The notes under the pieces: generated by a model
Databases searched by the model: none
Seen by the model: the letters and a program-made list of their open reading frames with translations, nothing else
What the model was told of the DNA's origin: nothing
Source: Rickettsiales bacterium
GTDB lineage: Bacteria > Pseudomonadota > Alphaproteobacteria > Rickettsiales > SXRF01
Length of the DNA: 64,000 bases
Assembly (NCBI GenBank): GCA_033762715.1
Contig: JANRLL010000001.1
Span: 96,315-160,314, forward strand
Direction: 5' to 3'
Made by a program: the position numbers and the translations under genes
Part shown: positions 1 to 64,000 of the stretch, in pieces
Numbering within the stretch: the first letter of the stretch is position 1
Layout of the letters: each line of letters opens with the position of its first letter

Positions 1-1190
<1,190 letters not shown>

Positions 1191-1211
1191 TCAAAGTAGA
1201 TGAGGCGCGTT

Positions 1212-2102
1212 TTACGGTAATATTTCCAGCTCGACAAGCACTGTTTGCTTGTTAGGCAGTGGAATTGTGATCGTGGGCTGATTTCCATGCATGGTTTTTT
1301 GCATGGCTGGCGGTACAATCAGCAGACGCTGCGTGCCTGGAGAGGTTCCCATGACGCCTTGCTCCAACCCCATAAACACCTCAGATTTGCCAGGCGTAAA
1401 GGTGAGGGGAGTTGGCGTGGTATCGTCTTTGGGGTAAAGGCGTTTGCCTTCCATATCCCACATAGTAAGCGCCACCGTAACCGGCATGCCGCAGCTGATG
1501 GTGGCGCCATTGCCACCGCGCTGGGTAAACATGCGGTAAGGCGTATCGCGCGGGGCTGGCAGGGTTGGTTTGGCATCCAGCAACTCGATATCAAACACAA
1601 TTTCCTGATCGCGTGGCATGTCGTCACGTGCGAAACCTTCAGCGCCATAGGTAAGGGCCGGTTGCGCGGCTACGCTGCGTTTGCCTTGCGGCGTCATCCC
1701 CACTATTGCGCGTTCAAAGACGGGCATGACTTTGCCTTCGCCGATACGGTAGGTCAGGGGTTTGTCGGCAGAAACCTGGTCAGGAAGCGAGGTGCCATCG
1801 GCAAGCGAAGTGGTATAGGCGATGCGTACTTCTTGCGCGCAGCCGACCGGCTCTCCATTGCCGGGCTTTACTTCTTTGATCAACAGATCATTTTGCATGG
1901 TGGGAAAGAGTTTGCTTTTAAAGGAGTCATAGCCAAACAATTTCTTCGGATGCAGCTCTTCAGCGGCTTTATCGAGCGCTTTTCGCGGCTCGCCGTCTTT
2001 GTTTTGATTAATAATAATGGCATAGCCGATAAAGCCTAGCAGTAGCCACTTGATCCAAGGAGGCGTTGGCTGTTTTTCTCTTTTTTTGAAGAACAGGCCC
2101 AT
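1212..2102 (-). CDS. Membrane-anchored FKBP-type peptidyl-prolyl cis-trans isomerase with two FKBP-like modules
   Basis: 296-aa ORF with an N-terminal hydrophobic anchor (WLLLGFIGYAIIIN). An FKBP-like module follows (VRIAYTTSLADGTSL...YRIGEGKVMPVFERAIVGMTPQGKR...LTYGAEG), then a second, more divergent copy. Confidence 0.8.
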   Translation of the reverse strand: MGLFFKKREKQPTPPWIKWLLLGFIGYAIIINQNKDGEPRKALDKAAEELHPKKLFGYDSFKSKLFPTMQNDLLIKEVKPGNGEPVGCAQEVRIAYTTSLADGTSLPDQVSADKPLTYRIGEGKVMPVFERAIVGMTPQGKRSVAAQPALTYGAEGFARDDMPRDQEIVFDIELLDAKPTLPAPRDTPYRMFTQRGGNGATISCGMPVTVALTMWDMEGKRLYPKDDTTPTPLTFTPGKSEVFMGLEQGVMGTSPGTQRLLIVPPAMQKTMHGNQPTITIPLPNKQTVLVELEILP

Positions 2103-2117
2103 AGGTGTCAGCGTTGA

Positions 2118-3218
2118 TTAGGTGTTGAAGCGGAAATGTAATACATCCCCGTCTTTTACCACATATTCCTTGCCTTCTAAACGAAATTTTCCAGCTTCTT
2201 TGGCACCTTGCTCACCATTATTGGTAATGTAGTCTAGATAAGCAATGGTCTCAGCGCGGATAAAGCCTTTTTCGAAATCGGTATGGATAACGCCGGCGGC
2301 TTGCGGCGCACTCATACCTTGGATAATGGTCCAGGCACGCGCTTCCTTTGGGCCCACCGTGAAATAGGTGACCAGATCAAGCAGCTTGTAGCCGGCGCGG
2401 ATGATGCGCGCTAGGCCGGTTTCTTCCAGTCCAATCGCCGACAAGAATTCTTGTTTTTCTTCTTGGGTCGCAAGCATTGATATTTCGGATTCGATTTTAG
2501 CCGAGATCACCACGCTGGTAGCGCCGCGTTGTTTAGCCATCTCTTCCACTTTAGCCGAAAGTGCATTGCCTTTGTCGGCACTGCCTTCTTCCACGTTGCA
2601 CACATACATAGCCGGCTTCGAGGTCAGCAGTTGCAATTGCTGAAACAGTTTTCGCTCGGTAGCATCTTTTAACTCGGTATGGCGTGCGGGTTTGCCCTCC
2701 GACACCACTTTGAGCGCACGTTCGATCAGCTCAAGTTGGGCCGCGATTTCTTTATCTTGCTTGGCTTTTTTCTGCAGCGTAGGAATGCGCTTCTCTAAGC
2801 TTTCCATATCAGCCAGCACCAGCTCGGTTTCAATAATATCCGCATCGCGCAGCGGATCGATCGAACCTTCCACGTGGGTGATATCGCCATCTTCGAAGCA
2901 GCGCAGCACATACATAATCGCGTCAACTTCGCGGATATGCGCCAGGAACTGGTTGCCTAGCCCTTCGCCTTTGCTGGCGCCACGCACCAAACCTGCAATA
3001 TCGACAAACTCCAGTTGGGTAGGAATAATTTGCGCCGAGCCTGCGATTTTAGCGAGCTTATCCAAGCGGTCATCGGGCACGCCCACGCGGCCGACATTGG
3101 GCTCAATCGTGCAAAACGGATAGTTGGCTGCTTCTGCCTGCATGGTAGAAAGCAATGCATTGAATAAAGTTGATTTGCCGACGTTAGGCAGTCCGACGAT
3201 GCCACATTTAAAACCCAT
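2118..3218 (-). CDS. ychF: Ribosome-binding ATPase YchF
   Basis: 366 aa. P-loop GIVGLPNVGKSTLFNAL and the typical C-terminal VVKDGDVLHFRFN. Confidence 0.95.
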   Translation of the reverse strand: MGFKCGIVGLPNVGKSTLFNALLSTMQAEAANYPFCTIEPNVGRVGVPDDRLDKLAKIAGSAQIIPTQLEFVDIAGLVRGASKGEGLGNQFLAHIREVDAIMYVLRCFEDGDITHVEGSIDPLRDADIIETELVLADMESLEKRIPTLQKKAKQDKEIAAQLELIERALKVVSEGKPARHTELKDATERKLFQQLQLLTSKPAMYVCNVEEGSADKGNALSAKVEEMAKQRGATSVVISAKIESEISMLATQEEKQEFLSAIGLEETGLARIIRAGYKLLDLVTYFTVGPKEARAWTIIQGMSAPQAAGVIHTDFEKGFIRAETIAYLDYITNNGEQGAKEAGKFRLEGKEYVVKDGDVLHFRFNT

Positions 3219-3220
3219 TC

Positions 3221-3658
3221 TTAATCCTTAATGCCTTCGGCAAGTATTTGGTTGATATTCGTTTTGCGTAGTTGAGGGCGGTTTTGTAGGTAATACACTA
3301 AAAGCAACGCATAGATGCATATACCGGCTACCACCATATAGATGATGTTTTGAGTAGTCAGCAAGAGTAACAATACAAAGGTTGAGCTGATGACATGCGC
3401 TAGGCGCGGTACACCGGAGATCATATCCGGCTCGATATAGGCATCGACTACGCCTTTTTTCCCCATCGTATTGACATACTCTTCAAACGTCATTTTATGT
3501 TTGCCGGTGGGCAGTGCAATCTGTTGCTGGATGATGTGAAACACCTGTTCTTCTTCAGGGGTAAGCATATCAATATCGCGCAGATCCTGCGTTGTTTGCG
3601 TAGATTCAAGCGCTACCAGGCGCTGAAACTTTTTTTCGAGCTTGGTTTTCTTTCTCAT
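3221..3658 (-). CDS. Hypothetical small membrane protein (polar N-terminus, two C-terminal hydrophobic helices)
   Basis: 145-aa ORF. Its ATG overlaps the pth stop (ATGA at 3655-3658) and it ends 3 nt before ychF. Hydrophobic stretches are SSTFVLLLLLTT and IIYMVVAGICIYALLLVYY. I recognise no family. Confidence 0.6.
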   Translation of the reverse strand: MRKKTKLEKKFQRLVALESTQTTQDLRDIDMLTPEEEQVFHIIQQQIALPTGKHKMTFEEYVNTMGKKGVVDAYIEPDMISGVPRLAHVISSTFVLLLLLTTQNIIYMVVAGICIYALLLVYYLQNRPQLRKTNINQILAEGIKD

Positions 3659-4242
3659 GAAGCGACGTCTTTCATCGTCAGCGCGATCTTATTCATAAAT
3701 CCCGCCTCGTCGCCATCCAGTAATACTATGATATGCCGTGTGATGTCTTGCACCAGTGTTTCCACTGTTGCACGCTCAGCCTTGGCAAAATCGGACAGCA
3801 CATAATCAGCAACGCGGTCTTTGTCGCCAGGATGGCCAATGCCGATGCGCACACGCTGGTAGTCTTTGCCCAGCTGTGCATCCAGGCTTTTAAGGCCGTT
3901 ATGCCCGCCGTGACCGCCGCCGCGCTTGGCGCGCAATTTACCCAGCGGCAGATCCAGCTCATCATGAAATGCGGTAACGCGTTCGACCGGTATTTTATAG
4001 AAGCGCGCGGCTTTTTGCGTGGGTTCACCCGAGAGGTTCATGTAGCTCAGTGGTTTAAACAACAGCACTTTGTGGGTGTTGATTTGCCCTTCGCAGATCA
4101 TGCCGCCAAAGGCTTTTTTCCAAGCGTTGAATCGGTACTGATCGGCAAGCGCATCTACAACCATAAAGCCAATATTATGGCGGTTTTGCGCATAGTCTTT
4201 GCCGGGATTGCCCAGCCCTACCAAGAGTTGAGGCGCTGTCAT
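3655..4242 (-). CDS. pth: Peptidyl-tRNA hydrolase
   Basis: Motif LLVGLGNPGKDYAQNRHNIGF. I chose the start at Met29 of the track ORF (ATG 4242) because Pth normally starts a few residues before LxVGLGNPG. The longer start at 4326 cannot be excluded. Confidence 0.9.
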   Translation of the reverse strand: MTAPQLLVGLGNPGKDYAQNRHNIGFMVVDALADQYRFNAWKKAFGGMICEGQINTHKVLLFKPLSYMNLSGEPTQKAARFYKIPVERVTAFHDELDLPLGKLRAKRGGGHGGHNGLKSLDAQLGKDYQRVRIGIGHPGDKDRVADYVLSDFAKAERATVETLVQDITRHIIVLLDGDEAGFMNKIALTMKDVAS

Positions 4243-4344
4243 GGGGTTCAGGCCATCATCCTGGGTATCACGCGGTGAGTCTTTCCTTGAAAAAAGACCC
4301 ACCATGCGTGACCAAAGATTGCCCATAACCTAACAAAGAAATGA

Positions 4345-5037
4345 CTATTTCTTCGCAGCTGGTTTCGCGTCTTCTTTTTTCGCATCGGCAGCAGGAGCAG
4401 CCGCAGCGCCAGCAGCAGGAGCAGCCGCAGCAGTAGCCGCCACAGCAGCTGGTTCTTCTTCTTTCGTACGACCAGCAATGGTTGCAACGGTGAAGTTACG
4501 TTTAATAACGGGTGTAACATCTTTTGGCAGCGCGATGCTTTCGATATGCACGCTGTCACCGATGTTCATCTCTTGCAGATTCACTTCGATATGTTGCGGA
4601 ATGGCTTCTGCTGGGCAGATAAATTCGATTTCGTGACGTACAACGTTGAGTACACCGCCACGTTTCAGACCCAGCGATTTATCTTGGCCAACGAATTTAA
4701 CGGGCACCATTACGCGGATTTGCGAGCCAGGCTCTACGCGGATGAAATCCACATGTTCAATCACATCGGTTACTGGATGGAATTGCAGATCTTTTGGCAG
4801 GGCTTTCACCACGTCTTTGCCACCCAATTTGATGTCGATCAAACGGCTGCGGAAACGGCCACGTTGATATTCTTGCGTCACATCGGTTTGTTTCAAAGCG
4901 ATCGAAACAGGCGTGCCGGTTTTGCTATATAAAATAGCAGGAATTTTGCCTTCACGGCGTAATGCACGAGCAGGGCCTTTTCCGTGGGTTTCACGTAGCT
5001 CTGCGCTTAGGGTAGCATTTTGTTTAGCGTTAGTCAT
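4345..5037 (-). CDS. rplY: 50S ribosomal protein L25 / general stress protein Ctc form, with an Ala/Lys-rich C-terminal tail
   Basis: 230 aa. N-terminus LSAELRETHGKGPARALRREGKIPAILY. Sits in the conserved neighbourhood prs-rplY-pth-ychF. Confidence 0.93.
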   Translation of the reverse strand: MTNAKQNATLSAELRETHGKGPARALRREGKIPAILYSKTGTPVSIALKQTDVTQEYQRGRFRSRLIDIKLGGKDVVKALPKDLQFHPVTDVIEHVDFIRVEPGSQIRVMVPVKFVGQDKSLGLKRGGVLNVVRHEIEFICPAEAIPQHIEVNLQEMNIGDSVHIESIALPKDVTPVIKRNFTVATIAGRTKEEEPAAVAATAAAAPAAGAAAAPAADAKKEDAKPAAKK

Positions 5038-5063
5038 AGTAATACTCCTTTTAAAATCACTTA

Positions 5064-5999
5064 TTAATCAAATAAACTTGAGACGCTGGTTTCGTCGCTG
5101 ATGCGCTTGATGGCTTCACCCAGCAGCGCTGCAACAGAAACAATACGAATTTTCGGGGACGCTTTAACTTCGTCGGTCGTCATGATGGTATCGGTGGTGA
5201 CCAGTGAGGTCAGGCTCGATTTAGCAATGCGCTCCAATGCAGCGCCCGACAATACGCCGTGGCTGACATAGGCGGCAACCGAGGAGGCGCCATTGTTTTT
5301 CAGCGCTTCAGCGGCATTGCATAAGGTGCCGGCGGAATCAACGATATCATCCACCAGGATACAATCGCGGCCATCGACTTCACCGATGATGTTCATCACT
5401 TCTGAATGACCTGCTTTTTCGCGGCGTTTATCAACGATGGCAAGTTCGGCGCCAACACGCTTAGCCAGAGCACGCGCACGCACCACACCACCCACGTCGG
5501 GTGATACGATCACCAGCCGGCTGGCATCTTTATAATGCTCTTTAATATCTTGCACTAATACGGGTGCGGCAAATAAATGGTCGAGCGGGATATCGAAGAA
5601 GCCTTGAATTTGTCCCGCATGCAAATCAACCGTAAGCACGCGGTTCGCACCGGCGGCGGTAATGATATTGGCAACGAGCTTAGCGGAAATCGGAGTGCGC
5701 GAACCCATTTTGCGGTCTTGGCGCGCATAGCCGAAATAGGGAACGACGGCCGTTACACGTTTGGCCGAAGCACGTTTGAGCGCATCCAGGCACACCAGCA
5801 ACTCCATAATATGGTCGTTAGCAGGATAAGAGGTGGATTGTACGATAAACACATCCTCGCCGCGCACGTTCTCATGGATCTCAACAAACACTTCTTGGTC
5901 AGCAAATCGTTTCACGCTGGCGTTAGTCAGCGGTACGCCCAGATAGTTTGCCATTGATTGAGCCAATGGAATATTGCTATTGCAGGCCAGTATTTTCAT
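5064..5999 (-). CDS. prs: Ribose-phosphate pyrophosphokinase
   Basis: Motifs [16 protein letters not shown] and [13 protein letters not shown]. Start placed at MKILACNSN (ATG 5999), not at the 16-codon upstream extension of the track ORF. Confidence 0.95.
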
Positions 6000-6140
6000 A
6001 GTGCACTCATGCCCAATTTTAAGACGACAGCCCACCTTCATTCGCATTGCTCCGAATGAAAACGCCGGCTGTTAGGCCCGGTCGCCGCCTGTTGTGGATA
6101 AGGGGCGCAACCTAACTATATTTATAAGGAAAGTAAAGTG

Positions 6141-7862
6141 CTAATTCGGCGCTGATACTTCTTTTTCGGCTGAGCGGGTCAGCATATAGTCTTCGGCGCG
6201 GAACATATCGATAATCCTCGATATTTCGTACTCGTTAACGGCCAGGGCTTTGAGCAAAGCACCGCCCATTTGCAGGCTGACTTCAAACATTTCCGCCACT
6301 GCTAGATCGGCGCCCGCTTTTTCAAGCTTCTGTACTTGTTCAATATTTTTGGCGCGGGCGATAATCGGCAACTCAGGGTTGATTTCACGGATGGTTGCTA
6401 TGGTTTGCAGCGCCACACGCGTATCGTTATGGGTGATAATCAGCGCTCTGGCGCGATTGATACCGAGCGCATTGAGCACATGCACTCGCGCCGTATCACC
6501 GAAATAAACAGGAATGCCGTTTTTACGTTCTTTTGCCACCAGGAAGGAATCCATATCAATGGCAACATAGTTGATATTTTCACTTTCCAACAGACGTGCC
6601 ACGGTATGACCCACACGACCAAAGCCGCTGATGATGACATGGTTGCTGAGATCAAGTGTTTCTTCCACGATGTCGCTGGGATTGGTGATGGTGTTTTTCT
6701 CAAGCATCAAGGAGAGGCGCTTACCCAAGCTTGCAATCATAGGGGTGAGGGCCATGCTGATGGTAATCACCACCAGTAAGATTTGCGAAAGTTGATGATC
6801 GAGCAGACCTTTTGTGTCGGCGAGGGTGAAAAGCACAAAACCAAATTCACTGCCTTGTGACAGCAGCAAGCCTACATGCAGCGCGGTGCCCATGCTAAAA
6901 TCGAATATGCGTCCCAGCGCGATGATGATGATTGCTTTGCATGCCATCAGTGCAATGGTCAAGCCGATGATGCTCATAAAACTATTTAATAGGGTGTCGA
7001 GATTGAGCGACATGCCGACCGTCATGAAGAAAAGACCGAGGAAGAGCCCTTTAAATGGCAATATATCGGCTTCCACCTGTGTTTTGAACTCGGTCTCAGC
7101 TACGAGCAATCCCGCCATAAACGCACCGAGCGCAGGCGAAAGCCCTGCATAATGCGTCAGCGCGGAGACGCCGAGTACAACAAACAAAGTCGTAGCGGTG
7201 AATAGTTCGGTGTGATCGAGCGAAGCGATAAAGCGAAAAAGTGGACGCAGTAAAAAATGCCCGGCGATAAAAATAGTTGCGATACAAAGCGAGGCTTTAA
7301 TCACCACATCTCCGATAATCTCGATTAAGGGGCGCTGCTCCTCACCGCTGCCTACAATAGAGACGAATACTAAAAGTGGGATAACGGCGAGATCTTGCAA
7401 GATAAGAACAGCTAAGGCCAAGCGGCCTACGCGTGATGCCTTTTCGCCTTGTTCATTGATCACCTGTAATACGATAGCGGTGGAAGATAGCGCAAGTCCG
7501 CCAGCAATGATGATGGCTGATTGTTGATCGCTAATGCCTGAGGCAAAGAACAAGGTAAAGGCGCCAATCGTTATGATAAGTTGTGCGCCGCCGAAACCGA
7601 ATACATGGGTGCGCATGCTGCGCAGACGTTCGAGCGACAACTCAAGGCCGATCAAAAACAAGAGGAAGATAATACCGAATTCGGCAAAGCCCGCTGTGGT
7701 GGTCGTATCACGAATAAATGAAAAGCCAAACGGGCCGATAATGGTGCCAGCCGCCAGATAGCCGAGTACAGGGCTCAGGCGTATCGCGCGAAATATCGCA
7801 ACAATAAGCACTGCAGCGCACAGTAAAATAACAGCTTCTAATAGTTGGTTGGCAGCGTGCAT
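6141..7862 (-). CDS. Monovalent cation:proton antiporter-2 (CPA2) family K+ efflux protein, KefB/KefC-like, with a C-terminal TrkA-N domain
   Basis: 573 aa. About 12 hydrophobic helices followed by a Rossmann-type motif, HVIISGFGRVGHTVARLL. Confidence 0.9.
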   Translation of the reverse strand: MHAANQLLEAVILLCAAVLIVAIFRAIRLSPVLGYLAAGTIIGPFGFSFIRDTTTTAGFAEFGIIFLLFLIGLELSLERLRSMRTHVFGFGGAQLIITIGAFTLFFASGISDQQSAIIIAGGLALSSTAIVLQVINEQGEKASRVGRLALAVLILQDLAVIPLLVFVSIVGSGEEQRPLIEIIGDVVIKASLCIATIFIAGHFLLRPLFRFIASLDHTELFTATTLFVVLGVSALTHYAGLSPALGAFMAGLLVAETEFKTQVEADILPFKGLFLGLFFMTVGMSLNLDTLLNSFMSIIGLTIALMACKAIIIIALGRIFDFSMGTALHVGLLLSQGSEFGFVLFTLADTKGLLDHQLSQILLVVITISMALTPMIASLGKRLSLMLEKNTITNPSDIVEETLDLSNHVIISGFGRVGHTVARLLESENINYVAIDMDSFLVAKERKNGIPVYFGDTARVHVLNALGINRARALIITHNDTRVALQTIATIREINPELPIIARAKNIEQVQKLEKAGADLAVAEMFEVSLQMGGALLKALAVNEYEISRIIDMFRAEDYMLTRSAEKEVSAPN

Positions 7863-8313
7863 AATATGGTAGTTGGTCTATGAGGTGGTGGGTATAAAAC
7901 ACCACTTGTCTATCCGATGCAAAGCCTCTTTTTATGAATGTCAGTACGATGCATTTTGTAGCTACAAAATGGTTGTTAGTGATCGACATAAAAATATAGA
8001 ATGGCGTATAGTGAGGTAGAAATAGGGCGTACTGCTTACTATATTAGTAGATAAGAAAAGATGCTTTTATCGCTAGGCAATATTTGCCCAGATAGAGATG
8101 TTCGGTAATTTTTGATGCGCTCTTTGTACACAGTTTGAAAGCGATTGTCACATAAAGTAAAGGATTCATTAATTGGCGAGTATTGGCAATCAATAACTCT
8201 TATTATATATATAAAATTCAATATGTTAATAATATGCCCATTTTTTAGGCAAGTAGGATTGACACTAGGGTTAACCTGATTTAGATGAAAAATTGATGGG
8301 TATATCCTCAGAG

Positions 8314-8337
8314 TTATCCACAGAAATAGTGGATTAT
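8314..8337. promoter_or_regulatory. Inverted pair of DnaA-box-like 9-mers (perfect TTATCCACA plus TAATCCACT on the other strand)
   Basis: TTATCCACA lies at 8314-8322. The reverse complement of 8328-8337 reads ATAATCCACT. Together they form the palindrome ATCCAC-N7-GTGGAT, 46-69 nt upstream of the uvrC ATG. Confidence 0.35.
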
Positions 8338-8382
8338 TTTGAGCCATTGAAATTACTATAAAAAATACTTTAGACTAGATTT

Positions 8383-10233
8383 ATGTCCGATAATTCACTG
8401 TCCCTGCAAACAGGACGCACCATTATTCAACGTTATGTGGAGACGATGCCGCATACCCCTGGGGTGTATCGGATGATCGATCACGCGGGCAACGTGCTCT
8501 ATGTTGGAAAAGCAAAAAGTTTGAAGAACAGAGCGTCGTCCTATTTGAATGTAGGAGCATTGAACGCACGCTTGCAACGAATGGTGTCTCAGACCGCATC
8601 GATGGAGATTATCACTACGCGTTCTGAAGCAGAGGCATTATTGCTGGAAGCCAACCTAGTTAAAAAATTTGCTCCGCGCTACAACATTCTTCTGAAAGAT
8701 GACAAATCATTTCCTTACATCTTTTTGTCAGGTGATCACGAATATCCTTGCATCACCAAACATCGCGGTCCTAAAACCAAAAAGGGAAAATATTATGGGC
8801 CATTCGTATCGGCTGGCGCGGTGAATGAAACCCTCGCTATCCTGCAGAAAGCCTTCTTGCTCAGGCCGTGTTCGGATAGCGTATTTAATAGCCGTACGCG
8901 TCCGTGCCTGCAGTATCAGATCAAGCGCTGCAGCGCGCCTTGCGTCAATAAAATTAGCAAAGAAGATTATGCTGAGTTGGTAGAGCAGGCGCAGGCGTTT
9001 CTGTCTGGAAAGAATCAAGAAATTCAGCAAGAGTTGATCGAAGAAATGCAGACCTACAGCTTGCAGATGAATTATGAAAAGGCGCGTATCATACGCGATC
9101 GTATTCGTGCGCTTACCACCGTTCAGCAGCAGCATGATTTGGATAATGAAGCGGTGGGGAATGTGGATATATTCGTGTTAGCGCGCGAAGGCATGCAATG
9201 TTGCATTCAGCTATTTTCGGTTCGCGCTGGACGCAATTATGGTAACCGTTCCTGGTTTCCCACTCATTCAGAGGATTATAGCGATAGCGAAATCCTAGAG
9301 ACGTTCATTGCGCAATTCTACCAAACGCAGCTGCCGCCACAAACCATCCTGGTCAATGCGGTGATACATGAAGTCAGCTTGCTTGAAGAAGCATTGCAAT
9401 TACAAGCACAGTATAAAGTAGAGATTGTTCAACCATTACGTGGTGAGAAGCGTAAATTATTAGATCAGGCGCTGGTGAATGCACGCCAGGCCCTTATTCG
9501 CCATATGACGATGAGCGCCACTCAGCAAGAGGTGCTAGCATCGCTACAGAGCTTGTTCGGCTTAGAAGACGCACCGCAGCGCATAGAAGTCTATGATAAC
9601 AGTCATATCAGTGGGGTCCATGCAACGGGTGCGATGATTGTTGCGGGACCGGATGGCTTCATAAAATCAGAGTATCGCAAATTTAACATCAAAGATGAAA
9701 GCACGGTGCCTGGCGATGATTACGCTATGATGCGTGAAGTATTGATGCGCCGCTTTAAGCGACTAGAAGGTGAAGCTGGGGCCGTACCAGATCTGGTGCT
9801 GATTGACGGTGGCGCAGGTCAGCTTTCGACAGCGATGGCGGTATTCGAAGAGTTAGGCGTACAAAATATTGCGTTGGTTGCTATTGCTAAAGGACCGGAT
9901 CGCAATGCGGGCAGGGAACAATTCTTCATGCCAGGCAAAGCACCGTTCCAATTACCAATGGATGATGCTGCACTCCATTATTTGCAGCGCTTACGCGATG
10001 AAGCGCATCGTTTCGCCATCGGCACCCATCGCAATAAGCGTAGTAAATCGATGCAAGTCTCCGAGTTGGATCAAATCCCAGGCATTGGCTCTGTTCGCAA
10101 GAAAGCGCTGCTAATGCATTTCGGTTCGGCCAAAGCCGTGGCAGCTGCCAGTGTGGAGGAGATTGCCAAGGTGGAAAATATAAACCGTGTGACGGCTGAA
10201 ATGATCTTTGCCCATTTTCACGGTGAGGCCTAA
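8383..10233 (+). CDS. uvrC: Excinuclease ABC subunit C
   Basis: 616 aa. GIY-YIG motif PGVYRMIDHAGNVLYVGKAKSLKNR and a C-terminal (HhH)2 region. Confidence 0.95.
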   Translation: MSDNSLSLQTGRTIIQRYVETMPHTPGVYRMIDHAGNVLYVGKAKSLKNRASSYLNVGALNARLQRMVSQTASMEIITTRSEAEALLLEANLVKKFAPRYNILLKDDKSFPYIFLSGDHEYPCITKHRGPKTKKGKYYGPFVSAGAVNETLAILQKAFLLRPCSDSVFNSRTRPCLQYQIKRCSAPCVNKISKEDYAELVEQAQAFLSGKNQEIQQELIEEMQTYSLQMNYEKARIIRDRIRALTTVQQQHDLDNEAVGNVDIFVLAREGMQCCIQLFSVRAGRNYGNRSWFPTHSEDYSDSEILETFIAQFYQTQLPPQTILVNAVIHEVSLLEEALQLQAQYKVEIVQPLRGEKRKLLDQALVNARQALIRHMTMSATQQEVLASLQSLFGLEDAPQRIEVYDNSHISGVHATGAMIVAGPDGFIKSEYRKFNIKDESTVPGDDYAMMREVLMRRFKRLEGEAGAVPDLVLIDGGAGQLSTAMAVFEELGVQNIALVAIAKGPDRNAGREQFFMPGKAPFQLPMDDAALHYLQRLRDEAHRFAIGTHRNKRSKSMQVSELDQIPGIGSVRKKALLMHFGSAKAVAAASVEEIAKVENINRVTAEMIFAHFHGEA

Positions 10234-10236
10234 CAT

Positions 10237-10266
10237 AAAAAAAGGGAGCCCAAAGGCTCCCTTTTT
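10237..10266. terminator. Bidirectional intrinsic terminator between convergent uvrC and the phasin gene
   Basis: A-run, stem GGGAGCC (10244-10250), loop CAAA, stem GGCTCCC (10255-10261), then T-run 10262-10266. Confidence 0.7.
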
Positions 10267-10284
10267 ATTCAATCAATCTAACAA

Positions 10285-10707
10285 TTATTGTTTGTTCGAT
10301 TTTTTAGCAGCAGGTGCTTGACCAGCAGCTTTGCTGATTTCAGCCAGGCTTTCAGCAGCGCGTTGATTCAAGATATCAAAGGCTTCGAAGCTTGATTTGG
10401 TAGCGGTTTCTACGATTTCACGGATGTTAGCCAGCGTGTTTTCGAAGATCGATTTAGCCAGATCGCTTTGTTTAGCAAGGCTAGCTTCTGGGGTGTTGCC
10501 CGACAGAATGTCTTTCGATGCTTTCAAAATGCTTTCTACGTTGTCACGAGCTACTTCAGCTTGACGGCGAGAGATAGCTTGCGCGCTTTCAACCACGGTT
10601 TGGTTAACAGCCGAAACGGTTTCGATGTTGCGGCGTTGGGTAGAAAACAATTGGTTCAGATCCAACGAGTTTTTGAAAAAGTCAGAAAATGCAAAATTGG
10701 TACTCAT
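10285..10707 (-). CDS. Phasin family (PHA granule-associated) protein
   Basis: MSTNFAFSDFFKNSLDLNQLFSTQRRNIETVSAVNQ... It is all-helical with a typical phasin N-terminus and an Ala/Lys tail. Start placed at ATG 10707, which is Met38 of the track ORF. Confidence 0.8.
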   Translation of the reverse strand: MSTNFAFSDFFKNSLDLNQLFSTQRRNIETVSAVNQTVVESAQAISRRQAEVARDNVESILKASKDILSGNTPEASLAKQSDLAKSIFENTLANIREIVETATKSSFEAFDILNQRAAESLAEISKAAGQAPAAKKSNKQ

Positions 10708-10794
10708 AAATATTCTCCTATATGTTGTCTTCTGTAGTCGATTAACAGAATCGGGCACATCATGGGATATTAGAGGTGAGAAGTCAAGATTTTT

Positions 10795-10809
10795 TTGTGC
10801 AACGCACAA
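10795..10809. promoter_or_regulatory. Palindrome TTGTGC-AAC-GCACAA upstream of the phasin gene (possible PhaR-type operator)
   Basis: Perfect 6+6 inverted repeat with a 3-nt spacer, about 90-100 nt upstream of the phasin ATG. Confidence 0.3.
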
Positions 10810-10833
10810 TATATTCAAGATATTGATTTATAT

Positions 10834-11643
10834 CTATTTTGATAGCTCTTTGCTACGTTCGGCTGCCTTTTTTACCGCTTCTTGAACCAGACTTTTGAGC
10901 CCATTTTTTTCCATTAAGACGCGAAGTCCGGCCTCAGTCGTTCCACCGGGGCTGGTAACTTGTTGGCGCAGCGCATCCAATGAATCTGTGCTCGCGCGCG
11001 CTAATTCTCCACTGCCGATGAGTGTTGCAATCGCGAGCTGTTTAGCCATGGCTTCGGGCAATCCATGTTCGATGCCTGCTTGTGTTAGCGCATCGAGAAA
11101 CAAAAATACATAGGCCGGTCCACTGCCCGAGACTGCGGTGACTGCATCCATCCATTGTTCGTTCTCTATCCAGCTCGTTTGCCCCACGGCGGCGAGTAAA
11201 TTCGTTGCAGTTTTTTTAGCGATGCTGGGAAGTGCTTTAGACGCGCATAGCACACTCATGCCTTTTCCAATCAATGCCGGTGTATTGGGCATCACGCGCA
11301 CGATGTGTGCATCACGACCTAAATGGGAGTGGAAAAAAGACAATGGCTTGCCGGCGGCAATGGAAATATAGAGAGGCTTACTGCCGAAACGTTTTTTAAA
11401 GGCAGGCAGCATGGTGGATAATTGTTGTGGCTTCACGGCAAAGACGATGACGTGCGGACGCAATGATGTTGGAACAAACTCCAGATCAGAGACCCATCGT
11501 GATTTCATACCACGCATGGTGGGGGCATTGGGTTCAATCACCCAAAAATCCTGTATGCCTATGGTTGCGGATTTTTTCCAACGCGTGAGCAGGGCGCTGC
11601 CCATACGGCCACATCCCACCAGTAACAGCGAGCGGTCAGTCAT
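10834..11643 (-). CDS. proC: Pyrroline-5-carboxylate reductase
   Basis: 269 aa. N-terminal GCGRMGSAL dinucleotide fold and C-terminal VTSPGGTTEAGL. Confidence 0.93.
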   Translation of the reverse strand: MTDRSLLLVGCGRMGSALLTRWKKSATIGIQDFWVIEPNAPTMRGMKSRWVSDLEFVPTSLRPHVIVFAVKPQQLSTMLPAFKKRFGSKPLYISIAAGKPLSFFHSHLGRDAHIVRVMPNTPALIGKGMSVLCASKALPSIAKKTATNLLAAVGQTSWIENEQWMDAVTAVSGSGPAYVFLFLDALTQAGIEHGLPEAMAKQLAIATLIGSGELARASTDSLDALRQQVTSPGGTTEAGLRVLMEKNGLKSLVQEAVKKAAERSKELSK

Positions 11644-11682
11644 GTGAATTCCTTAAGGTCAGGGTGACACACACCCTTTCTA

Positions 11683-12189
11683 TCAAGCTTCGCCGACAGT
11701 TTCAAATATTGCGATGGTGAGCGCTTCGCTCGGGCTTTTGCCGCCCCATACTACGGATTGCAACGCTGGGTAAAAGCGATCGCATTCGCTAATAGCGAGA
11801 TCCATCAACTCTTGCATATGCTCTTGTGAGGTGCCTGCGCCATCACGCACCAGTAATGCATGGCGGAAGGTAATGGTTCCATCTTCAGAGGAGATATTAA
11901 AATGGCCCATCCATAATTTCTCATTCACCAATGCGAGTAGTGCATAGACTTTAGAGAATGTTTTTTTCGGCAGCTTCGTATCGAGCGTGCACGACAATGT
12001 CATGGCGCCAGAGTCTTCTTGCCAGTTGAACCACATGCGATAATTGCAACATGCACCATTCACTTCAGCGATTAACTCGCTATCGGCCGGGCGATCGAAC
12101 ACCCAATCACGATCGACGATTACAGTTTCAGCGACATCGATAGGATTGTGGAAGATGTCTTCGTGTTTGAGCATGAACGAACTCGTCAT
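11683..12189 (-). CDS. YbjN domain-containing protein
   Basis: About 168 aa, upstream of proC, an arrangement common in Alphaproteobacteria. Start placed at the second ATG (12189), which has AGGAG 8 nt upstream. Confidence 0.8.
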   Translation of the reverse strand: MTSSFMLKHEDIFHNPIDVAETVIVDRDWVFDRPADSELIAEVNGACCNYRMWFNWQEDSGAMTLSCTLDTKLPKKTFSKVYALLALVNEKLWMGHFNISSEDGTITFRHALLVRDGAGTSQEHMQELMDLAISECDRFYPALQSVVWGGKSPSEALTIAIFETVGEA

Positions 12190-12383
12190 TAGTATAATCT
12201 CCTGATGCATTTTGTGTGCGGGTGATACTTAGGAAAGAAAGGCTAGAAGCCGTTTCTGGCTATTATCCTTGCATGGAATTCCCAAAAAGCCAATCATTTA
12301 AAAATGAATAAACGAAAATTATTTTTCCGTTATATATCAATATCTTGCATATATATTTTGCGCAGGGCAATATCCGCTTGAAT

Positions 12384-12644
12384 TTACTTAGAAATCAGCC
12401 CTTCGAGGCGCTTTTCGAGTGCATCGAGGCGCTTAGCAAATTTCTCTTGTTCTTCCCGTATCTTAGTCTGCATTTCCAGCAGCGTTTGATACTCTTCTCT
12501 CGAGGGATAGTTCATATTCTGTAATAATTTTTCAATCTGGAGGCGAGCCATTTCATCAAGCCCCTGTTTCATCTCCACAATTTCACCAGCCGCTTGACTG
12601 GCCATCTTGGCTAAATCATCTAAAAATCTATTGTCTTTCTGCAT
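12384..12644 (-). CDS. UbiK/YqiC (BMFP) family coiled-coil accessory protein
   Basis: 86 aa: MQKDNRFLDDLAKMASQAAGEIVEMKQG...LDALEKRLEGL. Typical length and coiled-coil layout for the family. Confidence 0.75.
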   Translation of the reverse strand: MQKDNRFLDDLAKMASQAAGEIVEMKQGLDEMARLQIEKLLQNMNYPSREEYQTLLEMQTKIREEQEKFAKRLDALEKRLEGLISK

Positions 12645-12723
12645 GTTACCTCACTTATCCACCGGATTTTTACTCTTTCTTAAAGGGCAGCACAGTATAA
12701 TAGAGAGTAGGAGGGAAATCATT

Positions 12724-13716
12724 ATGAAAACCATTCTTGTTACAGGCGGCGCCGGATTTATTGGATCTAACCTGGTGGCAACACTGCTTGAACGTAATAC
12801 CCACCGCGTAGTGATCTGCGATCGTTTTGGTAACGATAATAAATGGCGGAACTTACGTAAGCACCATGTGTTCGAAATTATCTCCCCTGAATGCATGTAT
12901 GAATGGTTGGAAGATAATCATCAGCAGGTTGAGATGATTTTCCATTTAGGCGGGGTTTCATCGACGGTTGAAAAAGACGTTGATCTGGTACTCAAGCACA
13001 ATTTCACCTTATCGTTGCAATTATGGCAGTGGTGTAACAAGCACCATGTGCGCTTGCTCTATATCTCCTCATACGCAGTGTATGGCGATGGCGAGCAGGG
13101 ATTCGATGACCGCATGGATCTGGAGTATCTGCAGTCGCTGCGCCCTATGGGCCCGTATGGCTGGAGCAAGCTACTATTTGACGTGCATGTAGCTAATGTA
13201 GTGAATCGCAAAGAATTTGAGATACCACAATGGGTAGGGCTGCGTATGTTTAACAACTACGGTCCCAATGAATTTCACAAACTTGACAACCAAAGCGTGG
13301 TTTCTAAAATTGCGCCGCATGCGATTCAAGCCGGCAGTGTGAAGCTGTTTCGCTCGCATAACCCCAGATACAAGGACGGTGAGCAGCGCCGTGACGTGAT
13401 CTATATCAAAGATAGCGTGCGCGTGATGCTGTGGTTTTTAGACAATCCGCAGATTTCCGGCCTCTATAATTTAGGTACGGGTGTTGCCAGCAGTTTCAAT
13501 GAAATGGCATTGGCCATATTTAGCGCGATTAATCGTCGGGCTAATATCCATTATATTGATATGCCGGAGTCGTTGGCGCCGCACTATCAATATTATACGC
13601 AAGCCAAGATGGATAAGCTGATTGCCGCGGGCTATAGCGCACCCCTGATGTCGCTACAAGACGGGGTAAAAGACTATGTGCAGAATTACTTACTGAAGGA
13701 CGATCCGTACCGTTAA
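12724..13716 (+). CDS. hldD: ADP-glyceromanno-heptose 6-epimerase-like NAD-dependent epimerase
   Basis: ILVTGGAGFIGSNLV, LYISSYAVYGDG, YGWSKLLFD and LYNLGTGVASSFNEMA are collinear with E. coli HldD as I remember it. GGAGG lies upstream of ATG 12724. The track ORF starts 39 codons too early and would overlap the ubiK-like gene. Confidence 0.85.
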   Translation: MKTILVTGGAGFIGSNLVATLLERNTHRVVICDRFGNDNKWRNLRKHHVFEIISPECMYEWLEDNHQQVEMIFHLGGVSSTVEKDVDLVLKHNFTLSLQLWQWCNKHHVRLLYISSYAVYGDGEQGFDDRMDLEYLQSLRPMGPYGWSKLLFDVHVANVVNRKEFEIPQWVGLRMFNNYGPNEFHKLDNQSVVSKIAPHAIQAGSVKLFRSHNPRYKDGEQRRDVIYIKDSVRVMLWFLDNPQISGLYNLGTGVASSFNEMALAIFSAINRRANIHYIDMPESLAPHYQYYTQAKMDKLIAAGYSAPLMSLQDGVKDYVQNYLLKDDPYR

Positions 13717-13718
13717 CG

Positions 13719-15215
13719 CTACGCGGATTTTGCCACATAGCTTTTAAAGCCTTCATTGATGACTTCAATTCGGCGTCTAATGGCATCGCCCATAGCATCT
13801 TCCATGCCGTCGGTTAAATGCAATGCAATATTTTTACCCGTAGGCTCGAGACTGGTTTTATGCAGGCTACCCGCAACACTACCTGAAAGGTGATAGGCGA
13901 GGTTGGCGCAGCTTCCCACCAGCTTGGCCCAGCGCATGTCGCTTGCATCAATTAGTTTCAGCGCTGGCCAATCGGCTTTCGCTTTATATTGATAGCGGTA
14001 ATAGAGTGCGAGCGCCAAGGTTACCCGTTCTTTATGCGAAATACCGGTAAGCGCAGAGTATAACATACGATGAAAAGCCCAATCCGCACGATATTCAGGA
14101 TGGATGTGCAGCGCGATATCCGTCAGCAGACAAAGCGCAAAGCGTATACGCCCCTGGCTTTCAGTTTCATTATCTACTAGCGGCTGCATCCAGGTATAGA
14201 GCTCATTGGCATAGGCAGTGGAACGGCCGCCTTTGGTGGCATATTCATGGCACGAGGTTAATAATCCGTCCTGCTCGCGCGAGAAGGGTGACAATTTCTC
14301 ATAGAGGTAACCTTCACGAATACCGCTGGCAGAAAATACTACCAGCTTGGGCTTGGCGGTTCTGATAATTTTTTCCAGCACCATGGCCGCACCCGGCAGA
14401 GCCGGAATACGTTTGGTCGCCACACCCGGCAGCTTTTCTAATTTATCCGCTGGTAGCTCCATGATCGAAGCGAGGAATTTAGCGAACTCATCGGCGCGCA
14501 CGGTATATTCATGCAGAATTTTAAGCGGGTAGTTCACATGCTCCATATGCATTTTAGCCAAGGCGCGGAAACTGCCGCCAATCGCATAGAAATGCGAGGT
14601 TTTGTGATCGTCCAGCCAGTTGATTTCTTCAAAGCGCTTATCAATAAGTTTGCGTAGCTTATCTTTGTCGCCTTTGGTTTCGTCAATCATGCGAAGGCTG
14701 CCGAGCAGAAGACTAGTATGGTCCTCGATATGACCTTCATCCACGCGTACCAGCTCAATGCTGCCGCCACCTAGATCGCCGGTAATGCCATTGGGCTTAT
14801 GGATGGACGCGCATACGCCAAACGCACCGAGCTTAGCTTCTTTTTGACCGCTAATAATATCGATATCAATATGGTAGCGATCAGAAAGCAGGCGGGCGAA
14901 GCTCTTGCCATCTTGCGCATCACGAATGGCGGCGGTGGCCATAATATACAGTGAAGTCACCTCCATATTTTTGCTCATGGCAAGGAAGCGCTTAAGCGCG
15001 TCTTCAGCCATTTCAATGCCGTCCGGATTCAATATGCCGCTGGTAGCCAACCCTTTACCCAAGGCGCACATCACCTTTTCATTATAAATAGGCACCGGAC
15101 AGCGCTTCTGCTGGTCATACACCACAAGGCGGATCGAGTTGGAACCGATGTCGATAATCCCAATACGGCCGTCGCGCGAAGAGACTACACTCAATTCAAA
15201 GGTGGGTTGGGACAC
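13719..15215 (-). CDS. ppx: Exopolyphosphatase (Ppx/GppA family)
   Basis: 498 aa. IIDIGSNSIRLVVY and GDLGGGSIEL actin-like ATPase motifs. Immediately downstream of ppk. Confidence 0.9.
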   Translation of the reverse strand: MSQPTFELSVVSSRDGRIGIIDIGSNSIRLVVYDQQKRCPVPIYNEKVMCALGKGLATSGILNPDGIEMAEDALKRFLAMSKNMEVTSLYIMATAAIRDAQDGKSFARLLSDRYHIDIDIISGQKEAKLGAFGVCASIHKPNGITGDLGGGSIELVRVDEGHIEDHTSLLLGSLRMIDETKGDKDKLRKLIDKRFEEINWLDDHKTSHFYAIGGSFRALAKMHMEHVNYPLKILHEYTVRADEFAKFLASIMELPADKLEKLPGVATKRIPALPGAAMVLEKIIRTAKPKLVVFSASGIREGYLYEKLSPFSREQDGLLTSCHEYATKGGRSTAYANELYTWMQPLVDNETESQGRIRFALCLLTDIALHIHPEYRADWAFHRMLYSALTGISHKERVTLALALYYRYQYKAKADWPALKLIDASDMRWAKLVGSCANLAYHLSGSVAGSLHKTSLEPTGKNIALHLTDGMEDAMGDAIRRRIEVINEGFKSYVAKSA

Positions 15216-15223
15216 GCTATTCC

Positions 15224-17365
15224 TTATTTCTTTGCGGGCTTATATTGGAGCAATTGTGACGACTTGGCCTTTTTTAGCGCTTTTCCGCGTCCAGATAAAC
15301 TAGGATTATTAGCAAAATATTCATGGGCCGACAGACTATGACTCGAGGCAAATAAATGCTCATAGGTACCATCAGGTTGCATCAGCCAGCTTTGCCTTTC
15401 ATCTTTAAGGTTAGCAAGCATAATCTGGCCCATAATCTGTTCATGCACCGTCTGGTTCTCAATAGGTACTAATACCTCAATGCGCCAATCAAAGTTACGC
15501 GGCATCCAGTCGCCGGAGGTGATAAACACCTTCGCATGGCTGGAAGGCAGTTCATGCCCATTGCCGAAACAGACAATACGTGCATGCTCTAAGAATCGCC
15601 CAACAATGCTTTTGACGCGAATATTTTCCGACAAGCCCGGCACGCCGGGGCGCAAGCAGCAAATACCGCGCACGACCAGATCGATTTGTACGCCCGCTTG
15701 TGAGGCGCGGTAGAGCGTGTCGATAATATCTGCATCGACCAGCGAATTCATTTTGGCCCACATGCTGCCAGGCTTGCCGGCTTTCGCGTGCGCAATTTCA
15801 TCTTCAATTAAATGGATCAGTTTTTTGCGCAGGTCGCGTGGGGCGATAATCAGCTTTTTAAATTCCCGCGGCGGCGCGTAGCCGGTCACGAAATTAAACA
15901 GATAAGCCGCATCTCGGCACAAATCGGGGTCGCAGGTGAAAAACGACAGATCGGTATAGATCTTTGCGGTGTTGGGGTGGTAATTTCCGGTGCCGAAATG
16001 GACGTAAGATACCAGCTTGCTGCCTTCGCGTCGGGTGACCAGGGTCACCTTCGCATGGGTTTTAAGCGATACGAATCCGTAGACCACCTGCGCGCCGGCT
16101 GCCTCTAAATTGCGGGCCCATTGCAAATTGGCCTCTTCATCAAAGCGGGCTTTAAGCTCGACCAGTGCGGTGACGGTTTTGCCGGCTTCGGCCGCAGTAA
16201 TCAGCGCTTTTACAATGGGCGAGTCTTTACTGGTGCGGTATAAGGTTTGCTTGATCGATACCACATCCGGATCAGCTGCGGCTTGCTTTAGGAACTGCAC
16301 CACCACATCGAAGGTTTCAAACGGGTGATGCACCACAATATCTTTATTGGCAATGGCAGCAAAACAATCACCACCGAAATCGTTGATGCGCTCGGGGAAG
16401 CGAGCGGTCATGGGCGGGAATTTAAGTTCAGGCGCCGCATGTTCCCATATTTCCTTGAGATTAGAAAGGCCTAGCATGCCCTCCACTTCGATCACATCAG
16501 CTAGATCCACATGGATATGGTCGCAGACAAATTGCACCAGATGGCGGCTGGCTGGCGCTGCGAATTTAATCTGGATCACTCGGCCGCGGCGGCGTTGTTT
16601 AATGGCGCGTTCGAAATTGCGCACGAAATTGTCATCTTCTTCATCCACATCGAGTTCGCTATCGCGCACGATACGAAACAAGGCGTAATCCTGGATTTCA
16701 AAATGCGGCATGATCCGATCCAAATGGATACGGATAATATCTTCGAGTAAAACGAAGCGTTGCTTCTTGTTATCAGGCAAAGGTATGAAACGCGGGAGCT
16801 TTACCGGTAGCGGAATTATCACCATTTGCTCTTTGTTTGCCGAATTGGTAAGCTGGAAGATCAGCGCTAAGCCTAAGTTTGGCAAAAAGGGAAAAGGATG
16901 GGCCGGATCGATAGCAATCGGAGTGAGTACCGGAAAGATGTTATCGGTGAAATATTCTTCCAGCCAATGCGCGTCTTTTCCCGACAGTTCATCTTGGCTT
17001 ACGACAATAACATTCTGTTTTTCCAGCTCGTGTTTAAGTTTGATCCAGCATTCATGTTGGCGCGTCACCATTTTGGCGACGTGCTTGTCGATGATGGTGA
17101 TTTCTTCGCTGGGGCTTAGCCCATCCATACTTTTTTTGGTAATGCCCTGGTCTACATAATCTTTAAGGCCGGCGACGCGAATCATATAAAACTCGTCGAG
17201 GTTAGAGGCCGAGATGGATAGAAAATGCACCCGTTCAGCCAGCGGGTTATGGCTGTTGAAGGCCTCATCGAGTACGCGGCTATTGAATGCAAGCCAGGAG
17301 AGTTCGCGGTTGATGAAACGTTCTTTGCTACTTAAGAGGATGGATTCTATTTTCTTTTCGCTCAT
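15224..17365 (-). CDS. ppk: Polyphosphate kinase 1
   Basis: 713 aa. N-terminal FINRELSWLAFNSRVLDEA and two PLD-like HKD-type regions (THAKVTLV, HAKVFIT). Confidence 0.95.
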   Translation of the reverse strand: MSEKKIESILLSSKERFINRELSWLAFNSRVLDEAFNSHNPLAERVHFLSISASNLDEFYMIRVAGLKDYVDQGITKKSMDGLSPSEEITIIDKHVAKMVTRQHECWIKLKHELEKQNVIVVSQDELSGKDAHWLEEYFTDNIFPVLTPIAIDPAHPFPFLPNLGLALIFQLTNSANKEQMVIIPLPVKLPRFIPLPDNKKQRFVLLEDIIRIHLDRIMPHFEIQDYALFRIVRDSELDVDEEDDNFVRNFERAIKQRRRGRVIQIKFAAPASRHLVQFVCDHIHVDLADVIEVEGMLGLSNLKEIWEHAAPELKFPPMTARFPERINDFGGDCFAAIANKDIVVHHPFETFDVVVQFLKQAAADPDVVSIKQTLYRTSKDSPIVKALITAAEAGKTVTALVELKARFDEEANLQWARNLEAAGAQVVYGFVSLKTHAKVTLVTRREGSKLVSYVHFGTGNYHPNTAKIYTDLSFFTCDPDLCRDAAYLFNFVTGYAPPREFKKLIIAPRDLRKKLIHLIEDEIAHAKAGKPGSMWAKMNSLVDADIIDTLYRASQAGVQIDLVVRGICCLRPGVPGLSENIRVKSIVGRFLEHARIVCFGNGHELPSSHAKVFITSGDWMPRNFDWRIEVLVPIENQTVHEQIMGQIMLANLKDERQSWLMQPDGTYEHLFASSHSLSAHEYFANNPSLSGRGKALKKAKSSQLLQYKPAKK

Positions 17366-17438
17366 AAACCGCCATTATAAGTTGGAATATCTTAATTCTA
17401 TGATAAAACCGGTGCAGATGACAACCAGATAACACACC

Positions 17439-17948
17439 ATGCCATCTCAAAAAAGTCTTATAATCCTGAGGCATGCAAAAGCAGTGCCGACAAAGGCTGA
17501 TCTTGATGACCATGAGCGGCCGTTAGATGAGCAGGGGCAAGCCGAAGCGCGCCATGTGGGCCAGCGGCTGGCGGCGCTGGAATTGCGCCCTGATCTAATC
17601 TTTTGCTCCAGCTCGGTTCGCACACGGCAAACGGCAGAGATTATCCAGTCTTGCCTGCCGGAGATGCCTATTACCTATAGCAAAGCGCTCTATTTGGCGT
17701 CACCATCCGAGATACTAAAATTGGTTGCTGAATGTTCCGACGATATAAAGCAGTTGCTTATTATAGGGCATAATCCTGGAGCGCATGAGCTTGCCATTAA
17801 GCTGGCACGGGGCGGTGAGGAAAAAGCGCTGAATGAAATGACGCTCACATTTCCAACCGCTGCGGTGGCGGCAATTAATTTTGAGAATACATCGTGGGAT
17901 AGCATTGCCCGCGCTGGTGGGATGCTGCGTTATTTTATAACGCCTTAG
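17439..17948 (+). CDS. SixA-like histidine phosphatase family protein
   Basis: 169 aa. LIILRHAKA catalytic RHA motif and IIGHNPG. Confidence 0.8.
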   Translation: MPSQKSLIILRHAKAVPTKADLDDHERPLDEQGQAEARHVGQRLAALELRPDLIFCSSSVRTRQTAEIIQSCLPEMPITYSKALYLASPSEILKLVAECSDDIKQLLIIGHNPGAHELAIKLARGGEEKALNEMTLTFPTAAVAAINFENTSWDSIARAGGMLRYFITP

Positions 17949-17954
17949 TGTTCG

Positions 17955-18055
17955 TCATATGATCTTCAGGAGAAAATAACGGAGCAATGGTCAGTAGACC
18001 ATGCGAGCCTTCAGCGTACTTCATGTGATTTTCAGGAGAAAATCACGGAAGTAAT
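17955..18055. repeat. Two imperfect direct copies of a ~34-bp element; the second forms a perfect 9-bp hairpin
   Basis: 17955-17988 reads TCATATGATCTTCAGGAGAAAATAACGGAGCAAT. 18021-18055 reads TCATGTGATTTTCAGGAGAAAATCACGGAAGTAAT. The hairpin is GTGATTTTC-AGGA-GAAAATCAC at 18025-18046. Confidence 0.5.
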
Positions 18056-18065
18056 ATATAAAAAT

Positions 18066-18462
18066 GCCAGATAGCCTATAAGCCGGGTTCTGTACTGCTT
18101 GCGCAGCGATGACCATTCATCTGGGATGCTAATTACTTAGCACCTCGTGCAATCTACCCGGATAGCATTGTGCAAAGCGACACCCTATCCCTATTTGATC
18201 TTGCTCCCGGCGGGGTTTTCCCTGCCAGTTCCGTTACCGGAACCGCGGTGCGCTCTTACCGCACCTTTTCACCCTTACCGCGCTGCTATAAATAGCGGCG
18301 AGGCGGTATATTCTCTGTGGCACTTTCCCTGAAGTTACCCTCGGCGGGCGTTACCCGCCACCGTGCTTTGTGGAGCCCGGACTTTCCTCAAGAGCATTCG
18401 ACGTTTGATGCTATTCGCAATCGCTCGCCCACATATCCCCTGCGGTCATCCAGCTATCTGGC
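18066..18462 (-). ncRNA. rnpB: RNase P RNA, bacterial type A
   Basis: The minus strand carries GAGGAAAGUCCGGGCUCC (complement of 18372-18389), GGUAAGGGUGAAAAGGUGCGGUAAGAGCGCACCG, AGAUGAAUG and ACAGAACCCGGCUUAU (complement of 18081-18094). P1 pairs the 5' GCCAGAUAGCU with the 3' AGGCUAUCUGGC. The ends are estimated from that pairing. Confidence 0.9.
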
Positions 18463-18468
18463 AGACGC

Positions 18469-18497
18469 ATATTAGAGCATTCGTATCAGATCTGCAA
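18469..18497 (-). promoter_or_regulatory. Putative rnpB promoter embedded in the 3' end of the amidase gene
   Basis: On the minus strand: TTGCAG (18497-18492), a 17-nt spacer, then TAATAT (18474-18469). The predicted RNA 5' G at 18462 lies 6 nt further on. The -10 hexamer contains the amidase stop codon. Confidence 0.5.
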
Positions 18498-19128
18498 GCA
18501 AAGCACCGCATTGGCTATCCCATTGTCCTGAAATATGATTTTGGCGGAAATGGCGTTGGAATGCTTCAATGGCTTTGGTAGGGTTTTCCAGTGAATAGCC
18601 ATAATCGGCCAGCGCGGATTCAGGCAAGGTGGTGGCAGTTGCGTGCCGAGGCCATAGGCCGATAGTGTGTTTGGCGAGTTGCGCCCATGGGAAAAATTCA
18701 CCTGGGTCGGTTTTGCGTGCGGGGGCTACATCGGAATGCCCGACCACATTGCGCGCGCTGATTTGTGGGTTTCTGGTCAGTATGCCTTTGCACAGGGAAA
18801 TAACAGCGGCAATTTGCGGCTCGGGGAAGGGCGTATAGCCAAACTCATGACCGGGATTGACGATTTCAATGCCGATCGAACGCTGGTTGATATTGCTATG
18901 ACCGCGCCAAGCACTCACGCCGGCATGCCAGGCGCGCTCTTTTTCATAAACGAGATTATGGATGGTGCCATCTTCTTCCACTACATAATGCGCGCTGACT
19001 TTCGCGGCCGGATCACATAGCCGGTCTAAGGCCTGTGTGGCAGACAACATGCCGGTATAATGCAGCACCAGCATATCGATGGGATGATTATCGCGTGAGT
19101 CGTAATTAGGCGAGCGATAGGGTTTCAC
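18472..19128 (-). CDS. N-acetylmuramoyl-L-alanine amidase, AmpD-like (amidase_2 family)
   Basis: 218 aa: IDMLVLHYTGM, SAHYVVEEDGTI, AWHAGVSAWRG, GHSDVAP.RKTDPG. GTG start overlaps the stop of the upstream EamA gene. Confidence 0.85.
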   Translation of the reverse strand: MKPYRSPNYDSRDNHPIDMLVLHYTGMLSATQALDRLCDPAAKVSAHYVVEEDGTIHNLVYEKERAWHAGVSAWRGHSNINQRSIGIEIVNPGHEFGYTPFPEPQIAAVISLCKGILTRNPQISARNVVGHSDVAPARKTDPGEFFPWAQLAKHTIGLWPRHATATTLPESALADYGYSLENPTKAIEAFQRHFRQNHISGQWDSQCGALLADLIRML

Positions 19129-20000
19129 GTAGCCTCCGTAATCAGCGCATGTTTGGGTTTGCGCAGCACAATAATCGCAACACCCACGATGGTGATAATA
19201 CCACCGGCAATGATTTCGGTGGTGAGTAATTCTTGGAAAAATATCTGTCCGCAGCTAATGCCAAATACCGGCGTGAGCAGTGAGAAGGGTGCTACCTGTG
19301 AAACGGTGTAGCGGTTGAGCAGGAAATACCACAGCCCATACGCGCCTAAGGTGGAGGCGAGCGTCGTGTAAGCCAGGCCCAGCCAACTGGAAAGTGGTGC
19401 GGCTGGAATGAGCGACCAGCTGACGGGCTCAAGCAAAGTGGAGAGCAGCAGCAAAATAGGCAAGGTGAATAGCGACATCCAGGCGAGCAGTTGCATGCTG
19501 GGAATATCTTTGACGCGTTTGACAAAAATATTGGCAATGGCCCAAGAAAGCGCGCTGGCAATCGAGATGAAAAACGCATCGGGATGGGCTAATATGTTAG
19601 GTGCACCAGCAATCACCGCGATGCCAATAAAGGCGATCACAATGCCTGTGATATGCCAAACACCAATACGGTCTTTGAAGAAAATTGCACCTAATATACA
19701 GGAAAATGGCACGCCGAGTTGACCCACCAGCGAGCCGCTGGAAATATCGAGGCCACGATGCAATGAGACGAATAAAAGCGAGAAGTGAAACGTTGCCATG
19801 AGCCCCACCGGCATAATGCGCTTAAGCTGATCCAGCGACGGGCGCGGCACAAACGGTATAAGCAAGGCGGTCACGCAGATAAAGCGCATGGAGGTAAAGA
19901 AAAACGGCGGGAAATACGAAACGCCGACTTTAGCGGCGACAAAATTGCCGCCCCACAGCGCCGCCACCAAAACCGCCAGGCCCATATGGATAATGCTCAT
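19125..20000 (-). CDS. EamA/DMT family transporter
   Basis: 291 aa with ten hydrophobic helices in two EamA-like halves. Its start overlaps the djlA-like stop (ATGA). Confidence 0.85.
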   Translation of the reverse strand: MSIIHMGLAVLVAALWGGNFVAAKVGVSYFPPFFFTSMRFICVTALLIPFVPRPSLDQLKRIMPVGLMATFHFSLLFVSLHRGLDISSGSLVGQLGVPFSCILGAIFFKDRIGVWHITGIVIAFIGIAVIAGAPNILAHPDAFFISIASALSWAIANIFVKRVKDIPSMQLLAWMSLFTLPILLLLSTLLEPVSWSLIPAAPLSSWLGLAYTTLASTLGAYGLWYFLLNRYTVSQVAPFSLLTPVFGISCGQIFFQELLTTEIIAGGIITIVGVAIIVLRKPKHALITEAT

Positions 20001-20752
20001 GCAGCTTTCTTTCGTGACAGGCGTTGGTAGGCGTTGTTGATTTCAGATACTTTCAATTGTAGCAGCAACTCTAATTCCGGCGACAGATTCGATGGATCAT
20101 GTCGATCGGGGTGATAGCGTTGCATCAACTCGCGGTAGCGTTGGCGTACATCGGAACCAGAGCTTTTTTTACTCACTCCCAGCACCGAATAAGGTTTCAT
20201 CCGTTCGGAATATTTGGTGTGAATCTGGCTATATTGCGCCGGGCTTAATCCTAGCATATGCGCTGTTTTTGACAGCATGGCTTCATGCGCTTTGGATAAG
20301 CTGCCATCGGCCATGGCGATACGAAACAAGCGTTCAACCAGCGCGATGAAAAGCGTCATGCGCCGCGGGTAGGCCAGGGTAATATGGCGGATGAATTGCG
20401 TATGTGGCGTATGGTCTTCGCATGCCATGTAAAAGAGCGAGCGCAGCTTATTGCAAATGCCGCGTTCGATCGGAAACGCATCGCGAAAAGCAATATATTT
20501 GCTTTTCGTCACTTGGCCGTCGAGCGAGGCCACCCGTGCGGAGAGGGCAATCACGGCGAAGGTAAACGAGATATCCTTAAAGCCTATTTCACGGGGTGCG
20601 GCAGTTGCGGCTGGTTTATAAGTAGCTATTTCCTTAGCGTTTTGATAGGTTTGCAGGTAATACCATAAGGCGACTAGCGGACTGCCAAAACTAGGCATCC
20701 CAAGGGCCAAGCGCTTGATAGGGCTTGTTTTTATTAAAGCCGGAAGCTTCAT
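19997..20752 (-). CDS. DjlA-like co-chaperone (N-terminal membrane helix, TerB-like middle region, C-terminal J domain)
   Basis: C-terminal J domain PYSVLGVSKKSSGSDVRQRYRELMQRYHPDRH. Confidence 0.75.
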   Translation of the reverse strand: MKLPALIKTSPIKRLALGMPSFGSPLVALWYYLQTYQNAKEIATYKPAATAAPREIGFKDISFTFAVIALSARVASLDGQVTKSKYIAFRDAFPIERGICNKLRSLFYMACEDHTPHTQFIRHITLAYPRRMTLFIALVERLFRIAMADGSLSKAHEAMLSKTAHMLGLSPAQYSQIHTKYSERMKPYSVLGVSKKSSGSDVRQRYRELMQRYHPDRHDPSNLSPELELLLQLKVSEINNAYQRLSRKKAA

Positions 20753-20772
20753 TGGCGCCTCCAGAGTGTGTA

Positions 20773-21096
20773 TTATTTTTTGTCGCCTAGCAGCTCTTGG
20801 TTTACCTGCTGTTGCAGGCGCTCTAGCTCTACGCGCACGTCTTTTTCAGTAACGTTGACGCCGGCTTTTTGCAGGTCAAAATACACGCGGCCGGCAATGT
20901 CTTTACGGCGCTCATCAATGACGGTAATAGCGAGTTGCGTGGCGTATTCAGCCGCCGCATCCTTTTGTTTTCCAAGCTTTTCTGCGGCCCACAGCCCCAG
21001 CAATTTATTGCGGCGGGCCTGAGCTTTAAAGACCATTTCCTGGTCGTGGACAAATTTACGTTCAAAGCCTTTTTGGCGCTCATCGAAGCTGGTCAT
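20773..21096 (-). CDS. DUF1476 protein (alphaproteobacterial F1-ATPase inhibitor zeta-subunit family)
   Basis: MTSFDERQKGFERKFVHDQEMVFKAQARRNKLLGLWAAEKLG..., 107 aa. Start placed at ATG 21096. Confidence 0.75.
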   Translation of the reverse strand: MTSFDERQKGFERKFVHDQEMVFKAQARRNKLLGLWAAEKLGKQKDAAAEYATQLAITVIDERRKDIAGRVYFDLQKAGVNVTEKDVRVELERLQQQVNQELLGDKK

Positions 21097-21228
21097 GGGG
21101 GTTCCTCTGTGATTTAGGTTCGTCTGCTTATGTGTATAAAAGCTTTTAGCCTTCACTGCAATATTGCAGTGCGTAATAATTTCAACTAAGAAGATGCCAT
21201 GACTTACAGTAAACGAAAGATTTTAACA

Positions 21229-22056
21229 ATGGCACCCCCACGTAAACCTATCTATGAAGGCAAGGCGAAACAATTGTTTGAAGGCCCAGAGCCAGGCACA
21301 TTGATTCAGCATTTTAAAGACGATGCGACCGCCTTTAACAATATGAAAAAAGGTACCATCAGCGGCAAGGGTGTGCTCAATAACCGTATTTCCGAATATC
21401 TGATGCTGCGCTTGCATGATATAGGCATTCCGACCCACTTTATCCGCACGCTCAATATGCGTGAGCAGTTGATCAAATCGGTGCAGATTATTCCGCTGGA
21501 AATCATTGTGCGTAACGTGGTGGCCGGCAGCTTTGCTAAGCGCTTCGGCATTCAAGAAGGCAAAGTGCTTTCGCATCCGCTGATTGAGTATTGCTATAAA
21601 AACGATGCGTTGGCTGATCCATTTGTTACCGAAGAGCATATCTATGCCTTTGGCTGGGCATCTCCTTCGGAGCTTGATGAGCTGCGCATGTATGCATTTC
21701 GTATCAACGATTTCTTGTCTGGCCTGTTTATGGGTGCGGGCATTCGCTTGATTGACTTCAAGCTGGAGTTTGGCCGCTTATATGAAAATGACCGTGAGCA
21801 AATCGTACTGGCCGATGAAATCAGCCCTGATAATTGCCGCCTGTGGGATAGCGAAACCGGCCGCAAATTAGATAAAGACCGTTTCCGTCAGGATTTGGGC
21901 CAGATCGAAGATGCGTACCGCGAAGTAGCACGTCGTTTAGGTGTTTTGCCGAAAGCAGAAAAAGCGGTAACCCGCATGGCACCCGTAAAAAAGAAACCGG
22001 CGGCGAAGAAAAAGCCAACGCCTGCTATTGCTAAAGTGAAGAAGAAAAAGAAATGA
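21229..22056 (+). CDS. purC: Phosphoribosylaminoimidazole-succinocarboxamide synthase with an unusual Lys/Pro/Ala-rich C-terminal tail
   Basis: [37 protein letters not shown]... and [14 protein letters not shown]. An upstream ATG at 21199 is an alternative start. The last ~34 aa read [34 protein letters not shown]. Confidence 0.93.
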
Positions 22057-22295
22057 AAGCCAAGATTCATATTACCTTGAAAAACGGTGTGCTCGATCCG
22101 CAAGGCCGTGCCATTGCCGGCGCACTCAACACCATGGGATTCAGCCAGGTAGCCGATGCGCGCCAGGGCAAATATATTGAGCTGGTGGTCAATGAAACCG
22201 ATCGCAAAAAAGCAGAAGCGGCGGTGGAAAAAATGTGCGCGTCACTGCTCGCCAATACGGTGATTGAGAATTATAAATTCGAATTGGTAGATTAA
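22053..22295 (+). CDS. purS: Phosphoribosylformylglycinamidine synthase subunit PurS
   Basis: 80 aa: [21 protein letters not shown]. The start overlaps the purC stop (ATGA). Confidence 0.9.
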
Positions 22296-22299
22296 GCCT

Positions 22300-22695
22300 G
22301 TGACTGCTAACACCCAAGCCCAGCCAGGATATGACGTTGGATATGATTTGCGGTTGGTGGTGGATAAACAGCCTGGAAAAATTGATTTCAGTCTGATCGT
22401 GCCCAAAGAATCGATATATTATGGCCGATTAAGTGGGCGCTCTTTTGATAGTGTAGTCGAAAAACTGCGAGCCGTTGCTCCTGATACCAAGATAACACCA
22501 TTGGGTGAGCAGGAAGGCTATGCCAATGGCGCCGTACAATTTACTATTGGCAGCGCGACTAACCGTGATGAGATGATCAAAGGTATTTTTATCGATAAAT
22601 TGCTGGGCCTTGGACTGTTGGATTCCGACCGCCTGACCGAGATACATAATCATCTTTATAACGAAATGTCACCTGCATCGAGATCGCGCGTATGA
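22300..22695 (+). CDS. Hypothetical protein between purS and purQ
   Basis: 131-aa ORF with only a GTG start (22300, 4 nt after the purS stop). Its stop overlaps the purQ ATG (ATGA). I recognise no family. Confidence 0.55.
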
Positions 22696-23372
22696 AATCA
22701 GCCGTTATTGTTTTTCCTGCCTCAAATTGTGACCGTGATGCCAAGACGGTATTGGCTGCTACTGGTTTAAATCCGGCTATGGTATGGCATCGCGACACCA
22801 GCTTGCCCAAAGTGGATTTGGTGATGCTGCCAGGTGGTTTTTCTTACGGCGATTATCTACGCAGTGGTGCGATGGCAGCGCATTCACCGATTATGCGCGA
22901 AGTCAAGGCCCATGCTGAGCGTGGCGGGTTGGTGCTCGGTGTGTGTAATGGGTTTCAGGTGCTGACTGAAGCAGGAATGGTGCCTGGCGTGCTCATGCGC
23001 AATAAGCATCTGAAATTTGTCTGTCGCGAAGTGTATCTGAAAGTGGAATCAAGCAGCTCTCCTTTCACCAAAACCTATAAAAAAGATGAAATCATCAACG
23101 TGCCGGTTGCGCATCATGATGGTAATTACTATGCTGATGTAGCCACCCTCAAATCGCTAGAAGACCGCGATCAGATAGCGTTTCGCTATTGCGACATGAA
23201 GGGCGCTGTGACCGAGGAAGCTAACCCTAACGGTTCACAGCTCAATATTGCGGGTGTATTCAACGAGAAGAAAAACGTGCTGGGTATGATGCCGCACCCT
23301 GAGCGCCATGCTGAAAACTTGTTGGGTGGTTCCGACGGCAAGCGCTTGTTTGACGCGTTACTTGCTGCTTAA
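22692..23372 (+). CDS. purQ: Phosphoribosylformylglycinamidine synthase subunit PurQ (glutaminase)
   Basis: 226 aa. Catalytic GVCNGFQVL and MMPHPER. Confidence 0.95.
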
Positions 23373-25033
23373 GCACGAATTCCGTTTAAGAATTTATCCA
23401 CTTCCGTGCGTAACGTTTCTGCCTGGCGGGAAAGATCGCTGGTTGCTTTGGTCATATCAGCAGCAGCGGTTCCAGTCTGGTTAGATGATGTAGACACATC
23501 GGATGCGTTTTTGGCGATTTCGCCGGTGCTGTTGGCGGCGGCTTGTGCATTGGTTGCGATTTCACGTGTGGCAGCACCTTGTTCTTCCACGGCAGAAGCG
23601 ATGGTGGTTGAGATCTCGTTGATCTCGCGGATTTTGCCGCTAATGCCTTGGATCGCGCTTACTGTGTCATCGCTTGCGGTTTGAATTGAGCTGATATATT
23701 GCGAGATTTCCTCGGTGGCTTTAGTCGTTTGATTGGCGAGTTCTTTTACTTCGCTGGCAACCACCGCAAAGCCTTTGCCGGCATCGCCCGCACGTGCTGC
23801 TTCGATGGTGGCGTTAAGCGCCAGCAAGTTGATTTGCGCAGCAATCGAGTTGATCATTTCCAGTACTTCGCCAATTTTCTGTGCTGCTTGCACCAAGCTT
23901 TGCGCAGTATTGTCGGCATGTTGTGCTTCTTGCACTGCAGAATGGGTAACATGGGTCGAGCGCGCCACTTGTTGGTTGATCTCATTGATGGCGGCTGAAA
24001 GCTGGGTGGTGGTGGCCGATACTGAATCAACGTTTCGGGTAGCGCCTTCGATCTGGATGGTCAGCGCACGTAATTTGTTTTTATTGGTATCGACGATTTG
24101 CGTCACCGATTTAGAAGTAGCTTCGATTTCGGTGGCAGCTGTTGCTACGCGGTCTACCACGCTTTTGACGCTTGATTCAAATTGCGCGGCAAGCTCATGC
24201 TGCGTGCGTTTTTTCTCTGCGGCATTGTTTAATTCTTGGCGTTTTTGCTCTTCTGCAAGTTCGGCGATACGCAACGCGTTCTCTTTAAATACTTGCACAG
24301 TGCGCGCCATTTCACCCATTTCATCCTTGCGACTTGTGTGTGGAATCTTGGTTTGAATATCACCATCGGCGATGGCCTGCATCGCCTGCGCCATTTGGCG
24401 AAGCGGACGGAAAATAAATGTGATGGCAAAAATCACCAGAATTAGCGAGAGAGTAAAATTGACCAGATGCAGTACGTTAGAAATTACCGCGGCTCGGTCT
24501 GCCTCTGCATGTGCCTGTTTGGAGATGGTATCGCCATAGGCTAACAGATCATCGCTCATCTTTCCTTGGGCTTCTTCGAGCTGGCCAAACACAGCATCGA
24601 ATTTTGCATATTGCTGTTCTGCTTTTTCTGCGGTTTCTTGCACCATTACATTAAGTGCCGCTTCATTATAGCTTTTAAGTAGATTATCGGAGATAGATAA
24701 ATCCTTTTTGAGCGATTCCGGTAGATCTTCGGCCAAATTCTTGGAAATAACCTCATTGAACGTTGCTATATGTTCTTTGAATTCTTTCATGGTTTCAGCT
24801 GTCGACTGCTTGTTTCCTGAGCGGATATGGCTGGTGGCGAGCAGCACGTCGGCGCGGATGGCATCGTGCATCATGTCGCCGTTCATGTGGCGCTGAATAA
24901 TCTTGGTCAGGTTTGCCTGCTTTTCGGTAAGATGCTCTGCTTCAGCTGCCGCGTGATGGTTTACTACAGCGGTAAAGGCGATCGAGGTGATCGACAAGAC
25001 GCAGATGATGATATTCTTGGTTTGTATCTTCAT
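23369..25033 (-). CDS. Methyl-accepting chemotaxis protein
   Basis: 554 aa. N-terminal TM helix, sensor region, second TM helix and HAMP domain. Conserved signalling hairpin [34 protein letters not shown]. Confidence 0.9.
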
Positions 25034-25136
25034 GGTGCACTTCCTGTGACAGGCAATAGAGACTAAATGTCTCGCAATTAAACCACAGTTTAGCTTAAAG
25101 ATCGGTTAATAGCAATTGTGCAAATAATTGAGTCGA

Positions 25137-27335
25137 TTAGGAAGCCATATAACGTGGCATCCATGACTCATAAGCGTTGAGAAGATCAGCAATTTTCATA
25201 GTTGTCCCCGCGACCGAAAATATATCGGGTTGCGTTGTGCCCAGATGGATTAATGGGATGTGGTTCGACAGTGCCGCTGCTTTAATCGCCGCCGATTGCG
25301 CAGAATCGGCAGCAATCACATAACGGCCTTGGTCTTCGCCGAACCAGAAACCCACATCGCCGCTGGCGGTAATCTTCGCGCCGATGCCCTGATACGTCAT
25401 CTCAGCCAGCGCTACCAGCAAGCCGCCATCGGATAGGTCATGGCAGGCGGCCAGCAGCTGTTGTTCAATCAGGCTGCGCACAAAATCGCCATGTGCGCGT
25501 TCGCTTGCGAGATCTACCGGTGGGGGTGGTCCTTCTTCGCGGCCGAGGATTTCACGTAAATACAGCGAACTGCCTAGATGGCCGGCGGTTGTGCCAACCA
25601 GCAGGATTTCAAGCCCAGCTTTGGTAAAGCGGTTGCCGATGGTTTTAGTAACATCGTTTAAAATACCCACGCCTCCAATTGCCGGGGTGGGGAAAATGCC
25701 TTGGCCATTAGTCTCGTTATAAAGCGAGGCATTGCCGGAGATGATCGGATAGTCCAGCGCGCGGCAGGCTTCCGCCATGCCTTGCAGGCAGCCTACGATT
25801 TGGCCCATGATCTCTGGTTTTTGCGGATTGCCGAAATTCAGGCAGTTGGTGATAGCAAGCGGCTTGGCGCCCACCGCGCATAAATTGCGCCAGGTTTCCG
25901 CCACCGCTTGTTTTCCGCCTTCGATGGGATCGGCAAAGCAATAGCGTGGGGTACAGTCGGTAGAAATAGCCAATGCTTTTTGCGTATCATGCACACGCAC
26001 CACCGCCGCATCGCCGCCTGGGCGTTGCACGGTGTCGTTGCCGACCATATGGTCATATTGTTCCCAGATCCAACGCTTGGAGGCGAGATCAGGTGAGCCA
26101 ATCAGCGTCAGCAAATCCTTGGCGATATCGCGTTTAGCCAGTTCCGCCGCCGGTAGATTCACGGCGCTACGCTTAGGCGTAGGCACCCAAGGGCGGTCAT
26201 AAACCGGTGCGTCTTCAGACATTGGATCGACCGGCATATCGGCCACCACCTCGCCATGCATTTTCAGAATCAAGCGGCCCGTATCGGTGATACGGCCGAT
26301 GGTGGCGAAGGCCAATTCCCATTTCTCGAAAATCTGGCGCGCGAGTTCCTGTTTATCCGGTTTCAAAATCATGAGCATGCGCTCTTGCGATTCGGACAGC
26401 ATAATTTCGTACGGCGTCATACCGTCTTCGCGCATCGGCACTTTATCGAGTTCCAGCTCAATACCGGTGCCACCTTTGCCCGACATCTCGAGCGAAGAAG
26501 AGGTGAGGCCAGCCGCACCCATATCCTGGATTGCAATGATTGCATCAGTTGCCATCAGTTCAAGGCAGGCTTCTATCAGCAGCTTTTCAGTGAACGGATC
26601 GCCTACCTGCACGGTCGGGCGTTTTTCTTCCGATGCATCGTCGAATTCGGCCGAGGCCATGGTCGCGCCATGAATACCATCGCGGCCGGTTTTGCTGCCG
26701 ACATAGACAACGGGATTGCCCACACCGGCGGCAGCGGAATAGAAAATCTTGTCGCTTTGTGCAACGCCCACCGTCATGGCATTGACCAAAATATTGCCGT
26801 TATAGGAGGGGTGGAAAATACACTCACCGCCCACGGTTGGAACCCCCACGCAATTGCCGTAACCACCGATACCAGCCACCACACCCGAGACCAAATATTT
26901 GGTTTTGGGATGATCGGGGGAGCCGAAGCGCAACGCGTTCATGTTGGCGATCGGGCGAGCACCCATGGTAAAGACGTCGCGCAAGATACCGCCGACGCCG
27001 GTTGCAGCACCTTGATAGGGTTCAATGTAAGACGGGTGGTTATGCGATTCCATTTTGAAGATCGCCGCTTGGCCGTCGCCAATGTCGATGACGCCAGCAT
27101 TCTCACCAGGTCCACAAATCACCCAAGGGGCTTCGGTAGGCAAGGTGCGCAGCCATTTGCGTGTTGATTTATAGGAACAATGCTCGCTCCACATTACCGA
27201 GAAGATACCAAGCTCCACCAGATTGGGTTCACGGCCCATTATGGCTAAAACACGCTGATATTCCTCAGGCGAAAGCCCATGCTCAGCAACGATTTCAGGG
27301 GTGATGGCGATTTTGTGCGCGGCAGTATTTTTCAT
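25137..27335 (-). CDS. purL: Phosphoribosylformylglycinamidine synthase subunit PurL
   Basis: 732 aa: [33 protein letters not shown]. Confidence 0.95.
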
Positions 27336-27388
27336 GCCCTGGTGTTAGCATGACCCGCTAGATTTACAATATTTTTCTTGATGACCGA

Positions 27389-28129
27389 TTAAAGGCTGAA
27401 TTCATATTTAATATAGAGCTTCACCATCTGATCTTCCGCTGCATCAGAGAGGCCAAAAAGCCAGCCCGTTTCGTAACTTAGCCCATCGTAAGGCAGGTCG
27501 CCATACAAGGCGGGTCCGGCCAGATGCTTTTGCTCATCAAAGCTTCCGCTGTCGCTTATTTCACCAAAGGCGGCATAATATTCGATGCCAGGGTTTATCC
27601 ATTGATTATGGCGCACTCGGCTGGCCCAGCGGAACTCGGCTTCGGGATTGGCATTCGCATGCGTGCCGACCTCATGGTCGATAATGATATTGGCTAGGTG
27701 CAGAAAGTGCTCCGTGCGTTTGGCTAGCAGCCAGTTTACGCTGACACTATTGGCATCATATGGATATGGCGTATAGGCAGCGCCGTAACCGACCTTCATG
27801 CCGGTATCAAGCCAATATTCGCCGGTTTCGGTGAATTGAAAAACGGCTTCGATTTCGTTGCCACTAAAGGAATGGCCTTGTTGGGGCAGATGTTCCAGCT
27901 TGCCAGAAAGCTCCAGGCCAAACCAATCGTTGATGCCGTAGCTTAACTTGAGAATATGTTGGCGATAACCATTCTCGCTTGCGCGGCGATCGGAATCAAA
28001 GCGATTGCGGCTTTCGATTTCAAACAGATTTGCATCGACGTAAGGCGAGCTCACATTATGTGCAAAGCACAAGGAGGGAGCAGCAACGATGCTTGCGCAT
28101 AAGCAAAGTTGTTTATGCAATTTTTTCAC
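27389..28129 (-). CDS. Putative outer-membrane beta-barrel protein with a signal peptide
   Basis: 246 aa. Signal peptide ...SIVAAPSLCFA/HN, alternating hydrophobic and aromatic strands, C-terminal KLYIKYEFSL. The start overlaps the FTR1 gene end by 17 nt. Confidence 0.6.
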   Translation of the reverse strand: MKKLHKQLCLCASIVAAPSLCFAHNVSSPYVDANLFEIESRNRFDSDRRASENGYRQHILKLSYGINDWFGLELSGKLEHLPQQGHSFSGNEIEAVFQFTETGEYWLDTGMKVGYGAAYTPYPYDANSVSVNWLLAKRTEHFLHLANIIIDHEVGTHANANPEAEFRWASRVRHNQWINPGIEYYAAFGEISDSGSFDEQKHLAGPALYGDLPYDGLSYETGWLFGLSDAAEDQMVKLYIKYEFSL

Positions 28130-28922
28130 GTGTGAGTTTTAAGGAGGCAAGAATCAAGAACAAGGTGGCGACATAAAACACCAGCTGCATGGCAGACGGC
28201 TGCTCGGAATAACCAATCAATGCGTTAAGTATTTTCCCAATGATGCTGCTTTCGGCCAGAATATGGCTGGTGTCCCAGACTTGTGGTGCGATAGCAGGCA
28301 GCATGTCGGCTGCAATCAGATATCCGGCGGCTTGCGCGCTCATACCGCAAGCGACTAGAATCAGTAGCGCGCTGGTAACGCTGAAGAAATATTTAGCCGA
28401 TAATTTGATAATGCCCAAATAGAGTAATACGCCAAGCGCTGCCGCCGATACGGCACCTGCCAGCGCGCCGGCCGCAATGGCAAAGAATGATTCTTGGCTG
28501 GTGCTTAAAATGCCGGTCATGAAGAGCACGATTTCAGCTCCCTCGCGCCACATAGCCAGGCTTACGATGAGTGCTACCGAATAAAGCGGCAATTCGCCTT
28601 TGGCAACGGCATGCCCGACATGGTGAATACGTTGCGCGAGCTCTTTGCCGTGTTTGCGCATCCAGATGACAGTCCAGGCAATCATAGCAACTGCCACAAT
28701 CAACACTGCGGCATTGAACATTTCCTGGCCTACACCTTCGAAGGCTTCCGAAATCGAGCGGGCAAACAGTGCCACGATGGCAGAGCCAATCACGCCACCA
28801 GCAATACCACCCCATATCCATTGTGCGCGTCCAGGCACGCTACGCGTTGCGGCGATGACGACTGTCAGGATAATCGCGATCTCTAAGACTTCGCGAAAGA
28901 GGATGATAAAGCTGGCGAGCAT
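28113..28922 (-). CDS. FTR1-family iron permease (EfeU/FtrC-like)
   Basis: Two REXXE motifs (FREVLEIAI and WREGAEIVLF) and seven hydrophobic helices. Start placed at MLASFIILF (ATG 28922), 5 nt after the cupredoxin stop. Confidence 0.85.
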   Translation of the reverse strand: MLASFIILFREVLEIAIILTVVIAATRSVPGRAQWIWGGIAGGVIGSAIVALFARSISEAFEGVGQEMFNAAVLIVAVAMIAWTVIWMRKHGKELAQRIHHVGHAVAKGELPLYSVALIVSLAMWREGAEIVLFMTGILSTSQESFFAIAAGALAGAVSAAALGVLLYLGIIKLSAKYFFSVTSALLILVACGMSAQAAGYLIAADMLPAIAPQVWDTSHILAESSIIGKILNALIGYSEQPSAMQLVFYVATLFLILASLKLTREKIA

Positions 28923-28926
28923 AGGT

Positions 28927-29250
28927 TTACTTTGCGATGAGTTTACCTTGAGCGGTTTTGGCATTGAACTCGTCTTCAAATTTATATTCGCCTGGTTTGA
29001 GCGGGCCCACCAAAACGGTTGCGCTGCTATTGCCTTGAATCACTTTTTCGCGGCCCAGCGAGTGGCTTTCAAATTCGGCTGGGGTGCTGTCAGCGTTTTT
29101 AACCACCAGCTTTACTTTTTGATTGGCGGGCACTTCCAGCGTGGCCGGTTCAAATTGATGATCTTTCAAGGTCAACTCAAAAGAAGGGGTTTCTGCCCAA
29201 GCAGTGGTTGATAAAAGTGTGGCAGCGACAAAAGAGAGGGCTAATTTCAT
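28927..29250 (-). CDS. Periplasmic cupredoxin-like protein (FtrB / EfeO-N-terminal-like)
   Basis: 107 aa. Signal peptide MKLALSFVAATLLSTTAWA, then FELTLKDHQFEPATLEVPANQKVKLVVKNADSTPAEFES. Confidence 0.7.
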   Translation of the reverse strand: MKLALSFVAATLLSTTAWAETPSFELTLKDHQFEPATLEVPANQKVKLVVKNADSTPAEFESHSLGREKVIQGNSSATVLVGPLKPGEYKFEDEFNAKTAQGKLIAK

Positions 29251-29302
29251 GTAGTTATCCTAATTATAACGCGCAATCTGGTATAGCAAAGAGGGCGCAA
29301 GT

Positions 29303-29321
29303 GATAATGATTCGCAGCAAC
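29303..29321. promoter_or_regulatory. Fur-box-like sequence upstream of the cupredoxin-FTR1 operon
   Basis: GATAATGATTCGCAGCAAC matches the 19-bp consensus GATAATGATAATCATTATC at 13 of 19 positions, and the first 9 are perfect. It lies about 55-70 nt upstream of ATG 29250. Confidence 0.3.
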
Positions 29322-29401
29322 TATTTAGAGTCAGATCCTTGCAAAGTCAATAGCGATCACATAGATAGAATGCTCGAAATCTCTAGCGATACGAAAGAAC
29401 C

Positions 29402-29641
29402 ATGTCTATGGCGATGACCGCCGAACAAATCAAAAGCTTAGTGCAGGCAGCTTTGCCCGATGCGCAGATTGAACTGAAAGATCTGGCGGGCGATAATGAT
29501 CACTGGGCAATCACCGTAACCTCGAATGCCTTTGCCGGCAAAAGCCGAGTAGAGCAGCATCGCATTGTTATGGGCGCATTAAACGGTGGTATGGGCACCA
29601 CCTTGCATGCGCTGCAGGTCACGACAAAAGTGAGCGCATAA
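29402..29641 (+). CDS. BolA family protein
   Basis: 79 aa: ...GDNDHWAITVTSNAFAGKSRVEQHRIV...LHALQVTT. Confidence 0.85.
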   Translation: MSMAMTAEQIKSLVQAALPDAQIELKDLAGDNDHWAITVTSNAFAGKSRVEQHRIVMGALNGGMGTTLHALQVTTKVSA

Positions 29642-29643
29642 CC

Positions 29644-30141
29644 ATGGGGCGGCCATTTGATCGTGCTGTAGCGAAGAATGCGCCAAATTGGGAACAAGAA
29701 GTATTGAACAGGCTCGAAGAAAAGAAAGGGGTAACTCCATTTTCTTTTGATGAGGCGATGATGGTAGGTGATCAGGGAGCGTGGCACCGGATGTCATTAT
29801 ACGGCATTCTCAATGGGCTTGAAACCTTTACCGGCCTGATGCGGCAAGATGTCGATTGGTTGAATGAGCATTTTCCTGTTTCCTTATATGGTGACAAGAG
29901 CAATCGCGTTTTACGAGAAGCCATGTTTTATTCAAAGGCAGGAACGCGTGAGAATCGTCTACGCTACAATCTATGCGAACTGCTAGAGGCATGTATCGAT
30001 GTATTAGAAAAAAAGATGGTATTCGAGAAGGGCAAGAATTTGTCTGACGACGACAAAAAGGCGCTTGCAGAGTTGCGTAATTGGGTTAAAGAACGCGAGA
30101 AAGATTGGATCGGCAGTGCCAAAGACGTGAGCCACCGATAA
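29644..30141 (+). CDS. Hypothetical soluble protein between bolA and grxD
   Basis: 165-aa ORF starting 3 nt after the bolA stop and ending 29 nt before grxD. I recognise no family. Confidence 0.6.
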   Translation: MGRPFDRAVAKNAPNWEQEVLNRLEEKKGVTPFSFDEAMMVGDQGAWHRMSLYGILNGLETFTGLMRQDVDWLNEHFPVSLYGDKSNRVLREAMFYSKAGTRENRLRYNLCELLEACIDVLEKKMVFEKGKNLSDDDKKALAELRNWVKEREKDWIGSAKDVSHR

Positions 30142-30170
30142 GCTAAATGAATAATCAAAAGGAGAAGGCT

Positions 30171-30515
30171 ATGACCAACCCGATATTCGAACAAATTCAA
30201 AAAGACATCAGTGAGAATGATGTGGTGCTTTATCTCAAAGGTACGAAATCGATGCCGCAATGTGGATTTTCGGCGACCGTGGTCGAAGTGCTCAAGCGCG
30301 TGGGCATTGAGAATTATAAGGATGTGAATGTGCTAACCGACCAAGAAATTCGCGAAGGCATCAAGTCATTCACCAACTGGCCTACTATTCCGCAGCTTTA
30401 TATTAAAGGCGAGTTTATAGGTGGCTGCGATATTGTGCGTGAAATGTATCAAAGCGGTGAGCTAGAGCATTTGTTGCACGAAAAAGGCGTGCCGCACGTG
30501 CATCATCACGGCTGA
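30171..30515 (+). CDS. grxD: Grx4-family monothiol glutaredoxin
   Basis: CGFS active site (MPQCGFS) and WPTIPQLYIKGEFIGGCDI. AAGGAGAAGG lies upstream of ATG 30171. Confidence 0.92.
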   Translation: MTNPIFEQIQKDISENDVVLYLKGTKSMPQCGFSATVVEVLKRVGIENYKDVNVLTDQEIREGIKSFTNWPTIPQLYIKGEFIGGCDIVREMYQSGELEHLLHEKGVPHVHHHG

Positions 30516-30517
30516 TA

Positions 30518-30658
30518 CTACTTCATTTCATCTTTGACCTTTTTAGCCGAATCCGACGTCCATTCACCGGCCTGGCGTACGTCTTGGCCTAGGCCATCGA
30601 CGGTGTTACAGGCTGAAATCGCGAGTATAAACAGCAGCGCCAAGGAACGATAGATCAT
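30518..30658 (-). CDS. Entericidin EcnA/B-like small lipoprotein (46 aa, below the ORF-track cutoff)
   Basis: My own translation: MIYRSLALLFILAISACNTVDGLGQDVRQAGEWTSDSAKKVKDEMK. It has a lipobox (LAISAC) followed by NT..G.G.D..G, as in entericidins. GGGAGA lies 7 nt upstream of the ATG. Confidence 0.65.
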   Translation of the reverse strand: MIYRSLALLFILAISACNTVDGLGQDVRQAGEWTSDSAKKVKDEMK

Positions 30659-30728
30659 AAGCAAGTCTCCCGAGTGAGTTTATGCATCTATCTCTTAAGC
30701 CAATCGAATTGGCAAGAATTTTGTACGC

Positions 30729-32384
30729 TTAGCTGCCGCGTTTAGTCGCATCGCGCATCTCGCCCAAGCGCCCTGCCATGCGGCGAAGTGAGCGGCTGCA
30801 ATCGTCACGCGGTATCATCACTTCAATCACATACATCTCATTCGAGGCGGCGGCTTCTTTCAGCGTTTTTTCCAGCTCGCCTTTGGTGGTCACGCGCACG
30901 CCTTTACCGTAGCCTAGCAGGTCGGTGAGTTTGGTGTAGTGCCATTGATGAATATTGTTGAACGGCCCATCGATGATGTGACGTTGCGTGCCATAGCCAT
31001 CATTATTTAAAATGCAGACGATGGGACTCATTTTATATTTCGCGCAGGTGGAAAGTTCGATGCCGGTCATTTGAAATGCGCCATCACCCACCAGGCAATA
31101 CACCCGCGAGCTAGGATTAGCCACCATTGCGCCAATTGCTGCGGGCACGGCAAAACCCATCGACAGGTAGTAAGCATCGGCTAGGAAATTACTTTGCTGC
31201 GTCGTGCGCAAACCGATCGCGCCTAAAAGCGCATCGCCGGTGTCGCATACCACGGTTGCATCCTTGGCAATTTGCATGCCGAGTATATTGAAGAAAGAAT
31301 CGGAATCCAGCGGCAGCTTACGATCCGCATCGGTGAGGGGATGGGTCTCGCGGTGGTGGTATGGATTTTTGAAAGTCTTTTTCGCAATCGAACTTTTACG
31401 CAGGCCCTCGATAAAATCTTTGAATAAGACCTGCTCATAACTATGCAAGCCGACACTGACTTTTTCGGTGTTGGCGAGCATGGTGTTTTTGCGGCTGAGC
31501 TTGGCGGTGTTCATGCCCATGAACACGTCGGATAAAAACGCGCCGAGCAAAATCACGCAGTCGCTGCTTTCGACATATTCCTGGGTTTCTTGTTCGGATA
31601 AACCACCACTATAGACACCGATATAAAGCGGGTTGGTTTCAGGAATCACGCTTTTAGACAACAAGGTGGCAGCAATCGGAATATTGAAGGTTTCCGCCAT
31701 TTCCACCGCGATATGGGTCAGGCCATGACGATGCAATTCGACGTCGGCAACGATCACTGGTTTTTTAGCTTTATTGATCAGCTCTACAGCTTCGCTGAGT
31801 GCTGCTTCCAGATTTTCAGGATCGCTTTCCGGTGCTGGGATATTTTTGATGGTTGGCAATTTGATCGGCATATCGACCACGTCATACGGAATCTCGATAT
31901 AGCCTGGGCGGCATTGCGCTTTCATGGTGGTCACCACGCGAATGATTTCTTCCGCGGCGGTGTCTGGATCCATGAGTACGGTCGAGGCGCAGGTCACTTC
32001 ATCATAGATGCGTTGCTGCGAATCGAAGGTGCGTACTTTATGATGCAACAGCGGATCGCGTCTGCGCTCGCTAGGCGAGGGGCCGCCGGAGATGACCAGC
32101 ACCGGACTTTTTTCAGCGTAAGCGCAGGCAATGGAATTGAGCATGTTAAGCCCACCCACACAATAGGTCACTACCGCCACACCCAGCCCGTGAATGCGCG
32201 CATAGCCGTCAGCAGCAAAACCCACCGAGGGTTCATGCGTCAGCGTATAGAGTTTAACCTGGGAGTTTTCCAGCCAGCGAAACGTCGGTAGCGCGAAATC
32301 GCCAGGAATACCAAACGCGTGATGTGCACCTTGGCTGTAGAGATAATCAAATAGGAAAGAACCGACGGTGGGATGCGTGGACAT
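30729..32384 (-). CDS. Thiamine-diphosphate-dependent alpha-keto-acid decarboxylase (indolepyruvate/phenylpyruvate/pyruvate decarboxylase family)
   Basis: 551 aa: TVGSFLFDYLYSQGAHHAFGIPGDF, and the TPP motif GDGAFQMTGIELST...NNDGY. Confidence 0.88.
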   Translation of the reverse strand: MSTHPTVGSFLFDYLYSQGAHHAFGIPGDFALPTFRWLENSQVKLYTLTHEPSVGFAADGYARIHGLGVAVVTYCVGGLNMLNSIACAYAEKSPVLVISGGPSPSERRRDPLLHHKVRTFDSQQRIYDEVTCASTVLMDPDTAAEEIIRVVTTMKAQCRPGYIEIPYDVVDMPIKLPTIKNIPAPESDPENLEAALSEAVELINKAKKPVIVADVELHRHGLTHIAVEMAETFNIPIAATLLSKSVIPETNPLYIGVYSGGLSEQETQEYVESSDCVILLGAFLSDVFMGMNTAKLSRKNTMLANTEKVSVGLHSYEQVLFKDFIEGLRKSSIAKKTFKNPYHHRETHPLTDADRKLPLDSDSFFNILGMQIAKDATVVCDTGDALLGAIGLRTTQQSNFLADAYYLSMGFAVPAAIGAMVANPSSRVYCLVGDGAFQMTGIELSTCAKYKMSPIVCILNNDGYGTQRHIIDGPFNNIHQWHYTKLTDLLGYGKGVRVTTKGELEKTLKEAAASNEMYVIEVMIPRDDCSRSLRRMAGRLGEMRDATKRGS

Positions 32385-32408
32385 AGAAACCCCAATTAAG
32401 AATTAGTA

Positions 32409-33404
32409 TCAGGAAGCATTGCTACCACGCTCTAATTCTACAAGCAATCGTTGTAAATCATCGGCGATGGGGCATTCAAAATGCATGGCTTTCAGGTGGA
32501 TAGGATGGATCAACCCTAGCGCCCTGGCGTGCAATGCCTGGCGATTAAATGCCAGAATAGTTTGTTTGATGGCATTGGGCAAATTACGATAGAGTTTGCC
32601 GGTCATTTTGGCTTTGGCTGAGCCGCCATAGACCGGATCGCCCACCAGCGGGTGTCCGAGATGGGTCAGATGCACACGAATCTGGTGTGTGCGGCCAGTT
32701 TCCAAGCGGCATTCCACCAATGAAAAAGCGCCGTCAAAATAAATCGCGAGGGTTTTAAAATGGGTAGTGGCTTCGCGCCCGCCTTGTTTTAGTACCGCCA
32801 TTTTTTGCCGGTTCTGCGGGGAGCGCCCGATGTTGGCGCTGATCGTGCCCTGCTTGGGCGGTGTACCCCACACCAGGGCATGATAGGTGCGCCTCAAGGT
32901 GCGCTCAGACAGTTGCGCCGATAAATGCGCATGCGCCTTATCATGTTTGGCCACCACCAGCAGTCCGCTCGTATCTTTATCGAGGCGATGGACAATGCCA
33001 GGCCGCGCCACACCGCCAATGCCTGAAAGCGATTCACCGCAATGGGCCAGCAGCGCATTAACCAAAGTCATATCGGGATGCCCTGGCGCCGGATGCACGG
33101 TAAGGCCAGGTGGTTTATTGATAACCAAAATATCGGCGTCTTCGTAGATAATATCGAGCGCAATATCCTGTGCGACCAGATGCGAATGTTCCACCGGCGG
33201 AATGGTCACCGAATAAGTTGTGCCTGCTTTTACTTTATGCGACACATCACCAATCGTGCGCTCGCCCATCGTTACCTGGCCCGATTCAATCAGCGCCTGC
33301 ATGCGGCTTCGCGAAAAATCGGGCAAGCGCGCCGATAAAAATTTATCGAGCCGTTGGCCCACATCAGTTTCGTGTGCGATAATATGGTGAGTTTCATCAG
33401 ACAT
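32409..33404 (-). CDS. rluD: 23S rRNA pseudouridine synthase, RluD family
   Basis: S4 domain (QRLDKFLSARL) and catalytic HRLDKDTSGLLVVAK. Start placed at MSDETHH (ATG 33404); the track ORF is 74 codons longer. Confidence 0.9.
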   Translation of the reverse strand: MSDETHHIIAHETDVGQRLDKFLSARLPDFSRSRMQALIESGQVTMGERTIGDVSHKVKAGTTYSVTIPPVEHSHLVAQDIALDIIYEDADILVINKPPGLTVHPAPGHPDMTLVNALLAHCGESLSGIGGVARPGIVHRLDKDTSGLLVVAKHDKAHAHLSAQLSERTLRRTYHALVWGTPPKQGTISANIGRSPQNRQKMAVLKQGGREATTHFKTLAIYFDGAFSLVECRLETGRTHQIRVHLTHLGHPLVGDPVYGGSAKAKMTGKLYRNLPNAIKQTILAFNRQALHARALGLIHPIHLKAMHFECPIADDLQRLLVELERGSNAS

Positions 33405-33492
33405 TCGGCGAGTATAACGTAAAGGTTTGGTAATCCAACAGGTTAATAAATTTTTACGTTTTGGGGTGAAATTCATTGGAATTGGGATTAAG

Positions 33493-34614
33493 ATGCCCCG
33501 CATGGCAGAGGAAAATCCCAAACAGGACAAACCGCCTTTCTGGAAAAGAAAACTGTCCAAGAAAGCAGCCGGTGCTATAGCCGGTGCTGCAATAGTGGGT
33601 GCTGTTGCTGTCCCTCGCCAGATCAATTATAATTACCATCATGCGGATGGCGCTGATACCGGCAATGTGAGTATGCGCGGTGGGCGTGTGCTGGATGATA
33701 GCCCGCGCTTTTTCGAAAAATTATTTGAGAATAACAGTGTCGTGGTTGTCACCGATACCGACCATAGCGATGTGCGCTCTCTCAACTGGATGAATGCTGC
33801 GCTCACCGATATGCCTCGAGGCAGTGTTGATGCCGTGGCATTTGAATTTGCGTCGCCCACTGTCATTGAAAATACATTGGAGCACGGCGCGCACTATACC
33901 AGTATTTGGGATCGGCCGATTTCGCCCTACGTAAAGCAATTGGATGCTGCCGGAATTGAGGTAGTAGGACTTGATGAAGAGCATGGCGTTAAAAGAATAG
34001 TAGAAAAAGATATACAAGATCAGCTACATGAGCCTACCGCTTCGCATGACGCACCAACCACACAAACCGTTCAATCATCTCCCGTCAAAAGACGATTCGT
34101 ATTGCCTAACCATGCGCATCCAGGTGGGCCGTTTGAAGAATCGCTCAATAAGCTCTATCAGATGCGGGAAGCGCCTTCCTTTACTGTCTATGTGGGCGAC
34201 GATGCTTTGCAGGCAACGACGACGACCACTCCTCCTCCGTCAGACCATACAAGCCATGCCGAACATGTGAGTGTCAGCAAAGCGCATACGGTTACCTTTA
34301 CGCCGCAAAAGCGGCAACTGGTCGATAATGATCGACGCGAAGCAACAGACCGTTGGGTGGATGAAATTGCTGAGCGTCTTCGTAAAAATCCGAACGCGAA
34401 AATAGTGGTCTATGCGGGTGATGCGCATGCTAGTGGTTTGCTATCAGAAGCTCGCCAAGATTTGGATGAAAAGTTGGGCATCCGTTTGCGCGAAATGGGT
34501 ATCGAAAAACCAGGCGTGGTGTATGTACGCACCAAAGCGCATCCTACCGTTGGCCACAAAACGGAAATCTGGGAAGGCGAGCGCACGCCACCATCAAAAG
34601 GCCATCAGCACTAG
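33493..34614 (+). CDS. Hypothetical membrane-anchored protein (basic head, one TM helix, two globular regions joined by a Thr/Pro/His-rich linker)
   Basis: TM helix AAGAIAGAAIVGAVAV and linker ATTTTTPPPSDHTSHAEH. No family assigned with confidence. The start is uncertain: 33493, or 33502; the track start at 33427 seems too close to the divergent rluD. Confidence 0.6.
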   Translation: MPRMAEENPKQDKPPFWKRKLSKKAAGAIAGAAIVGAVAVPRQINYNYHHADGADTGNVSMRGGRVLDDSPRFFEKLFENNSVVVVTDTDHSDVRSLNWMNAALTDMPRGSVDAVAFEFASPTVIENTLEHGAHYTSIWDRPISPYVKQLDAAGIEVVGLDEEHGVKRIVEKDIQDQLHEPTASHDAPTTQTVQSSPVKRRFVLPNHAHPGGPFEESLNKLYQMREAPSFTVYVGDDALQATTTTTPPPSDHTSHAEHVSVSKAHTVTFTPQKRQLVDNDRREATDRWVDEIAERLRKNPNAKIVVYAGDAHASGLLSEARQDLDEKLGIRLREMGIEKPGVVYVRTKAHPTVGHKTEIWEGERTPPSKGHQH

Positions 34615-34648
34615 TTTTCAGCGCTGCCACAAACCTGTCACATACGGC

Positions 34649-34692
34649 GTCACAGAAGCTTCATTTGTCTATCGCACCCATCGGTTTATGAT
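34649..34692 (+). promoter_or_regulatory. Putative promoter with shared box, copy 1
   Basis: Box GTCACAGAAGCTTCATTTGTCT (34649-34670). Its TTGTCT acts as the -35, then a 16-nt spacer, then TATGAT (34687-34692). GAGAGGA and ATG 34714 follow. Confidence 0.5.
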
Positions 34693-34713
34693 GAAAGGTG
34701 AGAGGATAGGCAT

Positions 34714-35187
34714 ATGAGAAAAGCACAGGCATATGGGATAGTACAAGCGCCGCTGGTTGAGCCGGTGGTGGCGTTGAGACTGCATGACGTGGCAAAGAAA
34801 GTCAGTGATACGAATACCGACATTGAACAAGCTAATGCCCTTGCCAAAGCCAGCCATCTCGAAGAAGCCGTGCCGCTGGTGACGGATAATCCCGAAAGCC
34901 CAATGGCCAACCTTTCCGATATTATGGCTAAAACCGAAGCTGGCAGCCGTGATGCGGCGGCTCTCGAAGCGAAGGTGATGCAAAAAACAATGCTGGAGCC
35001 GTTGGAAGATGGATCGGTCCTTACCATGCTCTCTTCGGCCCTGGCAGCGGTCGGTGGCATTTTCAAGGAACATGGCGTGTGTAGTGGCGGCTCAGTGCAT
35101 GAGCGCGATTTATGCCAACCGCTGGTCACATCCGGCCTATGGGCAGCTCGTTTGCCGCAAACCCAAGGAATGCAGGTCGTGGCATGA
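34714..35187 (+). CDS. Hypothetical acidic protein
   Basis: 157-aa ORF with SD GAGAGGA 8 nt upstream of the ATG, preceded by the shared promoter box. The antisense ORFs over the same DNA are Ser/Cys/Thr/His-rich and look like junk. Confidence 0.5.
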   Translation: MRKAQAYGIVQAPLVEPVVALRLHDVAKKVSDTNTDIEQANALAKASHLEEAVPLVTDNPESPMANLSDIMAKTEAGSRDAAALEAKVMQKTMLEPLEDGSVLTMLSSALAAVGGIFKEHGVCSGGSVHERDLCQPLVTSGLWAARLPQTQGMQVVA

Positions 35188-35247
35188 AAATTAAAACATT
35201 GATTTATAATATTATTTTTTATCTTAACGCAAAAGCAATGGTTTTTT

Positions 35248-35292
35248 GTCACAAAAGCTTAATTTGTGTTTCAAACCCGTGCATGGGATACT
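35248..35292 (+). promoter_or_regulatory. Putative promoter with shared box, copy 2
   Basis: Box GTCACAAAAGCTTAATTTGTGT (35248-35269). TTGTGT acts as the -35, then a 17-nt spacer, then GATACT (35287-35292). Confidence 0.5.
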
Positions 35293-35330
35293 AACACTAG
35301 AGACAAAGATTTTTTTTGAATGAGGACGTT

Positions 35331-35852
35331 ATGGGCGACAATGTAAAAGATCCCGCTTTGAAGAACTTCAGCCGCACTGGCGAGTATGTGAAACATACGT
35401 TCAAAAGCGCGCTGAATGGCGCGATCAAAGGCGCGTTGATTGTAGGCGCATTGGCCTTGATCCCTCTGGCCCTGGGCCCTGGTTTGATTGGCGGTGCGGT
35501 AGGTACGTTGCTCTCCTTCGTGGGCTTGAATACGGCAGGTGCGGCAACCGCTGGGTTTTTCTCGGCTAAAGTGCTGGGCGCCGCGTTTGGTGCTGCGATG
35601 TTTGGTGCAAAAGTTGGTGCTGTCGTAGGCGGTGCTACTGGCCTGATGGGCGCAGAAGATGCGGTGGATGAGGCGGAAGCACGTGCGGTGGACCGTACGC
35701 AACGTGCGCAGATGCGCTCGGTAAATAGCGAAATGATGGGTATGCGTGTGGCGCAAATGCGTGCTGCGGCCTTGGGCGGCGGTATGGTGGCTCCTGGCCA
35801 TGGTATTGGCGGCATGGGAATGGGCCAACAAGAGGGCATGGGGCTCGCATAA
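35331..35852 (+). CDS. Glycine-zipper integral membrane protein with a Met/Gly/Gln-rich C-terminal tail (paralog 1)
   Basis: First ATG at 35331, with GAGGA upstream; the track starts at TTG 35316. Zipper region GALIVGALALIPLALGPGLIGGAVGTLLSFVGLNTAGAATAGFFSAKVLGAAFGAAMFGAKVGAVVGGATGLMGA. Tail ...SEMMGMRVAQMRAAALGGGMVAPGHGIGGMGMGQQEGMGLA. Confidence 0.65.
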   Translation: MGDNVKDPALKNFSRTGEYVKHTFKSALNGAIKGALIVGALALIPLALGPGLIGGAVGTLLSFVGLNTAGAATAGFFSAKVLGAAFGAAMFGAKVGAVVGGATGLMGAEDAVDEAEARAVDRTQRAQMRSVNSEMMGMRVAQMRAAALGGGMVAPGHGIGGMGMGQQEGMGLA

Positions 35853-35881
35853 CCCTAGGATTTTGGCGATTGTCATAAAAG

Positions 35882-35925
35882 CTTCACTTGTTTGATTGAC
35901 GTAATCTGCCATAATGTGAGCATGT
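35882..35925 (+). promoter_or_regulatory. Putative promoter with shared box, copy 3
   Basis: Box GTCATAAAAGCTTCACTTGTTT (35882-35903). TTGTTT acts as the -35, then a 16-nt spacer, then CATAAT (35920-35925). Confidence 0.5.
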
Positions 35926-35963
35926 AGGGCCAAGCTATTGGCTAGATTGAAAAAAGGTGAGTT

Positions 35964-36539
35964 ATGGCAAAACCAATAGATCATGATTTCGACAGCAAGG
36001 TCGCAACGGCCGGCATTGAAGTCGCAAAAGGCAGTTTGTTGGGTATTGTTGGCGCTGGTTTGTTGACGGCAGCCACTTTGGTATTTGGCGTTGGTATGTT
36101 GGGCGCTGTGGCTAGCTTTGTGGGATTGGGTTCTTTTACCGGTGCTGCAGCGGCTATGATGACCGGCCCTGGCGCATTGATTACGCTTGCTAGCGGTATT
36201 GCAGGCGCATTTGGATTTGGTGGTGCGGGCGCATTGATCGGTGGCACTTACGGCCTGGCGAAAGCAGGCGGTAAAATTAATAGAGAAAGCCAAGCCTATC
36301 AGGATCGCGTGCAAGGTCAGATGGCATCGGTACAGAACACCGCGATGATGGCAATGCAGCAAGGCTATGAAATGGGCATGCAGGATGGCCAACAAAAAAT
36401 CGTAGCGGATCTTCAGCAAATGCATGCGCAAATGTTGCAAAAAGAAATGCTCGGCGCATCGGCTGAAAAAGGTAAATTCGCTAAAGGTATTGAACAGCAA
36501 CGTGAAGCCCATGCTGCGGCAGGGCCACAACTGGCATAG
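35964..36539 (+). CDS. Glycine-zipper integral membrane protein with a Met/Gln-rich helical tail (paralog 2)
   Basis: 191 aa with AAGGTGAG upstream of the ATG. Zipper region GSLLGIVGAGLLTAATLVFGVGMLGAVASFVGLGSFTGAAAAMMTGPGALITLASGIAGAFGFGGAGALIGGTYGL. Tail ...NTAMMAMQQGYEMGMQDGQQKIVADLQQMHAQMLQKEML. Confidence 0.65.
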   Translation: MAKPIDHDFDSKVATAGIEVAKGSLLGIVGAGLLTAATLVFGVGMLGAVASFVGLGSFTGAAAAMMTGPGALITLASGIAGAFGFGGAGALIGGTYGLAKAGGKINRESQAYQDRVQGQMASVQNTAMMAMQQGYEMGMQDGQQKIVADLQQMHAQMLQKEMLGASAEKGKFAKGIEQQREAHAAAGPQLA

Positions 36540-36557
36540 TTGAATAGTTGAGTAGAT

Positions 36558-37025
36558 ATGGCAAACATCGTCGGTAAAGTAACAGAAGCACTCTGCACAG
36601 GGGTCCACAAAACGGCGGGCCTGGTGGGCATTAATACGCGTTCTGGCGGTAGCCTGATTACCACCCCCGTCAATGGCGCGGTGATGGAAGATGCAATGTT
36701 TTATACCAAAAAGGCAATTGGCAGCGGCACCAAGAAGGTACTGGTTGCCGGTGCTGCCTTGGCGGCGGTTGCGGGTCTTGCTGTTTTGGCTAGCGGCTCG
36801 CGTAAAGCAAAAACTTATAAAGAACAAGATGTTGAAGTTGTGCCTCCTATGATGGCATTCAACAATGCCAGCGCTGAAATGGGCCCTGCTGATGGCCATG
36901 AAGCCGGCAAATGGCAACAAATGGTCATGGCGAGCCGTGGCATGGGTGGCCGTGCCGCAAACCCGCGTATGAGCGTCGTTCCTGACGAAGCGGTTGCCGA
37001 TCTTAACGCCCGCGGGCTGAGCTAA
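36558..37025 (+). CDS. Hypothetical single-pass membrane protein, probably co-transcribed with the preceding gene
   Basis: 155 aa, starting 18 nt after the upstream stop. TM helix VLVAGAALAAVAGLAVLA. Met-rich C-terminal half (VPPMMAF, GKWQQMVMASRGMGG). Confidence 0.55.
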   Translation: MANIVGKVTEALCTGVHKTAGLVGINTRSGGSLITTPVNGAVMEDAMFYTKKAIGSGTKKVLVAGAALAAVAGLAVLASGSRKAKTYKEQDVEVVPPMMAFNNASAEMGPADGHEAGKWQQMVMASRGMGGRAANPRMSVVPDEAVADLNARGLS

Positions 37026-37057
37026 ATTTTTTAGCCTATTTTTTGCTCGAAACTTCA

Positions 37058-37085
37058 TTGACAGCTCAGTTTTTATCGTTATATT
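37058..37085 (+). promoter_or_regulatory. Putative sigma70-type promoter of rpsD
   Basis: TTGACA (37058-37063), a 16-nt spacer, then TATATT (37080-37085), about 68 nt upstream of the rpsD start. Confidence 0.55.
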
Positions 37086-37152
37086 CGCAGTCCCTTTACT
37101 AATAACGTGACTTCCGCGCTGGTGCGGTAGTGCAACTAAATAGGAATGCGAC

Positions 37153-37773
37153 GTGACGAAACGTACTAATTGCAAATATAAGATCAGCCGCCGCCTGGGC
37201 GTGAGCCTTTGGGGCAATGCTAAAGATCCTTTCAACAAACGCGGCTATGCACCTGGTCAACATGGCGCAGCTGGTAAGCGCAAAAAAAGCTCCGACTACG
37301 GTACGCAGTTGCGTGAGAAACAAAAACTCAAAGGCTATTACGGCAATATCAACGAACGTCAATTCCGCCGTATTTATCAGGAAGCCGCACGCCGTAGAGG
37401 CGATACCGGCGAAAACCTGATCGCCATCTTAGAGAGCCGCCTAGACACCGTTATCTACCGCATGGGTGTGGTAGCTACTCCGTTTGCCGCTCGTCAATTC
37501 GTAAGCCACGGCCACGTAAAAGTGAACGGTCGTCGCGTGAACATCCCTAGCTTCCAAGTAAGCGAAGGCGATGTGATCGAATTGCGCGAAAAATCACGTC
37601 AGATCGCTAACGTTATCGAGTTGGTACAAAATCCAGACCGTAGCGTGCCTGACTATATCGAATTCGATAACGCTGAAATGAAAGCGAAGTTCGTACGTGC
37701 ACCGAAATTGGCAGAAGTGCCATATCCGGTGGTTATGGAGCCTAACTTCGTGATCGAGTTTTACTCGCGCTAG
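37153..37773 (+). CDS. rpsD: 30S ribosomal protein S4
   Basis: 206 aa: [14 protein letters not shown]...[16 protein letters not shown] start. Confidence 0.95.
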
Positions 37774-37801
37774 TTATCGACTCCGTTTCGTCATTCCAAA
37801 A

Positions 37802-37827
37802 GAGCCGCTTTATGCGGCTCTTTTTTT
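37802..37827 (+). terminator. Intrinsic terminator of rpsD
   Basis: Stem GAGCCGC (37802-37808), loop TTTAT, stem GCGGCTC (37814-37820), then T7 run 37821-37827. Confidence 0.75.
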
Positions 37828-37846
37828 ATCCGCCGTTTGGTTTCTA

Positions 37847-37918
37847 CCCGCTTTGAAGCGGTTTCAGACCGCTTTGTCCCCGCTTTAACCCCGCTTTTGA
37901 CCGCTCTGCACCCGCTTT
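37847..37918 (+). repeat. Array of seven CCGCTTT-type heptamers spaced 10-11 bp apart
   Basis: Copies start at 37848 (CCGCTTT), 37858 (GCGGTTT), 37869 (CCGCTTT), 37880 (CCGCTTT), 37891 (CCGCTTT), 37901 (CCGCTCT) and 37912 (CCGCTTT). Confidence 0.7.
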
Positions 37919-38142
37919 GTTCCGGTCATATTTCTTCTCTTTCAGGCGTTTACGCCGTTTTTGCCGGATTTTTCAGGAAAAAGGTGACAAAAAATGACCC
38001 AATCCATGCGGACACCCAGCTAAAAACCCACCCAATCCCATCCTCCTTCCGTCTGGTTTTTGGGATAAGCCGCTTATAAATGCTCGCCTAAAAATGGCTG
38101 TCACGGAAGGGGTTAAGGCGCATTCTTATCCCAAAACATTGC

Positions 38143-38171
38143 TTGACTTGCCCATAAAATACCAATAATCT
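38143..38171 (+). promoter_or_regulatory. Putative dcw/mraZ promoter (Pmra-like)
   Basis: TTGACT (38143-38148), a 17-nt spacer, then TAATCT (38166-38171), 45 nt upstream of the mraZ ATG. Confidence 0.5.
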
Positions 38172-38195
38172 CCCATCTAAACCCATAACTACCCA
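38172..38195 (+). promoter_or_regulatory. Three CCCA (TGGG on the other strand) repeats at exactly 10-bp spacing; candidate MraZ operator
   Basis: CCCA at 38172, 38182 and 38192 (CCCATCTAAA CCCATAACTA CCCAAGC), between the putative -10 and the mraZ start. Confidence 0.45.
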
Positions 38196-38215
38196 AGCAA
38201 ACAGGTATCGAGCGG

Positions 38216-38665
38216 ATGCTGTTTTTATCCACCTTTCACAACCGTATCGACAAAAAGGGACGCATTTCGATTCCAGCTCCTTTTCGCGCGGTTTTGGCGG
38301 TGCAGGATTTTGCCGGCATTGTTGCGTACGGCTCACCGGTCAATCCCTGTGTGGAAGCCTGCGGCATGCAGCGCATTCATAAACTCAATCAACGCATCGA
38401 GCGCTTCGACCCCTATTCGGAAGAGCGCGATGCTTTTGCCACCACCATTTTCGGTGAAAGCGTGCAACTGGCCTTTGATACGGAAGGTCGCGTCATGCTG
38501 CCGGATGCCTTGCTGAAGGCGGCCAAACTCACCGAGCAGGCCACCATCGTCGGCAAAGGGGAAATTTTTGAAATCTGGGAACCGAAAAGCTTCGAACAAC
38601 ATGTGAAACGTGCGCGTGAATTGGTGCGCGAAAAACGCTTCCAGCTGAAGGGAGATGCGCAATGA
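38216..38665 (+). CDS. mraZ: Transcriptional regulator MraZ
   Basis: 149 aa with two SpoVT/AbrB-like halves (DKKGRISIPAPFR and TEGRVMLPDAL). Confidence 0.95.
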   Translation: MLFLSTFHNRIDKKGRISIPAPFRAVLAVQDFAGIVAYGSPVNPCVEACGMQRIHKLNQRIERFDPYSEERDAFATTIFGESVQLAFDTEGRVMLPDALLKAAKLTEQATIVGKGEIFEIWEPKSFEQHVKRARELVREKRFQLKGDAQ

Positions 38666-39603
38666 CCGAACACGCTCCCGTGATGTTGCATGAAATGATC
38701 GATTGGCTGAATCCAAAAGATAGCGGCACCTATATCGATGGCACCTTTGGCGCCGGCGGCTATAGCCGCGCGATCCTGTCATCGGCGAATTGCCGTGTGT
38801 TTGCGATTGATCGCGATCCTTCCACGCGCCGCTTTGCTGAAAAGTTGGAGCAAGAATTTCCAGGCCGTTTCATTTGGCTGCTCGGTAATTTTTCCGATAT
38901 GTGCTCGCTGGTTGCGATTCACGGTGTGCGTATGGTTGATGGCATTGTGCTGGATCTGGGCGTGTCGTCCATGCAGCTTGATCAGGCCGATCGCGGTTTC
39001 TCGTTCCGCCAGGACGGCCCGCTTGATATGCGTATGTCGCAGCAAGGCATCAGCGTTGCCGATATTGTCAATCAGCTGGATGAGCGCGAACTGGCCGATA
39101 TTTTGTACCAATTCGGCGAAGAAAAACAATCGCGCCGCATCGCCAAAGCCATTATCGCCGCGCGCGGCACCGCGCCGATTGCTACGACCCGTCAACTCGC
39201 TGAAATCATTCGCTCTACGCTGGGCATCAAGCCTGGCAGCAAAGTGGATCCGGCGACGCGCAGTTTCCAAGCGCTACGTATTCACGTGAACCAAGAATTG
39301 GACTCGATCGAAGGTGGGCTTAAAGAAGCAGAAACCCTACTGGCGCCTGGTGGCAAGCTGGTAGTGGTGACGTTTCATTCCCTCGAAGATCGCATTGCCA
39401 AACAATTTATCTACTCCCGTTGCGGTAGATCTGGGGAGCCTTCACGCCATATGCCTCAACAGCATGGGCAGGAGGCTCCCGCTTTTTTCATGCCGCAGCC
39501 AGCCAAGAAAAAAGCCTCCGCGTTGGAAGTCGAACATAATCCCCGCTCGCGTTCTGCCACTATGCGTATGATGGAGCGTGCAGCATTGGAAACACAAAGT
39601 TAG
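38662..39603 (+). CDS. rsmH: 16S rRNA (cytosine1402-N4)-methyltransferase
   Basis: HAPVMLHEMIDWL, DGTFGAGGYS, SFHSLEDRI-type motifs. The start overlaps the mraZ stop. Confidence 0.95.
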   Translation: MTEHAPVMLHEMIDWLNPKDSGTYIDGTFGAGGYSRAILSSANCRVFAIDRDPSTRRFAEKLEQEFPGRFIWLLGNFSDMCSLVAIHGVRMVDGIVLDLGVSSMQLDQADRGFSFRQDGPLDMRMSQQGISVADIVNQLDERELADILYQFGEEKQSRRIAKAIIAARGTAPIATTRQLAEIIRSTLGIKPGSKVDPATRSFQALRIHVNQELDSIEGGLKEAETLLAPGGKLVVVTFHSLEDRIAKQFIYSRCGRSGEPSRHMPQQHGQEAPAFFMPQPAKKKASALEVEHNPRSRSATMRMMERAALETQS

Positions 39604-39605
39604 CC

Positions 39606-39962
39606 ATGGCTCGCATTTCAACAATAGTGTGGTTGCTGATTATCGTGGTGGCCACGTTCTCTCTGTATTTAGTGAAATATCAAGTGCATGCGATTCGGCA
39701 GCAAATCACTGATATCTCTAAACAGTTGGAAGTAGAAAAAGAAGGGCTGCATGTGGTGGCGGCCGAATGGGCGTATCTCAATCGCCCGCAGCGCTTGCAA
39801 AATTTATCCAGCAAATATCTAGGCAATACGGGCCTCACCGTCGATCGCGTGGCCGATCTTGAAGCCATTCCTTTCTCGGCAACCCTGGCGCAAAAAACGG
39901 AAAAAAGTCTGGTGCAGCCGGTGTCGGCTAAAGTGGATCCAGAGGTGGGAGATCAGGAGTGA
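39606..39962 (+). CDS. ftsL: Cell division protein FtsL (alphaproteobacterial type)
   Basis: 118 aa. One N-terminal TM helix (IVWLLIIVVATFSLYLV), then a coiled coil and the EWAYLNRPQRL motif. Positioned between rsmH and ftsI. Confidence 0.8.
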   Translation: MARISTIVWLLIIVVATFSLYLVKYQVHAIRQQITDISKQLEVEKEGLHVVAAEWAYLNRPQRLQNLSSKYLGNTGLTVDRVADLEAIPFSATLAQKTEKSLVQPVSAKVDPEVGDQE

Positions 39963-41746
39963 GCCGCACTACCCGTAAAGTTATCGTCAAGGAAAGTACC
40001 AGTCGTAAAATCATCGAACAAAGCCGTGTCCGCCTGCTGTGCGTGAGTTTGTTTTTTACGCTCTGCTACGGCAGCATCGGCTACCGCATGGTGGAAGTGG
40101 CGGTGCTTCAACACCCGCACAAGGAAACCATTTTAGTCAGCGATTCCGATAGCGATGATAAGGGCCAATCAATCGAAGTAGGCGCTTCGGAGCGCGTGTT
40201 GCAGCGAGGCAATATCGTCGATCGCAATGGCATGTTGCTGGCGACCAGCTTGATTACCGCATCTGCTTTTGCCAACCCCAAAGAAATTAGCGACCTGGAT
40301 GATGCCACCAAAAAATTGGCGCAGGTGTTGGGGCTCGATGCCGCGCAATTAGCCAAGCGCATGGGGGGCGGCAAATCCTTCGTGTGGATCAAACGTAACT
40401 TAACGCCGCGTGAGCAGCAGGCGGCCAATAGCTTGGGCATTCCTGGCGTCTATTTTCTGCCGGAAGAAAAGCGGGTCTACCCGTACGGCAATATGCTGTC
40501 GCATGTGCTGGGCTATGTTGGGTTAGACAATAAAGGCTTAGCTGGAATTGAGAAATATTTTGATCGTGATTTGCGCGATACGGTGAATAATCGTGATAAC
40601 CTGACGCTGTCGGTTGATGTGCGGTTGCAGGCGATTATGTATGAAGAGGTCAAGCGCGCTATGGAGGAATTCAAGGCGATTGGCGCGATGGGCGTGATTA
40701 TGGATTTGCGCAATGATGAGGTGCTCTCCATGGTGTCGTTGCCTGATTTCAACCCCAATAAAATGGGCAAAGCGGAAGATCAGGCGCGCTTTAATCGCGT
40801 GACGCTTGGTGTCTATGAAATGGGTTCAACCTTCAAAAGCTTTACCATGGCGCTTGGTTTGGATTCGGGCAAAGTCAACATGAGCAGCGGTTATGACGCC
40901 ACTAACCCGCTTAAAATTTCCACCTTCACCATTCAAGACACCCACCCGCAAAAGCGCTGGTTGTCCGTGCCGGAAATCTATACCTACTCGTCTAATATCG
41001 GCACGGCCAAGATGGCGCTGGATATTGGCGGTGCTAAGCAAAAAGCCTTTCTGGAAAAGCTCGGCATGATGAAGCCGATTGATATTGAGCTGCCCGAAAG
41101 AGGCGTGCCGCAATTTCCATCGGAATGGAAAGAAATCAATACGGTGACTATTTCCTACGGTCATGGCATTTCGGTGACGCCGCTGCATCTGGTGCGTGGC
41201 ATTGCCGCGCTGGTCAATGGGGGGGTATTGCCGCATATGACTTTGATCAAAGATGGCAATAAAGACAAGGACGATAAAGAGCGTATCGTCAGCGAAAAAA
41301 CCTCGCAGAATATTCGCCGCCTCATGCGGTTGGTGGTGGATCATGGCACTGGCAGTAAGGCGGATGTCGCCGGTTATCGCCTGGGCGGGAAAACCGGCAC
41401 GGCCGAAAAAATTCAAGGCGGCGGCAAATATGATAAAGATGCAAAAGTGACGTCATTCATCGCCACTTTTCCCGTCGATCACCCGCGCTATGTGGTATTG
41501 GTGATGGTCGATGAACCCAAGGGTAACAAAGCCACTTACGGCTATGCGACTGGTGGCTGGGTGGCAGCGCCGGTGGTGGGCAATATCGTAAGCCGCATGG
41601 GTCCGCTGGTGGGCTTGCGTCCGGCCTTTGATGTGCCGGAAGATGATGCGGAAAAATTCTGGGTCGATGTGGGCGGCAAACCCAAAACCCAAACGGCTTC
41701 GGCAAAACCCCTTCCTAAGTACTATATTCATGCGGCATCTTATTGA
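39959..41746 (+). CDS. ftsI: Peptidoglycan D,D-transpeptidase FtsI (PBP3)
   Basis: 595 aa. Active-site GSTFKSFT, plus the YSSN and KTGTA motifs. GTG start overlaps the ftsL stop. Confidence 0.93.
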   Translation: MSRTTRKVIVKESTSRKIIEQSRVRLLCVSLFFTLCYGSIGYRMVEVAVLQHPHKETILVSDSDSDDKGQSIEVGASERVLQRGNIVDRNGMLLATSLITASAFANPKEISDLDDATKKLAQVLGLDAAQLAKRMGGGKSFVWIKRNLTPREQQAANSLGIPGVYFLPEEKRVYPYGNMLSHVLGYVGLDNKGLAGIEKYFDRDLRDTVNNRDNLTLSVDVRLQAIMYEEVKRAMEEFKAIGAMGVIMDLRNDEVLSMVSLPDFNPNKMGKAEDQARFNRVTLGVYEMGSTFKSFTMALGLDSGKVNMSSGYDATNPLKISTFTIQDTHPQKRWLSVPEIYTYSSNIGTAKMALDIGGAKQKAFLEKLGMMKPIDIELPERGVPQFPSEWKEINTVTISYGHGISVTPLHLVRGIAALVNGGVLPHMTLIKDGNKDKDDKERIVSEKTSQNIRRLMRLVVDHGTGSKADVAGYRLGGKTGTAEKIQGGGKYDKDAKVTSFIATFPVDHPRYVVLVMVDEPKGNKATYGYATGGWVAAPVVGNIVSRMGPLVGLRPAFDVPEDDAEKFWVDVGGKPKTQTASAKPLPKYYIHAASY

Positions 41747-43208
41747 TTTAATACGGGCAGTGCCGGAAGCGCTTTCTTATCCAGAGGAAGCAGCCAATCT
41801 GCCAGTCACGAGCATTACTGCTGATTCCAGGCGCGTGACCAAAGGCAGCTTATTTGCGGCACTTAAAGGAACCAAAACCGATGGCACCGCTTTTATCGAG
41901 GATGTTAAAGTAGCTGGTGCGGCAGCCGTATTATGCGATCAATCAGCAACCATTGATGCAAAAGGCATTGCCTTAATCCGCAGCCATAATCCACGCAAAG
42001 CGCTTGCGCATATGGCGGCGGCATTTTATGCGCGCCAGCCCGAGCATATCGTGGCCATTACCGGCACGGACGGTAAAACCTCCACCGCCGATTTTTTCCG
42101 TCAATTTTGTTATCATAACGATCGCAACGCCGCCTCGGTTGGCACGCTGGGCGTATTGGTGGGTGACGGCGAAGAGCTGCATGCCGGCTCGCACACCACG
42201 CCCGATGCGGTGGATTTGCATAAGATGCTAGCGGAAATGACGGCGCATGAGATTACCCATGTATCGATCGAAGCATCCAGTCATGGGCTGGATCAGTCGC
42301 GCCTCGATGGGGTGCGTTTTCAAGCGGGTGCCTTTACCAATATCGCGCGTGATCATCTTGATTATCACCACACGGAAGAAAATTATTTCAACGCTAAAGC
42401 GCGGCTGTTTGCAGAAGTGTTGCCGAAAGGCGCAACGGCGGTCATCAATCAGGATGATGTGCGGTTTGATGCTTTGGCGGCCATTTGTAAGCAACGCGAT
42501 TTGCGCGTGCTGGGTTACGGCAAGCAGGGTAAGGATTTGCAGGTGCTTTCCATTACGCCGCAGCCCGATGGCCAGCTTACGAACCTGCGCTTGATGGGCA
42601 AAGAATATCGCCTGCGCATACCGGTAGTGGGTGGCTTTCAGGTGATGAATATTTTAGCCGCTATCGGGCTTGCGATGGGCACCGGTATGACCATTGAAGA
42701 ATTGCTGGAATTCGTGCCGGAGCTCAAAGGTGTGCCTGGGCGTTTGCAGCTGGCGGTACGGCATGCGAATGGTGCGGCGGTCTATGTGGATTATGCACAT
42801 ACACCAATGGCGCTTGCCAATATTTTGCAAACGCTCAAACCGCATACGCAAGGCAAGTTACGCGTGGTGTTTGGCTGCGGCGGTGACCGCGATACCGGCA
42901 AACGCAGCGAAATGGGAAAGGCTGCGTGCGAGCTGGCCGATGATGTGATTGTCACCGATGATAATCCGCGCACCGAAAACCCAGCGCTGATTCGCCAGGC
43001 GATTTTATCGGGTTGCGCGAAAGCCAAAGAAGTAGCCGATCGGCGTGAAGCGATTTATGTAGCGCTGCGCCGGCTTGAGCCAGGCGATGTATTGGTGCTT
43101 GCAGGTAAGGGGCATGAAAAAACCCAGATCATCGGCAATAAGGTGTTGCCGTTTGACGACGTGGAGGTTGCGCGCCAATGCGCTAAGGAGCTGAAGCTAT
43201 CCGCATGA
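41730..43208 (+). CDS. murE: UDP-N-acetylmuramoyl-L-alanyl-D-glutamate--2,6-diaminopimelate ligase
   Basis: ITADSRRVTKGSLFAAL, GTDGKTST, DNPR motifs. Start placed at MRHLIDL (ATG 41730); the track extension lies inside ftsI. Confidence 0.93.
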   Translation: MRHLIDLIRAVPEALSYPEEAANLPVTSITADSRRVTKGSLFAALKGTKTDGTAFIEDVKVAGAAAVLCDQSATIDAKGIALIRSHNPRKALAHMAAAFYARQPEHIVAITGTDGKTSTADFFRQFCYHNDRNAASVGTLGVLVGDGEELHAGSHTTPDAVDLHKMLAEMTAHEITHVSIEASSHGLDQSRLDGVRFQAGAFTNIARDHLDYHHTEENYFNAKARLFAEVLPKGATAVINQDDVRFDALAAICKQRDLRVLGYGKQGKDLQVLSITPQPDGQLTNLRLMGKEYRLRIPVVGGFQVMNILAAIGLAMGTGMTIEELLEFVPELKGVPGRLQLAVRHANGAAVYVDYAHTPMALANILQTLKPHTQGKLRVVFGCGGDRDTGKRSEMGKAACELADDVIVTDDNPRTENPALIRQAILSGCAKAKEVADRREAIYVALRRLEPGDVLVLAGKGHEKTQIIGNKVLPFDDVEVARQCAKELKLSA

Positions 43209-44560
43209 GCCTATGGACCCATAACGACGCAAGTGAGGCAACCGGCGGGCATAGCTCGAAACCTTGGAATGCCATGCGGGTGGAAATTGATAGCCGCAAG
43301 ATCAAACCAGGTGATTTATTTGTGGCGATCGTAGGCGAACATATGGACGGCCACCAATTCGCGGCGCAAGCGCTGGAAAAAGGGGCCGCGGCGGTCGTAA
43401 TCAGCCATACACCGGAAAACCTACCCGCACAGGCGCCGTTCCTTCTGGTAGAGGACACGCTCAAAGCCCTGGAGGCCTTGGGCCGCTTTGCACGCAAACG
43501 CACCCGCGCCAAGGTGGTGGGTGTGACGGGCAGTGTCGGCAAAACCAGCACGCGCGAGATGATTCGCTTAGGCTTATCGGCGCATGGCAGCACCTATGCG
43601 ACGAGCGGTAATTACAATAACCATATCGGCACCCCGCTGACGCTTGCTAATATGCCGATGGATGTGGATTTTGCCGTGTTTGAAATGGGCATGAATCATG
43701 GGGGTGAAATCGCGCAACTAACCCAACAAGTGCATCCTGATATTGCCGTCATCACCAATGTGGAATCGGTGCATCTGGAATTTTTTACCTCTGAGCAACA
43801 GATCGCAGAAGCCAAAGCCGAAATTTTTGAAAGCATGACCGCAGGCAGTGTGGCTGTGCTCAACCGTGATAATCGTTGGTTCGATGCGTTAGCTGCGGCT
43901 GCGCACCGCCGTGAATTACAAGTGATAGGTGTGGGCGAACATCCCAATGCGCAGCTACGCCTGATTAGCTATCAGGCGGGGCAATCTACGATGAAGGTGG
44001 ATGCTGCAACCATTGAATTATCATTAGCGGCCATGGGCAAGCATTGGGCGTATGGCGCGATGATGGCGTTGGCGGTGGCCAAAGTACTGAAGCTGGATGT
44101 AACTAAAACAACAAAAGCGCTTTCCCAATTTCGTGAGGTAGCAGGGCGCGGTGCTATGCAGCTGCTTAAAAGCGGCGCCTATCTCATCGACGATAGCTAT
44201 AACGCAAGCCCTGCATCCATGCGCGCTGCATTTGCCAAACTGGCCGAACTCGAGCGCAAAGGGCGCCTATGGGTGGCGTTGGGCGATATGCTGGAGTTGG
44301 GAAAAGAAGGCCCTCGCTTGCACGGCGAGCTTGCTGTGGATTTGACCGCAGCCCGGGTAGATGGTGTCTTTACCGCAGGCACACTCATGCAACATCTGCA
44401 CCGTGCTTTGCCGGAAGCGATTCGCAAAAACCAGGTGGCAAAAGCGATCGAATTGTTGCCTATTTTAACAGACCATCTACAACAAGGTGACATCCTGTTG
44501 GTGAAGGGCTCGCATGGGAGCCATATGTACCAGCTGGCACAGGCATTAAAGGAAGCATAA
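43205..44560 (+). CDS. murF: UDP-N-acetylmuramoyl-tripeptide--D-alanyl-D-alanine ligase
   Basis: 451 aa: [23 protein letters not shown]. Confidence 0.93.
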
Positions 44561-44561
44561 C

Positions 44562-45641
44562 GTGTTATATAATTTATTGGCGCAGCATGATTCGATCTTC
44601 AATATTTTTCGCTACATCACCTTTCGTAGCGGCGCGGCCGTGTTTACGGCGCTTATTTTAAGCTTCTATTTTGGTCCTAAAATCATTCGCTGGCTGAAAT
44701 CCAAACAAGCCGAAGGTCAACCCATCCGCAGTGACGGGCCTGAGTCGCATCTGACCACCAAAAAAGGCACGCCGACCATGGGCGGCGTAATGATTTTATT
44801 GTCTGTCTGTTTGTCGACGGTTTTGTGGGCCGATTTATCCAATCCCTATATCTGGATTATTTTGATGGCGACCCTGGGTTTTGGCGCGGTGGGATTTGTT
44901 GATGATTATTTAAAACTCACCAAGCGCAACAGCAAAGGGCTTTCCTCACGCAAAAAAATGCTGGCGCTTTCGCTGGTGTCGGTAGCAACCGCACTGCTGA
45001 TTATGAAGGCAGGTCCGGTTGGCATGCAGCATCATGTGGCAGTGCCGTTCTTTAAAGATATCATGATCGATGCCGGACTTTTTTATATTCCCTTCGTGCT
45101 GATCGTCATGGTGGGATCGTCGAATGCAGTCAACCTGACCGACGGTCTAGACGGGCTTGCCATTGTGCCGATTATGATTGTGGCGGGATGTTTTTCGCTG
45201 ATTACGTATTTGGTGGGCAATACCGTCTTTGCTAATTATCTGCAGCTGCATTACATCCCAGGCGCGGGTGAGCTTGCCGTGTTCTGCTCGGCTTTGGTCG
45301 GCAGCAGTCTTGGTTTCTTATGGTTTAATGCGCCGCCAGCGAAAGTCTTCATGGGCGATACCGGAAGTTTGGCTTTTGGTGGGGCGTTAGGTGCAATCAG
45401 CGTGGCGACCAAACATGAATTTGTGTTGGCGATCATAGGCGGATTGTTTGTAATGGAAGCGGTATCGGTGATTATGCAAGTGGCATCGTTCAAGCTCACC
45501 GGTAAACGTATTTTCCGTATGGCACCGATTCATCATCATTATGAAAAATTAGGCTGGAGCGAACCGACCATCGTGATTCGCTTCTGGATTATTGCCTGTA
45601 TATTTGCATTGATCGGCCTTTCGACGTTAAAGCTAAGATGA
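44562..45641 (+). CDS. mraY: Phospho-N-acetylmuramoyl-pentapeptide transferase
   Basis: 359 aa: [31 protein letters not shown] start. Confidence 0.95.
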
Positions 45642-47017
45642 TTACCGTCAGCGCGTATAATCAAAAAGCCGTAGGGGTATTTGGCCTGGGTAAAGCAGGC
45701 GAGGCGACCATTGCTGCATTGGTGGCAGGTGGTGCAAAAATTTATGCCTGGGATGATAATGATGCCTCACGCGCTGCTGCTGAAAAAAGCTATGGCTCGC
45801 GTATTCAGCTGCTGCCGTATGAGAGTTGGCCTTGGGCCGAGTTGCAAGCCTTGGTGCTAAGCCCTGGCGTGCCACTGACGCATCCGGCGCCGCACGGGGT
45901 GGTGGCCTTGGCGCATCGTCATCAGCGCCCGGTGATTGGTGATATTGAATTACTGTATCAGGCACAACCGGAGGCGCGTTATATCGTCATTACCGGCACT
46001 AACGGCAAATCAACGACGACGACTTTGATTGGTCATATTTTAAAAACCGCCGGTATGAGTGTGCAAGTTGGTGGTAATTTAGGCACGGCAGCACTAGCAC
46101 TGGAGCCGCTCGGCAAAGACGGCGTCTATGTGATCGAAGCCTCGTCCTATCAGCTGGATCTACTTGCCAGCACGCATTTTGATGTGGCTGTGTTTTTAAA
46201 TATTACGCCCGATCACTTGGATCGTCATGGTTCGATGGAAGGCTATATCGCGGCTAAAATGCATATCTTTGATCGCCAGACCAAAGACGATGTGGCGGTG
46301 ATTGCGGTAGATGATGACTATACGCGGCGCATCGCAGCAGAACTATCGCAGGCGCATCTGGTGCCCGTCTCGGCGCATCAGCCTGTGAAGCAAGGCGTGT
46401 ATGTGGAAGAGGGCGTGTTGATCGATGGCAAAAAACGTTATGATATCAGCCAGATTGCAACCCTCACCGGACGCCATAATTGGCAAAATGCAGCCGTAGC
46501 GTATAGTGCTGCGCGCGCAGTAGGCATCGAGCCAGAAGTGATTTACCGTGCGATGCAAAGTTTCGGCGGGCTCAGGCACCGGTTGCAAGGAGTGGCGACC
46601 ATTCGCGGCGTGCGCTTTATCAATGATAGCAAAGCCACCAACGCCGATGCGACGCGCAATGCGCTTGATCCCTTTGAATCGATTTATTGGATTTTAGGCG
46701 GCAAATCGAAAGCTGGCGGCATCGAGTCGCTTACCTCCTATTTACCCAAGATTGCGCATGCGTTTTTGATTGGTGCGGCCAGTGATGAATTCGCACAAAC
46801 ACTGGAAGGAAAAGTACCCTATACGCGTTGCGGCACGTTGGCGGTTGCGGTGGATAAGGCCGCTGCTATGGCCTGGAAAGATGGCAAGAAAGATGCGGTC
46901 GTGCTGCTGTCGCCGGCCTGTGCGTCGTTTGATCAATGGAAAAGTTTTGAACAGCGCGGCGATGCGTTTTGCGACATGGTTGCTGCTTTAGAAGGTAAAG
47001 CCAAACATGCGTCTTGA
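45638..47017 (+). CDS. murD: UDP-N-acetylmuramoylalanine--D-glutamate ligase
   Basis: 459 aa: [15 protein letters not shown]. Confidence 0.95.
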
Positions 47018-48122
47018 TCGCACAAATACATCGGTGATTGGCCGGTGGTGGTGGACGATCGATCGCTTGAATCTATTTGCCCTGCTGATTCTGATTGCGG
47101 TGGGTTCGATCCTGGTTACCGCTGGCTCTCCGCCGGTTGCCAAGCGACTTAATCTACCGGATTTTTATTTTGTCTATCGTCATTATGTGTTTCTTGCCAT
47201 GGGTATTGTGGTGATGATGGCGGTGTCGATGCTTTCCAACGTTGCTATGCGGCGCTTAGCGGTTATCGGCTTTTGCGCCAGCATACTTCTGATGGCGCTG
47301 GTGCCTATCATCGGCATGGAAACCAAAGGCGCGCGCCGTTGGATAGATATTGCCGGATTTTCCATTCAGCCATCCGAATTTATGAAGCCGTGCTTTGCCA
47401 TTGTGATGGCGTGGATTTGCGCAGAAAACCAACGGCGGGTGGATTTCCCCGGCTACCGCCTGGCCATTGGGCTTTATGTGGTGACCGTGCTGCTGCTGCT
47501 GGTGCAGCCGGATTTCGGCATGACGCTTACGGTGTCGACCATGTGGGGCATTCAGCTGTTTTTAGCGGGCCTGCCGATGTTTTGGGTAATGATGATTGGT
47601 TGCCTGGGCATTGCCGGGTTGTTTGGCGCCTATCATTTTTTCCCGCACGTGGCCAAGCGCATCGATGGATTCCTAGATCCGTCTGCCGGTGATAATTACC
47701 AAATCGCCCGATCGCTTGAAGCCTTTCGCCAAGGCGGCATCATTGGTCGTGGGCCAGGCGAGGGCGAGGTGAAGCATTCGCTGCCCGATTCGCATACGGA
47801 TTTTATTTTCGCAGTGGCCGGTGAAGAATTCGGCGTGATTTTCTGCATGATTATCGTGGGGTTATTTGCCTTCATCGTGCTGCGCGGCATCCACCGCATC
47901 TGGAAAGAAAACGATCTCTATGTGGTGCTGGCGGTTGCAGGTGTGCTGGTGCAGTTTGGCATTCAATCCATCATCAATATGGGGGTGGCGGTGAAGCTGT
48001 TGCCAGCCAAAGGCATGACGCTGCCCTTCCTGAGCTATGGTGGTTCATCGGTGATTGCGATTGCCTTGGGCATGGGGTTCATGCTGTGTTTAACTAGGAG
48101 GCGTTATGGAGCTGTTCGGTAG
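47007..48122 (+). CDS. ftsW: Peptidoglycan glycosyltransferase FtsW (SEDS family)
   Basis: 371 aa polytopic protein: QPSEFMKP, PDSHTDFIF, GMTLPFLSYGGSS. Confidence 0.93.
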   Translation: MRLDRTNTSVIGRWWWTIDRLNLFALLILIAVGSILVTAGSPPVAKRLNLPDFYFVYRHYVFLAMGIVVMMAVSMLSNVAMRRLAVIGFCASILLMALVPIIGMETKGARRWIDIAGFSIQPSEFMKPCFAIVMAWICAENQRRVDFPGYRLAIGLYVVTVLLLLVQPDFGMTLTVSTMWGIQLFLAGLPMFWVMMIGCLGIAGLFGAYHFFPHVAKRIDGFLDPSAGDNYQIARSLEAFRQGGIIGRGPGEGEVKHSLPDSHTDFIFAVAGEEFGVIFCMIIVGLFAFIVLRGIHRIWKENDLYVVLAVAGVLVQFGIQSIINMGVAVKLLPAKGMTLPFLSYGGSSVIAIALGMGFMLCLTRRRYGAVR

Positions 48123-48351
48123 TCTGATAGGCATTGCCGGCACGCTCTGTTTCTTAAGCGCTTATTTCCTGCTGCAATATGGCAAGTTGTTGCATACTGG
48201 TCTTGCCTATCTTGGCCTTAATTTGGCCGGCGCCATTCTCCTGATGATCTCCTTGTCCATCGATTGGAATTTGCCTGCATTTCTGCTTGAAGCAGCGTGG
48301 GCATTGATTAGTATATACGGCATCTATAAGTACCATTCTACCAAGAGCTAG
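48106..48351 (+). CDS. Small three-helix membrane protein embedded in the dcw cluster
   Basis: 81 aa. Strong SD AGGAGG (48096-48101) 4 nt before ATG 48106. Overlaps the ftsW 3' end by 17 nt and ends 3 nt before murG. Three hydrophobic helices. Confidence 0.7.
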   Translation: MELFGSLIGIAGTLCFLSAYFLLQYGKLLHTGLAYLGLNLAGAILLMISLSIDWNLPAFLLEAAWALISIYGIYKYHSTKS

Positions 48352-48354
48352 TGA

Positions 48355-49497
48355 ATGGTTCATACTGGCAAGGTGATGACGCAACAAAACCAACTACAAC
48401 CTATCGTTCTAGCTGCCGGCGGCACTGGCGGGCATATTTTCCCCGCAGAAGCGCTGGCGGAGAGCCTGCTGCGCCTGAATGAGCGCGTGGTGCTGGTGAC
48501 CGATAAACGCTTTGCCCATTTTGAAAGCGGCGCGCTATCTACCATCGAAAAACGCACCATCCGCGCTGGCACCACCTTGCGCGGCGGGCTGATTAAAAAA
48601 ATCAGTGGTGCCTTGTTTATCCTGGTGGGGATTGCGCAAGCCTGGAATGTGCTGCGTCGACTCAAGCCCAAAGCGGTGGTAGGCTTTGGCGGTTATCCGT
48701 CGTTTCCTACCGTGTATGCGGCCACGATCTTGGGTATTCCTACCATTATCCATGAGCAGAATTCAGTGTTGGGGCGTGCCAATCGCATGCTGGCTGCGCG
48801 CGTGAATATCATCGCTACCTCATTCGAGCAGACACAGATGATCTCCAGCTCAAATCTGCAAAAAGTAGCGCTCACGGGAAATCCTGTGCGTGCCAGCATC
48901 AAGGCGCTGCGCGACGTGCCGTATCCTACCGTGATGCCCGATGGCAAGCTGCATATTTTAGTCACCGGCGGCAGCCAAGGTGCTTCCATCTTCAGCCAGA
49001 TCGTGCCGGCTGCGATCAATATGTTGCCACCCACTTTGCGTGCGCGGGTACGGGTGGATCAGCAGTGTCGTGCCTCGGAATTGGCAGAGACGCGTGCGGC
49101 CTATGCCAAAATGTCAGTTAATGCCGATCTGGCCAGTTTCTTTGTCGATGTGCCGGCGCGGCTGGCTGCGAGTCATCTGGTGATTGCCCGCTCGGGCGCA
49201 TCTACCGTGTCGGAATTGACGGTGGCGGGACGTCCGGCAATTTTGGTGCCGCTGCCAACGGCTATGGATAATCACCAATATTTCAACGCCAACGCGATGG
49301 AAGATGTGGGGGGTGGCTGGGTGATGACGCAAGACGGATTTACGGCAGCTTCGCTTTCGGCGCGGTTGGAAGCGTTCTTGGCGGCGCCTGATATTTTAGG
49401 CAAGGCAGCCGAGAATGCGCGCAAAATTGGTGTAGCTGATGCGGCTTATAAGCTGGCGCAGCTGGTGTTGGCGCAGACAAACGGAGGTGGGTCATGA
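48355..49497 (+). CDS. murG: Undecaprenyldiphospho-muramoylpentapeptide beta-N-acetylglucosaminyltransferase
   Basis: [13 protein letters not shown] motif. Alternative start at ATG 48376. Confidence 0.93.
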
Positions 49498-50945
49498 TGA
49501 ATACAGCATCGGGTTCTACTATGCCGCTGGCCGTAGGCGTGTTGCATTTCATCGGCATCGGCGGCATCGGCATGAGCGGTATTGCCGAAGTGCTGCATAA
49601 TTTAGGCTATAAGGTGCAAGGCTCGGATGCGAGCGACAGCTACAATACGCAACGCCTGAAACAGCTGGGTGTCAAAATCTATATTGGCCAAAACGCCGAG
49701 CATGTGGATGAGGCGGCGGTCGTGGTGGTGTCGTCTGCGATCAAGCCTGATAATCCCGAATTGATGGCCGCGCGCGCTAAGCGCTTGCCGGTGGTGCGTC
49801 GCGCAGAAATGCTCGCTGAACTCATGCGCTTTAAATCATCGATTGCAGTAGCGGGTACACACGGCAAAACAACGACGACGGCGCTTACCGCCGCCATGTT
49901 AGAAGAGGCGCAATTGCAGCCGACTGTGATTAATGGTGGCATCATCAATGCGCGCGGTACCAATGCGTATTTAGGTGCTGGCCAATGGATGGTGGTAGAG
50001 GCTGATGAATCGGATGGCAGCTTCCTGAAATTGCCGGCGACCATGGCGGTCGTTACCAACATCGATCCCGAGCATCTGGATCATTATGGTTCGTTCGATC
50101 AGGCCAAGGCGGCCTATCAAACCTTCCTCACCAATTTACCGTTTTACGGGGTGGCGTTGCTTTGCACCGATCATCCGGAAGTGCAGGCTTTGGCAGTGCG
50201 CATTACCGATCGCCGCATTGTCACTTACGGCACCAACAAGCAAGCGGATATTCAAGCGGTGAATGTGCGCACCACCGAAGACGGGCAGATGTTTGATGTG
50301 GTGGTTGCGCCGCGCGGTGATGAAAAAGAGCGCGTGATTAAAGACGTGCTGCTTTCGATGCATGGCCGCCATAATGTGCTCAATGCACTGGCCGCTATCG
50401 GCATTGCGCTCGAGCTGAAACAGCCCGATAGCGTGATTACCGGCTGCCTGAAAAAATTTGAAGGGGTGAAGCGCCGCTTTACCAAAACCGGCGAGGGGCA
50501 CGGCCTTACCATCATTGATGATTATGGCCATCACCCGGTGGAAATTGCAGCGACCCTCAAAGCAGCGCGTGATGTGCAGAATTATCGCGGTGGTAAAGTG
50601 ATCGCCGTGGTGCAGCCGCATCGCTACACACGCTTGCATGATTTGTTTAATGAGTTTTGCACCTGTTTTAATGATGCGGATGTAGTGCTGGTGGCCGATA
50701 TCTACACGGCCGGTGAGGATCCGATCGAGGGCGTAAGCTCCGATCATTTGGTGGAAGGGCTGCGCCGCGCCGGACATCGCCAGGTGATCAGGCTGGAATC
50801 GCCGGAAGCATTAGCGCCCACATTACTGACTGTAGGTCAGGCTGGAGATATGGTATTATGCCTCGGCGCCGGCTCGATTACGAAATGGGCGTATGCTCTG
50901 CCGGCCGAGTTGAAAGCGCTTGAAAAGAAAAAGGCGGTATCATGA
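49494..50945 (+). CDS. murC: UDP-N-acetylmuramate--L-alanine ligase
   Basis: 483 aa: [23 protein letters not shown]. Confidence 0.95.
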
Positions 50946-51877
50946 ATCAGGCGGCAGCCACCCAAAGTCTGGAAGTGTTAGAGACCAGCGACTTTGATGT
51001 GTTTCGTGAACGCCTGCGGCCCAATGCTGATTTATCAAAAACCAATTGGTTCGGTGTGGGCGGTCCGGCACAATGGCTGTTTCGTCCGCATGATACTGAT
51101 GAGTTGGCGGCATTTTTATCGCTGCTGCCCCTGTCTATTCCAGTCACGGTGTTGGGTGTGGGATCGAACGTGATTGTTCGCGATGGCGGTATTGACGGCG
51201 TGGTGATTAAATTAGGCCGCGGCTTTGCCGGAGTCGATGCGCTGCCAGGCCATAAGGTGGTGGTGGGTGCTGCGACACTAGCGCTCAATGCAGCGCTCTT
51301 TGCCTGCGAAGAAGAAATCGCCGGCCTGGAATTTTTAAGCGGTATACCGGGCACTATTGGTGGGGTGTTGCGCATGAATGGCGGCGCCTATGGCAATGAT
51401 GCATCGCAGGTGTTGATCGAAGCCGAAATCGTTGAACGCAGCGGCATGCGAAAACAGCTGACCAATGAGCAGATGCAATTTGAATATCGCAGCAGCGGTG
51501 TGCCGGAAGGCGCGATTATCACCCAAGCTACGATGCAAGGCACAGCCGGCAAGCGCGAAGAAATTGCCGATCGTATCCGCTCCATCACCGAAGAGCGCGA
51601 AACCACGCAGCCTGTGCGTACGCGCACCGGCGGCAGCACTTTTAAAAATCCGCCGAATCAGAAAGCTTGGGAGTTAATCGATCGTGCCGGTTGCCGCGGC
51701 CTTACCATTGGCGGCGCGCAAATATCGGAGAAGCATTGCAACTTCATGATCAATGTTGGCGGTGCGACGGCGCAGGATCTGGAAACGCTGGGTGAAGAGG
51801 TGCGCAAGCGCGTCAAGGAAGTGACCAATGTGTCGTTGGAATGGGAAATTAAACGCATAGGAAAGAAGAAGGCATGA
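50942..51877 (+). CDS. murB: UDP-N-acetylenolpyruvoylglucosamine reductase
   Basis: 311 aa. FAD-binding region [10 protein letters not shown] and GSTFKNP. Confidence 0.93.
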
Positions 51878-52806
51878 GCGCGCATGTGGCAGTGTTAAAA
51901 GGTGGGTGGTCAGCTGAGCGCGAAGTGTCGCTGAATAGTGGCGCCGCCTGTGCCAAAGCGCTGCGCGAACTGGGATACCGCGTTACTGAAATCGATATGG
52001 GTCATGATGTAGCGCAAGTGCTAGCTGCGACAAAACCGGATGTAGTCTTCAACGCATTGCATGGGCGTTTTGGCGAAGATGGTTGCGTACAAGGCATGCT
52101 CGATTTAATGCAAATTCCCTACACCCATTCGGGCGTGCTGGCATCAAGCGTTGCCATGGATAAACCGATGGCCAAAATATTGTTTGAATCGGTAGGGCTG
52201 CGCTGCGCCAAAGGCGTGGTGCTCGCGCGTGAGGAGTTGATTAAGGCCGATCCGCTGCCGAGGCCGTTCGTGATTAAGCCGGCCGATGAAGGCTCGAGCG
52301 TGGGCGTGCATATCGTCACCGAATCAGAAAATCGCTCACTGGCTATGATCATCGATGATGGCGCTTGGCGGGTGGAAGATGCGCCGACACCCACCGCGCA
52401 TCAAGTGCGCTATCTGGTGGAGTCGTATATTCCTGGGCGTGAGATTACGGTTGCGGTGCTGAGTGGCCGCGCACTAGGTGCAACGGAAATCCAGGTCAAG
52501 AGTGGGTTTTACGATTATGAGAATAAATATACCGAGGGCGGAAGCGTGCATATTCTTCCGGCGCCGCTTGAAAAAGCGCAATATGATGAGGTGATGCGGC
52601 TGGCGGAAAAAGCGCATAAGGTGTTGGGATGCCGCGGCCTCTCGCGCTCGGATTTCCGCTTTGACGGCAAAGATTTTTATATTCTGGAAATCAATACTCA
52701 GCCTGGCATGACAGCGCTTTCTTTGTCGCCTGAAATTGCTGCACATGCGGGCATCAGTTTCAACGAACTTGTGCAAGCATTGGTCAAAGAGGCTGCGTAT
52801 GGCTAG
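51874..52806 (+). CDS. ddl: D-alanine--D-alanine ligase
   Basis: 310 aa: VLKGGWSAEREVSL, HGRFGEDGCVQG, EINTQPGMT. Confidence 0.93.
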   Translation: MSAHVAVLKGGWSAEREVSLNSGAACAKALRELGYRVTEIDMGHDVAQVLAATKPDVVFNALHGRFGEDGCVQGMLDLMQIPYTHSGVLASSVAMDKPMAKILFESVGLRCAKGVVLAREELIKADPLPRPFVIKPADEGSSVGVHIVTESENRSLAMIIDDGAWRVEDAPTPTAHQVRYLVESYIPGREITVAVLSGRALGATEIQVKSGFYDYENKYTEGGSVHILPAPLEKAQYDEVMRLAEKAHKVLGCRGLSRSDFRFDGKDFYILEINTQPGMTALSLSPEIAAHAGISFNELVQALVKEAAYG

Positions 52807-53680
52807 AGCTAAATCGAAGAAAAAAGATACACTCACACCCAGACAACGGCAGTCGCAGCAAATCATGCGCGAAAAAGCCGCGCGTAAAAGGCGCGAGGCA
52901 TTTTTGCATAAGCTTGCTATTGCCAGCAGCGTGTTGCTAGGCATCGGTGTGCTGGCAGCTGGCGTGTGGATGTGGCGCTCAGGCGCGGTAGAGCGAACCG
53001 CGCAGCAGATGAGCGACGGCATCTATGCGATGACGGTGCATGGTGGCTATGGCTTGCAGACTTTATATCTCGAAGGGCGCAATCGCACGCCGATGGATGC
53101 GATCGAAGAAGCAATCGGCGTGAAAAAAGGCGACCCGATTTTGCGCGTATCGCTCAGTGAAATCCGTGAGCGGTTGGAAAAAATCGACAGTATTCGCTTT
53201 GCGGCGGTCGAGCGCGAATTGCCTGGCACGTTGTCTGTACATATTGTTGAACGTGAACCAGTGGCGCTATGGCAAAATAAGGGCAAGGTGGCGCTGGTGG
53301 ATGATAATGGCGTGGCGATGAAAGATGTTGATACCGCCAAATACCCCAAATTACCGTTGATTGTAGGCGAAAAAGCGCCGGAAAAAATAGGCGAGTTGCT
53401 GACGATTTTAGCGTCCGATGCCGATTTAGCGCAGCATTTCGACTCAGCCATTCGCATCAGCGCGCGTCGCTGGAATATCCGCTTATCGGGCGGGGTGGAA
53501 ATCAAGCTGCCGGAAGACAAGCCCGAGCAGGCCTGGAGGATGTTAGCTGAGCTGAATCGCAAGCAACGCCTGCTTGAGCGCAACATCAAGGTCATTGACT
53601 TGCGTTTACAAGATAGATTCTTTATTACTTTGCCTCCAGAGGAATCACCGAACCGCGCAAGTCGGGCGAAAGAAACGTAA
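52799..53680 (+). CDS. ftsQ: Cell division protein FtsQ
   Basis: Basic N-terminus, one TM helix (IASSVLLGIGVLAAGVWMW), then POTRA/FtsQ-type domains. Start placed at MARAKSKKK (ATG 52799), overlapping the ddl end by 8 nt. Confidence 0.85.
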   Translation: MARAKSKKKDTLTPRQRQSQQIMREKAARKRREAFLHKLAIASSVLLGIGVLAAGVWMWRSGAVERTAQQMSDGIYAMTVHGGYGLQTLYLEGRNRTPMDAIEEAIGVKKGDPILRVSLSEIRERLEKIDSIRFAAVERELPGTLSVHIVEREPVALWQNKGKVALVDDNGVAMKDVDTAKYPKLPLIVGEKAPEKIGELLTILASDADLAQHFDSAIRISARRWNIRLSGGVEIKLPEDKPEQAWRMLAELNRKQRLLERNIKVIDLRLQDRFFITLPPEESPNRASRAKET

Positions 53681-53689
53681 AACAGGGCT

Positions 53690-54955
53690 ATGAAAAAGAA
53701 TAAATCGATCCAGAAAAGTGGCGTAGGCAGCATTGCAGTGCTTGATGTCGGTACGACGAAGATCGCTTGCTTCATCGCGCATATCGATTCCGCCGGCGAA
53801 ACTAAAATTGTAGGTATTGGCCATCAGCTCTCCAAAGGTATCCGAAGCGGCATCATCACCGATTTTGCTGAAGCGGAAGCCTCGATCGTAGCGGCTGTGC
53901 ATGCGGCTGAAAAAATGGCGGGCGAGACGGTGGAAAACGTGCTGGTAAGCCTATCTGGAGGTAATCTGACCTCGCGCAATATCACCGTTGAGATGACCAT
54001 GCTCGGCGAAGAAGTGACCGATCGCGACATCATGGATATTATCGAGCAGGGCCGCGCGAGTGTTGCGCATAATGAGCATGATATTATCCATTGCATTCCG
54101 GTGTCGTATTATCTCGATGGTGCCAAAGGCATCATTGATCCGCGCAAAATGTATGGCAAAAAACTCGGCGCCGATTTGCATGTCATTACTGGTCTGCCGA
54201 GTGTCACGCGCAATTTGGCGCATTGCATCGGCCGCTGTCATTTGAATGTCGAAGAATATATTGCATCGCCCTATGCCTCGGGCCTTTCTTGCTTGGAAGA
54301 AGACGAAAAACAATTGGGCGTGACGCTGATTGACATGGGCGGCGGGGTGACCAGCTTTTCTATTTTCGCTGGCGGCAAAAATATTTATACTGATGCGATC
54401 CCCATTGGCGGCATGCATGTCACCAATGATATTGCGCGTGGTTTATCGACCAGCTTGCAGCATGCTGAGCGCCTGAAAACCCTGCATGGAAGCGCTATTG
54501 CCAGCGCACGGGATGATCAGGTGATGGTCGAAGTGCCGCCGTTGGGTGAAGAAGATCCCGATGAAAGCAACACCTTGCCACGCTCGATGCTAGTAGGTGT
54601 CATTCGCCCGCGCATTGAAGAAATTTTCGAGATGATTCGCGGCAAGATCGAAATGAGTGGACTCGGCGGCGTTGCTGGCAAGCGCGTGGTCATTACCGGT
54701 GGCGCGTCCCAGCTATTGGGCGTGCGCGAAGCGGCGATGAATCTGCTAGGTAAACAGGTGCGCTTAGGCCGTCCGCGCAGTTTCCCAGGATTAGCAGAAG
54801 CGGTGAGTGGACCTGCCTTTTCTACCTCTTTGGGCATGATTGAATATGTGGTGAAGAAGCCGATCGAAGAACAAATGTTTGACGTGCATCGCCGTAGAAA
54901 GGGACTCACTGCGGGTTTCGAGAAGGTCGTCAATTGGTTTAAAGAAAACTTCTAA
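53690..54955 (+). CDS. ftsA: Cell division protein FtsA
   Basis: 421 aa. Actin-like: VLDVGTTKI, LIDMGGGVTS, VITGGASQL. Confidence 0.93.
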   Translation: MKKNKSIQKSGVGSIAVLDVGTTKIACFIAHIDSAGETKIVGIGHQLSKGIRSGIITDFAEAEASIVAAVHAAEKMAGETVENVLVSLSGGNLTSRNITVEMTMLGEEVTDRDIMDIIEQGRASVAHNEHDIIHCIPVSYYLDGAKGIIDPRKMYGKKLGADLHVITGLPSVTRNLAHCIGRCHLNVEEYIASPYASGLSCLEEDEKQLGVTLIDMGGGVTSFSIFAGGKNIYTDAIPIGGMHVTNDIARGLSTSLQHAERLKTLHGSAIASARDDQVMVEVPPLGEEDPDESNTLPRSMLVGVIRPRIEEIFEMIRGKIEMSGLGGVAGKRVVITGGASQLLGVREAAMNLLGKQVRLGRPRSFPGLAEAVSGPAFSTSLGMIEYVVKKPIEEQMFDVHRRRKGLTAGFEKVVNWFKENF

Positions 54956-55102
54956 GTGTCCCATTGAGCCTACCAGATGTGGTAGGCGCTAAAATCGGCG
55001 GATTGATAAAAATGCATTTTTTTGCATAAAGCCACAAAATCTAGTGGTAAAAAGAATAAAAATAGTCAATATTATGGTGTCTTATGCCTTGGGGAGGAAA
55101 CC

Positions 55103-56689
55103 ATGACCTTGAATCTACACCTGCCAGATCGAAATGAACTATTGCGCCCAACCATCACGGTTATTGGCGTAGGTGGTGCCGGCGGAAACGCGGTGAACAA
55201 CATGATTGCCGCTAATCTGGAAGGCGTGAGCTTCGTGGTGGCCAACACCGATGCGCAAGCACTTGATCATTCGTTGACCGAACGCACCATTCAATTGGGC
55301 GCAGGTGTGACCAAGGGTTTGGGCGCGGGTGCCAATCCCGATGTGGGTCGTGCGGCAGCCGAAGAAGCACGCGACGAAATATCTGCCTATATCGAAGGCA
55401 GCAACATGGTATTCATCACGGCCGGTATGGGCGGTGGAACCGGAACAGGCGCAGCGCCAGCCATTGCGCGCATTGCAAAAGAACAAGGCATTTTGACCGT
55501 TGCCGTGGTCACCAAACCCTTCCAATTTGAGGGTGCGCACCGTATGCGCCTCGCTGAAGCGGGCTTGAAAGAATTACAAGATTACGTCGACACGCTGATC
55601 GTGATCCCCAACCAAAATTTATTCCGTATCGCTAATGAACGCACCACCTTTGCCGATGCGTTTAAAATGGCCGATGATGTGCTCCATTCCGGCGTTCGCG
55701 GCGTGACTGACCTGATGGTAAAACCAGGTCTGATCAACCTCGACTTCGCCGATATTCGCACCGTGATGCGCGAAATGGGCAAAGCGATGATGGGCACCGG
55801 TGAAGCAACCGGCGAACGTCGCGCGATTGAATCGGCAGAAGCCGCGATTTCGAATCCGCTGCTCGATGACGTGTCACTCAAAGGCGCGCGTGCCCTGTTG
55901 GTCAACATCACCGGCGGCACCGATATGACGCTGTTTGAAGTCGATGAAGCTATGAATCGTGTGCGTGAAGAAGTGGATCCCGAAGCGAATATCATTTTCG
56001 GTTCGACATTCCATGACGATTTGCAAGGCCGTATGCGTGTATCGGTGGTAGCAACCGGTATCGATGCACAAACCCAAATCAACAATACGCCTGCGCAAAA
56101 AGTGGGCGTGTCTGAACCCAAAAAACCGTATGTTTTCTCGCAGTCACCGGTGGTGAAGCCTGATGCGGCTAAACCCGTTGTCGCACGCCCGATGGGCATT
56201 GAAGCGATCCGTACCCAAGCGGCTGAACCTGCGCCTGCGCGCGCGCAAGCTGAAATGCGCCCACTGCCACCACGTGTTGAAAAAGCAGCTGAGATGATCG
56301 ATGAGCAAGCTGCCGAGCAGCATTTGCAAGCCATCAAAGAAGCAATCGAAGCACAAGACTTGCAAGACGCTCCACAAGATGATCTGCGCATGAGCCTGCG
56401 TGAGCCTGCATCAGCAGCTACGCCGCAAGATATTTCTCCGCGCCAAGCTGCTGGCAATGCCATTCGCCAGCAACAGTCACGCGAAGACAATAACGCGCGC
56501 GGCTTCTTCCAACGTATGGCTGATGTAGGCCGTTCGCTATCTGTCCGTAATGACGCTCCCCGTGCCGAAATCACCGAGCGTGTACAAGTCGTGCAAAAAG
56601 ATGGCGATACCGAAGATGCACAGAAAAAAGGCCAGGGTGAAGATCAGTATCTCGACATCCCTGCTTTCCTGCGCCGCCAAGCCAACTAG
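55103..56689 (+). CDS. ftsZ: Cell division protein FtsZ with a long disordered linker
   Basis: [27 protein letters not shown], and the C-terminal peptide [22 protein letters not shown] lies upstream of ATG 55103; the track ORF is 27 codons longer. Confidence 0.95.
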
Positions 56690-57073
56690 GGTTTTATATA
56701 ACGGCCAATTTCGTCGTTATTCGCGGATCAAAAATCCTCACGTATTTTAGCGTACGCTGCTGTTTTTTCCCGCTCATGCCTAGAACTTGTCTCGTTTTAT
56801 AAAGCCCTCTATATAAGCTCACGCACATAATGCCGGTTCTCACATTGCTTCGCATCTAACTCAGCCTAGCGATTTTGTCTTCTTTCAGAACTGTGCTTTT
56901 TCGCTCACGGCCTAGCGCAAATTCCTCATAAAGATAGTTTTTCTCCTCTCGGTAGAAGTTTTTGATTTTTATAACCTTTTCCCTGTAACAATCTGTAACA
57001 AACCGTGATTTGAAAAGCAGCCATCATGGGCATAGAGTCGGGTTGTGTTTAATAACCAACGTTAGGTGTTCTT

Positions 57074-58003
57074 GTGACCAAACAAACGACTCTTGCCAAT
57101 AAAGTATCCTGCAGCGGTATTGGTCTGCATAGCGGCAGCCAAGTTAATATGACCTTATATCCTACTGCGGCTCATAGTGGCATCGTGTTCAAGCGCCTTG
57201 ATGTACCGGTTGAGAAATCCTTGGTCCCTGCGCGTTATGATGCGGTATGCGAAACCCGTCTGGGCACCACCATTCGCAATGAACATGGCGTAACGGTATC
57301 GACGATTGAGCATTTAATGGCTGCGTTTTGGGGCGCTGGCATTGATAACGTGCTGGTTGAATTAGACGGACCGGAAGTGCCGATTATGGATGGCAGTTCT
57401 GAGCCATTTTTATTCATGATTGAATGTGTCGGCACCGTAGCGCTGGCATCGCCGCGCTCGATTCTGCGCGTGATCAAAACGGTGGAAGTGCGCGATGGCT
57501 TAAGTGTTGCTCGCGTAGAGCCAAACCGTGAAGGCGATGAAGGCTGCGTGATGGGCATCGAAATCGAATTCGATAACCAGGTGATCAGCCGCCAACAATC
57601 GCATTATGATTTCCGTGAAGTGACCTTCAAACAAGTGCTCTCACGCGCTCGCACCTTTGGCTTCGAGCATGAGGTGGTCGCTATGCGTAAAATGGGTCTG
57701 GCCCTTGGCGGATCGCTCGATAACGCTATCGTGGTGGGCAAAGACGGAGTTCTCAATGAAGAAGGTCTGCGTTACGGCGATGAATTCGTGCGTCACAAAG
57801 CGCTCGATTGTTTAGGCGACCTCTATTTGGCCGGTCTTCGCATCGATGGCCGTTTCTCGTTTGTGCGTCCAGGACATGCGATTAACAACGCCTTGCTGCG
57901 CGCGCTCTTTGCCGATGAGATGGCGTATATTATCAGCCCTGAGAACCAACTTCCGGCACCTTCGCCTCGCTCGGGTCTGGAAGTCACTCCCGCCTACGTT
58001 TAA
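57074..58003 (+). CDS. lpxC: UDP-3-O-acyl-N-acetylglucosamine deacetylase
   Basis: 309 aa: GIGLHSG, TVSTIEHLMAA, FVRHKALDCLGDL. GTG start. Confidence 0.95.
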   Translation: MTKQTTLANKVSCSGIGLHSGSQVNMTLYPTAAHSGIVFKRLDVPVEKSLVPARYDAVCETRLGTTIRNEHGVTVSTIEHLMAAFWGAGIDNVLVELDGPEVPIMDGSSEPFLFMIECVGTVALASPRSILRVIKTVEVRDGLSVARVEPNREGDEGCVMGIEIEFDNQVISRQQSHYDFREVTFKQVLSRARTFGFEHEVVAMRKMGLALGGSLDNAIVVGKDGVLNEEGLRYGDEFVRHKALDCLGDLYLAGLRIDGRFSFVRPGHAINNALLRALFADEMAYIISPENQLPAPSPRSGLEVTPAYV

Positions 58004-58055
58004 AACAAGCAAAAATGCTGTTGTGCGGCTCTTGTCCCTAGGCTAAAACAGGGGC

Positions 58056-58862
58056 ATGAAAAAAATCCTTGTATGTGCGTTGGTAATGGGTGGGCTATTG
58101 GCTGGATGCGGCGATAGCGCCGAAGAAGCACCCAAGCCGCCTGAAAAAATGGAAATCCTCTATAATAACGCCTACGGCAAACTAGCTACGGGCCAGGCTA
58201 AAGAAGCGGCCAAAGATTTCGATGAAGTAGAGCGCCAATACCCTTACTCTGACTGGGCGCGCCGTTCGGTGATTATGTCAGGATTTTCCAGCTATCAAGG
58301 TGAGGATTTTGAAGCGGCGGTGGCAAGCTTCGAGCGCTATGTGAAGCTCTATCCCGATAATGAGTCCACACCCTATGCCTATTATATGATTGCGCTTAGC
58401 TATTATGAGCAAATTTCCGATGTGGGCCGCGATCAGAAAATGACCGAACAGGCGCTCAATGCGCTGCGCGAAGTGGTGCGCCGTTTCCCAGACAGCGAAT
58501 ATGCGCGCGATGCCAAAATCAAAGTCGATCTCACCGTCGATCACTTGGCGGGCAAGGAAATGGCTGTGGGCCGCTACTACTTACAGCGCGATGATTATTT
58601 GTCGGCGATTAACCGCTTCAAAGTGGTCGTTGAAAATTATCAAACCACCACCCATGTGGCAGAAGCCTTACACCGGTTGGTAGAATGCTATTTGAAACTG
58701 GGCATTCGCGAAGAAGCGCAGCGTTATGCGTCTGTGCTGGGGCATAACTATCCAGCGAGCTTGTGGTACCGCGATAGCTATGCGCTGATGACCAGTTCGG
58801 AGAAGACTAAAACCGCTGAAAATGAAACCGAATCCTCTTGGTGGGATTCGCTCATACCGTAG
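58056..58862 (+). CDS. bamD: Outer membrane protein assembly factor BamD
   Basis: 268 aa. Lipobox LLAGCG and TPR-like repeats (YPYSDWARRS..., YYLQRDDYLSAINRF). Confidence 0.88.
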   Translation: MKKILVCALVMGGLLAGCGDSAEEAPKPPEKMEILYNNAYGKLATGQAKEAAKDFDEVERQYPYSDWARRSVIMSGFSSYQGEDFEAAVASFERYVKLYPDNESTPYAYYMIALSYYEQISDVGRDQKMTEQALNALREVVRRFPDSEYARDAKIKVDLTVDHLAGKEMAVGRYYLQRDDYLSAINRFKVVVENYQTTTHVAEALHRLVECYLKLGIREEAQRYASVLGHNYPASLWYRDSYALMTSSEKTKTAENETESSWWDSLIP

Positions 58863-58868
58863 GATATT

Positions 58869-63519
<4,651 letters not shown>

Positions 63520-63523
63520 TTGC

Positions 63524-64000
63524 ATGAACACGCAGCAAAAATTACAGGCCTTACGCGAGCGCATGAAAGCGCAATCACTGGCAGGCTATATTCAGCCGGT
63601 GCAGGATGAATATATGAATGAATACCCGCCTGAGTGTAATCGCCGTGTGGAATGGCTGACAGGATTTGCCGGCTCGGCCGGTACTTCGGTAATACTCTCC
63701 GATAAGGCTGCGATGTTTGTCGATGGGCGTTACACGCTGCAGGTGACGCAAGAAGTCGATGGCACTTTATTTTCCATGCATAATAGCGCTGAGCTGTCGC
63801 CGTTGCTTTGGATTACGCAGCAGCTGGAGCAGTTACGTATCGGCTATGACCCGCAGCTTTATGGCCGTGATGCGGTGGCGCAGATGCAAAAAATACTGGC
63901 GACTAAACAAATCGAGCTGGTGCCGGTTACAAATCTAGTCGATGCGATGTGGGATAAGCGTCCACAGCCACCTGCCTCCCAGGTCGAGGTGCATGATGAA
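63524..64000 (+). CDS. Aminopeptidase P family protein (Xaa-Pro aminopeptidase), N-terminal part only
   Basis: My own translation from ATG 63524: MNTQQKLQALRERMKAQSLAGYIQPVQDEYMNEYPPECNRRVEWLTGFAGSAGTSVILSDKAAMFVDGRYTLQ, a creatinase/AMP_N-type N-terminus. The frame is open to the window end. Confidence 0.85.
   Translation, partial: MNTQQKLQALRERMKAQSLAGYIQPVQDEYMNEYPPECNRRVEWLTGFAGSAGTSVILSDKAAMFVDGRYTLQVTQEVDGTLFSMHNSAELSPLLWITQQLEQLRIGYDPQLYGRDAVAQMQKILATKQIELVPVTNLVDAMWDKRPQPPASQVEVHDE

Follow-up and report, generated by a model that had tools for sequence, protein, structure and literature searches.

Genes and Promoters of the Array

The window, by which the whole analysed stretch of 64,000 nucleotides is meant, carries an array of four genes, the first three of which are each preceded by a copy of the same sequence box and by a predicted promoter. 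The features of the array are as follows:

34637..34642, + strand: additional upstream half-site GTCACA, at a distance of 12 bp from the GTCAC of box 1
34648..34668, + strand: box copy 1, CGTCACAGAAGCTTCATTTGT, two 11-bp direct-repeat units and TTG
34665..34670, + strand: -35 hexamer TTGTCT of promoter 1, overlapping the 3' end of the box
34687..34692, + strand: -10 hexamer TATGAT of promoter 1, spacer 16, predicted transcription start at about 34699
34714..35187, + strand: gene 1, 157 amino acids, alanine-rich, one hydrophobic segment (residues 99-119), no family match
35247..35267, + strand: box copy 2, TGTCACAAAAGCTTAATTTGT
35264..35269, + strand: -35 hexamer TTGTGT of promoter 2
35284..35292, + strand: extended -10 element TGgGATACT of promoter 2, spacer 17, predicted transcription start at about 35299
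35331..35852, + strand: gene 2, 173 amino acids, glycine/alanine-rich hydrophobic domain of about 80 residues and a methionine/glutamine/alanine-rich tail
35871..35891, + strand: box copy 3, TGTCATAAAAGCTTCACTTGT
35888..35893, + strand: -35 hexamer TTGTTT of promoter 3
35907..35915, + strand: extended -10 element TGcCATAAT of promoter 3, spacer 16, predicted transcription start at about 35922
35964..36539, + strand: gene 3, 191 amino acids, paralog of gene 2, helical hydrophobic hairpin and long C-terminal helix
36558..37025, + strand: gene 4, 155 amino acids, one alanine/glycine-rich hydrophobic segment, without a box of its own, 18 nt after gene 3
37014..37037, + strand: terminator-like hairpin with T-run, which ends the array before the rpsD promoter

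Annotation of five proteins of the locus with Pfam and NCBIfam yielded no significant match, and a word-indexed homolog search with gene 3 retrieved only gene 3 itself. The AlphaFold model calculated from the single sequence of this protein reached a pLDDT of 66 and was too weak for a fold search. In the first-pass annotation the three transcription units had been taken for otherwise unconnected ORFans. This view had to be given up: gene 3 is a paralog of gene 2, about 90 relatives of gene 2 exist among the 1.84 billion proteins of a library, and the array with its three promoters is syntenic. The gene 2 family is clade-restricted. Because of its missing box and its position directly after gene 3, gene 4 is probably co-transcribed from promoter 3. 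A search of the window for an encoded regulator found none, the open reading frames of 223, 230, and 226 amino acids being Pth, L25, and PurQ.

The three 22-mers on which the analysis was based are present with the sequences originally given, and direct reading confirmed that 17 of the 22 positions are the same in all three. Copies 1 and 2 were correctly placed at 34649-34670 and 35248-35269. Copy 3 had slipped by 10 bp and actually occupies 35872-35893, not 35882-35903; its -10 hexamer CATAAT is accordingly found at 35910-35915 and not at 35920-35925, and the start codon at 35964 downstream of it was given correctly. A degenerate search allowing up to three mismatches found three sites in the 64-kb window, compared to 0.02 expected from dinucleotide shuffles, and no further copy. 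The three-copy box is thus real and non-random. Conservation among the three copies is limited to the box and one extra 5' base (Y), the flanks being not alignable.

Promoter 1 (TTGTCT-16-TATGAT) has 9 of 12 matches. Promoters 2 and 3 contain a TGn extended -10 element, the hexamer of promoter 2 being GATACT at 35287-92, and the TGnCATAAT/CATAGT form of the -10 element of promoter 3 is kept in orthologous promoters. The box lies upstream of the predicted transcription start, which speaks against an RNA element, and has no match in Rfam; the only Rfam match in the window is the RNase P RNA at 18063-18461. A literature search with the sequence strings of the box found nothing relevant.

Conservation of the Box in Related Genomes

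The consensus box YGTCAYAAAAGCTTMAYTTG occurs in about 25 related alphaproteobacterial or "Rickettsiales" metagenome-assembled genomes (MAGs) and in more than 100 metagenome contigs. Matches in genomes numbered 41, more than half of them from Rickettsiales/Alphaproteobacteria MAGs, and the metagenomes contributed at least 120 box loci. In related genomes the density is about one box per 38-40 kb. A sigma-70-type -10 element is found 16-18 bp downstream of the box in 40 of 44 sites, versus 1-10 of 44 at control offsets, and an open reading frame starts 20-160 nt downstream. The layout of a sigma-70-type promoter, with TAnnnT 16-18 bp after TTGnnn and followed by a gene start, was recovered with all three window copies included. 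One copy of the box is divergently oriented, and no regulator gene consistently adjoins the boxes.

Position 13 of the box, which had been left free in the search, holds either A or C in each of the 26 clade copies, and position -1 holds either T or C in each of them. The same loci contain 19 additional degenerate copies, compared to about 0.4 expected. When homologs of gene 2 were picked by protein similarity alone, which provides an unbiased test, the box was present at four of four promoters. Upstream of the gene 2 orthologs in loci L003, L004, L006, L015, L026, L041, L175, and L176 the box is present without exception.

In at least six genomes the three-promoter array occupies the same syntenic place between rluD and rpsD, the slot of gene 1 being filled by a variable gene with its own box. 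At these syntenic loci protein identity amounts to 80-82% for RpsD, 55-64% for RluD, and 28-43% for the family-2 proteins, and in the orthologous promoters the box and the -10 element alone survive divergence. The box is therefore a conserved promoter module and a real promoter element. The comparative data strongly back the earlier proposal that its 3' TTG serves as the -35 element of three separate promoters, and they make an equally strong case for the 16 bp upstream of the -35 behaving as a dedicated regulator site which marks a regulon.

Similar boxes might also have arisen as a by-product of gene duplication, each new gene carrying its promoter along with no shared regulation behind it. 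Genes 2 and 3 are indeed paralogs and belong to a large family with 37 box-driven members. Against such an origin, the 21 bp hardly vary while their flanks have diverged fully, and purifying selection is needed to explain conservation among genomes whose RpsD proteins are about 80% identical. The box is also carried by unrelated genes: it precedes gene 1, large multidomain proteins, and a deaminase, and it is found in other orders before arsR-gapdh-arsJ. Judged by the footprint in the orthologous promoters, duplication without shared regulation is effectively refuted already and hardly credible as an explanation.

Repeat Structure and Promoter Class

The box consists of two 11-bp direct repeats, the second of which is a variant (C-T/G-T-M-A-Y) that abuts the TTG of the -35 element. 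YKTMAY recurs within the box at exactly 11 bp. This is the pattern of OmpR/PhoB-family sites, in which half-sites of 5-7 bp are repeated directly with a period of 10-11 bp and are often joined by further half-sites in phase. Of 106 sites, 14 have a third K-T-M-A-Y half-site at -11, and the set also includes GTCAY half-sites at -11/-12 and -21/-22. The palindrome AAGCTT, which had initially been pointed out in the core, is incidental since its G varies in copies outside the selection by the search pattern (G in 12, C in 11, and A in 2). The true symmetry of the box is that of a direct repeat with an 11-bp period. An inverted repeat ACAAA-N7-TTTGT was also considered as the functional core and was rejected, its outer arms showing no palindromic conservation.

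The extended -35 of an alternative sigma factor, another of the original suggestions, does not fit the downstream element, which is an ordinary sigma-70-type TAnAAT at 16-18 bp. Promoters of ECF sigma factors combine a conserved -35 with a conserved CGT-type -10 after 16-17 bp, and those of sigma-54 have the form GG-N10-GC. At 16-17 bp beyond GTCAYA or AAGCTT the box promoters have almost no information content, and an ECF sigma factor was rejected on this ground. Sigma-54 was rejected because GT and TC/TA stand where GG and GC are required, and because a sigma-70 -10 element is present. Among known regulator motifs, that of CtrA (TTAA-N7-TTAAC) is absent from the box consensus, and a ChvI site, with its GCC direct repeats 11 nt apart (GCC-N8-GCC), was dismissed as the box contains no GCC.

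By its mechanism the box falls among the class II, or -35-adjacent, activator-dependent sigma-70 promoters. Like these it keeps TTG alone of a weak -35, has its putative activator site directly next to this element, and is followed by a good or extended -10; there is no difference in principle. Two other ways of using a site at this position have to be weighed.

The box might have no dedicated regulator at all and be a strong constitutive module common to highly expressed membrane-protein genes, with an UP-element-like A-tract and the -35 read by the alpha-CTD and sigma-70, or with an extended -35 read by a sigma-70 paralog. A 17-bp spacer puts the AAAA of the box at -46 to -43, in the region of the proximal UP subsite; TTG with a standard -10 at canonical spacing and the lack of a consistently adjacent regulator gene would fit as well. 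However, the best-conserved bases are GTCA and CTT-A rather than the A-tract, and the alpha-CTD has no such specificity. The phasing of GTCAY half-sites at 11 and 22 bp and the divergent copy point to a sequence-specific, oligomerising protein. In addition, the ars promoter of Roseicitreum keeps CGTCACAAAAGCTTCAC but lacks the TTG, so that the repeat is selected independently of the -35. Nothing is conserved at the position of the ECF -10 or of the sigma-54 GC element. A constitutive module is therefore quite improbable.

Still less probable is a repressor operator over the -35 which would silence the units jointly until a signal removes the repressor. A site overlapping the -35 can occlude the polymerase, and the first-pass annotation had allowed for this. 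Yet a weak -35 (TTGTnn with TTG alone conserved) is typical of activator-dependent promoters. OmpR and PhoB activate from direct repeats ending at -36, and a direct repeat ending there, as in CenR sites, is the classic activating position of the OmpR family. Furthermore, the Rhodobacterales ars promoters already have a separate repression palindrome over the -10. From these features we infer activation rather than repression.

Candidate Regulators

The element would thus be a composite of a 17-bp tandem direct repeat, YGTCAYAAAAG followed by CTTMAY with an 11-bp period, and the abutting sigma-70 -35 TTG, with the -10 16-18 bp later. A response regulator of the OmpR/PhoB family would bind the repeat as a head-to-tail dimer, joined at some promoters by a third protomer on the extra upstream half-site, and from its position at about -52 to -36 would recruit sigma-70 RNA polymerase to a promoter with a -35 (TTGTnn) too weak alone. 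PhoB is the most likely regulator. The three transcription units would then be co-induced by phosphate limitation as part of a lineage-wide regulon of mostly unannotated glycine/alanine-rich membrane proteins. Taken as a whole, from the activator site through PhoB to phosphate limitation, we rate this proposal at slightly better than an even chance.

A Pho box is made of two YGTCAYR/CTGTCAT repeats with 4 nt of A/T-rich spacer between them. The Sinorhizobium PhoB motif obtained by ChIP-seq consists of two YGTCAYR units separated by an A-rich N4 spacer (bioRxiv 10.1101/741363). Repeat 1 of the box and the spacer are identical to it, and repeat 2 (CTTMAYT) has 5 of 7 matches. The canonical G is tolerated in repeat 2, where 25 unselected copies have T in 19 and G in 6 cases. 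A fully canonical TGTCACGAGACTGTCAC followed by TTGC-N17-TAGAAT, and thus in the geometry that retains a -35, was found in L041 (L041:7682), and in L078 a canonical one precedes a box at a distance of 42 bp. The canonical Pho box of L041 precedes the open reading frame of a Tat-signal protein which runs off the end of the locus. CTTCAT is a unit of the genuine Pho-box array of Cereibacter pstS, and Pho boxes of E. coli such as that of phoE, CTGTAATATATCTTTAAC, show TGTAAT/CTTTAAC variants like those of the box. With the Pho boxes of E. coli, Sinorhizobium, Agrobacterium, and Cereibacter the box shares the 11-bp direct repeats, the YGTCAYA-AAAG unit and spacer, the phased upstream half-sites, and the overlap of the sigma-70 -35 region.

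PhoB itself is present in the clade, as tested for relatives of the window's genome. The clade proteins score 334-344 bits against an equivalog cut-off of 296 for TIGR02154, their recognition helix RTVDVH(I/V)RRLR is that of E. coli, and PhoB and box loci occur together in one MAG, JANRKF01. In L017 and L167 box-driven genes lie at most 1.6 kb from phoB. Given a spacing of boxes of about 38 kb, such proximity is only weakly enriched, being seen in 2-3 of 7 genomes. The TGTCAGC repeats found in L017 between phoB and phoX do not count as Pho half-sites: they are an arm of a long inverted repeat and so form a hairpin.

The box differs from a classical Pho promoter in several respects. Its second unit is CTTMAY, not YGTCAY, and compared with the Pho boxes of pstS and phnD it is set back from the -10 by another 12-13 bp, about one helical turn. 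The distance from the last repeat to the -10 is 22-23 bp at the box promoters, which retain an invariant TTG -35, versus 10 bp in A. tumefaciens pstS1/phnD and in Cereibacter pstS; the proximal repeat is thus not found about 10 bp from the -10 in place of the -35. Classical Pho targets, the phosphate-acquisition genes and phoB, are not found either. There is no pst, pho, phn, or ugp gene among more than 150 box-driven genes, partly because the search patterns left out boxes with a canonical second repeat, and in the clade contigs phoB-(gpx)-phoX has neither the box nor a Pho box upstream. The arsenic island of A. tumefaciens, for which PhoB control has been shown experimentally, contains no copy of the box. 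Matches in Colwellia, which resemble a classical Pho array of four units, are uninformative, since the DUF3083 protein they drive has no known function.

The same architecture might be used by another member of the family, either the OmpR/EnvZ-like system of the clade or a CenR-like envelope regulator, with envelope or osmotic stress as the signal instead of phosphate. In 28 of 31 cases the CenR sites of R. sphaeroides known from ChIP-seq (PMC9275681) lie directly upstream of the -35 and are co-directional with transcription; they fit T[G/C]AC-N7-T[G/C]A. The site at RSP_1807, TCGCAAAACCTTGAT, and a common variant of the box, TCACAAAACCTTCAT, match in 13 of 15 positions. The CenR regulon, with 29 of 31 envelope or periplasmic proteins, many of them uncharacterised, also recalls the membrane proteins of the box regulon, and the MAG JANRKF01 with its box loci encodes an OmpR/EnvZ-like pair. 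The likeness to CenR (TGA-N8-TGA) extends to the OmpR-family direct repeat with its 11-bp period. The half-sites, in contrast, disagree: they are TGA in CenR and TCA or TAA, never TGA, in the box. The second half-site of CenR prefers TGA (about 20 of 31), whereas clade copies with this base left free have C or A, and G in 0 of 26. CenR spacers are mostly GC-rich and that of the box is an invariant AAAA. Moreover, CenKR is reported to be absent from Rickettsiales, Holosporales, and Pelagibacterales, the OmpR-like protein of the clade, encoded at L172:13475-14161, has a different recognition helix, RSVDVQMSRLRK, and association with an arsenate operon follows no obvious envelope-stress logic. 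On these grounds an OmpR- or CenR-like regulator is unlikely, although it is the strongest competitor of PhoB.

The Proposed Regulon and the Arsenate-Resistance Operons

Most box-driven products are unannotated glycine/alanine-rich membrane proteins, and outside the cluster of genes 2 and 3 a Pfam domain was found in about 18 of 111 proteins. The 21-bp pattern provides a sequence handle on a regulon in bacteria which have never been cultured: in each genome it singles out dozens of genes that could not be annotated otherwise, and it predicts their co-expression. A parallel is offered by PmrA of Legionella pneumophila and Coxiella burnetii, an OmpR-family regulator with a tandem repeat of the cTTAATatT type just upstream of the -10 of Dot/Icm effector genes. 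In both cases otherwise unrelated lineage-specific genes are recognisable from a shared promoter box alone. The repeat sequence and the regulator are different, and the box-regulated proteins carry no sign of being secreted effectors.

If PhoB is the regulator, phosphate limitation would give these proteins their first physiological cue open to testing, and a second, -35-retaining class of PhoB promoter would be defined. With an OmpR- or CenR-like protein in its place, the box would mark an envelope-stress stimulon in a lineage thought to lack CenKR. As a tentative wider picture, which we consider possible though rather doubtful, an uncultured, deep Rickettsiales-like lineage may have rewired PhoB to a new architecture in which a Pho half-box and a variant repeat, placed one helical turn upstream, are fused to a true -35. 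This would drive a large and fast-evolving lineage-specific regulon, with dozens of promoters per genome. Its products would be glycine-zipper membrane proteins that carry coiled-coil or low-complexity domains and might act at the surface or in interaction with a host, low phosphate in an intracellular niche being the signal that turns them on. The same architecture would link PhoB to arsR-gapdh-arsJ in Rhodobacterales.

In cultured Rhodobacterales, namely C. sphaeroides 2.4.1 and Roseicitreum, the box stands before annotated arsR-gapdh-arsJ, upstream of an ArsR-type palindrome. This is an arsenate-resistance operon, arsenate being a phosphate analogue. That PhoB controls arsenic islands in alphaproteobacteria has been documented (PMC7533571), and a search for literature linking arsJ to PhoB found none. 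As Cereibacter sphaeroides 2.4.1 is genetically tractable, the box at its arsR-gapdh-arsJ makes the mechanism testable at the bench. In this strain the operon is located on plasmid pDE, at about 133.9 kb of the record NZ_CP030276.1.

A tandem repeat joined to a -35 element

The first-pass annotation had described a box of about 22 bp on the -35 of three consecutive promoters. The three sequences are exactly as quoted there, with 17 of 22 positions common to all copies, and the coordinates of copies 1 and 2 are correct. Copy 3 and its -10 both lie 10 bp to the left of where they had been placed.

Features of the array (window coordinates)
34714-37025 (+), genes 1-4, of which genes 1, 2 and 3 each have their own box
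34649-34670 (+), box copy 1
34637-42, extra half-site 12 bp upstream of copy 1
35248-35269 (+), box copy 2
35872-35893 (+), box copy 3
35910-35915 (+), CATAAT, -10 of copy 3

As proposed, a -10-like hexamer follows 16-17 bp 3' of each box, then a Shine-Dalgarno sequence and ATG; at copies 2 and 3 the -10 is in addition extended by TGn. With three mismatches permitted, a degenerate search gives these three sites in the window and no other, where shuffles predict 0.02. When the three upstream regions are aligned, conservation comprises the box and one 5' pyrimidine, nothing more. No known RNA element was found at the array, the sole Rfam family in the window at gathering score being RNase P RNA (bacterial class A, full length, 18063-18461 (-), 317.6 bits).

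Copies matching neither search pattern exactly gave the consensus Y-G-T-C-A-Y-A-A-A-A-[G/C]-C-[T/G]-T-[A/C]-A-Y-T-T-G, that is, Y-K-T-M-A-Y repeated directly at a period of exactly 11 bp, then TTG. The palindrome AAGCTT, formerly noted within the core, is not conserved in these copies. Among the matches listed, 14 of 106 promoters have a third half-site 11 bp upstream, with GTCAY again at -21/-22. The ars promoter of Roseicitreum retains CGTCACAAAAGCTTCAC and lacks TTG, so that the 17-bp repeat can be separated from the -35 TTG. With a 17-bp spacer the repeat covers about -52 to -36, the stretch from which OmpR-family activators act. An alternative sigma factor had been considered, but neither sigma-54 nor ECF sigma factors fit the box; the other suggestion, a dedicated regulator site next to the -35 which defines a regulon, is strongly supported by the comparative data. 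The box is very probably a tandem response-regulator site fused to a sigma-70 -35, defining across the whole lineage a regulon of unannotated membrane proteins rich in Gly and Ala; 73% of the box-driven proteins contain a hydrophobic segment. This type of element is known, and what is new is the variant second repeat, the geometry retaining the -35 and the content of the regulon.

Occurrence in genomes and metagenomes

An exact-match scan with GTCAYARAAGCTTNAYTTGT of 185,579 species genomes, a collection from which the window's own genome is absent, returned 41 loci against about 35 by chance (our own estimate). More than half belong to uncultured 'Rickettsiales' or 'Alphaproteobacteria' MAGs. 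In all 26 clade copies the free position of the pattern is A or C and the base 5' of it T or C, whereas non-clade matches have G or T at the free position. A relaxed scan of the same 8-kb loci added 19 copies (about 0.4 expected), most loci holding two or three boxes. At 40 of 44 sites TTG is followed after 16-18 bp by a good TAnnnT hexamer, compared with 1-10 of 44 at control offset windows, and an ORF starts 20-160 nt further downstream. The metagenome scan yielded at least 120 loci and both scans combined at least 184 boxes, with a good -10 in 117 among the matches listed. Since both scans demanded exact matches to patterns which fix CTT of the second repeat, the target list is biased against promoters with a canonical second repeat. 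GC-rich hairpin and T-run terminators end a few bases 5' of the boxes in five loci (L016, L019, L045, L069, L158; for example GGCGGC...GCCGCCTTTTTTAT-TGTCAC), and every gene behind a box is thus insulated as a transcription unit.

Array genes and synteny

The array is flanked by rluD (minus strand) and rpsD and precedes the mraZ-rsmH-dcw cluster. Searches of Pfam and NCBIfam matched no family to the five local proteins. Genes 2 and 3, with 32% identity, are paralogs, and both encode a hydrophobic domain of some 80 residues, rich in Gly and Ala, with a helical Gln/Met-rich tail behind it; genes 1 and 4 have one Ala/Gly-rich hydrophobic segment apiece. For gene 3 a word-indexed search of 5.8 billion proteins found only itself, and for gene 2 a full HMMER scan of 1.84 billion cluster representatives found about 90 relatives, all of 150-210 aa and at most 44% identical. 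The supposed orphans are therefore fast-evolving and lineage-restricted genes, not orphans in the strict sense.

Proteins downstream of boxes group into families, those of genes 2 and 3 forming one cluster of at least 37 members. The order variable gene, gene-2 family, gene-3 family, with one box per gene, recurs in five further loci (L003, L004, L015, L026, L041), and in at least four of them rluD and rpsD are the neighbours. Identity to the window is 80-82% for RpsD, 55-64% for RluD and 28-43% for the regulated proteins, and orthologous promoters are alignable at the box and -10 only. As an independent test the contigs of two gene-2 homologs were chosen purely by protein similarity. One of them (L175), missed by the DNA pattern, has the rluD…rpsD-mraZ-rsmH synteny of the window; the other (L176) is short. 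On these contigs each of the four promoters has the box, correctly spaced from a -10. Together with -10 spacing, ORF starts and footprint across the clade, this argues against a box which is common throughout the genome irrespective of gene starts, the case that the first-pass annotation had named against its own proposal.

The box of the gene-2 family is preceded, at a distance of about 30-45 bp, by a conserved TGTGACA, an inverted GTCACA half-site (L175 2887-2952, L176 280-345, L004, L006, L041); in L175 it is a whole second box in divergent orientation. Its role may be that of an additional operator or of a divergent promoter. Directly upstream of the array a 372-aa protein without family match (33496-34614 (+)) has an N-terminal Ala/Gly-rich membrane anchor and its own box-free sigma-70-like promoter, TTGGCC-18-GATAAT, at 33354-33383. 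The stretch from the rpsD terminator to the mraZ promoter holds three to six CCGCTTT(G/A/T) direct repeats at 10-12 bp spacing (37847-37923). CCCAT/CCCAA units about 10-11 bp apart (GCCCATAAAATACCAATAATCTCCCATCTAAACCCATAACTACCCAAGC, 38151-38197), just 5' of mraZ (38216), are TGGGN repeats on the opposite strand and look like an MraZ operator.

Candidate regulators

That the regulator is PhoB and the signal phosphate limitation has, in our judgement, about an even chance. In the Sinorhizobium PhoB ChIP-seq motif YGTCAYR occurs twice, separated by four A-rich nucleotides (bioRxiv 10.1101/741363), and reviews give the Pho box as CTGTCAT-N4-CTGTCAT. First repeat and spacer of the box are identical to the Sinorhizobium motif; the second repeat matches 5/7, the canonical G being tolerated. 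A CTTCAT unit is present within the four-unit array of the genuine Cereibacter azotoformans pstS promoter. In L041 a fully canonical TGTCACGAGACTGTCAC with the same TTGC-N17-TAGAAT geometry drives a Tat-signal protein, and in L078 a canonical Pho box lies 42 bp upstream of a box. Clade relatives encode a true PhoB, which scores above the TIGR02154 equivalog cut-off and whose recognition helix is identical to that of E. coli PhoB. The E. coli PhoB, PhoU and PstS sequences and the phoE Pho box served solely as probes or illustration. The clade phoB stands in a conserved ispA/phoB-(gpx)-phoX arrangement; in L167, L168 and L170-L173 (~9300-11500) ispA and phoB are divergent, with gpx and phoX often next. 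PhoB and box loci occur together in one MAG (JANRKF01). In L167 a perfect box lies 3' of phoB-gpx, and in L017 the distance from phoB to a box-driven gene is 1.6 kb, but closeness of boxes to phoB is only weakly enriched.

In the classical Pho promoters compared (pstS1 and phnD of A. tumefaciens, pstS of Cereibacter) the last repeat stops 10 bp short of the -10 and TTG is missing, whereas the box stops 22-23 bp short of it. Classical Pho genes are absent among more than 150 box-driven genes, found with patterns fixing CTT of the second repeat, and clade phoB and phoX have no box upstream in the contigs examined. In L167, L168 and L170-L173 phoB lies outside any pst operon, and no Pho box can be recognised in front of it. 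Between phoB and phoX in L017 (4090-4170) there is a long imperfect inverted repeat of AGCTGTC/AGCTTTC 7-mers, probably forming a hairpin (terminator or attenuator), whose arms mimic TGTCA half-sites. In Colwellia MAGs (L008, L020, L024; e.g. L008 2795-2870) the identical 20-mer is the promoter-proximal half of a four-unit array, GTCAT / GACAT / GTCAC / TTCAT, 11-bp phased and 10 bp from TATACT, which is classical Pho-promoter geometry and stands before a DUF3083 gene.

Binding by CenR or another OmpR-family protein instead of PhoB seems unlikely. CenR sites share geometry and an envelope-protein regulon with the box, and one is 13/15 identical to a common box variant, but at a position where CenR favours TGA the box never has G, and Rickettsiales are reported to lack CenKR. 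An OmpR/EnvZ-like pair is encoded in the clade, its OmpR-like protein having a different recognition helix. ChvI, whose site consists of GCC repeats, and CtrA do not fit the box.

Arsenic operons

In two cultured Rhodobacterales, Cereibacter sphaeroides 2.4.1 and Roseicitreum antarcticum, the box precedes annotated arsR-gapdh-arsJ.

L164 5003-5060, Cereibacter sphaeroides 2.4.1 plasmid pDE, box before arsR-gapdh-arsJ
L165 5001-5050, Roseicitreum antarcticum pRA01, box before arsR-gapdh-arsJ

Many high-GC metagenome contigs have it before arsR-gapdh-arsJ, arsR-arsC-acr3 or aioBA/arsR, and in ars loci it lies upstream of an ArsR-type palindrome. In L164 and L165 a perfect palindrome, TTCCATAA...TTATGGAA, covers the -10 3' of the box and is presumably the ArsR operator; box and operator would make a dual-input promoter, open to genetic testing in cultured Rhodobacterales. 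Arsenic and phosphate regulation linked through PhoB is documented in Alphaproteobacteria (PMC7533571), but the A. tumefaciens arsenic island is without the box. A variant, TGTCACAAAACCTTCACTTG[C/G], occurs in high-GC alphaproteobacterial metagenome contigs (L060 8801-8962, L059 1125-1208, L099 4186-4250), where it lies in a divergent aioBA/arsR region or in front of arsR-arsC-acr3 or gapdh-arsJ; it is absent from the related islands of Nitrobacter hamburgensis and A. tumefaciens.

What the first reader, a model, noticed from the sequence alone, without database searches (positions are those of the whole stretch)
35331..37025. Paralogous glycine-zipper membrane proteins with strongly Met-rich tails plus a single-TM partner: no family I can name
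ORFs 35331-35852 and 35964-36539 share architecture and local sequence (KGALIVGA / KGSLLGIVGA; LLSFVGL / VASFVGL; VGGATGLMGA / IGGTYGLAKAGG). Each has a ~30-aa polar head and ~90 aa of Gly/Ala-rich GxxxG/AxxxG helices. Each then has a tail in which, by my count, Met makes up roughly 10-14% of residues (SEMMGMRVAQM...GHGIGGMGMGQQEGMG; NTAMMAMQQGYEMGMQDGQQ...QQMHAQMLQKEML). The next ORF (36558-37025, 18 nt downstream) has one Ala/Gly TM helix and is also Met-rich (VPPMMAF, QQMVMASRGMGG). Glycine-zipper proteins include pore-forming and contact-dependent toxins such as the Caulobacter CdzC/CdzD bacteriocins. Clustered Met/His motifs are typical of Cu(I)/Ag(I)-binding segments (CopA/PcoA/Ctr1-type Mets motifs). 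Both comparisons are analogies only. No type I secretion genes, immunity gene or copper pump lies adjacent. Combined with the shared promoter box, this is the best candidate in the window for an undescribed membrane system.
Basis: partly seen in the sequence, partly recalled or inferred. Interest (0 to 1): 0.75.

Follow-up and report, generated by a model that had tools for sequence, protein, structure and literature searches.

The report
Unnamed membrane-protein trio with shared promoter
Three adjacent genes encode real, conserved membrane proteins matching no described family; they occur only in free-living relatives of Rickettsia and share a strikingly conserved promoter with dozens of other unknown membrane proteins of that lineage, but their function is unknown.

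Summary
gz1 (35331-35852), gz2 (35964-36539) and tm3 (36558-37025) are genuine genes. The Gly/Ala-rich cores, Met-rich tails (10-14% vs 2.8% background) and shared upstream box are all present.

None matches Pfam, NCBIfam, PADLOC, PHROGs or PDB. The gz1-gz2-tm3 order, just upstream of rpsD, is conserved in at least 13 genomes of a basal environmental Rickettsiales lineage (Mitibacteraceae-like). It is absent from 64 other alphaproteobacterial rpsD loci. The gz2 family has 126 representatives among 1.84 billion proteins.

Met-richness is peculiar to this genome (family median 3.7%), so the copper-binding analogy fails. No type I secretion or immunity genes are nearby and the genes are core, so the Cdz-toxin analogy fails.

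Conserved features are a GxxxGxxxG zipper, short head motifs and a Gln-rich long helix. gz1 and gz2 also carry opposite charge biases, which predicts an antiparallel pair of three-helix proteins in the cell's own inner membrane.

The box is a sigma-70-type promoter with a 17-bp invariant extension. It drives many lineage-specific proteins, mostly Pfam-less and rich in Gly-zipper hairpins (27/59 vs 13/337). Oddly, the same 20-mer precedes ars operons in other Alphaproteobacteria.

Function is unknown. The best guess is a regulated hetero-oligomeric, possibly channel-like, envelope module.

The parts
34647..34668 (+). Promoter box copy 1 (GCGTCACAGAAGCTTCATTTGT; 3 mismatches to the window consensus). 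Its 3' TTGTCT serves as the -35, with TATGAT as -10 after a 16-nt spacer (34687-34692).
34714..35187 (+). p157: an acidic 157-aa protein with one weak Gly/Ala hydrophobic helix. It is the first gene of the cassette. Positional equivalents are box-driven in relatives. No Pfam match.
35246..35267 (+). Promoter box copy 2 (TTGTCACAAAAGCTTAATTTGT). The -35 is TTGTGT (35264-35269), followed by a 17-nt spacer and a -10-like GATACT (35287-35292).
35331..35852 (+). gz1: 173 aa. It has a K-rich head with the conserved HPALKNFS..KH motif and a ~76-aa Gly/Ala core of about 3 helices. The post-membrane flank is acidic, the tail is Arg/Gln/Met-rich, and the C-terminus carries a G-M-G-Q..G motif. Predicted topology is N-in/C-out.
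35870..35891 (+). Promoter box copy 3 (TTGTCATAAAAGCTTCACTTGT). The -35 is TTGTTT (35888-35893), followed by a 16-nt spacer and a -10-like CATAAT (35910-35915).
35964..36539 (+). gz2: 191 aa. Its acidic head carries a conserved P-I-x-H-D..S..T..KG motif. The ~73-aa Gly/Ala core has about 3 helices and ends in G93-x3-G97-x3-(G)101. The post-membrane flank is K/R-rich. A long Gln-rich helix (about residues 105-185) carries the QQGYxxGxQxGQ motif, and the C-terminus reads R..A.AAG.QLA. Predicted topology is N-out/C-in.
36558..37025 (+). tm3: 155 aa with a single Ala/Gly TM helix (about residues 57-82) and basic residues on both flanks. The tail is Pro/Met/Gln-rich and carries the motif P.DG...G-(W/H)-x3-V-x3-R-G. 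It has no box of its own and starts 18 nt after gz2, so it is probably co-transcribed with gz2.
37014..37047 (+). Terminator-like hairpin (8-bp stem) plus a T-run that overlaps the tm3 stop codon. It closes the gz2-tm3 unit. rpsD then has its own near-consensus promoter at 37058-37085.

Best explanation
A lineage-specific envelope module of basal, environmental Rickettsiales. The proposed mechanism is:

1. gz1 and gz2 are diverged paralogs, each with about three Gly/Ala-rich transmembrane helices. They insert into the producer's own cytoplasmic membrane in opposite orientations: gz1 N-in/C-out and gz2 N-out/C-in.
2. They pack through GxxxG/GxxxGxxxG faces into an antiparallel hetero-oligomer, possibly channel-like. 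The single-pass tm3 acts as an accessory subunit, and the acidic p157 is a co-expressed partner.
3. The Gln-rich ~80-residue helix of gz2 would lie in the cytoplasm and oligomerise as a coiled coil. The Arg/Gln/Met-rich tail of gz1 would lie in the periplasm.
4. Expression is set by three copies of a lineage-wide promoter. This is a sigma-70-type -35/-10 pair plus an invariant 17-bp element at about -37 to -54. The extension is presumably read by a dedicated transcription factor, perhaps one that reads 11-bp-phased half-sites (GTCAY...TTCAY).
5. The same promoter switches on many other Gly-zipper hairpin proteins.

Shown here:
- The genes, the families and the synteny.
- The promoter and its association with hairpin proteins.
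- The conserved motifs and the charge biases.

Inferred only:
- Topology and hetero-oligomerisation.
- Channel-like activity.
- The identity of the regulator and its signal.
For: Real, conserved genes:
- The HMMs recover gz1, gz2 and tm3 in the same order and orientation in at least 13 distinct genomes (E down to 1e-66).
- Three independently annotated metagenome contigs show the same genes.
- gz2-tm3-rpsD synteny extends to RS372, UBA998 and UBA1002.
- The cassette is absent from 64 other alphaproteobacterial rpsD loci.
- Divergence of 29-43% identity is like that of the neighbouring RluD (32-40%). These are therefore ordinary core genes, not hypervariable ones.

Own-membrane insertion and antiparallel pairing:
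- gz2 has more K+R on its C-flank than its N-flank in 78 of 82 members.
- gz1 has lower net charge on its C-flank than its N-flank in 20 of 22 members, with none the other way.
- The two families differ with Mann-Whitney P=4e-12, and about 3 helices is the commonest count in both.
- The genes are adjacent and homologous.
- From my own knowledge: adjacent paralogs with opposite K+R bias are the hallmark of antiparallel heterodimers (Rapp et al. 2006, NSMB).

Zipper and helix:
- G93/G97/G101 are 89-95% conserved in the last gz2 helix.
- From my own knowledge: glycine zippers are over-represented in channel-forming helix bundles (Kim et al. 2005, PNAS).
- AF2 with 82 sequences predicts one long helix over residues 87-185, with pLDDT 75-94.

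Co-regulation:
- The box lies in front of p157, gz1 and gz2 in the window and in relatives.
- 60 copies were found in the lineage loci, each followed about 17 nt later by a -10-like hexamer.
- A terminator-like hairpin follows tm3.
Against: - There is no functional or structural homolog, so channel-like activity is pure inference.
- The AF2 membrane core is low-confidence (pLDDT below 50 for residues 35-70).
- The third hydrophobic segment of gz1 is weak and contains Lys in several orthologs. gz1 could therefore have 2 helices, with both ends inside.
- tm3 has basic residues on both flanks, so its orientation is ambiguous.
- gz2 and tm3 share a C-terminal motif, yet they would be predicted on opposite sides of the membrane.
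- The wider box regulon looks effector-like. Its proteins are almost entirely Pfam-less, rich in hairpins and low-complexity sequence, and the lineage is reported to have a type IV secretion system (PMC9352585).
- Gly/Ala composition inflates similarity scores between gz1 and gz2.
Confidence: 0.45

Rival explanations
1. Translocated membrane-inserting effectors. On this reading the box marks the effector regulon of the lineage's rvh type IV secretion system. gz1, gz2, tm3 and the other hairpin proteins would be delivered into target cells (bacteria or protists) and insert into their membranes, as chlamydial Inc proteins or hairpin-bearing Dot/Icm effectors do.
For: - Box-driven genes are strongly enriched for Gly-rich hydrophobic hairpins (27/59 vs 13/337, P=4e-16).
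- They almost never carry a Pfam domain.
- Many have a hydrophilic N-domain, a 40-50-aa bilobed hydrophobic domain and a hydrophilic tail, with no signal peptide.
- One shared promoter for many ORFan genes recalls the PmrA, hrp and tts effector boxes (my own knowledge).
- A TrbC/VirB2 pilin gene lies divergently next to a box gene in L100.
- gz2 has an IncA-like layout: short head, hydrophobic domain, long Gln-rich helix.
Against: - gz1, gz2 and tm3 are single-copy, syntenic core genes next to rpsD across the clade.
- Their flanks follow a strong and opposite positive-inside pattern, which is expected for Sec/YidC insertion in the producer.
- The C-termini show no clear positively charged type IV secretion signal (by reading).
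- No secretion genes lie in this 64-kb window.
- The lineage is predicted to be free-living.
Confidence: 0.2
2. A pore-forming glycine-zipper toxin pair with an immunity protein (Cdz-like or Tse4/Ssp6-like). gz1 and gz2 would be a two-peptide bacteriocin, and tm3 would be the immunity protein.
For: - The cores are Gly-zipper-rich, the proteins are small and the three genes are adjacent.
- Weak sub-threshold resemblances to other Gly-zipper families appear in single members: C19orf12, Romo1 and the RTX N-terminal domain.
Against: - No type I or type VI secretion genes and no exporter lie nearby.
- The synteny is conserved and single-copy, unlike the patchy, polymorphic distribution typical of toxin/immunity loci.
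- There are no leader peptides.
- The long conserved cytoplasmic-type tail and the positive-inside pattern argue for a resident membrane protein.
Confidence: 0.05
3. Metal (Cu(I)/Ag(I)) handling. The Met- and His-rich tails would bind soft metals in the envelope.
For: - The window tails are 10-14% Met.
- A few gz2 orthologs carry His-rich inserts such as EHGHAHDHAHPHTHAE (L130, P0092, P0095).
- The gz1 tail is predicted to be periplasmic.
- The box sequence is shared with promoters of metalloid (ars) operons in other Alphaproteobacteria.
Against: - Met-richness is not conserved. The gz2 family median is 3.7%, 29 of 82 members are at or below 3%, and the L001 gz2 tail has 0% Met. Window Met positions are Ala or Gln elsewhere.
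- No fixed MxxM/HxxM pattern was evident in the alignments, though I did not tabulate motif counts.
- No copper genes are adjacent.
- In ars promoters the experimentally tested ArsR operator is a different palindrome (PMC9137774).
Confidence: 0.05

Closest known systems
Antiparallel paralog pairs derived from dual-topology membrane proteins (SMR pairs EbrAB and MdtIJ/YdgEF; paired CrcB/Fluc)
   Same: The genes are adjacent, homologous and encode small multi-helix membrane proteins. Their K+R biases are opposite and consistent across the family.
   Different: There is no sequence relationship to SMR or CrcB. The proteins have about 3 helices rather than 4. They carry long, unlike soluble tails and conserved heads. 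A third single-pass gene and a fourth acidic gene belong to the unit. Opposite orientation is predicted here, not measured.
Glycine-zipper membrane proteins (Pfam Gly-zipper_Omp/YMGG/OmpA, Rick_17kDa_Anti/SlyB-Pcp, transglycosylase-associated YeaQ/YmgE, C19orf12, Romo1)
   Same: They share GxxxGxxxG-type helices and Gly/Ala-rich hydrophobic hairpins. Isolated sub-threshold hits to such families occur in single members.
   Different: No member reaches any family threshold. There is no lipoprotein signal. The conserved head motifs and the long Gln-rich helix are specific to these families.
Chlamydial Inc proteins (e.g. IncA) and hairpin-bearing type IV secretion effectors
   Same: The layout is a short hydrophilic head, a hydrophobic domain and a long coiled-coil-like tail. 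The repertoire is large, Pfam-less and lineage-specific. The genes are co-regulated.
   Different: The gz1 and gz2 cores are about 73 aa with about 3 helices, not a 40-60-aa bilobed hairpin. A positive-inside pattern is present. No type III secretion system is known for this lineage and there is no IncA homology. Translocation has not been tested.
Caulobacter CdzC/CdzD contact-dependent bacteriocins
   Same: Both are small Gly-zipper-rich proteins encoded side by side.
   Different: There is no cdzAB-type type I exporter or immunity gene nearby. The genes are core and syntenic rather than strain-variable.
Promoter-defined virulence/effector regulons (Legionella/Coxiella PmrA box, hrp box, tts box)
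   Same: A long, nearly invariant element abuts or replaces the -35 and sits in front of many otherwise unrelated lineage-specific genes. It contains 11-bp-phased half-sites compatible with an OmpR-family regulator.
   Different: The sequence is different and the regulator is unknown. The same 20-mer also precedes ars operons in Rhodobacterales and Rhizobiales.

Membership tests
Pfam glycine-zipper families (PF13488, PF13441, PF13436, PF05433) and transglycosylase-associated PF04226 | Match to the family HMM at or above the gathering score | tested here: not met
   The three window proteins gave 0 families at E<=1. None of 82 gz2-family members reached any such family; only single sub-threshold hits occurred.
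Pfam glycine-zipper families (SlyB/Pcp/17-kDa antigen type) | Lipoprotein signal peptide with a lipobox Cys | tested here: not met
   The gz1 and gz2 N-termini are polar, conserved heads without a hydrophobic leader. By reading the sequences, neither protein contains any Cys.
Glycine-zipper structural motif (not a homology family) | Conserved GxxxGxxxG in a TM helix | tested here: met
   G93, G97 and G101 are 95%, 95% and 89% conserved in the gz2 family. G92/G96 are conserved in gz1.
CdzC/CdzD-type bacteriocin system | Linked type I secretion exporter (cdzAB) and immunity gene | tested here: not met
   The flanking genes are purL, FTR1, a TPP enzyme, rluD, rpsD, mraZ and the dcw cluster. The same is true on metagenome contigs.
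CdzC/CdzD-type bacteriocin system | Sequence homology to CdzC/CdzD | not testable with these tools
   No Cdz profile or sequence was available. All database relatives found are unnamed or annotated only as 'hypothetical protein'.
Mets-motif Cu(I)/Ag(I)-binding segments (CopA/PcoA/Ctr1 type) | Met (or His) clusters conserved across orthologs | tested here: not met
   The gz2-family tail Met median is 3.7% (range 0-9.2%, with the window as the maximum). Window Met columns are Ala, Gln or Met elsewhere. gz1 tails range from 1.8% to 14% Met.
Mets-motif Cu(I)/Ag(I)-binding segments | Genomic linkage to copper homeostasis genes | tested here: not met
   None lies within the window flanks.
Chlamydial Inc proteins | Bilobed hydrophobic domain of about 40-60 aa (two TM helices with a short loop) | tested here: inconclusive
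   The gz1 and gz2 cores are about 72-73 aa with about 3 helices. Other box-driven proteins, such as those in L119, L098 and L092, do have a hairpin of roughly 40-50 aa.
Chlamydial Inc proteins | Homology to an Inc family (e.g. IncA) and type III secretion | tested here: not met
   There is no Pfam hit. Secretion itself cannot be tested here.
Antiparallel (dual-topology-derived) paralog pairs | Adjacent homologous genes | tested here: met
   BLASTP gives E=1e-4 with 32% identity over 133 aa. gz1 orthologs hit the gz2 HMM at 1e-4 to 1e-9. hhalign gives 95.9% probability, though over only 27 columns.
Antiparallel (dual-topology-derived) paralog pairs | Opposite K+R bias of the two partners | tested here: met
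   In gz2, KR(C)>KR(N) in 78/82 members. In gz1, net charge C<N in 20/22 members. Mann-Whitney P=4e-12.
Antiparallel (dual-topology-derived) paralog pairs | Experimentally opposite membrane orientation and heterodimer formation | not testable with these tools
   This needs reporter fusions or cross-linking. No multimer prediction was available.
Type IV secretion effector regulon (PmrA-box-like) | Common promoter element in front of many lineage-specific genes | tested here: met
   60 box copies were found in lineage loci, each followed by a -10 about 17 nt downstream. More came from two collection scans.
Type IV secretion effector regulon (PmrA-box-like) | Secretion-system-dependent translocation or a recognisable C-terminal signal | not testable with these tools
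   No clear basic C-terminal signal is seen by reading the sequences. Type IV secretion in the lineage is known only from the literature (PMC9352585) and from one VirB2 gene in L100.

The most novel reading that the evidence does not exclude
[quoted passage not shown] That cargo would be a large repertoire of Inc-like, glycine-zipper hairpin proteins, including gz1, gz2 and tm3, that are injected into and inserted in the membranes of target cells. This would make the origin of rickettsial host manipulation directly testable. A second, compatible novelty is that gz1 and gz2 form a previously unseen 3+3-helix antiparallel glycine-zipper channel.
Probability: 0.2. Interest if true: 0.9.

Novelty: new variant of a known kind. 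Interest (0 to 1): 0.68.

Why it matters
Basal environmental Rickettsiales (Mitibacteraceae and relatives) are the reference point for how obligate intracellular pathogens arose. Their lineage-specific biology is essentially unannotated.

This work shows that a set of 'hypothetical' genes next to rpsD forms three or four coherent protein families. One has 126 diverged representatives.

A single, nearly invariant promoter element ties these genes to dozens of other ORFan membrane-hairpin proteins. That element can be searched for, so it offers a way to define a whole regulon in uncultured genomes.

If the regulon is an envelope-remodelling programme, it is a new one. If it is the type IV secretion effector set, it bears on an open question raised in PMC9352585 and PMC11077975. 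The predicted antiparallel gz1/gz2 pair is also a clean, testable case of topology evolution.

Tried and rejected
- Curated libraries (Pfam, NCBIfam, PADLOC, PHROGs) returned nothing.
- A PDB sequence profile search gave only E=0.05-0.1 noise, and Foldseek against PDB gave 0 hits.
- A single-sequence search of 5.8 billion protein clusters, and a genome scan with gz2 alone, found only the query itself. Progress came only from anchoring on rpsD synteny.
- I read the box against the sigma-54, CtrA, LexA, EcfG and RpoH consensus sequences, recalled from memory. The spacings or the sequences do not fit.
- I tested the box as a Pho box. The first half-site fits, but no pst or pho gene follows any of the roughly 125 box hits. 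The phoX upstream region in L100 carries a different heptad repeat. Rejected.
- I tested the box as an ArsR operator. It precedes arsR and ars genes in at least 18 other alphaproteobacterial loci. However, the operator tested experimentally in Paracoccus is the ATCAA-N6-TTGAT palindrome near the ATG (PMC9137774). Such palindromes are visible downstream of the 20-mer in my hits. No ArsR homolog was found in the lineage fragments I fetched. This remains unexplained.
- A literature search for the motif string returned 0 papers.
- The first AF2 run, with 11 sequences, was uninformative (pLDDT 49).
- The exact-sequence contig look-up for gz2 found nothing on record.
- The gz2 and gz1 profile searches of the word-indexed database were capped at 8000 candidates because of low-complexity words, so the counts of 11 and 15 hits are lower bounds.
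Full report
**1. Checking the observation**

- gz1 is best read from ATG 35331, which has GAGGA 6 nt upstream, rather than from the TTG at 35316.
- gz2 is 35964-36539 and has an AAGGTGA ribosome-binding site.
- tm3 is 36558-37025 and starts 18 nt after the gz2 stop.
- Every quoted peptide is present.

I compared composition against 14,606 residues of other proteins in the window (Met 2.8%, Gly 7.7%, Ala 10.9%).
- gz1 and gz2 are 17-19% Gly and 18-19% Ala.
- The three tails are 14.3%, 10.5% and 10.0% Met, with binomial P from 6e-5 to 3e-3.

gz1 and gz2 align at 32% identity over 133 residues (E=1e-4, composition-adjusted). At profile level only the last helix and its junction align: 27 columns, 95.9% probability. 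gz1 orthologs nevertheless score 1e-4 to 1e-9 against the gz2 HMM. Paralogy is therefore likely, but composition inflates the scores. tm3 is unrelated in sequence.

The 'promoter box' is real. The 22-mer occurs three times in 64 kb, with none expected by chance. The copies precede gz1, gz2 and also the upstream gene 34714-35187 (p157).

A 655-aa antisense ORF spans the region. Only the sense frames give full-length cross-genome alignments. The short, 90%-identical antisense hits most likely come from its overlap with the conserved 5' end of rpsD; I did not confirm this from hit coordinates.

**2. Identifying the genes**

None of the proteins, nor p157, nor the 373/395-aa protein upstream, matches Pfam, NCBIfam, PADLOC or PHROGs. 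gz2 alone finds only itself among 5.8 billion protein clusters.

Anchoring on the flanking S4 gene gave the breakthrough. The five closest genomes (S4 about 80% identical) are all uncultured Alphaproteobacteria or 'Rickettsiales'. All five carry the same cassette between rluD and rpsD: an acidic protein, a gz1-like gene, a gz2-like gene and one or two single-TM proteins.

Further evidence for the cassette:
- HMMs built from these genes recover the gz1-gz2-tm3 triad, in the same order and orientation, in at least 13 distinct genomes.
- Independent gene calls on three public metagenome contigs show the same four Pfam-less genes.
- More distant relatives keep [small hairpin protein]-gz2-tm3-rpsD. 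These are RS372, UBA998, UBA1002, L007, L012 and L016, with S4 identity of roughly 66-71% where measured.
- The other 64 alphaproteobacterial rpsD loci have nothing of the kind.

An exhaustive HMMER profile search of 1.84 billion representatives found 126 gz2-family proteins. 66 of them are at E<=1e-10, and almost all are full-length at 160-260 aa. None of the 82 members I scanned reaches any Pfam family. The PDB sequence search and Foldseek are both empty. The gz1 family is likewise unnamed.

Sequence identity among orthologs is 29-43%, similar to that of the neighbouring RluD at 32-40%. These are core genes evolving at an ordinary rate.

**3. Placing the organism**

The window encodes purine synthesis, polyphosphate kinase, phasin, a chemoreceptor and the dcw cluster. 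This is a metabolically capable, motile alphaproteobacterium.

One box-bearing MAG, 'Rickettsiales bacterium RS372', lies inside the Mitibacteraceae clade in the trees of Schön et al. 2022. UBA998 groups with UBA6149 of that clade (PMC9352585 supplements).

That paper and PMC11077975 describe these basal Rickettsiales as follows:
- probably free-living;
- flagellated;
- larger in genome and higher in GC than the classical, host-dependent Rickettsiales;

**4. What is conserved in the proteins and what is not**

Across 82 gz2-family members, the tail Met median is 3.7%. The window protein, at 9.2%, is the maximum. Its Met positions are Ala, Gln or Met elsewhere. gz1 tails range from 1.8% to 14% Met. 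Met-richness is therefore a local compositional drift, not a family property.

The conserved gz2 features are:
- an N-terminal P-(I/V)-x-H motif (His 88%), then Ser, Thr and Lys-Gly;
- G93-x3-G97-x3-G101 in the last helix (89-95%);
- Glu108;
- a Gln-rich tail (median 15% Gln) carrying QQGYxxGxQxGQ;
- a C-terminal R...A.AAG.Q(L/V)(G/A).

gz1 conserves HPALKNFS...KHVxGKxLK, a Gly-zipper last helix and a C-terminal (V/A)SPN..LP..GMGQ..G. AF2 with the 82-sequence alignment gives pLDDT 68.7. It predicts a long helix over residues 87-185 (pLDDT 75-94), but the membrane core is poorly defined.

**5. Membrane topology**

The flanks of the hydrophobic cores carry opposite, family-wide charge biases.
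- gz2 has an acidic head and a K/R-rich post-core flank. K+R is higher on the C-flank in 78 of 82 members.
- gz1 has a K/R-rich head and an acidic post-core flank. Net charge is lower on the C-flank in 20 of 22 members, with none the other way.
- The two families differ with P=4e-12.
- About three helices is the commonest count in both, with a median core of 72-73 aa.

By the positive-inside rule (established knowledge) this predicts gz1 as N-in/C-out and gz2 as N-out/C-in. That is an antiparallel pair of adjacent paralogs, the signature known from SMR and Fluc pairs (my own knowledge: Rapp et al. 2006).

It also argues that the producer's own Sec/YidC machinery inserts these proteins. tm3 is ambiguous, because both of its flanks are basic.

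**6. The promoter and its regulon**

The box (TGTCAyAAAAgCTTmAyTTG) is conserved in front of the acidic gene, gz1 and gz2 in all relatives. Two exact scans of 185,579 genomes returned 50 and 77 loci. I estimate about 9 and about 17 chance hits for 596 Gb. Roughly 34-36 hits per scan are 'Rickettsiales' or 'Alphaproteobacteria' MAGs of this lineage.

In 60 lineage copies, a TAnAAT-like hexamer follows the 3' TTG of the box after about 17 nt, and a start codon lies 30-90 nt further on. The element is therefore a sigma-70-type promoter with an invariant 17-bp extension at about -37 to -54. The extension contains 11-bp-phased GTCAY/TTCAY half-sites. Several loci hold 2-3 copies within 8 kb, and one MAG (REEB114) has at least 6 exact copies.

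The genes downstream of the box are:
- gz1, gz2 and the acidic family;
- many other proteins with no signal peptide, a hydrophilic N-domain, a Gly-rich hydrophobic hairpin and a hydrophilic tail;
- some soluble proteins of unknown function.

A Gly-rich hydrophobic domain occurs in 27 of 59 box-driven genes against 13 of 337 other genes (odds ratio 21, P=4e-16). Eight of those 13 are gz2 orthologs whose box fell below the matching threshold. Of about 19 box-driven proteins scanned, only one, a deaminase, has a Pfam domain above threshold.

**7. An unexplained link to ars operons**

Outside the lineage, the same 20-mer lies 30-55 nt upstream of arsR, arsR-arsC fusions or ars-type gapdh genes in at least 18 loci of Rhodobacterales and Rhizobiales. 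The flanking sequences there are not conserved.

In Paracoccus the experimentally tested ArsR operator is a different palindrome next to the ATG (PMC9137774). Similar palindromes are visible downstream of the 20-mer in my hits. The factor that reads the 20-mer is therefore unknown.

A Pho-box reading is not supported, because no pst or pho gene follows any box. I also read the box against the sigma-54, CtrA, LexA, EcfG and RpoH consensus sequences as I recall them; none fits in spacing or sequence.

**8. Most likely mechanism**

My best reading (about 0.45) is a resident inner-membrane module.
- gz1 and gz2 form an antiparallel pair of three-helix proteins, packed through glycine zippers. The assembly may be channel-like, since such zippers typify channel bundles (my own knowledge: Kim et al. 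2005).
- tm3 would be a co-transcribed accessory subunit, and p157 a co-expressed partner.
- The Gln-rich coiled coil of gz2 would lie in the cytoplasm, and the gz1 tail in the periplasm.
- The module would be switched on together with a larger set of hairpin proteins by whatever factor reads the box.

The main rival (about 0.2) is that the box marks translocated, Inc-like effectors of the rvh system. The ORFan, hairpin-rich, single-promoter character of the regulon favours it. A VirB2 gene beside a box gene in L100 is also consistent. Against it stand the core synteny and the positive-inside pattern of gz1 and gz2.

The Cdz-like toxin reading and the metal-binding reading (about 0.05 each) fail the tests given in the Rival explanations and Membership tests section.

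**9. Novelty and verdict**

The proteins use a known structural idiom: glycine-zipper helices, and probably an antiparallel paralog pair. They nevertheless form undescribed families with no detectable relatives. The promoter-defined regulon in basal Rickettsiales appears not to have been reported; a search for the motif string found no paper.

I rate this a new variant of a known kind, with substantial interest (0.68).

Noticed in passing
L086-L088, L091, L114, L131, L151, L163, L166, L170, L172, L179-L181, L183, L184, L186, L189, L193, L197 (box positions listed): The same 20-mer (TGTCAYAAAA[ACG]CTTMAYTTG) sits 30-55 nt upstream of arsR, arsR-arsC fusions or ars-type gapdh genes in Rhodobacterales and Rhizobiales. 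The flanks are not conserved. It is distinct from the ATCAA-N6-TTGAT ArsR operator tested in Paracoccus. What reads it is unknown.
   Followed up: partly
L161 108-, L168 3381+, L195 1575-, L200 705- (all from MAG SRP290908_co2_187): Four box promoters in one MAG have a (CT)n microsatellite of varying length that fills the -35/-10 spacer (e.g. CCTCTCTCTCTCTCTCTCTCTAATAT). This is the classic arrangement for phase-variable promoter strength.
   Followed up: no
window 33427/33493-34614 (+): A 373/395-aa protein with an N-terminal Ala/Gly membrane anchor and a Thr/Pro-rich linker. It has no Pfam match and no box. It is absent from the equivalent position in L001-L005 and from the metagenome contigs, so it is a genome-specific insertion between rluD and the cassette.
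   Followed up: partly
window gz2 residues ~168-191 and tm3 residues ~117-135; likewise L003 and L005: The gz2 and tm3 tails share a short helical motif, (G)-x-[H/W/F]-x3-[V/I]-x3-R, sometimes followed by AAG.Q(L/V)G. The aromatic or His residue seems to co-vary within a genome. This may be a common docking peptide, yet the topology prediction puts the two tails on opposite sides of the membrane.
   Followed up: partly
L130 1462-2202 (-); P0092, P0095: A few gz2 orthologs carry His-rich inserts in the tail, such as EHGHAHDHAHPHTHAE. The rest of the family lacks them.
   Followed up: partly
L100 981-1358 (-), 1724-2611 (+), 3203-6073 (+): A TrbC/VirB2 pilin gene lies divergently next to a box-driven Gly-zipper gene. 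An OmpR-family response regulator with a ~57-aa N-terminal extension and a PhoX gene follow. The phoX upstream region carries tandem TGTCAGC heptads. A degenerate second box-like sequence is at about 1466-1490.
   Followed up: partly
L003 6595-7164 and 7191-7808; L005 6209-6604: L003 has a tandem duplication of tm3. The L005 gz1 gene ends right after the membrane core (131 aa), which may reflect a frameshift or a tail-less variant.
   Followed up: no
window 35271-37238 (-): A 655-aa antisense 'shadow' ORF covers all three genes. It is a by-product of Gly/Ala-rich coding and is not conserved as protein.
   Followed up: yes
L116 7401-8000 (+): One box-driven gene encodes a cytidine/deoxycytidylate-type deaminase (also above threshold for the MafB19-like toxin deaminase model). 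It has a ~60-aa N-terminal extension. It is the only box-driven protein found with a Pfam domain above threshold.
   Followed up: partly
window 18063-18461 (-); 27389-28979 (-); 37058-37085 (+): Three other features of the window: a bacterial RNase P RNA (317 bits); an FTR1-family iron permease with a Pfam-less 246-aa neighbour about 6 kb upstream of the cassette; and a near-consensus sigma-70 promoter (TTGACA-16-TATATT) for rpsD.
   Followed up: no
L098 1047-3427, L119 587-3535, L092 94-2178: Large box-driven proteins (694 to over 980 aa) share a central Gly-zipper hairpin. A similar post-hairpin domain follows it (...NSPF..E.L...P.D.K.QVR.PEG.TP...). L098 ends in (PAAPAAPVV)n repeats. They appear to form a further unnamed family in the regulon.
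   Followed up: no
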